Of a DNA stretch of 36,664 bases, positions 1 to 36,664 are shown piece after piece. The notes under the pieces were generated by a model. That model did no database searches. It was not told the DNA's origin and worked only from the letters and a program-made list of their open reading frames with translations. Positions within the stretch are counted from its first letter, which is position 1; every line of letters starts with the position of its first letter. This DNA comes from an uncultured Pseudomonadales bacterium (GTDB lineage: Bacteria; Patescibacteriota; Microgenomatia; UBA1400; RBG-16-45-19): NCBI GenBank assembly GCA_964554085.1, contig CAZKMY010000002.1, positions 1 through 36,664 on the forward strand, read 5' to 3'. A program made the translations under genes and the position numbers.

Positions 1-99
1 ACAAGATTGAAAAGACACTCGAGAAATACACGTACAGTACCACTCAGCGCCAACCTCTCATTCTACCCGTAATTATTGAGGTATAAATGTGCGGGAAAC

Positions 100-111
100 T
101 GTATCTTGTGT
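100..111 (+). repeat. Single-copy remnant of the CTTGT heptad family (TGTATCTTGTGT), 15 nt upstream of the ftsK start
   Basis: The 12-mer at 100-111 is identical to 2297-2308. The 10-mer TGTATCTTGT also occurs at 29403-29412. Confidence 0.5.
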
Positions 112-126
112 TAGGATAATCTCATC

Positions 127-2256
127 ATGGGTCGTAAACGTGGGCGCCGACGCGCCTTAAAGCTAAAACTGAAAAAAGAAACCCTCCTCTCCATCGTGAG
201 TTTGGGGTTTATTGTCACGGGCGTCCTGATGATAATCTCCTTTGCAGGTCAAGGAGCCTGGCTTGAGTCAATTCAAAATTATCTGGCCACCCATTTTGGC
301 TTTGCCGCACTCATTTTGCCCTTCATGTTCCTTTCTGCTGGTCTTATGTTGACACAACTGAAGTGGTTTATTGCCAAGCCCAACGTCTTTTTGGGGAGTG
401 TATTAGTATTTGCCGGATTGTTGGGAGTAGGTAAGGGTGGATCGGTTGGACAAGATATTTTTCTCAACCTCGCCGCCCTCATCATGCCTATCGGAGCCAC
501 CATTTTACTTATCGCCATCATGTTTTCCGGCATCATGATCATGACAGAATCATCTCTGGCAGAATGGCTCATCAAGATATCCAACATTCTTTCATTCCGC
601 CGCCGGTCCACTACGGTGGCCGGTTTGCAAAACGATAAGAAAAATTTCCCCCTTATGCCCGTAAAGACTGATCTCAAGATAAAGGGTGGACAAGTGAGTG
701 AGGTTGAACCAGCTACCGAGCCAGTCAAGCCTGCAAGTGAATCGCCTGCCAATGGGTCTGCTCCGGCCAGTACCGAACCTACTCACAGCTTGATTGTAAA
801 TAATCCAGGCGAAAATACTCATATTTATCAGCCGCCGTCAGTTGATTTACTTGATGCCAAGATGGGAGCTCCAGCTGACCGAGGCGATGTCAAAGGCAAT
901 GCGCACATAATTGAGGAAACGTTGGATTCATTCGGTATTCAAGCACATGTGGATGAAGCGAACCAAGGTCCCGCGGTTACCCAATACGCGCTCAATATCA
1001 AACGAGGCACGAAACTTTCCCGGATCACTGCCTTGCAAAATGATCTAGCCTTAGCTTTAGCCGCTCCCACGGGTCAAATCCGGATTGAAGCTCCTATCCC
1101 TGGACGTAATTTAGTAGGCATTGAAATCCCTAATCGTCGTCCAGAAATGGTCAGTTTACGCAAAATGGTTACCGCTCCGAATCTGAAAAAGACGTCAAGC
1201 AAAACTGCATTTGGATTGGGACTTAACGTGTCCGGTGAAGTGGTGGTGACCGACCTGACCAAGATGCCTCACGTCTTGATTGCGGGAGCTACGGGTTCCG
1301 GTAAATCTGTCTCTGTTAATGCCTTAATTATGCAAATTTTGTTCCGCGCCTCACCCGAAGAAGTAAAGTTTATGATGGTGGATCCCAAACGGGTAGAGTT
1401 GACGCAATACAATGGAATTCCTCATTTGATTTGTCCCGTCATTGTCGAACCAGACAAGGTGCTGAATGCGCTCAACTGGGCCGTCACGGAAATGAATAAC
1501 CGCTACAAGATGTTTGCTGAAGTCGGAGCTCGCAATATTGAAGGCTTCAACCAAATGGCCGCTTATCAATCCATTCCGTACATCGTCATTATTATCGATG
1601 AGTTGGCCGATATCATGCTGTTTGCTCCCGCAAAAGTTGAAGACGCCATCACTCGGTTAGCTCAAATGGCTCGGGCAGTTGGCATTCATCTTGTTCTGGC
1701 CACCCAGCGTCCTTCGGTAGACGTCTTGACGGGCTTGATTAAAGCCAACGTTCCTTGCCGCATTGCCTTCAACGTCACTTCCATGATCGATTCCCGCGTC
1801 ATCATTGATAGTCCGGGAGCCGAAAAGCTAATTGGTAAGGGAGATATGCTCTACATTCCTCCTGATCAATCCAAACCCTCCCGTATCCAAGGAGCGTATG
1901 TTTCCGAAGAAGAAGTAAAACGAGTCTTAGATTTCATCAAATCACAAACACCTGAAGTACACTACACTGAGGAAATCACTCAAAAAACGGGTCCAGGAGC
2001 CGTCATGGGTTCAGATGGACAGATGGAAGATGCCGATCCACTCTTTAATCAAGCAGTAGAACTGGTTGTTGCTAACCAAAAGGCCTCAGCCTCGTTATTT
2101 CAACGCCATCTTCAAATTGGGTATGCCCGAGCTGCCCGGGTCTTGGATCAATTGGAACATGCAGGGGTGGTTGGTCCCGGTGACGGAGCCAAACCCCGTA
2201 ATATTTTGGTCAAATCCATGGAAGAATGGAAAGCTAGACAGGTAAGTAACAAGTGA
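127..2256 (+). CDS. ftsK: DNA translocase FtsK/SpoIIIE
   Basis: 709-aa ORF with an N-terminal multi-TM region, Walker A GATGSGKS and Walker B IIIDELAD. The C-terminal gamma winged helix reads LFQRHLQIGYARAARVLDQLEHAGVVGP. Confidence 0.9.
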   Translation: MGRKRGRRRALKLKLKKETLLSIVSLGFIVTGVLMIISFAGQGAWLESIQNYLATHFGFAALILPFMFLSAGLMLTQLKWFIAKPNVFLGSVLVFAGLLGVGKGGSVGQDIFLNLAALIMPIGATILLIAIMFSGIMIMTESSLAEWLIKISNILSFRRRSTTVAGLQNDKKNFPLMPVKTDLKIKGGQVSEVEPATEPVKPASESPANGSAPASTEPTHSLIVNNPGENTHIYQPPSVDLLDAKMGAPADRGDVKGNAHIIEETLDSFGIQAHVDEANQGPAVTQYALNIKRGTKLSRITALQNDLALALAAPTGQIRIEAPIPGRNLVGIEIPNRRPEMVSLRKMVTAPNLKKTSSKTAFGLGLNVSGEVVVTDLTKMPHVLIAGATGSGKSVSVNALIMQILFRASPEEVKFMMVDPKRVELTQYNGIPHLICPVIVEPDKVLNALNWAVTEMNNRYKMFAEVGARNIEGFNQMAAYQSIPYIVIIIDELADIMLFAPAKVEDAITRLAQMARAVGIHLVLATQRPSVDVLTGLIKANVPCRIAFNVTSMIDSRVIIDSPGAEKLIGKGDMLYIPPDQSKPSRIQGAYVSEEEVKRVLDFIKSQTPEVHYTEEITQKTGPGAVMGSDGQMEDADPLFNQAVELVVANQKASASLFQRHLQIGYARAARVLDQLEHAGVVGPGDGAKPRNILVKSMEEWKARQVSNK

Positions 2257-2320
2257 CAAGCAACAAGAAACAAGAATACTCTTGTGACTTGTCTCTTGTA
2301 TCTTGTGTCTTATATCTATT
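2249..2320 (+). repeat. Heptad-phased inverted array: 4x ACAAG, centre AATACT, then 4x CTTGT plus two decayed units
   Basis: ACAAG occurs at 2249, 2256, 2263 and 2270. CTTGT occurs at 2281, 2288, 2295 and 2302, followed by CTTAT at 2309 and CTATT at 2316. The period is exactly 7 nt. The array overlaps the ftsK stop and abuts ATG 2321. Confidence 0.85.
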
Positions 2321-2962
2321 ATGAACACCGTTGGTGAATTATTAAAAACTGCCCGCCTCGAAAAAAACATCACTCTCGACCAAATTGCCACCTATACCAA
2401 AATCAGAAAAAAATATCTGGAAGCAATTGAAGCCAACGATTTTGGCAATCTGCCTTCCGCTGCGTTTACCAAAGGATTCTTGAATACCTATTCCAAAATC
2501 GTGGGAGTGAATGCTCAAACAGTCCTAGCCATTTTTCGCCGTGATTTTGACCAAGATGAACGAGGACATATTATTCCGCGGAGTCTGATTAATCCGGTTA
2601 AACCAGCCATGCCGGGGATTACTCCCTCCATGCTTACAGTGGGGCTCTCCATCATCGCAGGCATTCTCATCATGGGATTCTTTATTCGCCAGATCATTTT
2701 ATTTTCATCATCACCACCACTTGCCGTTGTTGAGCCAACCGAAAACGCCATTCTGATTTCACCGGTGGTTGTTCGGGGTACCACCGATCCTGAAGCAGTG
2801 GTAACTATTAATAATCGCTCAGTCAACGTGGGTCAAACCGGTGAATTCACCACGGACATCGTTCTTGATCCAGGTCAACACACCTTAGTCATCTCTTCCA
2901 CAGGGAGATCAGGTAAAAAAACCACGGTTGAGCGAGTCATTTATATCCAAACCGCCCCCTAA
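2321..2962 (+). CDS. RodZ-like helix-turn-helix membrane protein
   Basis: I chose ATG 2321 because the track start at 2303 is a TTG inside the repeat array. It has an N-terminal Xre-type HTH (GELLKTARLEKNITLDQIATYTKIRKKYLEAIE), one TM (LTVGLSIIAGILIMGFFI) and a beta-rich extracytoplasmic tail. No SD lies upstream. Confidence 0.6.
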   Translation: MNTVGELLKTARLEKNITLDQIATYTKIRKKYLEAIEANDFGNLPSAAFTKGFLNTYSKIVGVNAQTVLAIFRRDFDQDERGHIIPRSLINPVKPAMPGITPSMLTVGLSIIAGILIMGFFIRQIILFSSSPPLAVVEPTENAILISPVVVRGTTDPEAVVTINNRSVNVGQTGEFTTDIVLDPGQHTLVISSTGRSGKKTTVERVIYIQTAP

Positions 2963-3004
2963 CCATTATTGTTAGGAATAATACGTAAGTGCTACCATGG
3001 AACG

Positions 3005-4198
3005 ATGGATAGAGTAAGTAAAAACAAAAAATCTCCCCCAAAACATCGCAGGTTACCGAAACAAAAACCGAATTTAGTTACAACAACGTGGTTTTCCGCA
3101 CTAACAAAGATAAATAACGCTCCACTCATCGGACTCATAGTCGTATTTCTTGTAATCATTACTATCGGTTCTGTTATATATACAAAACTAACTTCATTCC
3201 AAAAACATACCTATCAAACCTCGAGATTAAACACAGAAAAAACGACAAAAATAAACACTACAACAGATAAAAAGTTAGATACTCAAACACACAGTGATAC
3301 GGGAAATTGGACACTTAAGAAAATTGCTTCAAATAAACAAACAACAATAGTTAGTTTGTCAAAATCAGACAGCAAACTTGTGAGTTGGGGAGATTATATT
3401 TTCTGGGTCGATCCTGCGTATACCGAAAATATCCAAGTAAAAAGCCTCAATCTTAAAACAGGTGAACAAAAAATTATTTACGATCAAAGTAAAAGAAAAC
3501 AAGATTTTCCAGAATCAATGAATAAAACGCATGATGACTACTATTCCATTGATATGGTGGTTATCGATAACACGTTATTCTTTTCTATCGGCGCATACCT
3601 CAACAATGGAGTAACGTATTATGTTGACTTACCTGTTATAGACAAGATAAATATATTGGCACGTTTTGATGGTTGGTTTGAGAAATGGGGGGGTGAAAAC
3701 TGGTTTGAATATGGATTTAGCGACGGATGTGGGGGATCTTCAACGTACGCATTACTAAATCTTGATAATAAGCAATATATTCCTATCACAACGATTAAGA
3801 GTTCATGTATTGGAGGGGAAGTTCGAGTAGACATTGACATTAAAAGAAGAATGTTGGTTGCTGGATATCGGCCAACAAGTGGTACAAACACTGATAATGG
3901 TTCAACCTATGAATATGTGTATGCAGTCCCTTTAGATAATCCAGGTACACAGGTGGGAATAATCTCAAAACAAGATATGCCCGCAGGGATTACTTCGGTT
4001 ACCTATGTTAGAGACACAGATAAATTATTGTTATCAGGTGAAACAAGCTATTTGTTTGATTTATCATCAAAAAGCATTTCAAAAACAAATTCTACCCCAC
4101 CCTCAATTCCAACAATTTCATCACAGGAAGAAACTCTTCAAACACAAATACAAAACATGCAATTACCCTCAGATTACAAGTGGGTTCAAGTAGAATAA
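3005..4198 (+). CDS. Hypothetical membrane-anchored extracytoplasmic protein (low-GC gene)
   Basis: Long ORF. The first ATG is at 3005, while the track start 2969 is a TTG without an SD. It has a basic N-terminus and one TM (LIGLIVVFLVIITIGSVIY), then a Thr/Lys-rich linker. The rest is an aromatic/Gly-rich beta-type domain (DYIFWVD, DNTLFFSIG). No family was recognised with confidence. Confidence 0.7.
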   Translation: MDRVSKNKKSPPKHRRLPKQKPNLVTTTWFSALTKINNAPLIGLIVVFLVIITIGSVIYTKLTSFQKHTYQTSRLNTEKTTKINTTTDKKLDTQTHSDTGNWTLKKIASNKQTTIVSLSKSDSKLVSWGDYIFWVDPAYTENIQVKSLNLKTGEQKIIYDQSKRKQDFPESMNKTHDDYYSIDMVVIDNTLFFSIGAYLNNGVTYYVDLPVIDKINILARFDGWFEKWGGENWFEYGFSDGCGGSSTYALLNLDNKQYIPITTIKSSCIGGEVRVDIDIKRRMLVAGYRPTSGTNTDNGSTYEYVYAVPLDNPGTQVGIISKQDMPAGITSVTYVRDTDKLLLSGETSYLFDLSSKSISKTNSTPPSIPTISSQEETLQTQIQNMQLPSDYKWVQVE

Positions 4199-4261
4199 TT
4201 GATTTCGTTTGACTTCTGAAGGTGGGTAGCTTATCTTGGAAGAACAAGAAAGGAATTGTCT

Positions 4262-4549
4262 ATGGACCCTCTCATTCTGTTACTCATCATCGTTACGTCA
4301 GTGCTCACCGTGCTTTTGGTTATTGTCGGCGTGCAAGTCATTATGATTCTACGGGAAGTTAACCGTACCCTTACCCATGTCAACAACACCCTGGAAACTG
4401 CCGATGGCATTGTCGCGGCACTATCTCGACCCGTCAGCGGTATTGCCGACATAGCGGCCGGAGTCAAAACCGGACTCAAAATTACTGAATCATTCGTTTC
4501 CTGGCTATCAAAAAGCCGCGATGATCATGGACACAAATCCGAAGCGTAA
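4262..4549 (+). CDS. Small membrane protein, DUF948-like
   Basis: SD GAAAGGA at 4248-4254 lies 7 nt before ATG 4262. It has an N-terminal TM (LILLLIIVTSVLTVLLVIVGV) followed by a helical region, as in DUF948-type proteins. The family call is tentative. Confidence 0.55.
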   Translation: MDPLILLLIIVTSVLTVLLVIVGVQVIMILREVNRTLTHVNNTLETADGIVAALSRPVSGIADIAAGVKTGLKITESFVSWLSKSRDDHGHKSEA

Positions 4550-4877
4550 ACTTCCCAGCATGCCTGCCGATACGGGTTTTGGTATGGGTTTTTTTTGTGG
4601 TGCAGTCCTGGCAGGGTTTGGGGTATACTTAGTGACTACTCCAGAGGGAAAGCGCTTGCGGGCGGAAATCGAAGCTGAATTTACCAAACATCGTGAGGAA
4701 CACAATCTATTGGCATTTGAAGCAGACATACTTGAACATAGTCCGGCAACGCCATTTTTCAAAAATGTCCTCAAACAAATCAAAGAATTCCTTCACCATC
4801 CAGAAGTAAAAGCGCATGTAAAAGCCACTGCATCGACTCCAAAAAAGAAAAAATATTTCAAGAAAAAAGAAGGATAA
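4521..4877 (+). CDS. YtxH-like small membrane protein
   Basis: A Gly-rich TM followed by TPEGKRLRAEIE resembles the YtxH signature, and the tail is Lys-rich. The start is uncertain. ATG 4521 and 4527 overlap the upstream ORF by 29 and 23 nt, while ATG 4560 lies 10 nt past its stop. Confidence 0.55.
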   Translation: MIMDTNPKRKLPSMPADTGFGMGFFCGAVLAGFGVYLVTTPEGKRLRAEIEAEFTKHREEHNLLAFEADILEHSPATPFFKNVLKQIKEFLHHPEVKAHVKATASTPKKKKYFKKKEG

Positions 4878-4879
4878 AC

Positions 4880-5119
4880 ATGCAGTATAATGCAGGTCGT
4901 ATGCCTGACACGGTAAATGCTATTACCAAGAATGATCTTGATCGTATCGAAGCTTCCTTAAAGCAAGTGATCGAGATGGCTAAAGTGCAAAAATCAGGCG
5001 CCGAGATTGACGATATGCTCAAAACCTTGTCCCGAACCGTAGGCGATCTCAAAATGACCGTTGAATTCGATCATGAAAAACGTCTCCGGGCCATTGAAGA
5101 ATTCTTGCAAAACTTATGA
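4880..5119 (+). CDS. Small (79 aa) predicted coiled-coil protein, unknown function
   Basis: SD GAAGGA lies 6 nt upstream of the start. Its stop overlaps the alaS start (ATGA at 5116-5119), which implies translational coupling. Confidence 0.5.
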   Translation: MQYNAGRMPDTVNAITKNDLDRIEASLKQVIEMAKVQKSGAEIDDMLKTLSRTVGDLKMTVEFDHEKRLRAIEEFLQNL

Positions 5120-6987
5120 CAGGTACGCAAATTCGTCAGGCTTATTTAGATTTTTTTGAAAGTTTACCCCGGAATCACGCCCAAATCCCCCCTGCGCGGC
5201 TAGTTCCCGAAAATGATCCCACCACGTTGTTTACCAGTTCCGGTATGCAGCAGTTGGTTCCTTATCTCAAGGGCGAAGCTCACTCCATGGGTACCCGTCT
5301 GGTTGATTCCCAACCATCATTTCGGGCCGAGGATATCGAGGAAGTCGGTGACAACCGACACACTACTTTTTTTGAAATGCTTGGAAATTGGTCCTTGGGT
5401 GATTATTTTAAAGCCGAACAATTGCCGTGGATCTATGAATTCCTTACTCAAAAGATTGGTCTAGATCCGAGCCGGATCTATGTGACTGTATTCGCCGGCA
5501 ACGACTCAGTAGCTCGCGACGATGAGGCTATCCGTATTTGGCAACAACTTTTTCAAACAGATACATCAGCTCAGCCCGGCGTAGCCGGATTTGATCCTGC
5601 AGTCAAAATTTATGAGTATGACGCCAAAAAGAACTGGTGGTCGCGTGCCGGTATCCCCGCCAATATGCCCATCGGCGAAATTGGCGGTCCCGACTCAGAA
5701 ATGTTTTATGATTTCGACCCGGACAATACCAAACATCTCCACGAACAATCACCCTTCAAAGATAAGCCTTGCCACGTCAATTGTGACTGTGGGCGGTTTA
5801 TGGAAATCGGTAATTCCGTTTTTATGCAATATATCAAAACTGAAGCTGGTTTCGAGCCACTTCCCAAACAAAATGTAGATTTTGGTGGTGGTTTGGAGCG
5901 GCTTGCGGCTGCAGCCATCGACAATTCAGATGTATTCACCACCAGCCTGTTCCAACCCATCATTGCGGTCATCGAAAATCTTTCTGGTAAGACCTATGCT
6001 CAAAATCCAGGTCCTATGCGTATCATTGCCGATCATATGCGGGCCGCCACGTTCCTCATTGCTCAGGGAGTACTACCTGCCAACAAAATGCAGGGATATT
6101 TCCTCCGTCGGTTACTCCGCCGGTCCATGGTCAAATTACAACAACTTCAAAATACGGAATCGACACAATCATCCAATCATCCCTTCAGCCAAATTGCCGA
6201 TGCAGTGATTTCAATCTATCAAGATTCATATCTCGCCGCAGTTGATCGCGAGGAAATCGCTCGCATTATCGAGGATGAACAGATTCGTTTTGGTAAAACG
6301 CTTCATAAGGGGATGCGGGAAATCGAAAAGGCGAATCCTGAAAGTATTACCGGCAAATTTGCCTTTGATCTCTACCAAACTTTTGGCTTTCCCTTGGAGG
6401 TTACCGAAGAATTAGTCAAAGAGAAAGGCGTCGTAGTTGATCGTGAGGCCTTCCGAGCTGAATTTAAAAAACATCAGGATATTTCCCGGGCCGGATCTCA
6501 AAGTTTGTTTAAAGGTGGTCTAGCTGATCATTCAGAAATCATCGTGAAATATCACACCACCACCCATCTCTTGCATGCAGCCCTTCGCCAAGTACTGGGT
6601 CTTCATGTGCAGCAAATGGGATCAAATATTACTGCTGATCGGCTTCGTTTTGACTTTAAACACGATGCTAAATTAAGCGAAGCCGAGTTAGACTCGGTCG
6701 AAGCTCTAATCAATGAAAAAATTCAAGCCAACTTACCCGTTCATAAAACCATTGAGGCAAAAGATGAGGCAATCAAATCTGGAGCGATGGCATTTTTCCG
6801 GGATAAATATCCCGATACCGTATCGGTATACACTATTGGTAACAATCCTCAATCAGGTTGGTTTAGTAAAGAATTGTGCGGTGGACCGCATGTCAGCTCG
6901 ACAGGCGTCATTGGTCCTGTTACGATTAAAAAAGAGGAAGCGGTTGGCGCGGGAATCCGTCGGGTGTACATCACTCTAAAAAACTAA
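5116..6987 (+). CDS. alaS: Alanine--tRNA ligase, short form lacking the C-Ala domain
   Basis: The class II AlaRS N-terminus reads IRQAYLDFFES..., TTLFTSSGMQQ, RHTTFFEMLGNWSLGDYFK. The editing-domain zinc motifs HTTTHLLH and CGGPHV are present. The protein ends about 30 aa after CGGPH (GIRRVYITLKN), giving 623 aa. Confidence 0.9.
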   Translation: MTGTQIRQAYLDFFESLPRNHAQIPPARLVPENDPTTLFTSSGMQQLVPYLKGEAHSMGTRLVDSQPSFRAEDIEEVGDNRHTTFFEMLGNWSLGDYFKAEQLPWIYEFLTQKIGLDPSRIYVTVFAGNDSVARDDEAIRIWQQLFQTDTSAQPGVAGFDPAVKIYEYDAKKNWWSRAGIPANMPIGEIGGPDSEMFYDFDPDNTKHLHEQSPFKDKPCHVNCDCGRFMEIGNSVFMQYIKTEAGFEPLPKQNVDFGGGLERLAAAAIDNSDVFTTSLFQPIIAVIENLSGKTYAQNPGPMRIIADHMRAATFLIAQGVLPANKMQGYFLRRLLRRSMVKLQQLQNTESTQSSNHPFSQIADAVISIYQDSYLAAVDREEIARIIEDEQIRFGKTLHKGMREIEKANPESITGKFAFDLYQTFGFPLEVTEELVKEKGVVVDREAFRAEFKKHQDISRAGSQSLFKGGLADHSEIIVKYHTTTHLLHAALRQVLGLHVQQMGSNITADRLRFDFKHDAKLSEAELDSVEALINEKIQANLPVHKTIEAKDEAIKSGAMAFFRDKYPDTVSVYTIGNNPQSGWFSKELCGGPHVSSTGVIGPVTIKKEEAVGAGIRRVYITLKN

Positions 6988-7010
6988 AAGCCGTAGCCTC
7001 TACTGTTGCT

Positions 7011-9353
7011 ATGGATTTGCCCAATCTTTTAAACAAACTAAAAGCTACTCCTGAAGAAATCAAAAAATTCATTGCGGTTGAAATTGACTTTGATGCAGTA
7101 AAGACTGCTATTTGGCAATCTACTGGCTCACATACAGAAGTAGTGTCAACAGGTTCCGTTCAATCATGGACTCCAGGCAATCTGGACGATTTAGTGACAG
7201 CAGTTGATACTAGTTTGGCTGATGCCGAAGGGACAGAAAGTGACGAACCAAACCAAGTCATCTTTGGTTTACCCGAAACCTGGGCGGACGGAGACGGCAT
7301 CGCCGAAGAAAAGAAACCTATTCTTAAAACCATTTCTACCAAACTTGGTTTAAAACCGCTTGGATTTGTCATCAGCACCGAAGCGATTGTCCACCACTTA
7401 CGTGATGTTGAAGGCGGTCCTCCATCAGCCATTCTCGTCAGAGTTGCTACGGCAGAAATTGCCGTGAGTCTGGTGTATTTAGGGAAATTAGAATCAACCC
7501 AAGTCGTGGGTCGAAGCACCAATATTGCTACCGACGTTGAAGAAGGTTTGGCTCGGATCCCTCATACAGGACATCTTCCCTCCCGGATGATTCTCTTTAC
7601 CAATCTAGATGATATCGAGACCATCAAACAAGAACTCATTTCATATGATTGGCAAAAAAAGTTAGAATTTCTCCATTTTCCCAAAATTGAGTCATTGCCC
7701 AAAGAGTGGAGTATTAAAGCCGTTGCGGTCGCTGGTGGCGGCGAAGTAATTGAAGCACTTGGCTTTGCCAATGTTCCGGTAACTGCTTCAATTCCTCCCG
7801 TAAAAAAGGATCCTGTTCCTCCTCCTGCACCAAAACCTATCAATGACGTTCCTATTAACTCTCCCTTACCAAGGGAGATGGCGAGTGAATCGAGCCAGAG
7901 AGTTTTACCGCCACAGCCAGAAGAAAAACCAGATCACCCCATGTTTACCGTCGAAGTAGAAGATGAACCGGAGACCAATTTTGACTTTAAAGCTGTATCA
8001 TACGCGCCCGAATCAGCGCCAAAATCGGAAGCCGTTGTTGAGCCTATCATTATGCCTGCAGGTACTGACAATGTTGAACAGGTGAGTCAACACGAATTTA
8101 CACCACCACCAGTTCCACAAATCGCTAAACCAAAACGCACACTGTTACTTGGTTTTGGTTCCAAAATGAAAGCTATAATTCATCGCCCTACCCGGAAATT
8201 CCCCGTATTGCCCGTGGTTATTATCGGGAGCATCCTCCTTCTGATTGCGGGACTCGGTTTCGCATACATTACTTTCCCCAGCGCTATTATCAATACCTAC
8301 GTCAGTCTGAATCCGTATCAGCAGCAACTCACCTTCACGGTAGATCCAATGGCAACGGTTGATTCGGTTCAAAACAGCTTGGTTGTGCCAGGGAAAAAAG
8401 TTGTTCTCAATCAAACGGGTTCAAAAACAGTGGCTACCACCGGAACTCGGTTGGTGGGAGATAAAGCCAAAGGCAAAGTCACGGTCTATAACCGATCATT
8501 AGCTGCCAAGACGCTTACTGCAGGCACCAGTATAAAAAATAATTCGGTCAAATTTACACTTGATACCACTATCACTATTGCGTCAGCGTCATCAAAAGTG
8601 GATGCCAATTATGTGACGACAATCGAGCCAGGGAAAACAGAAGTTCTTGTTACCGCAGCTGATATTGGTGAACAATACAACGTGGGGAAAGATACCGAAT
8701 TCCAGGTAAGTAATATCGCTAGCGACACATTATTTGCTGTGGCCGCCAATGCGTTTTCCGGTGGATCAGCTCAAAAAGTTGCCGCCGTCGCCAAAGAAGA
8801 TAGTGATAATCTGAAAAAAGCGCTTATTCAAGAACTTCAAACTCAGATGGGTCAAACAGGTGATGTAAATGAAAATCAAAATCAACGGCAAGTGACTATA
8901 GGTGAACCAGTCATTGGTACGGAAAAATATTCAGCCAAAGTAGGTGAAGAAGCCAAAGAACTCTCACTTGATCTCAGTTTGACCCAGACAGCCTATCAAT
9001 ATGACGTAGCTGAGGTGTCATTGATGGCCCAACAAGCCGCCGCGGCCTCACTGCCTCCAAACGTGAATGTCCAGCCCAATAGTACCCAAGTAAACATCTT
9101 AAACACCACCATGAGTGAAGATGAAAAAGCTATTATTACAGCTCAAGTATTGCTGCAATATATTCCCAAAATTGAAGCTGATCAGTACGTGAATGAATTA
9201 AGGAACAGTTCGATCAGCTCACTTGATGCCAAATTAAAAGTAATTCCCGGATATACCCGCTACGCGCTCGACAAAAAATATCTTATTTTTGGCAGATTGC
9301 CAATAATGGCTAATCAAATTAAACTGCGGATAATGCCCGCTGCCAAAGAATAA
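7011..9353 (+). CDS. Hypothetical bitopic membrane protein: cytoplasmic domain, Pro-rich linker, TM, large extracytoplasmic beta-rich domain
   Basis: 780-aa ORF. The N-terminal ~250 aa show a degenerate ASKHA/PilM-FtsA-like pattern (FIAVEIDFDAVKTAIW; VIFGLPETW; LGLKPLGFVISTEAIV; AILVRVATAEIAVSLV). A Pro-rich segment spans about aa 260-370. The TM is VLPVVIIGSILLLIAGLGFAYITF. The C-terminal part (KGKVTVYN...EPGKTEVLVTAADIGEQYNV) resembles baseplate-J-like CPR proteins, but this is from memory and unverified. Confidence 0.8.
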   Translation: MDLPNLLNKLKATPEEIKKFIAVEIDFDAVKTAIWQSTGSHTEVVSTGSVQSWTPGNLDDLVTAVDTSLADAEGTESDEPNQVIFGLPETWADGDGIAEEKKPILKTISTKLGLKPLGFVISTEAIVHHLRDVEGGPPSAILVRVATAEIAVSLVYLGKLESTQVVGRSTNIATDVEEGLARIPHTGHLPSRMILFTNLDDIETIKQELISYDWQKKLEFLHFPKIESLPKEWSIKAVAVAGGGEVIEALGFANVPVTASIPPVKKDPVPPPAPKPINDVPINSPLPREMASESSQRVLPPQPEEKPDHPMFTVEVEDEPETNFDFKAVSYAPESAPKSEAVVEPIIMPAGTDNVEQVSQHEFTPPPVPQIAKPKRTLLLGFGSKMKAIIHRPTRKFPVLPVVIIGSILLLIAGLGFAYITFPSAIINTYVSLNPYQQQLTFTVDPMATVDSVQNSLVVPGKKVVLNQTGSKTVATTGTRLVGDKAKGKVTVYNRSLAAKTLTAGTSIKNNSVKFTLDTTITIASASSKVDANYVTTIEPGKTEVLVTAADIGEQYNVGKDTEFQVSNIASDTLFAVAANAFSGGSAQKVAAVAKEDSDNLKKALIQELQTQMGQTGDVNENQNQRQVTIGEPVIGTEKYSAKVGEEAKELSLDLSLTQTAYQYDVAEVSLMAQQAAAASLPPNVNVQPNSTQVNILNTTMSEDEKAIITAQVLLQYIPKIEADQYVNELRNSSISSLDAKLKVIPGYTRYALDKKYLIFGRLPIMANQIKLRIMPAAKE

Positions 9354-9355
9354 GT

Positions 9356-10147
9356 ATGTTTCGCCAAAAAGCCTACCCCTATCGGTATGTAAAAGGACCA
9401 GTTGAATATGTGGCTGTCCCAAAGACTCCCAGTCGCTGGCGGAAATTGATGGGTCCGGTATTTATCACGATTGGTTCAGTCATGATCAGTAATGTTGTTT
9501 GGCCCATTGTGAGCTATCAATTAATCAATGCCCCCTCGCTACAGCGAACTGAATTAGTCGCTCCCATCCCTAAAGAAAATATTGGCGTTTCGGTAAATCA
9601 AGTGGAAGTTGCCTCTGTTCCAGATAACTTGGCTCCACCAGTACAGGGAGCTGACTTGGATTACACTAAAGTATCCAACTGGTTCCCAGAGGCAAAACAG
9701 GAAAAAACAGAAAAAATCGAATCCTATTTACTCTCCATTCCCAGTTTAAATATTCATAACGCCAATGTAGAAATTGGTGGGGAAAAACTTGATGAACATT
9801 TAATTCATTATGCGGGTACCGCATTGCCAGGACAACTCGGTTCTCCCGTCATTTTTGGACATTCAGTCTTGCGGCAGTTTTATGACCCACTGGAAAAAAA
9901 TCCCAAGCGTTACATGTCCATCTTTAGCAAAATCATGACCATGAAAAATGGCGATCGTATCTTTATTGACTATGACGGTATCCGGTACACCTATGAAGTC
10001 AAAGATAAAGTTGAAGTCAAACCTGAGGATTTATTTATCCTTGAACAACGGTATTCCAATCGCGAACTAAAATTAATTACCTGCGTTCCTGAAGGTACGT
10101 ATCTCCGTCGTGGCGTCGTCGTCGCCCAACTCGTTGACCTCCAGTAA
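9356..10147 (+). CDS. Sortase family transpeptidase
   Basis: It has an N-terminal TM anchor. The catalytic His lies in VIFGHS, the Cys in the TLxTC-like motif LKLITC, and a downstream Arg in LRRGVVV. The start is 2 nt after the upstream stop. Confidence 0.8.
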   Translation: MFRQKAYPYRYVKGPVEYVAVPKTPSRWRKLMGPVFITIGSVMISNVVWPIVSYQLINAPSLQRTELVAPIPKENIGVSVNQVEVASVPDNLAPPVQGADLDYTKVSNWFPEAKQEKTEKIESYLLSIPSLNIHNANVEIGGEKLDEHLIHYAGTALPGQLGSPVIFGHSVLRQFYDPLEKNPKRYMSIFSKIMTMKNGDRIFIDYDGIRYTYEVKDKVEVKPEDLFILEQRYSNRELKLITCVPEGTYLRRGVVVAQLVDLQ

Positions 10148-10163
10148 AATACTTCCATCACAC

Positions 10164-10192
10164 TAGACCCTAAACCCTGAACCCTGTATCCT
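10164..10192 (+). repeat. Heptad array TAGACCC-TAAACCC-TGAACCC-TGTATCC abutting the Nudix start codon
   Basis: Four units in exact 7-nt phase at 10164, 10171, 10178 and 10185, then T and ATG 10193. The array is preceded by CACTAGA. There is no SD. Confidence 0.8.
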
Positions 10193-10735
10193 ATGACTAT
10201 GCTGGATCTTCTGTCTTTTCATGCCCGAATTTGTCAAACTGCCGGTGGTTTTTTGATCCAAGATCACAAAGTACTCCTGGTGCTACATAAAAAGCTCAAT
10301 ATCTGGCTCGCCCCAGGAGGTCATCTTGAAGCAGGAGAATTACCCCACCAAGCCGCCGAACGTGAGGTTTGGGAAGAAACTGGCGTTCATGTCAAAGCGA
10401 TTAGTCCGCTTCCCGTGATTGCCTCCACCACCAACAATTACTTCCCCGCTCCATTTGTCACCAATCTCCATTGGGTATGTAAAGACAATTACGATGCCCG
10501 AGTAGCCAGCAATCAGCCTGATCAACCACACACAACTGCCATTTGGCCAAAAGGATGCGAACAACATTTCAATTATTTGTATATGGTCGAGGCCACTGAA
10601 CCAATTGCAATTCAGCTCGACCCCAACGAATCTGATGATATTGGCTGGTTTGACCTAGATGATCTTGCTACTCTCAACACCTCTGACAATATCCGCGCCG
10701 AAATTAAATTAGCGCTTCAATTATCTAAAGTATAA
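10193..10735 (+). CDS. Nudix hydrolase
   Basis: The Nudix box is GGHLEAGELPHQAAEREVWEETGV. ATG 10199 is an alternative start. Confidence 0.8.
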   Translation: MTMLDLLSFHARICQTAGGFLIQDHKVLLVLHKKLNIWLAPGGHLEAGELPHQAAEREVWEETGVHVKAISPLPVIASTTNNYFPAPFVTNLHWVCKDNYDARVASNQPDQPHTTAIWPKGCEQHFNYLYMVEATEPIAIQLDPNESDDIGWFDLDDLATLNTSDNIRAEIKLALQLSKV

Positions 10736-10744
10736 TAAGCGCGT

Positions 10745-11128
10745 ATGAAGAACTATCTCTGTTTAGACTATGGTGAAAAACATGTGGGAGCAGCTCTAGC
10801 TACCACTTTTGTGGCCGAGCCACTTGAAGTGATTCCTACTTCTCAGGCAATCAATCGGATTGAGCAACTAGTTACACAACATAAAATCACCCATATTCTG
10901 CTGGGCATATCCGAGTCTTTGATGGCCGACCGGACCAAAATCTTTGCCAAAAAACTAGAAGAGCGTTTCCATCTTCCCGTTACCTTCCATGATGAAACCT
11001 TGACCAGCCAAGATACTCGTCGCCAAATGGCCCAAGAGGGTGCCAAGCGAAAGATTCGTCAAGCCAAGATTGATCACTACGTCGCCGCCGCCATCCTCCA
11101 AGACTATTTAGATTCACATTCAGACTAA
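10745..11128 (+). CDS. ruvX: Putative pre-16S rRNA nuclease / Holliday-junction-resolvase-like YqgF
   Basis: The N-terminal CLDYGEKHVGAALA motif, a length of 127 aa and the position between alaS and mltG all match YqgF/RuvX. Confidence 0.8.
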   Translation: MKNYLCLDYGEKHVGAALATTFVAEPLEVIPTSQAINRIEQLVTQHKITHILLGISESLMADRTKIFAKKLEERFHLPVTFHDETLTSQDTRRQMAQEGAKRKIRQAKIDHYVAAAILQDYLDSHSD

Positions 11129-11136
11129 TCAACTTC

Positions 11137-11145
11137 TGCTACAAT
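11137..11145 (+). promoter_or_regulatory. Candidate extended -10 promoter element TGCTACAAT
   Basis: It matches TGnTAnAAT and sits in the 77-nt gap after ruvX, about 60 nt upstream of ATG 11206. No good -35 element was found. Confidence 0.25.
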
Positions 11146-11205
11146 GAGAACATAATAATGTTTGGTGGGCAGGCAATCCACCCCAAGCTAAGGAGTGTTT
11201 AAGAT

Positions 11206-11406
11206 ATGTTTAAAAACATCATCTCGCCCGTACAAGCGTGGTTACTTTCCCGGGGTCAGTGCGTCGGTTGCGGTATGCCGCTCTCCGGTGGCACCAAAGG
11301 AAAATCAAAAAATGGTGATATTACGGTCACCTGTAAATGTGGTCGCATTTTCATTTACGATCCAGATGCCAACAAATACCGCCGAGCATTAATCGAAGAG
11401 GTATAA
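11206..11406 (+). CDS. Small (66 aa) zinc-ribbon-like protein, unknown function
   Basis: A strong SD (AAGGAG) lies upstream. The Cys pairs CVGC and CKC are 21 aa apart. I preferred this ORF over the overlapping one at 11195-11392, which has no motif. Confidence 0.55.
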   Translation: MFKNIISPVQAWLLSRGQCVGCGMPLSGGTKGKSKNGDITVTCKCGRIFIYDPDANKYRRALIEEV

Positions 11407-11412
11407 ATTCAA

Positions 11413-12396
11413 ATGGTAAACAAGATTGGATTAGCCGTTGTAATTTTTGTGGTTACAATGGGAGGAATTGCTTGGGGAGCTATGCACTATATCCTGTCTC
11501 CCTTGAATCCTCAAAGTACGGATACCAAACTTATCGTTGTCTCCAAAGGACAATCGCTTGTCGGCGTAGCAAATAAGTTGACTGAAGCGGGAATTATTCG
11601 TACTCCTTGGGCCTTGCGAATAGCTGCCTATCAGTCCGGCAAAGCCGGATCTATCCAAGCGGGGAGCTTTAAATTATCACCTTCCATGTCTCCAGAAAAA
11701 ATTCTTGATACCCTCGCTCACGGCAAATTGGACCTCTGGGTCACGCTGCTTGAAGGGTGGCGGCGGGAACAAATCGCCGACAGTATCGAAAAAGTGTTTA
11801 CTGATAATAACCTCTCTTTTGATAAAGCGGCTTTTCTTACTGCGACCAAAGGCAAAGAAGGGTATCTTTTCCCCGACACATACCTTTTTCCCATTAGTAG
11901 CGATGCTCAAACCATTGCTTCTGTCTTGGAATCCACTCTACAGAAAAAGCTAACCGACAATATGAAACAAGGAATAACCAAATCGGGCCATTCATTACAC
12001 GAAATTCTCACCATGGCTTCCATTGTTGAGCGGGAAGCTCGCACTGATAGTACTCGCAAAAAAGTCGCCGGCATTTTATGGAAACGACTCGCCAACGGAT
12101 GGCCGCTTCAAGCGGATGCCACCCTTCAGTATGTCAAAGGGTATGACAAAGTCTCTCAAGATTGGTGGGCAGAACCGCTTGCTGCGGACAAGGAGCTCAA
12201 CTCTCCCTACAACACCTACAAAAATAGTGGTCTACCCCCTGGACCCATTTGCGCGCCATCGCTCTCCAGCATCGAAGCAGCCATCTTCCCAGAAAACTCA
12301 GACGCGTGGTACTACATCTCGGACACCAAAGGGGTCATGCATTACGCTGCTACGCTCGCAGAACATAATCAAAACATCGATACCTACCTGAAGTAA
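11413..12396 (+). CDS. mltG: Endolytic murein transglycosylase MltG (YceG family)
   Basis: It has an N-terminal TM and the YceG motifs EGYLFPDTY, ASIVEREA, LQADATLQY, SPYNTY and GLPPGPICAPS. Confidence 0.9.
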   Translation: MVNKIGLAVVIFVVTMGGIAWGAMHYILSPLNPQSTDTKLIVVSKGQSLVGVANKLTEAGIIRTPWALRIAAYQSGKAGSIQAGSFKLSPSMSPEKILDTLAHGKLDLWVTLLEGWRREQIADSIEKVFTDNNLSFDKAAFLTATKGKEGYLFPDTYLFPISSDAQTIASVLESTLQKKLTDNMKQGITKSGHSLHEILTMASIVEREARTDSTRKKVAGILWKRLANGWPLQADATLQYVKGYDKVSQDWWAEPLAADKELNSPYNTYKNSGLPPGPICAPSLSSIEAAIFPENSDAWYYISDTKGVMHYAATLAEHNQNIDTYLK

Positions 12397-12416
12397 TCGC
12401 CTGGTATACTATCCCC

Positions 12417-13142
12417 ATGACGTTATTCTGGATTATTCTTGCCAATGTAATCGTTAGTTTAGGCTCTTTAATCGGTGTAGTTACCCTGGCTATTAAAGAA
12501 TCAAACTTACAAAAAATCATCATGCTCCTGGTGTCATTTTCTGCTGGCACCATGATGGGTGGGGCTTTTTTGCACCTCATGCCCGAAGCAGCTGAATATT
12601 TGTCAACCCAAACCTTGCTTGCGGTCACCCTAGCTGCATTTATTGGCTTTTACTTCATTGAAAAACTGTTTTATTGGCGGCACTGCCATGATGGTCATTG
12701 CCATGAACATACATTTGGTTACATGAATTTACTTGGTGATGCGGTACATAACAGCATTGATGGATTACTACTTGCCGCCACATTTGTAACTGATTTTCGA
12801 TTGGGAGTGATCACCACTTTAGCCGTGGCTGCGCACGAAATTCCTCAAGAAATTGGAGATTTTGGTGTTCTGTTGCATGCCGGTTTCTCAAAGCGAAAAG
12901 CTATTTTTTCCAACCTGGCAGTTGCCATGACTGCGGTACTTGGTGGAATTGCAGGTTATTTCATTTCTTCAGCCAACAAAGATTTCGCTCCATACCTCTT
13001 ACCCATTGCTGCAGGCGGCTTTATCTATATCGGTGCCTCCGATCTACTTCCTGAAATGCGGAAAGAAACCAGCCGGGTGAAGTCATTTATTTCCTTCGGC
13101 TTGTATCTTTTGGGAATTGGCTTTATGCTGATGGTGGATTGA
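12417..13142 (+). CDS. ZIP family divalent-metal transporter (ZupT-like)
   Basis: A multi-TM protein with a His-rich loop (HCHDGHCHEH) and the ZIP signature HEIPQEIGDFGVLL. Confidence 0.85.
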   Translation: MTLFWIILANVIVSLGSLIGVVTLAIKESNLQKIIMLLVSFSAGTMMGGAFLHLMPEAAEYLSTQTLLAVTLAAFIGFYFIEKLFYWRHCHDGHCHEHTFGYMNLLGDAVHNSIDGLLLAATFVTDFRLGVITTLAVAAHEIPQEIGDFGVLLHAGFSKRKAIFSNLAVAMTAVLGGIAGYFISSANKDFAPYLLPIAAGGFIYIGASDLLPEMRKETSRVKSFISFGLYLLGIGFMLMVD

Positions 13143-13149
13143 AAACTTC

Positions 13150-13228
13150 GGGTATTGCAAGTTCGCAACAATCTTGATAACATACCCCCTACATAGAAGC
13201 CTACCTCTATAGGGCACACTTTGGTGTG
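13150..13228 (+). other. Three consecutive stem-loops in the 291-nt non-coding region upstream of rpoB
   Basis: Stem 1 pairs GGGTAT (13150-13155) with ATACCC (13182-13187). Stem 2 pairs CCCT-ac-ATAG (13187-13196) with CTATAGGG (13207-13214). Stem 3 pairs CACAC (13215-13219) with GTGTG (13224-13228). The 9-mer GTATTGCAA occurs twice (13152-13160 and 13239-13247). Confidence 0.3.
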
Positions 13229-13433
13229 TCAATTTCTTGTATTGCAAAAATAGCTGATACATGAAGGACAACTGACGTTGACTAGCGTCTCTTCCTAAAT
13301 CCAGATAAATCGTTCAAAACCGGGCACTCGAGCCTCCGGTTCTTAAACGTGGATTTTGTATCAACCGTTTTTACAATACATCCAAATCAGGCGAAACGTT
13401 AATTACAAATCAGTGTGGGAAAAGAAGGACAAT

Positions 13434-16400
13434 ATGCCGCAGATCAAACGTCAATTTTGGGGTAAAACAAATCTTCCGCTTCCTGAGTTAAATCTCATAG
13501 CCGTCCAACTTGAATCGTACGAGCGTTTTTTAGCCGATGGCATTCAAGAAGCATTTGAAGAAATTAACCCCATCGAGGATTTCACTGGTAAAAACTGGTC
13601 ACTCGAATTTAAAGGCTATCACTTCGGAGAACCCAAATATTCTCCCACTCAAGCCAAAGAAAAAGGCGTTACCTACGACATGCCCCTCAGGGTTGAAACC
13701 GTTCTCACCAACAAACAAACCGCTCAATCCGTTTCTCAAGAAGTCTTCCTTGGTGACATCCCCCGTATGACGGAGAATGGCACCTTCATCATTAATGGCA
13801 TTGAGCGCGCTGTGGTGAATCAAATTGTCCGTTCTCCTGGCGTTTTCTTTTCCAATGAAATCGAACCCACTTCTGGACGCATGCTTCACACCGCCGAACT
13901 CCGCCCCATCCGCGGTTCATGGCTTGAAGTCATGATTAGTAAAAATGATGTTATTTCCGTCAAAATTGATCGTCACCGTAAAATCCCTGCCACCACCCTC
14001 CTTCGCGCCCTTGGCTATGCGGAAGACGATGCCATTAAACAATTATTTGCTGACGTCAACAAAGACGATCAACACGATTACATCGATGCCACCTTGGCCC
14101 GTGATCCCGCCAAGAATCGCGCTGAAGCCTTGATTGAAATTTATCAAAAGATGCGCCCTGGCGAACCCGCTGTCCTTGAAAATGCTGAAGAGTTCCTGTT
14201 TGAACTCTTTTTTGATACCCGTCGCTATGATTTGGGGAAAGTTGGTCGGTACAAATTAAATCGCCGCTTAGGTTTATCTGTTGAAAATGTCAGTCAGAAT
14301 TGGGTCCTGACCAAAGAAGATATTATTGCTACCCTCAAATACCTCGTCAGTCTTCAAAATGGTAAGGGCACTATCGATGATATTGATCATCTCAGCAACC
14401 GCCGGGTTCGCTCCGTCGGGGAATTGGTCAATGTCTCCGCCTTCCGGATTGGTCTATTACGCTTAGAGCGTTCTATCCGTGAAAAAATGTCCTTGACCAA
14501 AACTGATGAAAAAATCACTCCAGCAGCTTTGGTTAACGCCCGCCCCATCATTGCCACCATTTCTGAATTCTTCCGCCGCAACCGTTTATCCACCATCTTG
14601 GATCAAACCAATCCCTTATCCGAAGTGGATAACTTGCGCCGTCTTTCAGTCATGGGTACCGGCGGTGTCACTCGCGAGCGCGCCTCCTTCTCTATGCGGG
14701 ACATTAATGCTTCACAATACTCCCGTATTTGTCCCGTCCGTTCACCGGAAGGTCCGAATATCGGTTTGGTGACATACCTTGCCAACTTTGCCCGTGTCAA
14801 CGAATATGGTTTCCTAGAAGCCCCGTACCGAAAAGTTGAAAAGATCACCCGTGGTAACAAAACCACCATGCACATCTCCGATGAAGTGGTTTACTTGTCA
14901 GCTGATGATGAAATGGAACATTACGTTACTCACGCAGAAGTTGCTATCGACGATAAAAACAACATTGTCGATGAATGGGTGCCTGTTCGTTACGAAGGCG
15001 AATTCCTTGAAGCATCCGTCGAACAAGTTGAATATATCGACGTTGTGCCCCGCCAAGTGGTGGGCGCCGCTGCTTCATTGATTCCTTTTATTTCTCACGA
15101 TGAAGCGAACCGCGCCTTGATGGGCACACACATGCAATGCCAGGCTGTACCTTTGGTAAAACCATCTTCACCCATCGTGGGTACCGGTATGGAAGCTACC
15201 ATCGCCGAAGCCATGCATCATGTGGTTCGTGCTCGACATGAGGGCGAGGTCACTTTTGTGGATGGTAAACAAATTGTCATCAAACTTCCCAAAGCCGTCA
15301 AAGAAGACAAAGATATTCTCGCCACCGACAGTGAAGAAATTCGCCTTGATGGTGACCGCGAAACCTACAAAATTACCAAGTTTATGCGTTCCGCTCAGAG
15401 TACCTGTTACTCCCAACGTCCCTTGGTCAAAGTGGGTGATAGTGTTAAAAAAGGTCAAGTCATTATTGATGGACCTGCCGCTGACAATGGCGAACTCGCT
15501 CTTGGTCAGAACATGGTCATCGCCTACACTTCCTTCAACGGCTTGGGGTACGAAGACGCTATCATCGTTTCCGATCGCCTAGTCAAAGAGGACCTCTTGT
15601 CCTCCATCCACATCAATGAATACGAAGCCTTGGTCATGGATACCAAATTGGGTCCAGAACAATTAACTCGGGATATCCCCAACATCGGTGAAACTGATCT
15701 CCGCAACTTGGGTGAAGATGGTGTGGTAGTTATCGGTAGTGTCGTTGGTCCCAACGACATCTTAGTCGGTAAAATCGCTCCCAAAGGGGAAACTGAACTT
15801 ACCGCAGAAGAACGACTCCTTCGTGCTATCTTTGGCGAAAAAGCTCGCGAAGTCAGAGATACCTCACTTCGTATGCCTCATGGTGAATCAGGTACCGTCA
15901 TCGACGTCAAGGTCTTAGACCGCGAAACCGGCGATGAACTTGACCCAGGCGTCTTGCAAAAAGTTGTTGTCCGCGTCGCTCAAATGCGTAAAGTTACCGT
16001 TGGTGACAAGCTTGCTGGCCGTCATGGTAACAAGGGTGTTATTTCTGATATCGTCCCTGCCGCTGACATGCCTCACTTGGAAGACGGCACTCCTGTTGAC
16101 GTTATCATTTCTCCACTTTCAGTACTGGCTCGTATGAACTTAGGTCAGCTGATGGAAGCTCACTTGGGTTGGGCAGCCAAAGAACTTGGCTACAAAGTTG
16201 CCTTGCCTGTCTTTGAAGAAATTGATGAATCCAAGATTACCGAAGAATTAAAGAAGGCTGGTCTGCCTGTTGATGGTAAGACTCAACTCTACGATGGTCG
16301 CTCTGGTGAACCGTATCAAGAGAAATCCGTGGTTGGTGTCGCCTACATGTTGAAACTCATCCACATGGTTGAGGACAAGACCCACGCTCGTTCCACGGGA

Positions 16401-16880
16401 CCTTACTCCTTAGTGACTCAACAGCCACTTGGAGGTAAAGCCCAAATGGGTGGTCAGCGTATGGGAGAAATGGAAGTCTGGGCCCTTGAAGCTCATCGAG
16501 CCGCCCACACGCTCCAAGAAATGTTGACGATCAAATCGGACGATGTCGTCGGTCGCGCCAAAGCGTTTGAAGCTATTGTAGAAGGTCAGGATATCCCTGA
16601 ACCTACCGTTCCAGATGCCTTCAAAGTCTTGGTAAAAGAATTAAATTCACTCAGTCTGGACATTGTACCTATCGAAGAGACAGTTGCTCCAGTCGTTGAA
16701 GAAGTGATTGAAGACGTTGCTCCCATCACAGATGATCAAGCGTTACTCGCCGAAGAACCGGGCGAAGCAGATGACGTTGCCGAATCAACCGATGAGGCAG
16801 ATGAAGATGCTGAGCCTACCAGTGACGAGTTAGAAAATCTTGAAGGACCAACTGAAGTTAGTGAAGAGGGAGAGGAATAA
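13434..16880 (+). CDS. rpoB: DNA-directed RNA polymerase subunit beta
   Basis: ATG 13434 follows the SD GAAAAGAAGGA, whereas the track start 13356 is a TTG extension. Canonical beta motifs run throughout, for example [13 protein letters not shown] and [14 protein letters not shown]. The C-terminal tail of about 65 aa is acidic. Confidence 0.97.
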
Positions 16881-16884
16881 GTCT

Positions 16885-19800
16885 ATGAAGAACGTTGTTG
16901 ATTTCAAAGGATTACAAATCAAGCTCGCATCTCCAGAAATTATTCGTTCCTGGTCTCATGGAGAAATCCTAAAACCTGAAACGATTAATTACCGAACGCT
17001 CAAACCAGAAAAAGATGGTCTGTTCTGTGAACGTATCTTTGGACCTACCAAAGACTGGGAATGTTACTGTGGTAAGTACAAACGCATTCGCTATCGCGGC
17101 ATTGTCTGTGATAAATGTGGTGTTGAAGTGACTTTGTCCCGCGTTCGTCGCGAACGTATGGGTCATATCGAGCTGGCTTGCCCCGTCGCTCACGTCTGGT
17201 TCTTCAAAGGTGCTCCCAGTAAGATTTCTTTACTTTTAGACATCTCTCCCCGAAATCTTTCATCCATCGTGTACTTCTCTCAATACGTTGTCCTCGAAGC
17301 TGACAATGAAAAACGTCAAGAGATCATGGAGCAGATGGATGCTGACTTGGAAGCCAAAAAAGATGAGATGCGCGATTCATCCAAGATGGCCATCGAAGCT
17401 GAAACTGCTGGGTTGGAAGAACGTCTGACTGAGATTCGCGAACAGATCAAAAACAAAGAGCAACAAGAGCTCAAAGTTGGTGAAGCTACCCTCAAATCCA
17501 AGCAAAAACTGCAACACATCAAAGCTAACCTAGAAAATGAATTGATCAATGCGGAAAATATCTATAAAGCTGTCAAAGAAATTGTCAAACGTCTCGATGC
17601 TAAATCCATCTTGACTGAAGATGAATACTTAAAGCTTTTGGATTATAACGCAGCTGATCATATCCGCGTTGGTATGGGCGCTGAAGCCATCTTGGAACTC
17701 ATTCGCCAAATTGATCTTGAATCATTGGTTGCCTCACTCCGAGAAGAAAGCCGCGAATCGTCCGGTGCTCGTAAAGTTAAAGCCACCAAGCGTTTACGTG
17801 TCGCTGAAGGTATGAAGAAAGCCGTCGTGAATCCTGAATGGATGATCATGCGAGTTGTTCCTGTTATTCCACCTGACCTTCGTCCTATGGTTCAACTCTC
17901 CGGTGGTCGATTCGCCAGTTCAGATCTCAACGATCTGTATCGCCGCGTCATCAACCGTAACAACCGCTTGAAACACTTAATGGATTTGGGTGCTCCCGAA
18001 ATCATCTTGCGTAATGAAAAACGCATGCTTCAAGAAGCCGTCGATGCATTAATTGATTCATCTCAAAGCAAAGACACCACTCGTCGTGTTCGTAAAGAAT
18101 TACGCTCCCTCTCTGAAATGCTCAGAGGTAAACAGGGTCGTTTCCGTCAAAACCTTTTGGGTAAACGTGTCGATTATTCCGGTCGTTCCGTTATCGTGGT
18201 TGGTCCCGAATTAAACCTGAACCAATGTGGTCTTCCCAAAGACATGGCCTTGGAAATGTTCCGACCTTACGTGTTGCGCGAATTGATCAAAGAGGGGATT
18301 GCTCCCAATGTGAAGTCTGCCAAACACGCCCTGGCTCGTCGCTCACCCGAGGTGTACGACATTCTCGAACGCATCATTGAAAATCACCCCGTGTTGTTAA
18401 ACCGTGCTCCTACCTTGCACAAACTGGGTATTCAGGCATTCTTCCCCGTCTTGGTAGAAGGTAATGCTATCCGGATCCATCCTTGTGTCTGTGCGGGTTA
18501 CAACGCTGACTTTGATGGTGACCAGATGGCCGTTCATGTCCCTCTCTCCAAAGCCGCTCAAGAAGAAGCCATTGCCTTAATGATGCCGGGATCCAACTTA
18601 CTTAAACCTGCCGATGGTTCACCCATTACGGTACCTAACAAAGAAATGGTCATGGGCTCTTACTACATGTCATCATTTGATGGCGATCTCAAGATGCACC
18701 CATCCATTTTCTCCAACGAGCAGGAAGCCATCCTTGCCTATCAATCCAAGACCATTGGTCTTCGCCAACCAATTAAAGTTCGTATGGTGATTACCGAAGG
18801 CATGAAGCCAGAGATTATTGAAACTTGTGTGGGTCGAATTCTCTTAAACGAAGTTCTTCCTGAAGCACTACGTTTCATTAATGCTCCCGTCGGTGTGGCC
18901 ATGGTCAAAGACTTGGTCCGCCGGGCCATCAAGCTCTATCCAAAAGAACGCGTCGTCAAATTTATTGATGACTTCAAGAATCTAGGATTCTGGGCCGCCA
19001 CCATTTCTGGTTTGTCCGTTTCCGTATCTGACAACATCATGATTGCCGATAAGAAAGATATTATTGCTTCAGCTAACAAACGTGCCGAAGAAGTGCAAGA
19101 CAACTATCGTTTAGGCTTGATCACTTCCGAAGAAAAACGCCGTCTGACTCAAGAAATCTGGATGGAAACCACCGATGAAATCGCTGACAAAACTTGGAGT
19201 GCGTTTAGTCCCAAGAATGCAGTTAAAATCATCATTGATTCCGGAGGGACTCGTGCTTCCAAAGATCAGGTCAAGCAGCTTGGTGCTATGCGGGGACTCG
19301 TGGTCGACCCTCTTGGAAAAATCGTCGAATTACCAACAAAGAGTAACTTCCGTGAAGGTTTATCTATCTTCGAATACGTGACCTCCACTCGTGGCTCTCG
19401 AAAAGGCTTAACCGATTCAGCTCTCAAGACTGCTGATGCAGGATACCTTACCCGCCGGTTAGTTGATGTTGCTCACGATGCCATCATCCGCTTTGATGAC
19501 TGTGGTACCGAAGAACATATTATTCTTTCGGTAGATAGTCGCCGTGGTCAACTCTTTCCCAAACGCATTTTGGGCCGTGTCGCTGCTGCCGATATCGTCA
19601 ACCCCGAGACAAAAGAAGTTATCGTCAAGAAAAATGACATCATTGATGAAGATGCCGTCGATCTTGTTGTCGCTGCTAAAGTGACCGAAGCTCATGTCTA
19701 TTCACCCCTTACCTGCCAAGCCCCTTATGGTCTCTGTGCCAAATGTTATGGTCGTGACTTCTCTACCAAAGAGATGGTTACCCTCGGCGCCCCCGTTGGT

Positions 19801-20592
19801 GTCATTGCCGCTCAAAGTATTGGTGAACCTGGTACACAGCTCACCATGCGGGTCAAGCATGCGGGAGGTATTTTAGGTCTAGACGTGACTCAGGGGTTGC
19901 CACGGGTCGAAGAATTGTTCGAAACCCGTACCCCCAAGAATGTGTCACCCATTTCCGAGATCGCTGGTGTCGTTACCGTTGACGAATTAGAAACGGGTTA
20001 CCAAGTGACGGTGAAAACCACCACCAAACCCGTTCAGATCAAGGAATACACTTTACCGCTCGCCAGTCTATTAAAGGTGGCTACCGGTGATGTTATCTCT
20101 GCCGGTACGCAACTCGCTGCAGGTAGTTTGGACATCAAGGAAGTCTTGGCTGTTCGAGGACTCTTGGGTGCTCAAGAATACTTGGTAGATGAAATTCAAT
20201 CAGTGTACGAGTCCCAAGGTATTCCCATTCATGATCGTCACTTTGAAGTCACAATTCGCCGTATGTCTGATAAAGTAGTCGTGGAAGATTCAGGTGATAC
20301 CGGTCTGCTGCCTGGTGAAGTCATCGATAAAGCCGCGTTCAACCGTGAAAATCAGGGAGTTATCTCTGAAGGTGGTGAACCAGCTACCGCTCAAATCGTG
20401 ATTTTGGGCGTCTCATCTTCCAGTCTTCATACCCAGAGTTGGTTGTCTGCCGCTTCGTTCCAGGAGACCACCAATGTTCTTACCGACGCCTCTATTCAGG
20501 GTAAGGAAGACTACTTGATCGGTCTGAAGGAGAATGTTATCATTGGTCGCCTTATTCCGACATCACCGGAGCGTGCTGTCATTACTGAATAA
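16885..20592 (+). CDS. rpoC: DNA-directed RNA polymerase subunit beta-prime
   Basis: ATG 16885 lies 4 nt after the rpoB stop and is preceded by GAGGGAGAGGA. It has the Zn-finger [20 protein letters not shown] and the catalytic [12 protein letters not shown]. Confidence 0.97.
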
Positions 20593-20614
20593 GCCAGAGG
20601 AAAATAAAGAAAAT

Positions 20615-21046
20615 ATGCCAACAATTAATCAACTCATCCGCAAAGGTCGCAGCAAAAAAGCCAAAGCTGTTAAAGCTGCTGCCATGCGCAAAAGCTTTAA
20701 CGCCAAAGATCGACGTAACGTATCCACGTTCAACCCGCAAAAACGGGGCGTCTGCACCTTGGTAAAAACCATGACACCAAAGAAACCAAACTCCGCTTTG
20801 CGGAAGGTAGCTCGTGTCCGGCTGTCAAATCGTCAAGAAGTGACCGCTTATATTCAAGGTGAAGGCCACAACCTGGCTGAGCACTCTATTGTGCTTGTGC
20901 GTGGTGGCCGGGTCAAAGATCTTCCTGGTGTGAAATATCACATTGTCCGAGGAAAATTTGACTGCGCTGGTGTTCAAGGCCGTAAGAGCTCCCGGAGTAA
21001 ATATGGCGTTCGTAAATCCGAAGGGAAAGGGGCAGCTGCCAAATAA
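20615..21046 (+). CDS. rpsL: 30S ribosomal protein S12
   Basis: [12 protein letters not shown] and [17 protein letters not shown] chose ATG 20615 rather than the track's upstream extension. Confidence 0.95.
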
Positions 21047-21049
21047 ACT

Positions 21050-21526
21050 ATGAGAACGAAGAAAAATTACGTCAGAGAAGTTACTCCTGACGCTAAATAC
21101 AATTCTGAATCAGTCACCAAACTCGTTAATCGCGTCATGCGTGATGGGAAAAAGACCGTTGCTGAAAAGCAAGTCTACAACGCACTTGATATTGTGGCTA
21201 CCAAAGCCAATCAAGATGGCGTTGAAGTATTTGAGACAGCCTTGGAAAACATTACTCCCAAAATTGAGGTTCGCTCCCGCCGTATTGGTGGTGCAGCGTA
21301 TCAAGTACCAACTCCCGTTAAAGGGAAACGTGCGTTTGCCTTAGCTATTCGTTGGTTAGTTTTGGAATCCCAAAAACGAGCCAATAGTGAATTTCACACC
21401 TTTGCTGAGAAATTAGCTGCAGAAATCGTTGATGCAGCTAATAATCAAGGTGGTGCAATTCAAAAGAAACTCACCATGCACAAGATGGCTGAAGCCAACA
21501 AGGCTTTTGCTCATTTTAGATGGTAA
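21050..21526 (+). CDS. rpsG: 30S ribosomal protein S7
   Basis: The position after rpsL, a length of 158 aa and the C-terminal ANKAFAHFRW all match S7. Confidence 0.95.
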   Translation: MRTKKNYVREVTPDAKYNSESVTKLVNRVMRDGKKTVAEKQVYNALDIVATKANQDGVEVFETALENITPKIEVRSRRIGGAAYQVPTPVKGKRAFALAIRWLVLESQKRANSEFHTFAEKLAAEIVDAANNQGGAIQKKLTMHKMAEANKAFAHFRW

Positions 21527-21582
21527 TTCGTATAGTAACGAATGAATAGCGTGATATCCGTTTATTAAATACACGAGGTTTT

Positions 21583-23724
21583 ATGGCTGCTGCTACCAAG
21601 ACAACCCAACAGGTTCCTCTCGATCATATCCGAAATATCGGAGTAATTGCTCACATTGATGCGGGCAAAACAACAACTACTGAACGTATTCTGTATTACA
21701 CCGGTAAGACATACAAGATAGGTGTTATTGATGAGGGTGATACTCAAATGGACTGGATGGCTCAAGAGCGTGAACGGGGCATTACCATCGTTTCCGCTGC
21801 CACCACCACCTTTTGGACTCCTGTCTTAGATACAGCTATGCCCAAAGATCCGTTCCGGTTCAATATCATTGACACTCCGGGCCACGTTGATTTTACTGCT
21901 GAAGTCGAACGCTCCCTCCGGGTTCTTGACGGCGGTATCACCGTTCTCGATGGTAATGAAGGTGTTCAATCTCAGTCAGAAACTGTCTGGCGTCAAGCCG
22001 ACAAATATCATGTGCCACGCATTTGCTTTGTCAACAAAATGGACAAAATCGGTGCCGACCTTATGATGGTGGTTAACGACATTAAAGATAAACTTGGGGT
22101 AAAACCCGCCATCATGGTTCTTCCCATTGGTCAGGAAAGTGCCTTTAAGGGCATCGTCATGTTGCTTGATCAAAAAGCCCTGATTTGGGAAGGTGATGAA
22201 ACCGGTGCCAAATACACAGTAGGTGAGATTCCTGAGGACATGGTGGATCAGGTCAAAGAATACCGTGAGAAACTTGTCGAACAAATCGCCGAAACTGATG
22301 ATGTATTAATGGAAAAATTCCTTAACGGTGAAGAAATTTCCGTTAATGAATTAAAGAGTGCGCTTCGCCGCGCCACTATCGGCTACAAACTCGTACCTAT
22401 TTTCTGCGGTTCATCCCTCAGAAACAAAGGCGTTCAACCATTATTAGATGCCGTTGTCGAATATCTTCCCAGCCCCATGGACTTGAAAGAAGTTAAGGGA
22501 ATTAATCCCAAAACCGATGAAGAAGAAGTTCGTCAATTAATTCCCGAAGAACCCTTCTCCGGTTTAGCCTTCAAAATTCAAGTTGACCCTCACGTTGGTC
22601 GCTTAACCTATCTCCGCGTTTATTCAGGAAAATTGGAAGCCGGTTCTTACGTCATGAATGCCAATAAACATTCCAAAGAGCGGATTGGTCGTTTACTTCT
22701 TATGCATGCCAATGATCGTGAAGACATAACCACTGCAAAAGCAGGTGAAATTGTCGCTATCGTCGGCTTAAAAGACACCAAAACCGGTGACACTTTGTGC
22801 AGTGAAGATCGTCCCATCACCTTTGAAGGAATCGAATTTACCGAGCCAGTTATCTCACTCGCTATCGAACCCAAAACCAAAGCCGACCAAGAACGTATGG
22901 GTATGGCCTTGTCCCGCCTCGCGGAAGAAGATCCTACCTTCAAGGTTCGGGTTGATCATGAAACCGGTCAAACCATCATTGCCGGTATGGGTGAACTTCA
23001 TCTCGACATCATCGTCGATCGGATGAAACGTGAATTCAACGTAGATGCCAATATTGGTAACGCCCAAGTTGCCTATCGAGAAACCATCACCCAAACGGTC
23101 GAAGCCGAAGGTAAATACATTCGTCAGACTGGTGGTCATGGTCAATATGGTCACTGTTTGATTCGCCTTGAGCCTAAAAATCGTGGTGAAGGCTTTGAAT
23201 TTGTGTCCGAAATTACCGGTGGTGCCATTCCTCGTGAATTCATCCCCGCCATCGAAAAAGGCATTCGGGAAGCTATGGAAAATGGCGTCTTGGCCGGATT
23301 CCCTATGGTCGACTGTAAAGTTGCCGTCTACGACGGTACCTTCCATGAAGTTGACTCTTCAGAAATGGCCTTTAAGATTGCTGGTTCCATGGCTCTTCAA
23401 GCTGGTGCCAAGAAAGCAAATTTGGTCTTACTTGAGCCCATCATGAAGGTGGAAGTAACCACACCTGATGAATTTATGGGTGACGTGATCGGTGATCTTT
23501 CATCCAAACGGTCCCAAATTCTTGATTCCACCACTCGTGGTAATGCACGGATAATTACCGCGCTTGTCCCCTTGGCAGAACTCTCCAGGTATGCTACAAT
23601 TCTGCGGAGCATTACCCAAGGTCGGGCGAATTACTATATGGAACCATCTCACTATGAGATTGTCCCCAATCAAATCGCCGACCAAATTATTAGTGCCAAA
23701 AAACCACAACAATCAAGTAATTAA
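21583..23724 (+). CDS. fusA: Elongation factor G
   Basis: The G-domain motifs [14 protein letters not shown] and NKMD are present. Length is 713 aa. Confidence 0.96.
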
Positions 23725-23747
23725 TAAAAATATAAATAAGGAGAACT

Positions 23748-24929
23748 ATGGCAGATACATTTGTACGTAACAAACCACACGTCAATATTGGCACCATTGG
23801 TCACGTTGATCATGGTAAGACCACCTTGACTGCTGCTATTACCACCACGCTAGCCAAAAAAGGCTTAGCTAAAGCCGTGGGATACAACGATATTGATAAC
23901 GCTCCCGAAGAAAAAGCTCGTGGCGTTACGATTAATGTTTCCCACATGGAATATGAGACCGACAATCGTCACTACGCTCACATTGACGCTCCAGGTCATG
24001 CCGACTACATCAAAAACATGATTACTGGCGCTGCTCAGATGGACGGAGCTATTCTTGTGGTTGCTGCCACTGATGGTCCTATGCCTCAGACTCGCGAACA
24101 CATTCTCCTTGCTCATCAGGTTAACGTGCCCAAGTTGGTCGTCGCTCTCAACAAATGTGATATGGTCGACGATCCAGAACTCCTAGATCTCGTTGAAATG
24201 GAAATTCGTGAACTCTTGAGTAAATACAAATACGATGGTGATAACACTCCTATCGTTCGTGTATCCGCTCTCAAAGCCCTTGAAGGCGATGAGAAGGCTC
24301 AAGAACAAGTGCTTGAATTAATGAAAGCAGTTGACGAATACATTCCAGTCCCTGATCGAGAAATCGACAAACCATTCTTAATGGCTGTTGAAGATGTTTT
24401 CTCTATCAAAGGTCGTGGCACTGTGGCTACTGGCCGGATTGAACGAGGTGTCGTTAAAGTTGGTGAAGAGATCGAAATTGTTGGTCTTCATGACACCAAG
24501 AAATCCGTGGTCACGGGTGTGGAAATGTTTAGAAAAACCCTCAATCAAGGTCAAGCTGGCGATAACGTCGGTATCTTGCTTCGTGGTATTGAAAAAGAAC
24601 AAATCGAGCGCGGTCAAGTTTTGGCTAAACCCGGTTCCATCACTCCTCACACCGATTTCGAAGCTGAAGTATATATCCTGACCAAAGATGAAGGTGGTCG
24701 TCACAGTCCCTTCTTCTCCGGATATCGTCCTCAGTTCTACATTCGTACCACTGACGTGACCGGTGAAATCACCCTTCCCGAAGGTGTCGAAATGGTTATG
24801 CCTGGCGATAATGCCAAGATGGTAGCCAAATTAATCCAACCAGTTGCTATGGAAGTCGGTCTACGCTTCGCTATCCGCGAAGGTGGTAAGACTGTCGGTG
24901 CTGGTGCAATTACTAAAATCGTTAAATAA
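23748..24929 (+). CDS. tuf: Elongation factor Tu
   Basis: [18 protein letters not shown] and NKCD are present. Length is 393 aa, with a strong SD (AAGGAG). Confidence 0.97.
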
Positions 24930-24945
24930 ATTGGAAACAACACAA

Positions 24946-24972
24946 TCTCCCGGTCCTCAAAAAACCGGGAGA
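24946..24972 (+). terminator. Stem-loop 3' of tuf (8-bp stem TCTCCCGG / CCGGGAGA, 11-nt loop), no U-tract
   Basis: A perfect inverted repeat read directly, 17 nt after the tuf stop. With no T-run it may be an attenuator or a stabilising hairpin rather than a full terminator. Confidence 0.35.
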
Positions 24973-24999
24973 CTGTAGAAATAAATAGAAGAGGAAAGT

Positions 25000-25308
25000 A
25001 TGGCACAAAGCCGCATCAGAGTTAGATTAAAATCATACGATCACCGCGTCATCGACGAAGCTGCTCAAAAGATCGTTGATACGGCCTTATCCACCGGTGC
25101 ACAAGTGGCAGGTCCTGTCCCGTTGCCCACCGACAGAAAACGTTTTACCGTGCTTACCTCACCTCACACAGATAAAGATGCTCGCGAACAATTCTCTATC
25201 CTGACTCACAAGCGGGTCGTCGATATCGTTAAACCCACCGGAAAAACCATCGACTCCCTGATGCATCTTGAATTACCTGCAGGGGTGGGTATCGAAATTA
25301 AAATGTAG
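25000..25308 (+). CDS. rpsJ: 30S ribosomal protein S10
   Basis: [14 protein letters not shown]...[12 protein letters not shown]. Length is 102 aa. Confidence 0.96.
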
Positions 25309-25311
25309 CAA

Positions 25312-25371
25312 ATTCTTCTTGTCATCCAAGAGGTCAAGGTCCAAAAGTGGACCACTTAAGGGTGGAAGAAT
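25312..25371 (+). promoter_or_regulatory. Nested stem-loop in the 87-nt rpsJ-rplC spacer
   Basis: The outer 7-bp stem pairs ATTCTTC (25312-25318) with GAAGAAT (25365-25371). The inner hairpin is GGTCCA-aaag-TGGACC (25338-25353). Confidence 0.3.
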
Positions 25372-25395
25372 CCCTGCACAGGAATAAAACAATAT

Positions 25396-26097
25396 ATGAA
25401 AACATATTACGGCGTTAAAACCGGCATGACACAAGTCTGGACCACCTCAGGTGTCCGCTTACCTGCAACCATTATCAAAGCAGAACCAATGGTTGTCACT
25501 CAAGTAAAAACCGCAGAAGCTGACGGCTACGATGCCGTTCAAGTAGGAATTGGTTCCCGCCGCGAAAAGACGCTTACTCGTCCCGTGGTCAAACACGCTG
25601 CCAAAGCCAATATCCTTCCTCAAACCATCCGTGAAATCAAAGATACCAAACCAGCTGAACAAGCTGTTGGAGATCATATCGCAGTAGATCAGGTGGTGTC
25701 TGTTGGTGATGTAGTTAATGTTTCTGGTTTAACGCTGGGTAAAGGTTTCGCCGGCCCTATGAAACGATGGGGTTTCAAAGGCGGTCCCAAGACCCACGGT
25801 CAATCTGATCGTTGGCGTGCCCCCGGTTCTATTGGTCAAGGTACATCTCCTGGACGGATTCATAAAGGTAAAAAAATGGCCGGCCGTATGGGTGAGGCCA
25901 TGTTTATGGTAAAGAATCTTCAGGTCGTTAAAGTCGACGTAGCCAACCAAGAAATTTGGGTAAGTGGGCCAATTCCTGGTCACAAGAATTCCGTTGTTGA
26001 AGTAGCAGTTATCAAACAAGGTAAATTTGAAGGGCTTCGTGAAGATGTGGCAGCAGTTGTTGCTACACCTGAAACAGCTACTGAAAATAACGAATAA
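25396..26097 (+). CDS. rplC: 50S ribosomal protein L3
   Basis: GVKTGMTQVW and FKGGPKTHGQSDRWRAPGSIG. Confidence 0.95.
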   Translation: MKTYYGVKTGMTQVWTTSGVRLPATIIKAEPMVVTQVKTAEADGYDAVQVGIGSRREKTLTRPVVKHAAKANILPQTIREIKDTKPAEQAVGDHIAVDQVVSVGDVVNVSGLTLGKGFAGPMKRWGFKGGPKTHGQSDRWRAPGSIGQGTSPGRIHKGKKMAGRMGEAMFMVKNLQVVKVDVANQEIWVSGPIPGHKNSVVEVAVIKQGKFEGLREDVAAVVATPETATENNE

Positions 26098-26105
26098 AGG
26101 CATAT

Positions 26106-26804
26106 ATGACTATAGATATCTACAACATCGAAGGTAAAGTCACTGGTAACATTGAATTACCCGCAGCCATCTTTGATTGTGAAGCTAACCCCGAATTAAT
26201 TGCTCTTGCTATCCGTGTTGCTCAGGCAAATCTGCGACAAGGCACTAGTAAAGCCAAAACTCGCGGTGAAGTCGCCCGAACCACTCATAAAATCTGGAAA
26301 CAAAAAGGAACAGGACGTGCCCGTCACGGTAGTAAAGGGGCCCCCATCTTTGTTGGCGGCGGCGTTGCTCATGGACCTTCTGGTGATCAAGAATACAGTC
26401 TTCAGCTTCCCAAGAAAATGAAACTCAAAGCTCTCAAAGGAGTCTTTACTCAAATTGCCAAATCAAATCAAATCGCCATTGTCGATGGTTTGGATAAAAT
26501 GGACGCTTCTACCAAGAGTTTTGCCAAATTCCTTACTGACATGAAAGCTCCAACCAACACTGTAGTTATGCTTGAGTCACCCATGCAGAACATAATTCGT
26601 GCGGGTAAAAATGCTTCAAATACAACCATTACCCAAGCAAAACGAACCAACATTCTTGAACTTCTCAGTGCCCGCAAAGTGATTATGCACAAACCAGCTC
26701 TTGACGTTCTTGTCGCTACCTTTGCTCCTCAAGCAAAAGTAGTTGAACCCGCTGTCAAGAAAACTGCTCCTAAAAAGACCGTCAAGAAAGTGGTAAAGGA
26801 ATAA
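26106..26804 (+). CDS. rplD: 50S ribosomal protein L4
   Basis: KQKGTGRARHGS, plus a Lys-rich C-terminal extension. Confidence 0.95.
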   Translation: MTIDIYNIEGKVTGNIELPAAIFDCEANPELIALAIRVAQANLRQGTSKAKTRGEVARTTHKIWKQKGTGRARHGSKGAPIFVGGGVAHGPSGDQEYSLQLPKKMKLKALKGVFTQIAKSNQIAIVDGLDKMDASTKSFAKFLTDMKAPTNTVVMLESPMQNIIRAGKNASNTTITQAKRTNILELLSARKVIMHKPALDVLVATFAPQAKVVEPAVKKTAPKKTVKKVVKE

Positions 26805-26808
26805 GTAT

Positions 26809-27102
26809 ATGGATTTGAAATACGTCATCAAACGTCCCATCATCACTGAAAAAAGTTTAACTTCAACCAAAGATAACCGGTATACCTTCGAAGTTGCTGC
26901 AGGCGCCAACAAAGATCAAATTAAGGCAGCTATCAAAGCCGCTTTTCAAGTTGATGCTGTTGCTGTCTGGACTTCAACCAAGAAACCAGTATCCCGATCA
27001 ACTGGCCGCCGCCGTCTCCCCGGAGAAACTCCAACGAGCAAAAAAGCTATTGTAGAGATTAAAGCCGGTCAATCCATAAAAGTATTCGAGACTAAAGGAT
27101 AA
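26809..27102 (+). CDS. rplW: 50S ribosomal protein L23
   Basis: IKRPIITEKS, 97 aa, and the operon position match L23. Confidence 0.93.
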   Translation: MDLKYVIKRPIITEKSLTSTKDNRYTFEVAAGANKDQIKAAIKAAFQVDAVAVWTSTKKPVSRSTGRRRLPGETPTSKKAIVEIKAGQSIKVFETKG

Positions 27103-27104
27103 GT

Positions 27105-27938
27105 ATGGCCATTAAAGTATCACGACCCACCAGTGCTGGCCGCCGACACATGAGTACCATAGTCAGCGACACAATCACGACCAATAAACCACTCAAAGCT
27201 CTAACAAAAACAAAGCGAAAAATTAACGGTCGTAACAACGCGGGTAAAATCACTATTCGTCATCGAGGTGGAGCTCAAAAACGCAAGCTTCGTATGATTG
27301 ATTTTAAACGCGACAAACGCGACATCGTAGGTAAAGTAAGTACGGTTGAATATGATCCAAACCGCACTGCCAATATTGCATTAATCACCTACGCTGATGG
27401 CGAAAAACGATATATTCTTGCTCCAGACAGTTTACATGTTGGTAAGCAAATTATGTCTGGTGAATCAGCAGAAATTGAACCAGGAAACGCACTTCCCTTA
27501 AAGAATATTCCCATTGGCATGCCTATCCACAACCTAGAAATCGTCCCTGGACGTGGTGGTAAATTGGTCCGTGGTGCAGGTACTGCAGCATATATCCAAA
27601 GCAAAGAAGCTAAGTTTGCTACTGTTTTACTTCCCAGTAAGGAAGTTCGTCTGATTTCACTTGACGCATATGCTACCATTGGTCAAGTCAGTAACCAGGA
27701 ACTGAAAGAAGTTAGCCTGGGTAAAGCTGGCCGGAGACGGCATATGGGATGGCGTCCCTCTGTTCGTGGCGTGGCGATGCATCCTGATGCTCACCCACAC
27801 GGTGGTGGAGAAGGCCGTTCTGGTGTTGGTATGAAAGCTCCCAAGACTCCTTGGGGTAAAAAAGCTTTGGGCTTAAAGACGAGAAATAAACATAATCGTA
27901 CCAACAAATATATTGTTAAAGATAAACGCAAAAAATAA
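27105..27938 (+). CDS. rplB: 50S ribosomal protein L2
   Basis: VRGVAMHPDAHPHGGGEGR. Length is 277 aa. Confidence 0.97.
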   Translation: MAIKVSRPTSAGRRHMSTIVSDTITTNKPLKALTKTKRKINGRNNAGKITIRHRGGAQKRKLRMIDFKRDKRDIVGKVSTVEYDPNRTANIALITYADGEKRYILAPDSLHVGKQIMSGESAEIEPGNALPLKNIPIGMPIHNLEIVPGRGGKLVRGAGTAAYIQSKEAKFATVLLPSKEVRLISLDAYATIGQVSNQELKEVSLGKAGRRRHMGWRPSVRGVAMHPDAHPHGGGEGRSGVGMKAPKTPWGKKALGLKTRNKHNRTNKYIVKDKRKK

Positions 27939-27959
27939 TCTATAAGGATTAGAAAAAGC

Positions 27960-28244
27960 ATGTCACGCAGTTCAAAAAAAGGACCATATATCGACCCAAA
28001 ACTCATGGAAAAGGTCCAAAAGCAAAAACAAGGTGGTTCAAAAGCCGCTATCAAGACCTGGGCTCGAGCCAGTCAAATTCCTCCAGAGTTTGTCGGACAT
28101 ACTTTTTCCGTCCACAATGGCAAAGTCTTTAAAGAGGTGTACGTATCTGAAACTATGGTCGGTCACCGCTTAGGAGAATTTTCTCCTACCCGAACATTCC
28201 GTGGCCATGGTAGTGTGGTTAAACGTATCTTGAGTAAGACATAA
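27960..28244 (+). CDS. rpsS: 30S ribosomal protein S19
   Basis: [12 protein letters not shown] and VHNGKVF. Confidence 0.96.
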
Positions 28245-28262
28245 AAAAGGGAAACAACCAAC

Positions 28263-28646
28263 ATGAAATCGCAAGCCAGTGCCTATCAAAAATTCATTCA
28301 TGAAGCTCCCCGAAAGCTTCGGCTCGTTGCTGACGCCATGAGGGGTCAAAAAGTTGAGTCTGTCCTTGATCAGCTCAAGTTCTCGCCCAAAACCGCAGCC
28401 GCTACGATGAGTAAAATTCTCACCGCTGCCAAAGCTAACGCCATCAACAATGCGGGAATTTCTCAAGAGGGATTAGTGGTAAAAAGTGTCGTTGTTGAAG
28501 AGGGTCCTCGGATTAAACGCTGGAGACCAGTTGCTCGAGGTATGGCTCACTCTATTATCAAGCGGACCAGTCACGTTCATCTCACTGTTGAAGGGACTGT
28601 CCCTGAAGTTACTAAACAATCAGACACCAAGAAAAAAGAAGGATAG
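28263..28646 (+). CDS. rplV: 50S ribosomal protein L22
   Basis: APRKLRLVADAMRG. Length is 127 aa. Confidence 0.94.
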   Translation: MKSQASAYQKFIHEAPRKLRLVADAMRGQKVESVLDQLKFSPKTAAATMSKILTAAKANAINNAGISQEGLVVKSVVVEEGPRIKRWRPVARGMAHSIIKRTSHVHLTVEGTVPEVTKQSDTKKKEG

Positions 28647-28650
28647 TTTT

Positions 28651-29307
28651 ATGGGACAAAAAGTACATCCATTTGGATTCCGTTTAGGACCACTGTATAC
28701 CTGGAAATCTCGTTGGTTTGTTGGTAACTCAGAGCAATATAAAGCACAAGTAATTGAAGATTATAAATTGCGGAATTTCCTGCACGAAAAACTAAAAACT
28801 GCCGGATTAACGGAAGTTGTTATTGAGCGGTCTATCAATACAATTACGGTTGTATTACATGTATCCCGTCCCGGTGTTGTTATTGGCCGTGGTGGTGCGA
28901 ATTTGGAACAATTGAAAAAAGACGTCTTAAACCAACTGAAAATCAAGGCAGACTCCAAAGCAACTAAAGTCGAACTTAAAGTTGAAGAAGAGAAAAATCC
29001 CGATATTCAAGCTTCCCTTATTATTGCGCGGTTGATTGATCAATTGGAACATCGGTACCCTCATCGTCGTGCCTGCATGCAGGCCATGGAAAAGGCTATT
29101 GCAGCTGGCGCAAAAGGGATTAAAATAATCCTCTCAGGACGTATTAATGGTGCAGAGATTGGTCGGACTGAAAAGTTCACCAATGGCACTGTGCCGACAC
29201 AAACGCTCCGCGCCGATATTGATTATGCCGAAAAGCCCGCACTTACCAAATCTGGGTATGTGGGCATTAAGGTTTATGTATATAAAGGTGAACGACAAAC
29301 TAATTAA
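28651..29307 (+). CDS. rpsC: 30S ribosomal protein S3
   Basis: ATG 28651 begins MGQKVHPFGFRLG and is preceded by the SD GAAGGA. The track's start at 28486 would overlap rplV. Confidence 0.96.
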   Translation: MGQKVHPFGFRLGPLYTWKSRWFVGNSEQYKAQVIEDYKLRNFLHEKLKTAGLTEVVIERSINTITVVLHVSRPGVVIGRGGANLEQLKKDVLNQLKIKADSKATKVELKVEEEKNPDIQASLIIARLIDQLEHRYPHRRACMQAMEKAIAAGAKGIKIILSGRINGAEIGRTEKFTNGTVPTQTLRADIDYAEKPALTKSGYVGIKVYVYKGERQTN

Positions 29308-29317
29308 GTCACTAGAT

Positions 29318-29429
29318 ACAAGTTACAAGAAATAAGATTAACGAAGGAGCAAGCAAAAAAAACATAACAAGATCATTTAACAACAAGTAATAACTTGTGT
29401 CTTGTATCTTGTCGCTTGTTACTACACAT
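29318..29429 (+). repeat. Heptad ACAAG/CTTGT element filling the 122-nt rpsC-rplP spacer
   Basis: ACAAG occurs at 29318 and 29325, a degenerate ATAAG at 29332, and further ACAAG at 29367 and 29383. After the loop TAATAA, CTTGT occurs at 29394, 29401, 29408 and 29415 in exact 7-nt phase, then TACTACACAT and ATG 29430. Confidence 0.85.
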
Positions 29430-29834
29430 ATGATGCAGCCTAAACGCAGAAAATACCGAAAAGAATTCAGAGGCTCCCGAAATGGTAAAGCCACTCGGGG
29501 TGTCAATGTCAATTTTGGTGATTTTGGTCTTCAAGCACTTTCACCAGCTTGGTTAACTGCCCGGCAAATTGAAGCTGCCCGCAAAACCATCGCTCACGAA
29601 ACCAAACGCGCGGGTAAATTATGGATTCGCATCTTCCCAGACAAGCCCACCACGCACAAACCAGCCGGTGTGAAAATGGGTGGTGGAAAAGGTGATATTG
29701 AAGAATATGTAGCAGTTGTTAAACCTGGACGGATTATCTTTGAGCTTGGAGGATTGTCTCTCGAAGCTGCCAAAGAAGCTTTCCGTAAAGCGGGCCATAA
29801 GTTGCCGTTTGGCACCAAAATGGTTGAACGGTAA
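29430..29834 (+). CDS. rplP: 50S ribosomal protein L16
   Basis: [15 protein letters not shown] matches the canonical L16 N-terminus. The track's GTG start at 29397 lies inside the repeat. There is no SD. Confidence 0.95.
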
Positions 29835-29853
29835 CTAATAAGGACCAATATTT

Positions 29854-30084
29854 ATGAAACATGAAGACCTCGTCAAACATCAAAGTCAATCAGTCGCCGA
29901 ATTGCAGGCTGAAATTAAGAAATTGGAAACTCAATTAATTGAGGTATCCATGAAACGTGAGTTGGGTCAGCAAAAAAATGTCCGACAGGGTAAAACCATC
30001 CGTCAAGACATTGCTCGCTTAAAAACTATTATTCGCATCAACGAATTACGGGAGCAGTCAAAGACTGCCGTGGAGACCAAGTAA
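29854..30084 (+). CDS. rpmC: 50S ribosomal protein L29
   Basis: A 76-aa helical protein at the position between rplP and rpsQ. Confidence 0.9.
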   Translation: MKHEDLVKHQSQSVAELQAEIKKLETQLIEVSMKRELGQQKNVRQGKTIRQDIARLKTIIRINELREQSKTAVETK

Positions 30085-30344
30085 TGAAAATGTTAACAGG
30101 CATTGTCGTATCAGACAAAATGATGAAATCAGCAGCAGTGGAAGTGGAACACATGTGGACTCATCCCAAGTACATGAAAACCATTCGAAAAACCAAAAAA
30201 TACATTGTGAACAATGAAGTCGGGGCTCATAAGGGTGATAAGGTTGAATTAACCGAAATCAAACCCATGTCTCGCCTAAAACACTTTTCGATTACCAAAA
30301 TTATTGAGGCCGCCCGGGTCATCGTTGAAGGGGCTGCTAAGTAG
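30084..30344 (+). CDS. rpsQ: 30S ribosomal protein S17
   Basis: LTGIVVSDKMMKSAAVEVE. The start overlaps the rpmC stop by 1 nt. Confidence 0.93.
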   Translation: MKMLTGIVVSDKMMKSAAVEVEHMWTHPKYMKTIRKTKKYIVNNEVGAHKGDKVELTEIKPMSRLKHFSITKIIEAARVIVEGAAK

Positions 30345-30362
30345 CTATAAAAGAGAAAACGT

Positions 30363-30737
30363 ATGTTGCAACTCAGAACCGTCCTTATTCCTGCAGACAA
30401 TAGTGGCGCCAAAAAGCTCCGCCTCATCGTGATTCATGGTGGATCACGCCGGAAATTTGGATATGTTGGTGATATCATTACCGCTTCTGTCGTCCAATCT
30501 GATCCTCATGGTCAAGTTAAAGCTGGTGAAGTGGTAAAAGCGGTCATCGTTCGCACCAAGAAAGAAACTCGCCGTGCCGATGGGAGCTATATTCGCTTTG
30601 ACGATAATGCGGCTGTCATTATTGACACCATTGCCAACAAAAATCCCCGTGGAACTCGTATTTTTGGGCCCATTGCCCGTGAAGTAAAAGACGCTGGATT
30701 TGCTAAAATTGCATCCCTTGCACCGGAGGTACTCTAA
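30363..30737 (+). CDS. rplN: 50S ribosomal protein L14
   Basis: ADNSGAKK...IRFDDNAAV. Confidence 0.96.
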
Positions 30738-30739
30738 CC

Positions 30740-31051
30740 ATGAAACTACGATTAAATGACATGATTACCGTCATTGCTGGTAAAGACAAAGGCAAGACAG
30801 GTAAGATCACCAAGATCTTACAAAAAGAAAACAAAGTAATTGTTGCAGGCATCAATAAATATAAACGCCATATGAAACGCCGTGATGCTCAAAATCCCGG
30901 TGGAGTCATTGAAATTGAGCGACCCATTGATGTTTCCAAAGTGATGGTTATGGTTGGTGATAAAGCAACCCGGATCGGTTATACCGTCACCAAGACAGGT
31001 GATAAAGTCCGCCTCGCAAAAAAGACGGGAGAACCAGTCGATAAAAAATAG
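30740..31051 (+). CDS. rplX: 50S ribosomal protein L24
   Basis: VIAGKDKGKTGKI (KOW motif). Confidence 0.94.
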   Translation: MKLRLNDMITVIAGKDKGKTGKITKILQKENKVIVAGINKYKRHMKRRDAQNPGGVIEIERPIDVSKVMVMVGDKATRIGYTVTKTGDKVRLAKKTGEPVDKK

Positions 31052-31072
31052 ACTTTAAGTGAATCAAGAAAT

Positions 31073-31627
31073 ATGAACCGCATACAACAACACATCAAAG
31101 AAACAGTTATTCCTGCACTTCAAAAAGAATTGAAGGTGGAAAATCGGATGGCTGTGCCAAATTTCGAAAAAATCGTCATCAATGTTGGTATCACCGAAGA
31201 TCAACATCAGGCAGAAGCCTTAAAGAGTATGGCAGAACAACTTAAAGCCATCACAGGCCAACAACCAAAGACTTGCGCCGCCCGCAAAAGTATTGCCGGT
31301 TTCCATCTCCGTGCAGGCGATCCTATTGGCCTCAAAGTTACTCTCAGAAACGAACGTATGTATCAATTTTTAGATAAATTGATTTCCATCGTGTTGCCTC
31401 GGGTAAAAGATTTCCAAGGCGTTCCTACCACCGCATTTGATGGTCGGGGTAATTATTCCTTAGGTTTAAACGAACAGATAGTTTTTCCTGAGATAAACTA
31501 TGATAAAATCGATCGGATTCGAGGATTGCAAATTGTGATTGTAACCACAGCCAAAGATGCCAAGGTTACTCGCCGCCTCCTCGAACTTACCGGTATGCCA
31601 TTTAAAAAAGAAGACAAGCATAACTAA
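31073..31627 (+). CDS. rplE: 50S ribosomal protein L5
   Basis: [20 protein letters not shown]. Confidence 0.96.
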
Positions 31628-31635
31628 AGGAAAAT

Positions 31636-31821
31636 ATGGCTCGTAAAGTCCAAATCGAAAAATCAAACAACAAACCAAAATTTGCCACCCGCCATGTCAA
31701 TCGGTGTCAACTCTGCGGTCGCCATCATTCCTACATTGGTTATTTTGGACTATGCCGTATTTGCTTTAGAGATATGGCTCATAAAGGTGAATTACCTGGT
31801 GTAGTTAAATCAAATAACTAA
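31636..31821 (+). CDS. rpsN: 30S ribosomal protein S14, zinc-binding type Z (61 aa)
   Basis: The CxxC...CxxC arrangement (CQLCGR...CRIC) and the short 61-aa form match type Z S14. Confidence 0.95.
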
Positions 31822-31853
31822 TTACTAATAACTGAAACCTAAACCCTAAACAT
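31819..31853 (+). repeat. Heptad array TAATTAC-TAATAAC-TGAAACC-TAAACCC-TAAACAT abutting the rpsH start codon
   Basis: Five units in exact 7-nt phase at 31819, 31826, 31833, 31840 and 31847. The first unit contains the rpsN stop and the last ends at the base before ATG 31854. There is no SD. Confidence 0.75.
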
Positions 31854-32243
31854 ATGACTGATCCTATTGCCGATTTATTAACTCGAATCAGAAATGCCTA
31901 CGCTGCCAAGCATGACACGGTGAGTATTCCTCATTCCAATCAGAAAGAGGCAATCGTTAGAGTGCTTGCTGCTAATGGATACGTTGATGGCGTTGAAGTA
32001 GTAGGCGACAAAGCTGTCAAATCACTAAACGTTACCCTTAAATATGTTGGTAATTCACCTGCATTAACTACCATCGACCGTATATCCACTCCAGGCCGCC
32101 GAGTTTACTCAGCCGCCAAAGAGATTAAACAGGTGTTAGCCGGTAATGGTATCCGTATCATTTCTACTAATAAAGGCATCATGACTGATGCTCAAGCCAA
32201 AAGCCAAAAGCTTGGCGGTGAAGTAATTTGTAAAGTCTGGTAA
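31854..32243 (+). CDS. rpsH: 30S ribosomal protein S8
   Basis: MTDPIADLLTRIRNA. Confidence 0.96.
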   Translation: MTDPIADLLTRIRNAYAAKHDTVSIPHSNQKEAIVRVLAANGYVDGVEVVGDKAVKSLNVTLKYVGNSPALTTIDRISTPGRRVYSAAKEIKQVLAGNGIRIISTNKGIMTDAQAKSQKLGGEVICKVW

Positions 32244-32247
32244 TACT

Positions 32248-32793
32248 ATGAGTCTCATTGGTCAAACTCCTATTTCAATTCCTGATTCCGCAACCATCAC
32301 AATTGCCGGATCACAAGTTACCGTTAAAGGTCCCAAAGGGGAATTATCGATTACTATTCCTGCAGGTATTTCTGTTGCGGTAGAGGATAAAGTAATTAAA
32401 GTAGCTCGTGCAAACAACGAATTACAATCCAAAGCCAACCACGGTCTTGTCCGTAGTTTAATCAACAACATGGTTATTGGTACAACAACCGGTTTCACCA
32501 GAAAACTTGAAATGATTGGCACAGGGTATCGTGCCAAAAAGCAAGGTAATGGTCTTTCTATCTCTGCTGGATTTTCTCACTTGGTAGAATTCCCCGCTCC
32601 CGCAGGTATTACCTTAGATATGGAAACTGAAACGATTATTGTTGTCAGTGGTATCGATAAACAATTGGTGGGGGAAACCTGCGCCAAACTTCGAGCCATC
32701 CGCAAACCCGAACCATACAAGGGTAAGGGTATCCGTTATCAAGGTGAAGTTGTCCGTCGTAAGGCAGGCAAAGCCACCAAAGGTGGGGCTTAA
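32248..32793 (+). CDS. rplF: 50S ribosomal protein L6
   Basis: VTVKGPKGEL...EPYKGKGIRY. Confidence 0.96.
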   Translation: MSLIGQTPISIPDSATITIAGSQVTVKGPKGELSITIPAGISVAVEDKVIKVARANNELQSKANHGLVRSLINNMVIGTTTGFTRKLEMIGTGYRAKKQGNGLSISAGFSHLVEFPAPAGITLDMETETIIVVSGIDKQLVGETCAKLRAIRKPEPYKGKGIRYQGEVVRRKAGKATKGGA

Positions 32794-32812
32794 AGCTTAA
32801 AAAAGGTCATCT

Positions 32813-33166
32813 ATGAACACTACTAAACTAAACAAACAACGTCACAGTCGCATGGTTCGTGTCCGGCATCAAGTTCGAGGCACCACCGGGCGTCCTCGTT
32901 TACATGTCTTCCGTTCCAGCCACTACATGTACGCTCAAATCATCAACGATGAAAAAGGCGTAACGCTTGCCGCCGCTTCTGAAAAAGAATTGACCGCCTC
33001 AGGTGGAACCAAGACCGAGCGGGCGATGGAAATCGGCAAGTTAATTGCCCAAAAAGCTAAAAAAGCCAAAATTACTAAAGTTTGTTTCGATCGCGGTTTC
33101 TACAAATATCATGGCAGGGTAAAAGCCGTCGCTGAGTCAGCCCGTAGCCAAGGATTGGAGTTTTAA
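32813..33166 (+). CDS. rplR: 50S ribosomal protein L18
   Basis: RPRLHVFRSSHYMYAQIIND...FDRGFYKYHGRVKA. Confidence 0.95.
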   Translation: MNTTKLNKQRHSRMVRVRHQVRGTTGRPRLHVFRSSHYMYAQIINDEKGVTLAAASEKELTASGGTKTERAMEIGKLIAQKAKKAKITKVCFDRGFYKYHGRVKAVAESARSQGLEF

Positions 33167-33168
33167 TC

Positions 33169-33699
33169 ATGGCGCGCAATAATGCTCACAACAACAGTGG
33201 TAAATCCGAATCTCAAGAATTTCACGAGAAAATCGTCAAGATTAGCCGGGTCAGTAAAAAGACCAAGGGTGGCAATCAAGCAAGTTTTTCTGTTCTCGTT
33301 GTTGTCGGTGACAAAAAGGGGCATGTGGGCGTTGCATTAGGCAAAGCTCCTGATGTATTGTCATCCATCAAAAAAGCCGTTCGTAAAGCTAAAAAACACA
33401 TGATTGCTGTTCCTATGAAGAAGTCCACCATTCCCTTTGCCATTGATTCCAAACATGGTGGAGCTCAGATTATGTTAAAACCAGCCCCAGCAGGATCTGG
33501 AATTATCGCTGGTGGTGCCGTTCGAGCAGTCGTTGAGGCAGCTGGCATTATGAATATCGTCGGTAAATCACTTGGTTCAAACAACCAAGCTAACAATGTT
33601 CATGCCACCTTCAAAGCCTTAAAAGAAATCGAGCGATTAGTTAAAGTAAAAAATATCGACATCAAACAGGAATCAGCTGCTCCTTCCGTAGCCGCCTAA
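33169..33699 (+). CDS. rpsE: 30S ribosomal protein S5
   Basis: KISRVSKKTKGGNQASFSVLVVVGD...PAPAGSGIIAGG. Confidence 0.96.
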   Translation: MARNNAHNNSGKSESQEFHEKIVKISRVSKKTKGGNQASFSVLVVVGDKKGHVGVALGKAPDVLSSIKKAVRKAKKHMIAVPMKKSTIPFAIDSKHGGAQIMLKPAPAGSGIIAGGAVRAVVEAAGIMNIVGKSLGSNNQANNVHATFKALKEIERLVKVKNIDIKQESAAPSVAA

Positions 33700-33726
33700 T
33701 GATAGCTAGAATAACAAAGGTCAGAC

Positions 33727-34182
33727 ATGAAACTTAATGAATTAACCAAAACAACAACAACGTCCAAAAAGCGGCTTGGTCACGGATATGGATCAGGCAA
33801 AGGTGGCCACACTTCTAGTCGTGGTCAAAAAGGCCAAACATCTCGTGGAAGCTTGCCTGTTTGGTTTGAAGGTGGACAATTACCTCAAATTCGCCGTTTC
33901 CCTTTTATCAAAGGTAAAAACCGCTTTAAATCATTACATCCAGAAACCATCATTATCAGCTTAACTCAACTCAACAAGCTAGCAGCAGATACGGTGGTTG
34001 ACCTTAAAAAACTCGTTGAAAGTCGTCTCATTACTGCCAAGGATGTCGAGACAAAGCGTGTAAAAATTGTTGCCAACGGCAAACTGGAACATCCTCTGAC
34101 AGTCACTCTTCCCACATCGCAAGCTGCGGAAAAGTTAATTGTCGCAGTAGGAGGCCAAGTTACCCGTGAGCAAGCTGAGTAA
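33727..34182 (+). CDS. rplO: 50S ribosomal protein L15
   Basis: [20 protein letters not shown]. It follows rpsE directly after a 27-nt gap, so there is no room for rpmD. Confidence 0.95.
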
Positions 34183-35452
34183 AATCTTTCAGGAAATCAC
34201 CCTCGTACCCGAGCTTAAGAAAAAGCTCTTGTTTACTGCCGGCATCTTTGCCGCCTACCGTTTACTCGCACATATTCCGGTTCCCGGCGTCGATTTGGTG
34301 CAAATTAAAAGTCTTTTCTTACAAAATCAACTCCTCAGTCTTTTAAATATTTTTTCGGGTGGAACATTGGCAAATTTCTCCATTGCCGCTCTCAATCTGG
34401 GACCCTATATCAACGCCTCCATCATTATCCAATTGTTAACTATGGTGTTCCCCAAGCTTGAAGCCTTGAGTAAAGAGGGGGATTCAGGCCGTGAACAACT
34501 TGACTATTACACCCGATGCATCACGATTCCTTTGGCTATCATTCAGGCCATCGGCATCTATGCGCTCCTTACCAGCCAGCACTTGATTACAATTTCCTCT
34601 CCAGTCCAGACTGTTGGTGTAATTACCACGATGGTTGCAGGCACGATGCTACTCATGTGGTTTGGTGGCCTGATTACGCAATATGGCATTGGTAATGGTA
34701 CTTCCATGCTTATTTTTGCCGGTATCGTTTCGGCTTTGCCCGTGTCCTTGTTTAAAACCCTCTCAGTGTCAGATGCGGCTCAGCTATCCAGCTTACTTAT
34801 TTTTGTTGTTATTGGTATTGCGGTTATCACCGCCATCGTCTTCATGAATGAAGCATTGCGAAAAATTCCCGTCCACTATGCCCGTCGCTTACGCGGTTCA
34901 TCCAGTTTTGGCACGCAGTCTACTCACTTACCACTGCGCTTAAATCAGGCTGGCGTAATTCCTATCATCTTCGCGGTATCCCTTGTCATGATTCCTTCAC
35001 TCGCTGGTCGTTTCTTGACCGGCTCAGGCAACGCTCAATTGGTTGCTATCGGCAATTTCTTTGCCACTCATTTCACTCCTCAATCATTGGCATACAATCT
35101 CACCTATTTCATCCTAGTCTTAGGATTTACCTATTTTTACACCGCGGTTGTCTTTGATCCTGAAAAAATTGCCGACGAAATCAAGAAAAATGGCGGTTTT
35201 GTCCCTGGCATACGTCCGGGAAAAGCTACCGTTAGTTATCTCAACTATGTCTTAATTCGTATCACCTTAATGGGAGCGATCTTTTTAGGATTAATCGCGA
35301 TTCTGCCTGCCTTGGCTCAGGTAGTTACGGGCGTCACCTCACTAACACTGGGAGGTACCGGTATTCTTATCGTGGTATCCGTCATTTTGGAGACCAGCAA
35401 GCAAGTTGAAGCACTGTTGGTGATGAAAAATTACGATCGGTTCCTGAGTTAG
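34166..35452 (+). CDS. secY: Preprotein translocase subunit SecY
   Basis: GTG 34166 lies 11 nt after the SD TAGGAGG and overlaps rplO by 17 nt. The protein has the 10-TM SecY pattern ([12 protein letters not shown]; [13 protein letters not shown]; [13 protein letters not shown]). Confidence 0.95.
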
Positions 35453-35454
35453 TT

Positions 35455-35508
35455 ACAAGCCAGAAGCGGTTCCGGTGTCCACCGGAATGACTTGTGTCTT
35501 GTAACTAC
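35455..35508 (+). repeat. Short copy of the ACAAG/CTTGT element enclosing a GC-rich hairpin, 3' of secY
   Basis: The left arm is ACAAG at 35455 and AGAAG at 35462. The inner hairpin is TTCCGGTG-tc-CACCGGAA (35470-35487). The right arm is CTTGT at 35491 and 35498, followed by AACTAC. Confidence 0.8.
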
Positions 35509-35542
35509 TATCATCATTCAAATGATTGAAAGGAATCATTCG

Positions 35543-36115
35543 ATGAAAATAATCTTAATCGGCATCCAAGGAGCCGGCAAATCAACACAAGGTAATCTCC
35601 TCCTCGAGAAGTTACGTTTACCCTACTTAAGTAGCGGTCATATTTTCCGGGAAATCTCCAAAGAAAAAACCCCCTGGGGACGATACGTCAAAGAAACGGT
35701 CAATTCTGGCGCCCTTATTCCAGATGAAAAGACCGTCAAAATTATTGAAGAATATCTTTCTAAACCCGAATACAAAAAAGGATATATCCTGGATGGATTC
35801 CCCCGCACCGTACCTCAAGCCAAAGCCTTCAGTAATGGTGTAGATATGGTGGTATATCTTGAAGTGTCAGACAAGGAAGCGCTATGGCGTCTATCCGGTC
35901 GCCGTGACGAGGGCGTACGCGAAGACAACACGCTTACCGCCATCCGCAAACGCATCGAATCATTCCACACCTTTACCATGCCGGTCCTTTCCTATTACAA
36001 GCGCAAAGGATTACTTCACTCAATTGATGGTGAAAAATCAATCCAAGATATTCATCGCGATATCATGGAACGGGTGAAAATGATTCAAGCCGCTTCCAAA
36101 TTAAACACAAAATAA
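35543..36115 (+). CDS. adk: Adenylate kinase (short-LID type)
   Basis: ATG 35543 begins MKIILIGIQGAGKSTQG (P-loop) and follows the SD GAAAGGA. It also has LDGFPRT. The LID region is only GRRDEGVREDN and has no Cys4 zinc lid. The track start at 35492 is a TTG inside the repeat. Confidence 0.9.
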   Translation: MKIILIGIQGAGKSTQGNLLLEKLRLPYLSSGHIFREISKEKTPWGRYVKETVNSGALIPDEKTVKIIEEYLSKPEYKKGYILDGFPRTVPQAKAFSNGVDMVVYLEVSDKEALWRLSGRRDEGVREDNTLTAIRKRIESFHTFTMPVLSYYKRKGLLHSIDGEKSIQDIHRDIMERVKMIQAASKLNTK

Positions 36116-36116
36116 T

Positions 36117-36664
36117 ATGTCATTCGATCCGGAATACCTGCGCATCTACCGCGAAAACGGTCGAAAAACTGCTGACATCAAAGCCAAAGCGGTTGCATTC
36201 GCCCAAAAACACTGGAATTTAGCTGATATCGACAATTATGTCGATAATCTTATCCGGGAAGCAGGTGGTGAGCCAGCATTCAAGCGGGTTCCTACCTACA
36301 AGTGGGCGACCTGTATTAGTGTGAACGATGGCTTTGTTCATGGTATTCCCAAAGGTATGTTAAAGCTGGGTGATTTAGTCACTATCGATACAGGTATGTA
36401 CTACCAGGGCACTACCAGTGACTCTGCCATCACTTTTGTGATTGGTGAACCAAACAGTGAACAGCAACATTTTATGGATGTGGGTAAAAAAACACTCAAG
36501 AAAACCATCGAAAAAGCCAAGGTCGGGAACCGAATCAAAGATCTAGCTGAAACAATTCAAAAAAACATTGAAGCAGCTGGGTACAATGTCACTCGAAATT
36601 TGACTGGTCATGGGGTGGGTAAAACCATGCACGAAGATCCACCCATTCCTTGTTTTGTATCCAA
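36117..36664 (+). CDS. map: Methionine aminopeptidase type I (3'-truncated by the window edge)
   Basis: This ORF is absent from the ORF track because no stop lies within the window. My own translation from ATG 36117 gives MSFDPEYLRIYRENGR...NDGFVHGIP...DLVTIDTG...GHGVGKTMHEDPPIP, which carries the MetAP metal-ligand motifs. The position after adk is canonical. Confidence 0.85.
   Translation, partial: MSFDPEYLRIYRENGRKTADIKAKAVAFAQKHWNLADIDNYVDNLIREAGGEPAFKRVPTYKWATCISVNDGFVHGIPKGMLKLGDLVTIDTGMYYQGTTSDSAITFVIGEPNSEQQHFMDVGKKTLKKTIEKAKVGNRIKDLAETIQKNIEAAGYNVTRNLTGHGVGKTMHEDPPIPCFVS

Follow-up and report, generated by a model that had tools for sequence, protein, structure and literature searches.

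Phased heptad hairpins in the operon junctions of a compact Microgenomates-type genome, with a segmented palindrome between ftsK and a RodZ-like gene

The stretch of DNA that was analysed (the window, 36,664 nucleotides) carries ftsK at 127-2256 on the forward strand, identified by its FtsK domains, and behind it on the same strand a RodZ-like gene (HTH_25, 213 aa, 2321-2962) whose start is backed by homologues that are likewise 213 aa long. The junction between the two genes, here called site A, is filled by an inverted array of pentamers. ACAAG can be read directly at 2249, 2256, 2263 and 2270 in exact 7-nt phase (5' arm, 2249-2274, spacers TG, CA and AA), and the ftsK stop codon TGA (2254-2256) lies within this arm. 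A centre of AATACT (2275-2280) leads to CTTGT at 2281, 2288, 2295 and 2302, also in exact 7-nt phase (3' arm, 2281-2306, spacers GA, CT and AT), and then to the decayed units CTTAT (2309) and CTATT (2316), which together occupy 2309-2320. The first-pass annotation of this DNA had given these positions, the phase, the enclosed stop codon and the ATG at 2321, and all of them proved exact.

RNAfold matched the segmented structure that the same annotation had predicted. The complete hairpin spans 72 nt of the forward strand (2242-2313) with a minimum free energy of -29.9 kcal/mol (z = -4.96). From apex to base it consists of a 6-bp apical helix, three 5-bp ACAAG/CUUGU helices and a basal GUAAG/CUUAU helix, in which the first decayed unit pairs with 2242-2246; four 2x2 internal loops part these five helices. 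The outer A-T of the centre is paired, leaving an AUAC tetraloop, and a 7-nt single-stranded leader (AUCUAUU) separates the hairpin from the ATG at 2321. Folded as ssDNA, either strand gives the same structure. The pentamers of site A are perfect at 40/40 nt, the spacer dinucleotides are different in every unit, and the spacers are non-pairing at 8/8 positions (P ~0.02). The earlier description of a pentamer and a 7-nt phase that are kept while the spacers are not, giving a segmented rather than a continuous stem, is supported by these counts; over the ~20 units of site A and the two related sites described below, the pentamer is kept and the 2-nt spacers are free.

The phase, and not the pentamer as such, sets these arrays apart from base composition. 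Phased dimers of the ACAAGNN type were observed 11 times against 0.09 expected, a number reached in 0/100 shuffles, whereas the single pentamer was not enriched (90 matches against 77.8 expected). Tandem-repeat search (TRF) reported period 7 on both arms of site A, and autocorrelation at lag 7 was 0.65 (P <= 0.0005).

Two related hairpins lie on the forward strand further along the window. Site B, in the S3-L16 spacer (inverted array 29306-29424, hairpin 29311-29424), combines a 5' arm of ACTAG, ACAAG, ACAAG and ATAAG with a 3' arm of four CTTGT units around an interior of ~56 nt, which includes an apical ACAAG-UAAUAA-CUUGU mini-hairpin. Site C, an older hairpin, occupies the secY-adk spacer from the secY stop onward (35447-35509, TAGTTACAAG...CTTGTAACTA), has a GC-rich apical stem (35469-35488) and is followed by its own Shine-Dalgarno (SD) motif in a separate hairpin. 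Sites A, B and C have their termini and one 14-nt stretch in common. Being palindromic, the elements do not show which way A and B face with respect to C. Both B and C had been listed in the first-pass annotation as related copies, which as inverted heptad arrays they are; a further copy listed at 100-111 was rejected, being a lone pentamer in a promoter-like motif, TATCTTGTG(T/A)TAGGAT, which 3 species conserve ahead of ftsK. A search of 731 loci for the invariant arm of site C (see below) returned no members beyond the known sites, and ~250 kb of relatives' loci contained no ACAAG heptads except site C.

Relatives were found via homologues; exact-protein look-ups with the window's RodZ and FtsK gave no match. 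The sister species (L001, L002) lacks site A and has 3 nt between the end of ftsK and the rodZ start codon (TAAccTATG), and the same TAAccTATG without site A is found in a separate lineage (L005) whose RodZ is 90% identical. The S3-L16 spacer of sister L129 measures 5 nt and lacks site B, which is also absent from all other relatives examined, L727 included. These short junctions in the sister species indicate that hairpins A and B are recent insertions. Four-fold sites differ at 48% between the two species, so the splits are old and the gains clean. The insertion at site A postdates the split from the sister species; stop and start, once 3 nt apart, are now separated by a 64-nt spacer. The expectation that orthologous spacers would conserve the array therefore failed at site A, where the sister species has no element and its genes stand 3 nt apart. 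Five independent strain assemblies carry the same site A sequence, and nine the same site B, which excludes an assembly artefact; both are fixed in the species across the strain contigs recovered, with no polymorphism in unit number among them. All three sites are operon junctions, those of B and C being, like that of A, tight in the ancestral state, and the empty sites of A and B both bear ACAAACAA...TAACC beside the insertion point. Comparison of filled and empty junctions at A and B revealed no transposase, no target-site duplication and no clear element boundary. Native AACAAA blurs the 5' boundary of the insertion at site A. No RAYT (Y1) transposase is encoded within the ~42 kb of this species' genome that the analysis covered, and searches in Pfam, NCBIfam and PADLOC assigned the neighbouring 409-aa ORF to no family.

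Site C has a longer history. It is common to 3 species (this one and those represented by L129 and L729); L727, L730 and relatives further away lack it. Across the 3 species, 98% of the cells of its heptad helix are paired; the 3 pairs that vary do so by one-sided changes to G-U or U-G that keep the pairing, and the apical stem has been replaced between species with the fold unchanged. The 3' CTTGT arm is invariant (19/19) while the 5' arm has changed, which suggests a sequence-specific constraint beyond hairpin formation. The retention of site C with pairing-preserving changes speaks for the first-pass annotation and means that the family can include a constrained sense-strand RNA element.

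Site A might be a selected intercistronic RNA element that fixes the ftsK:rodZ expression ratio through processing, stability or attenuation, acting as a REP-like barrier to 3'-exonucleases, as a site for RNase III or another RNase, or as a non-canonical terminator. We regard this as unlikely, although several observations point to it besides the retention of site C: a strong hairpin stands exactly between the cistrons, intergenic spacers here are generally constrained, being 80-96% identical against 52% at four-fold sites, and the order ACAAG 5'/CTTGT 3' outnumbers the reverse by ~16 to 2 among the database matches listed, an order in which the descending arm would be U-rich whichever the direction of transcription. 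The sister species nevertheless manages with abutting genes and without A or B, and to terminate or cleave the transcript between S3 and L16, within an essential operon, would be costly. Helices of 5 bp with interruptions at 7-nt intervals are poor substrates for RNase III, which also counts against such an element. As the first-pass annotation held, site A is not a canonical terminator: its stems are AT-rich and interrupted, unlike the GC-rich stem and U-tract of an intrinsic terminator, and a terminator scan called no terminator-like site at hairpins A, B or C, its totals equalling those of shuffles. That negative scan is weak evidence because the hairpin at the tuf-S10 boundary of this genome also lacks a sense-strand U-tract. 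A sigma-70 promoter scan gave nothing specific at the hairpins, again with totals equal to shuffles, and a tRNA search found none.

Hairpins A to C belong to a wider set of 7-nt arrays. A direct array, ACCCTAA ACCCTGA ACCCTGT ATCCT (10167-10192, forward strand), runs up to the ATG of a NUDIX gene and is part of a 45-nt insertion at the sortase-NUDIX junction, where stop and start overlap in the sister species. Another (CTAATTA CTAATAA CTGAAAC CTAAACC CTAAACA; 31822-31853, forward strand) precedes the S8 ATG; the S14-S8 junction is 21 nt (3 units) longer here than in the sister species, with 5 units against 2. The S11-S4 junction gained yet another heptamer array in the same lineage. The direct ACCCTnn and CTAAnnn arrays are G-poor and unstructured (dG 0.0). 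Six 7-periodic spacers occur within ~42 kb of this species' genome, and lag 7 gave the best autocorrelation in 10/18 operon spacers of at least 40 nt in relatives (P = 2e-6), many of the 7-periodic ones being hairpins with periodic mismatches whose units differ by lineage. The commonest spacer expansion in this bacterial group is a 7-nt periodic insertion. Beyond the group, (CTTGTNN)4 returned at least 120 matches from many phyla in the genomes of 185,579 species, many of which, among those listed, are perfect simple repeats or lie within ORFs. Control patterns in viral contigs scored similarly (CTGTT at least 120, TCGTT 74, period 8 111, period 6 at least 120), so these matches are generic tandem-repeat background and a pan-bacterial ACAAG element was rejected.

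Expansions with differing units at many junctions, of which S14-S8 is an example, together with the native ACAAACAA that adjoins both empty sites, are what purely local microsatellites would leave, with A, B and C arising by independent 7-nt slippage in situ, unrelated by copying and of no consequence. Heptamer slippage has been proposed in literature cited by PMC4679880 and PMC4692102. This account of site A is nonetheless very unlikely: the units are not identical and differ in every spacer, each of three sites has both arms, inverted to one another, these sites have terminal motifs and a 14-nt stretch in common, the strain contigs recovered, 5 of site A and 9 of site B, show no length polymorphism, and site C is conserved across 3 species.

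A lax test found SD-like motifs at ~23/42 starts, distributed as 23 of 38 among other genes and 0 of 4 among those directly behind heptad arrays. The first-pass annotation was correct that rodZ has no SD and overstated the case in crediting most genes of the window with one. The pyrimidine-rich CTTGT/CTTAT tract before the AUG might then be an SD-independent standby or enhancer site that recruits ribosomes to an SD-less gene, and besides the 4/4 SD-less genes this would fit the G-poor, unfolded direct arrays and a parallel with the TAACTGA repeats of PMC4679880. However, rodZ, L16, NUDIX and S8 already had no SD when the insertions arrived, which means that the arrays did not take the place of ribosome-binding sites; the sister species relies on stop-start proximity for these genes. 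At site A the CTTGT arm is also locked in a -30 kcal/mol hairpin with 7 nt free before the AUG, and an SD of its own follows site C in a separate hairpin; a standby role is very unlikely.

An oligomeric nucleic-acid-binding protein that takes one pentamer per 7 nt could use the arrays as a phased platform, the candidate readers being cold-shock-domain, S1 or KH proteins on RNA and an omega-type ribbon-helix-helix protein polymerising on heptads on DNA. The perfectly kept pentamer with free spacers in ~20 units at three sites, the 8/8 spacer positions that avoid pairing and the invariant CTTGT arm of site C would each suit such a protein, and S1, Csp and CsrA have already been put forward for the TAACTGA repeats (PMC4679880). 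We find a platform improbable all the same. Copies A and B are recent gains rather than conserved sites and lie inside operons rather than at promoters; the pentamers are base-paired in the folded RNA and therefore unavailable as single strands; and no candidate protein was identified. ACCCTnn, CTAAnnn and ACTAnnn units at equivalent positions in this genome, and other units in relatives, argue against a reader specific to ACAAG/CTTGT, since unrelated heptamers at equivalent junctions would require many different readers.

We favour, with a little better than even confidence, the reading that site A was gained recently and is one copy of a small palindromic family, specific to this lineage and built from heptads (ACAAGNN/NNCTTGT arms), of the LSSR/STRR class and REP/MITE-like in its behaviour. 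The copy would be co-transcribed with ftsK and rodZ and fold into the 72-nt segmented hairpin, whose base contains the ftsK stop and which would leave 7 nt between its end and the rodZ AUG. A ribosome that finishes ftsK could unzip the 5' arm, making the 3' arm and the start region accessible, and refolding would bring stop and start close again. Ancestral translational coupling may survive through this re-approach, and the insertion would for that reason be tolerated. Site A is probably neutral or nearly so. Copies may have arisen by slippage with template switching seeded on the native ACAAACAA, or from a C-like master that was copied. Perfect pentamers with 8/8 non-pairing spacers in a young element are not predicted by slippage and random mutation, and the same pattern may point to selection that keeps the pentamer or disfavours a continuous stem. 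Site A is not a conserved regulatory site, and the protein platform, RNase III processing and standby roles that the first-pass annotation had offered stay candidate roles, not supported at site A. A more ambitious and unlikely reading is that heptad hairpins and their single-arm relatives are functional intercistronic RNA modules in candidate-phyla bacteria, copied into stop-start junctions, where they would couple genes through unzipping by ribosomes or offer a landing site to an OB-fold protein with a 7-nt footprint; the pentamer would then be selected and the spacer left unpaired to avoid long dsRNA.

An over-representation of heptamer repeats in bacterial intergenic DNA has been noted since 2007, and STRR since about 1990; we know of no established function or generating mechanism for them. 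As a clean natural experiment, the locus adds dated gains of 7-periodic hairpins in formerly abutting or overlapping junctions of a very compact genome, including the essential S10/spc operon, with site C as an older copy whose RNA-level constraint stands beside the recent gains. It shows small genomes tolerating, or perhaps exploiting, insertions between translationally coupled genes, and the pentamer-conserved, spacer-free pattern is left unexplained by simple slippage. Were the RNA-module reading true, it would give the excess of heptamer repeats in bacterial intergenic DNA a functional explanation. For annotation the case counsels caution, such hairpins being lineage-specific repeats and not conserved regulators, and the junctions form a concrete set for metatranscriptomic tests of coupling, processing and protein binding.

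Comparison with known systems begins with structured RNA families, of which the Rfam 15 covariance models gave no match in the whole window at gathering score and none at E <= 1. TRAP/HutP-type operators need short single-stranded repeats, evenly spaced ahead of a regulated gene and conserved along with it, whereas here the pentamers are paired in the predicted fold and rodZ occurs without site A in the sister species. The omega (RHH) repressor of pSM19035 binds contiguous 7-bp units, direct and inverted, with a conserved core and variable edges; its sites are promoter and centromere DNA on a plasmid, read by a known protein. That heptad geometry fits here, but no promoter is predicted, the setting is the interior of chromosomal operons, and the G-U changes of site C point to RNA. 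MITEs (Correia/NEMIS in Neisseria, RPE in Rickettsia) are short non-coding palindromic insertions, polymorphic between relatives, co-transcribed with their neighbours and tolerated in reduced genomes, with defined terminal inverted repeats, flanking target-site duplications and a cognate family of transposases, and their arms are not phased heptads. Complementary arms and empty sites in sister species resemble them; the lack of a target-site duplication at A and B does not.

REP/BIME and REPIN elements are small palindromes downstream of coding regions, between co-directional genes, and the REPs are 20-40 bp, GC-rich, marked at one end by an unpaired GTAG/CGTC tag and associated with RAYT transposases (PMC3733652). 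The likeness lies in transcribed RNA hairpins, in pairing into larger structures and in lineage-specific gain. The elements here are 60-115 nt, AT-rich and internally 7-nt periodic, with GTAG-like ends that are paired. Identity with the tagged REPs was rejected because the tag-like ends sit inside the stem (GTAAG, or GTAG when B and C are read on the reverse strand) and the elements do not match in size (PMC3733652). The TAACTGA direct repeats of marine Beggiatoaceae (MacGregor 2015) stand a few nt upstream of starts, often in ribosomal-protein operons, before genes without a recognisable RBS, with S1, Csp and CsrA as proposed readers, and are absent in close relatives (PMC4679880). They are perfect direct repeats with almost no inverted sets, whereas the present finding is a folding inverted array; their closer analogues here are the direct ACCCTnn, CTAAnnn and ACTAnnn arrays. 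Heptanucleotide LSSR (Mrazek et al. 2007), cyanobacterial STRR and the Xanthomonas GGGAATC repeats are described in PMC4692102 and PMC4679880 as intergenic 7-nt arrays with lineage-specific units, scattered over the genome, sometimes as inverted pairs that form stem-loops, and with no function established there. Published accounts report both an over-representation of heptamer repeats and their occurrence shortly before start codons in r-protein operons (PMC4679880, PMC4692102). The arrays here differ in their imperfect units (5 fixed and 2 free positions), short length (2-5 units), two inverted arms that give a segmented hairpin and candidate-phyla (Microgenomates-type) host with its tiny, compact genome; the near-identical, strain-variable units of LSSR are not seen at sites A and B, which have no length polymorphism among strains, and unit number differs between species at S14-S8. 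As in LSSR and STRR, units of 7 nt are repeated beyond chance, and here too they occupy dispersed intergenic loci.

The phased array in the spacer between ftsK and the gene for a RodZ-like protein (site A) is real and robust. On the forward strand, its 5' arm consists of ACAAG at 2249, 2256, 2263 and 2270, its centre is AATACT, and its 3' arm consists of CTTGT at 2281, 2288, 2295 and 2302, with a tail of CTTAT (2309) and CTATT (2316) leading into ATG 2321. The 5' arm also takes in the TGA stop codon of ftsK (2254-2256). The first-pass annotation had all of these positions, the decay of the pentamer and the overlap with the stop codon exactly right. The frequency check proposed there favored the phased unit, though not the pentamer by itself: within the window the single pentamer is not over-represented (90 matches vs. 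77.8 expected), whereas the 7-nt phased dimer ACAAGNNACAAG has 11 occurrences over the two strands where 0.09 would be expected, and 0 shuffles reached 11. RNA folding predicted a segmented hairpin at 2242-2313 (dG -29.9 kcal/mol, z = -4.96), in agreement with the earlier proposal of 5-bp helices split by 2x2 loops with non-pairing spacers. In the predicted fold, a 6-bp apical helix capped by an AUAC loop stands above three ACAAG/CUUGU helices and a basal GUAAG/CUUAU helix, with four 2x2 internal loops. All spacer positions (8/8) are unpaired, and mismatches placed at random would essentially never be confined to the spacer slots. Folding as ssDNA gave the same structure on either strand.

The window is a single co-directional gene block that begins with ftsK, the RodZ-like HTH gene, alaS, sortase, NUDIX, ruvX, mltG and rpoB/C, and continues through the str, S10 and spc operons to secY and adk at its end. 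The RodZ-like protein has its homologues in Microgenomates-group candidate-phyla bacteria. Most intergenic spacers measure 2-30 nt, and several of the longest are heptad elements. Two more hairpins of the same kind as site A lie on the forward strand: site B (29311-29424), which fills the S3-L16 spacer, and site C (35447-35509), which runs from the secY stop codon as TAGTTACAAG...CTTGTAACTA and has a GC-rich apical stem. These account for two of the related copies proposed earlier (29318-29429 and 35455-35508). The third, at 100-111, was rejected, as it is a lone pentamer inside TATCTTGTG(T/A)TAGGAT, a motif that three species retain upstream of ftsK. The whole motif (96-113) is kept despite a differing upstream gene and resembles an extended -10 type promoter.

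Three direct arrays end at the starts of genes without a Shine-Dalgarno (SD) sequence, and all are G-poor and wholly unstructured. They are ACCCTAA ACCCTGA ACCCTGT ATCCT before NUDIX (within 10148-10192), CTAATTA CTAATAA CTGAAAC CTAAACC CTAAACA before S8 (31822-31853), and ACTAATT ACTATTT ACTAAGA ACCAACA ACTAACC before S4 (L717:8997-9034, on a strain contig reaching beyond the window).

Comparison with a sister species (RodZ 89%, L16 96% and overall nucleotide identity 76-87%, with 48% of four-fold degenerate sites differing) dates sites A and B. In the sister, site A is entirely missing, only 3 nt separate the ftsK stop from the rodZ ATG (TAAccTATG), and the S3-L16 junction reads TAAccaatATG. 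The ftsK-rodZ junction is likewise empty in L005, which belongs to a distinct lineage (RodZ identity 90%), and site B is missing from every other relative examined. It follows that A and B were inserted recently, at ancestrally tight junctions, which were presumably translationally coupled. The reading as a conserved regulatory platform is not supported at site A, since the orthologous spacer in the sister holds no element. Both insertions are fixed: strain contigs from separate sequencing runs (nucleotide identity 98-100%) carry identical copies of site A (5 contigs) and of site B (9 contigs), and unit number does not vary among them. Direct arrays have grown as well. The window lineage gained 45 nt with the ACCCT array, given that the sortase stop and NUDIX start overlap in the sister, and the S14-S8 array is shorter in the sister by 21 nt (three units). 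Apart from site C, no further ACAAG heptads were found in the loci of relatives.

Gene content also differs between close relatives. A 1.24-kb low-GC (36%) insertion at 2961-4199 carries a 409-aa ORF with no family in Pfam, NCBIfam or PADLOC; it is present only in the window strain and absent from three 98-99% identical strain contigs (L007, L008 and L703) and from the sister species. A ZIP/ZupT-like transporter gene (12417-13142) is shared with L005 and missing from the sister locus L001, while a PNPOx-like gene between RNase J and ftsK (L001:7455-7817) is missing from the window and L005.

Site C is older than sites A and B, and is constrained. Besides the window species, the sister (L129) and a more distantly related third species (L729, RodZ 59%) carry it; L727, L730 and relatives further away lack it and have a secY-adk gap of 0-22 nt. 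In all three species the 3' arm reads ACTTGTGTCTTGTAACTAC without change, and the 5' arm has four substitutions. Three of these, at paired positions, convert A-U or C-G to G-U or U-G, and the fourth mends a mismatch. Unrelated sequences replace one another in the apical stem with the fold unchanged, and 98% of cells in the heptad helix are paired vs. 32-51% in slid controls. The G-U compatibility is suggestive of a sense-strand RNA structure, although three sequences only do not amount to proof. Constraint is not peculiar to this site, because intergenic spacers of the window and sister genomes are conserved in general (80-96% identity); the site C arms, identical at 40/40 positions in this pair, lie above the general average. 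Adjoining site C, a small AAUGAUU/AAUCAUU hairpin (35516-35543) exposes the adk SD (AAGGA) in its loop; three species have kept it, with compensatory changes at two base pairs.

All three sites share the termini TAG-N-TTACAAG ... CTTGT-N-A-CTA, and sites B and C have a 14-nt stretch, ACTTGTGTCTTGTA, in common. These shared sequences suggest a copy relationship among the three. Neither a target-site duplication nor a transposase was found, and native ACAAACAA...TAACC is present at both empty sites (A and B), so origin by microhomology seeding, or by slippage with template switching, is possible. Rfam gave 0 matches, even at E <= 1, no promoter or terminator was called at the hairpins, and they did not classify as REPs by the REP tag criteria. 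Elsewhere, the tuf-S10 spacer holds a 17-bp GC-containing hairpin (24941-24977) with a variable loop, conserved in the sister. Its sense strand lacks a U-tract, and terminators in this organism may therefore be non-canonical.

Relatives' r-protein operon junctions are mostly 0-20 nt, with sporadic expansions. Lag 7 gave the strongest autocorrelation in 10 of 18 distinct expanded spacers (>=40 nt; binomial P = 2e-6), and several of the 10 are hairpins with a mismatch recurring every 7 nt. Units are lineage-specific (TTGGTCA/GACTAAC, AAATTTC, TGTTAAA, GAGTTTC, CTAAACC, AATTTGA, ACTAAGG). The L140 operon has 7-periodic spacers at S19-L22, S3-L16, S17-L14, L14-L24 and S8-L6, three of the five being hairpins with mismatches 7 nt apart, and its S3-L16 hairpin is independent of site B. 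The 7-nt phase is therefore the general feature, and ACAAG merely the unit of the window species. In one Microgenomates lineage, a (T)CGACTGAAAGGAG cassette with its SD in a small hairpin recurs at three operon junctions (L146 S3-L16 and S14-S8, L147 L23-L2) next to palindromic or heptad inserts, which suggests mobile RBS-bearing spacer modules.

Matches listed from a genome-wide (CTTGTNN)4 scan span many phyla. Control pentamers, and periods 6 and 8, were about as frequent in viral contigs, and many genome matches were simple or intragenic repeats; this breadth is therefore generic tandem-repeat background, and was discarded as evidence of a pan-bacterial element. Among the matches listed, pairs of ACAAG and CTTGT arrays no more than ~150 nt apart have ACAAG first at ~16 loci and CTTGT first at 2. 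The arms of these pairs are usually complementary over their full length, spacers included. A Patescibacteria contig has a ~480-nt perfect inverted duplication (L044:3228-3707) whose arms carry (ACAAGAT)4 and (CCGACAT)5 arrays; it could be a true long palindrome or an assembly artefact.

The element is probably transcribed with its flanking genes. At sites A and B the base of the predicted hairpin encloses the stop codon of the upstream gene, and 5-7 nt separate its end from the downstream AUG. Ribosomes terminating there would have to unzip the lower helices, exposing the 3' arm and start region, and refolding would bring stop and start near each other again. Coupling of SD-less downstream genes could thereby persist, which would explain why insertions are tolerated even in the S10 operon; genes downstream of the arrays are without an SD in the sister too. 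Site A is young, and its pentamers are perfect beside variable, non-pairing spacers. This pattern, the invariant 3' arm of site C and the prevailing ACAAG-first order would fit a sequence-specific reader. Selection against continuous dsRNA or perfect palindromes is an alternative consistent with the same three observations.

Site A is best read as a member of a lineage-specific, heptad-built palindromic repeat family, within the known heptanucleotide-repeat class of long simple-sequence repeats (LSSR) and STRR, TAACTGA and GGGAATC arrays. On this reading it behaves like REP/MITE palindromes (PMC3733652). This kind of repeat is already known and still unexplained, and site A adds a further member with an unusually clean evolutionary record. 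Published GGGAATC arrays include inverted pairs (PMC4692102), and the TTGGTCA units of L140 are identical to the cyanobacterial STRR2 heptamer. TAACTGA repeats lie immediately upstream of start codons and within r-protein operons (PMC4679880); the direct arrays of the window are similar, and TAACTGA itself occurs within the S8 array.

Follow-up and report, generated by a model that had tools for sequence, protein, structure and literature searches.

The window analyzed here, by which we mean the whole 36,664-nucleotide stretch (a complete 36.7-kb contig), belongs to a Patescibacteria (CPR) bacterium close to the Microgenomates groups. A single strand of it encodes ftsK, alaS, rpoB, rpoC, and the genes of the str-S10-spc-secY-adk block. 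Named relatives of the host lineage include Beckwithbacteria, Chisholmbacteria, Gottesmanbacteria, and Levybacteria. Within the S10 operon, rpsC ends with the stop codon TAA at 29305-29307 and rplP begins with the ATG at 29430, with a spacer of 122 nt between them that is largely taken up by a repeat element, here called E2 (Table 1). A preliminary description of this DNA had placed a heptad element inside the operon at this point and had called the spacer the largest gap of the ribosomal-protein block. Every coordinate that it gave for the spacer is correct, rpsC and rplP do flank the element, and no other gap in the block is as long. The remaining gaps from rplC to rplO run from -1 to 32 nt; outside that segment, secY-adk has 90 nt, rpsJ-rplC 87 nt, and tuf-rpsJ 70 nt.

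Table 1. Features of the rpsC-rplP spacer, its neighboring genes, and the related repeat arrays (window coordinates)
Feature	Position	Strand	Description
E1	2242-2313	+	Junction of ftsK with a rodZ-like HTH gene (Pfam matches); 5 + 5 units, loop AATACT
Direct heptad array before NUDIX gene	10160-10192	+	ACTAG-ACCCTAA-ACCCTGA-ACCCTGT-ATCCT, up to ATG 10193
rpsC (ribosomal protein S3)	28651-29307	+	From translation; KH_2 and Ribosomal_S3_C domains on identical protein
rpsC-rplP spacer	29308-29429	+	E2, the insertion, flanked on both sides by a few ancestral bases
E2 left heptad arm	29311-29336	+	ACTAG-at-ACAAG-tt-ACAAG-aa-ATAAG; pairs with right arm in predicted fold
E2 A-rich insert in left arm	29337-29382	+	46 nt; unpaired in predicted fold
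E2 apical mini-hairpin	29383-29398	+	ACAAG-TAATAA-CTTGT; loop 29388-29393; predicted fold
E2 right heptad arm	29394-29426	+	CTTGT x4 in 7-nt phase, then ta-CTACA
rplP (ribosomal protein L16)	29430-29834	+	ATG start; SD absent in 22 nt upstream; 97% protein identity to L001
Direct heptad array rpsN-rpsH	31809-31852	+	TAACTAA-TTACTAA-TAACTGA-AACCTAA-ACCCTAA; rpsH without SD
E3	35450-35507	+	secY-adk; GC-rich apical hairpin between arms of two heptads each
E4	infA-rpmJ junction of L148		4 + 4 units; ends 7 nt before ATG

The left arm of E2 consists of heptads whose five-base cores start at 29311 (ACTAG), 29318 and 29325 (ACAAG), and 29332 (ATAAG); pairing of the last of these with CTTGT involves a U.G wobble on the + strand. 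In the right arm, CTTGT starts at 29394, 29401, 29408, and 29415, an exact 7-nt spacing, and is followed by the tail TACTACACAT, such that the last CTTGT ends 10 nt before the rplP ATG. The A-rich insert contains an orphan SD-like GAAGGAG (29343-29349) and an ACAAG (29367-29371) that keeps the phase of the left arm (49 nt = 7 x 7); the ACAAG at 29383 is 2 nt off phase. The 6-nt TAATAA loop is of the same size as the AATACT loop of a more compact copy, E1. As had been described, no ATG, GTG, or TTG occurs in the 20 nt after GAAGGAG, and a small ORF downstream of it was rejected because the start codon is absent. Two minus-strand ORFs (29312-29512 and 29373-29534) were also rejected, no support for them having been found. 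GTG 29397 lies in frame through the right arm and was considered as an rplP start, but it has no SD and relatives use a conserved ATGATG; the resulting N-terminus, MMQPKRRK, is conserved among them. A short-word BLAST search for the origin of the A-rich insert among all fetched loci returned only chance matches of 11-13 nt.

L016 and L017, contigs that derive from two further sequencing runs, have a base-for-base identical spacer, so it is real and no assembly artifact. Its repeats also recur well beyond chance. The two-unit pattern CTTGTNNCTTGT, with at most one mismatch allowed, occurs 17 times in the window against an expectation of 2.5 +/- 1.7, a count reached by none of 100 shuffles, and the matches are grouped at three sites (2249-2313, 29311-29419, and 35455-35502). 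The earlier view that the same heptad element recurs elsewhere is upheld, E1 and E3 being the other two occurrences in the window. The predicted fold of E2 pairs its arms over 29313-29424 with -23 kcal/mol (z = -2.6; 3 of 200 shuffles are equally good) and is weaker than that of the compact copies because of the 46-nt unpaired A-rich insert. No promoter-like or terminator-like site was found in 29150-29550 beyond shuffle expectation, and an intrinsic terminator, which would be a GC-rich hairpin with a U tract behind it, was rejected in view of this and of the AU-rich stems. Searches of Rfam with the whole window (gathering score) and with the spacer (E <= 1) gave no match, and no tRNA or tmRNA was found. 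The statement that rplP lacks an SD also holds: there is no SD-like match, and the best anti-SD duplex reaches 0 kcal/mol, whereas most genes neighboring rplP have an AAGGA-type site with a duplex of -3 to -10.8 kcal/mol. The predicted unpaired probability near the rplP AUG (0.47) is mid-range for the operon and does not discriminate; clearly open leaders (predicted 0.59-0.76) occur only at direct heptad arrays.

Comparison of the junction across 19 related genome stretches provides the evidence that bears most directly on what E2 is. The nearest other species (L001/L154), whose L16 protein is 97% identical and whose rpsC and rplP are 86-88% identical as DNA, has a 5-nt gap, TAACCAATATG (CCAAT). 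Other gaps measure 11 nt (L002/L146), 2 nt (L003), 12 nt (L145), 20 nt (L147), and 2 nt (L149), and those of more distant CPR 1-26 nt. L148 has a 50-nt gap with an unrelated octamer repeat, GTGACACT x3, and the most distant locus, L015 (50% RplP identity), has an apparent 228-nt gap from the automatic search and no heptad array. ACAAG/CTTGT heptads are absent from this junction in all 19 related loci, and the 122 nt therefore represent a lineage-specific insertion rather than a conserved part of the operon. The preliminary description had argued from the presence of the element in so conserved an operon to a required function in mRNA processing or translation. That argument is not supported, since 18 of the 19 related loci have 1-26 nt and no repeat, and unrelated sequence of variable length is essentially what relatives hold at this place, as the 5 nt of the nearest species and the different octamer of L148 illustrate. 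On the comparative sequence evidence, E2 is a recent, species-specific insertion and not a required leader. Membership of E2 in a curated RNA family, autoregulatory leaders of ribosomal-protein operons included, was rejected, there being no Rfam match and no counterpart in relatives at the same place.

Judging from the gaps of relatives, E2 landed in a former stop-to-start junction of 2-12 nt. ACTA flanks it on both sides, and a single ACTA is found at the empty site in L146 and L145; the nearest species has CCAAT. No target-site duplication was found at E1, E3, or E4, where ACTA is not reproducible. No relative holds an intermediate form of the insert of more than 100 nt, and covariation at E2 is nil, all three available sequences being identical.

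At least three ladder hairpins of this kind (E1, E2, and E3) are present in the window, and further copies occur at other junctions in sister species; about 6.5 kb of additional sequence from the same species (L139) contained no further copy. The family has the build (nnACAAG)n, loop, then (CTTGTnn)n, and is located at stop-to-start junctions of co-directional genes. All four copies compared, E1-E4, follow this rule and start 0-3 nt after the upstream stop, and in E1, E2, and E4 an ATG without an SD lies 7-10 nt downstream. E1 is predicted to fold into five 5-bp helices parted by 2x2 internal loops (-29.9 kcal/mol, z = -6.1), with all 8 spacer positions mismatched and all core positions paired. 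Its left arm encodes the final ftsK codons and the TGA stop (2254-2256), and FtsK ends in ...ARQVSNK* in the window; in the nearest species, which has a 3-nt junction and no element, the end is ...ARQSGNKQ*. L150, with a gap of 3 nt, and L153 have no E1, and the empty ftsK site, GCAACAAACAATAA, is already similar to the E1 left arm. At the infA-rpmJ junction, which holds E4 in L148, the window species has only 9 nt, TAAAGGAAACCGATG. The right arm of E2 and E3 have CTTGTGTCTTGTA and a terminal ACTAC in common. Across the family, copies share only the 5-nt core and an ACTAC-like end and differ in 2-nt spacers, loops, and unit numbers, so that no two sampled copies resemble recent copies of one master.

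E3 is the member with the longest record. Its 10-bp basal stem takes in the secY stop codon TAG, and its predicted fold reaches -30.4 kcal/mol (z = -6.7; z = -4.6 for the L145 copy). It is identical in L138 and L139, and the orthologues of L154 and L145 keep its arms, TAGTTACAAGCCAGAAGCG...GACTTGTGTCTTGTAACTAC, almost unchanged around an apical hairpin that is wholly different in sequence yet self-pairing in each of the three species. The genes of these species (the window species, L154, and L145) are 72-88% identical at the DNA level. L146 has a 20-nt secY-adk spacer without E3, and a neighbor-joining tree of the rplP-secY region groups it with L145. Presence in three species and absence from L146, which the tree places beside L145, argue that E3 is old, that its arms are under some constraint, and that it can be lost. 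Concerted evolution could be another explanation of the conserved arms.

These observations keep alive the idea that the hairpin has been selected as a functional RNA, for processing or stability of the operon mRNA or for SD-independent translation of rplP. Such an RNA might act by holding stop and start together, or the unpaired GAAGGAG and A-rich bulge might serve as a ribosome standby site. The idea draws on the persistence of the secY-adk copy in three species, with almost unchanged arms and an apex that was replaced and still pairs, and on the stem variants, of which the family as a whole has five that are G.U and one that is A.C when read on the mRNA strand. The excess of G.U is non-significant (one-sided p about 0.11), and these variants give hints of pairing at the RNA level. 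In addition, in three of the four copies a distance of 7-10 nt separates the end of the element from an ATG without an SD, and the essential genes rplP and rpmJ lie directly downstream. Several observations nonetheless make the reading unlikely for E2. The element is missing at rpsC-rplP in every related genome examined and so is not required there, and at secY-adk the copy was lost in L146 without replacement. Translational coupling is reported to weaken with distance (spacing above about 70 nt) and with structure just past the stop codon (PMC12548453). GAAGGAG lies about 80 nt upstream of the AUG with ~26 bp of stem between, and neither an Rfam family nor covariation among the three identical E2 sequences lends support. 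A modest RNA-level role for the ladder family as a whole is possible.

Heptads in this lineage are not confined to hairpins. The array before the NUDIX gene holds TAG, TAA, and TGA, each in a different frame, and the gene has no SD; in the nearest species, stop and start overlap here as TAATG. The number of nnACTAA units at rpsN-rpsH varies among relatives from 0 to about 6, and similar ACTAR heptads occur at rpsK-rpsD in L148 and L149. Segments of period 7 number 7 in the window, versus 1-4 for periods 5, 6, and 8-11, and four of the five genes without an SD in the window directly follow a heptad array. Such arrays suggest another origin for E2, in which it grew in place from stop-codon seeds by 7-nt replication slippage and then acquired the opposite arm by template switching, with no mobile copy involved. 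The rpsN-rpsH arrays, which start at the stop context AACTAA, and the enrichment of period 7 are consistent with this proposal, as are the differences in unit number and spacer bases between copies and the greater degeneracy of the outermost units. The empty ftsK site resembles the left arm of E1, and growth in place may therefore have occurred there. The proposal meets its main difficulty in the second arm. Template switching predicts complementary 2-nt spacers, but in E1 all 8 of 8 are mismatched while every core is paired, so a simple inverted duplication is not the expected source, and the nearest species has no E1. There is no seed for a CTTGT arm at the empty sites (CCAAT at rpsC-rplP and CCT at ftsK), which argues for arrival as ready-made DNA. 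More than 100 nt would have had to appear at once, and no relative has an intermediate. We therefore consider growth in place an improbable origin for E2.

The orientation of the arms is a further point that slippage and switching do not predict. A metagenome scan for four CTTGTNN units returned at least 120 loci, and among the matches listed most are plain tandem heptamers in unrelated organisms. Also among the matches listed, 14 loci of 39-64% GC combine an ACAAG array with a CTTGT array that lies no more than 250 nt downstream, and the reverse order (CTTGT before ACAAG) is found in 1 weak case. The 11 ACAAG...CTTGT loci checked for flanking ORFs lie essentially outside ORFs. This fixed polarity is the main reason against dismissing the element as pure slippage noise. 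It could also be taken to mean that the heptads are read as DNA, the ACAAG units being iterons for a heptad-reading protein (omega-repressor- or centromere-like) or for a transposase that uses subterminal repeats. A 5-bp core with 2 free bases at a strict 7-bp period, arms that are the same sequence on opposite strands, and a convergent, fixed polarity in these 14 unrelated loci count in favor of this reading. On the other side, the sites are inside operons without promoter-like sequence, no candidate partner gene is adjacent, the stem variants favor RNA pairing on the sense strand, and in E3 hairpin-forming ability is conserved while heptad number is not. We regard recognition at the DNA level as the least probable of the explanations considered. 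A broader conjecture, which we hold to be highly improbable, is that ACAAG/CTTGT ladders are a widespread polarity-fixed class, with ACAAG always as the 5' arm, read by a protein or by the ribosome and that in this CPR lineage they replace SD-led initiation with structure-guided re-initiation at stop-to-start junctions of essential operons.

The explanation that we favor, with moderate confidence, is that E2 is an inserted small palindrome of heptad repeats that is transcribed together with its neighbors, forms an RNA hairpin, and is tolerated rather than required. The element would have been copied from a member of the family that already existed, and its arms may afterward have gained or lost units by 7-nt slippage. 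E2 would be read through within the S10-operon mRNA, where it is predicted to fold as an imperfect ladder hairpin whose stem base is separated by 3-5 nt from the preceding rpsC stop and by 5-10 nt from the rplP AUG that follows. Counting against this explanation are the heterogeneity of the sampled copies, the lack of a consistent target-site duplication, the lack of a transposase gene in the gene lists of the ~190 kb of clade DNA examined, and the only average predicted accessibility of the rplP start. The insertion would have removed the original tight stop-start junction, leaving rplP to be translated without an SD. This could occur by either of two routes: ribosomes may initiate de novo on the short unpaired pyrimidine- and A-rich leader, or ribosomes finishing rpsC may be handed across the stem base, as the predicted hairpin brings the rpsC stop and the rplP start within about 10 nt in space. 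De novo, SD-independent initiation is at least as likely as hand-over, against which the reported loss of coupling with distance and structure counts (PMC12548453). Any effects on mRNA stability or processing would be secondary.

Comparison with known systems helps to place the element. In broad terms, long simple-sequence repeats with 7-nt units are akin to it. Heptamer direct repeats with the sequence TAACTGA have been described in Beggiatoaceae, Cyanobacteria, and some Bacteroidetes (MacGregor 2015, PMC4679880). They are almost always intergenic, may overlap the end of the upstream ORF, end a few nucleotides from start codons of genes that mostly lack an SD, and are found in ribosomal-protein operons too; close relatives have shorter spacers without repeats, and translational regulation was proposed as their function (PMC4679880). 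These repeats are direct, with only one inverted set on record (PMC4679880). E2 resembles them in its exact 7-nt tandem units, its intergenic position, and its end near an SD-less start, and in the window lineage too unit number or presence varies between close relatives. The direct arrays at 10160-10192 and 31809-31852 also share the head-to-tail arrangement with stop codons in all frames, and the rpsN-rpsH array contains the TAACTGA unit itself. In contrast, E2 consists of two opposed arrays that form a hairpin, it repeats an ACAAG/CTTGT core between free 2-nt spacers where the published repeats have one fixed 7-mer, ACAAG carries no stop codon, and the host phylum, Patescibacteria, is new.

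REP/BIME elements are short extragenic imperfect palindromes that are co-transcribed at gene ends, can stabilize mRNA, and are associated with RAYT transposases; the REPs of one genome are numerous and share a consensus of ~35 nt with a GTAG or GTGG tetranucleotide beside the palindrome. Ladder hairpins are likewise extragenic imperfect palindromes present in some relatives and absent from others, and E2 and E3 (in three species) end in CTAC, which is GTAG on the other strand. However, GTAG is found at only two of the four family members (E1 has CTAT and E4 CTGA), the copies share only a 5-nt core within ~43 kb of the species, and REPs are not known to have a heptad ladder. The gene lists of the fetched clade loci contain no RAYT (Y1 transposase) gene. 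Bacterial MITEs, such as the Correia elements of Neisseria and the enterobacterial ERIC sequences, occur in near-identical copies with terminal inverted repeats and a target duplication, and their hairpins, when transcribed with neighboring genes, can be RNase targets or change mRNA stability. E2 compares with them as a small non-coding inverted-repeat insertion that is polymorphic between relatives, with its two heptad arms as terminal inverted repeats. Unlike MITEs, ladder copies are heterogeneous, their arms are simple-sequence arrays, and there is no consistent target duplication; in the sequence covered, no insertion sequence was found.

Periodic binding sites are also known. The omega repressor of inc18 plasmids reads heptad operators (WATCACW), TRAP and HutP bind periodic RNA sites, and arrays of these types may be direct or inverted. 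The resemblance to omega and HutP sites is an analogy only and lies in a short core at a 7-nt period, where in those systems one protein subunit occupies each unit. A cognate protein is not known here, the arrays are inside operons, and the evidence favors a hairpin over an operator or a single strand coated by protein. The TIGR (Tas-associated) guide arrays of CPR have units of ~36 nt with two 8-9-nt spacers beside a Nop-domain Tas gene (PMC12045711). E2 was rejected as such an array because its period is 7 nt with 2 variable bases and its neighbors are rpsC and rplP. No literature on elements of this kind in Patescibacteria was found.

CPR genomes are small and tight, yet in one lineage junctions that in relatives span 2-12 nt or overlap have been pushed apart by repeat hairpins of 45-122 nt. 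The affected junctions include some in front of essential ribosomal genes, and with the insertions the local SD disappeared. The host must be able to start highly expressed genes without an SD and far from the upstream stop. For annotation, the rpsC-rplP spacer is not to be taken as a conserved regulatory leader. Sister species with and without the insertion form a natural test of coupling and of SD-independent initiation outside model bacteria. The heptamer-repeat phenomenon thus extends to a new phylum, Patescibacteria, and to a hairpin form.

The hairpin between ftsK and rodZ, with its ACAAG and CTTGT heptad arms, appears from the sequence comparison to have rewritten the C-terminus of FtsK upon insertion. 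The left arm of the hairpin encodes the end of this protein, its four final codons plus the stop codon (VSNK*), in place of the SGNKQ* found in the sister species. A protein terminus also differs at the junction of the sortase and NUDIX genes, where the 45-nt spacer of the window, a direct array of head-to-tail heptads, compares with an overlapping TAATG in the nearest species. The NUDIX protein begins with MTMLDLL in the window versus MIDLL in the nearest species. The new NUDIX ATG directly abuts the 3′ end of the array, and the array carries the stop codons TAG, TAA, and TGA spread over three frames. Another direct array precedes rpsH, which has no Shine-Dalgarno sequence, and its units number from 0 to about 6 across relatives. 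One unit is the exact TAACTGA known from Beggiatoaceae. Upstream of rpsJ, the spacer following tuf holds a strong GC hairpin that is possibly an attenuator or a terminator.

Coordinates of the repeat and hairpin features
Feature	Location	Description
FtsK last four codons and stop	window 2242-2256	left arm of ftsK-rodZ hairpin
Sortase-NUDIX spacer	window 10148-10192	direct heptads ACTAG-ACCCTAA-ACCCTGA-ACCCTGT-ATCCT
tuf-rpsJ hairpin	window 24942-24976	ctcccggtcctcaaaaaaccgggag
rpsN-rpsH spacer	window 31809-31852	direct array of TAACTAA-like heptads
secY-adk hairpin apex	window 35468-35489; L154 11303-11322; L145 11300-11332	GC-rich stem-loop
rpsC-rplP junction repeat, related genome	L148 5294-5343	GTGACACT x3, partly palindromic
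Inverted ACAAG...CTTGT arrays, metagenome examples	L029 3405-3494; L096 146-228; L101 2251-2333	
Longer element, metagenome contig	L044 2280-2460, 3520-3700, 4940-5057	about 200 nt, at least 3 copies

Inverted ACAAG...CTTGT arrays also occur in unrelated organisms of 39-64% GC. Among the metagenome matches listed (L018-L137), the ACAAG array lies on the 5′ side in 14 loci versus 1 in reverse, and the arrays fall essentially between ORFs in the 11 loci checked for flanking ORFs. The longer L044 element has ACAAG/CTTGT heptads at its ends and other AT-rich heptads (ccaatat / ttggtta) in its interior; it adjoins four-helix-bundle and pilin-like genes.

Two related genome bins, L001 (CAZKZW010000013.1) and L002 (CAZQBH010000032.1), are labeled "uncultured Pseudomonadales". 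This label looks wrong because their ribosomal proteins and gene order group them with the Patescibacteria clade of the window. The secY-adk hairpin has an apical stem-loop that differs in each of three species while arms and flanks are nearly identical; the apex is either swapped out or very fast-evolving. At the rpsC-rplP junction, the L148 repeat is unlike that of the window; this junction appears to have accepted insertions more than once within the clade.
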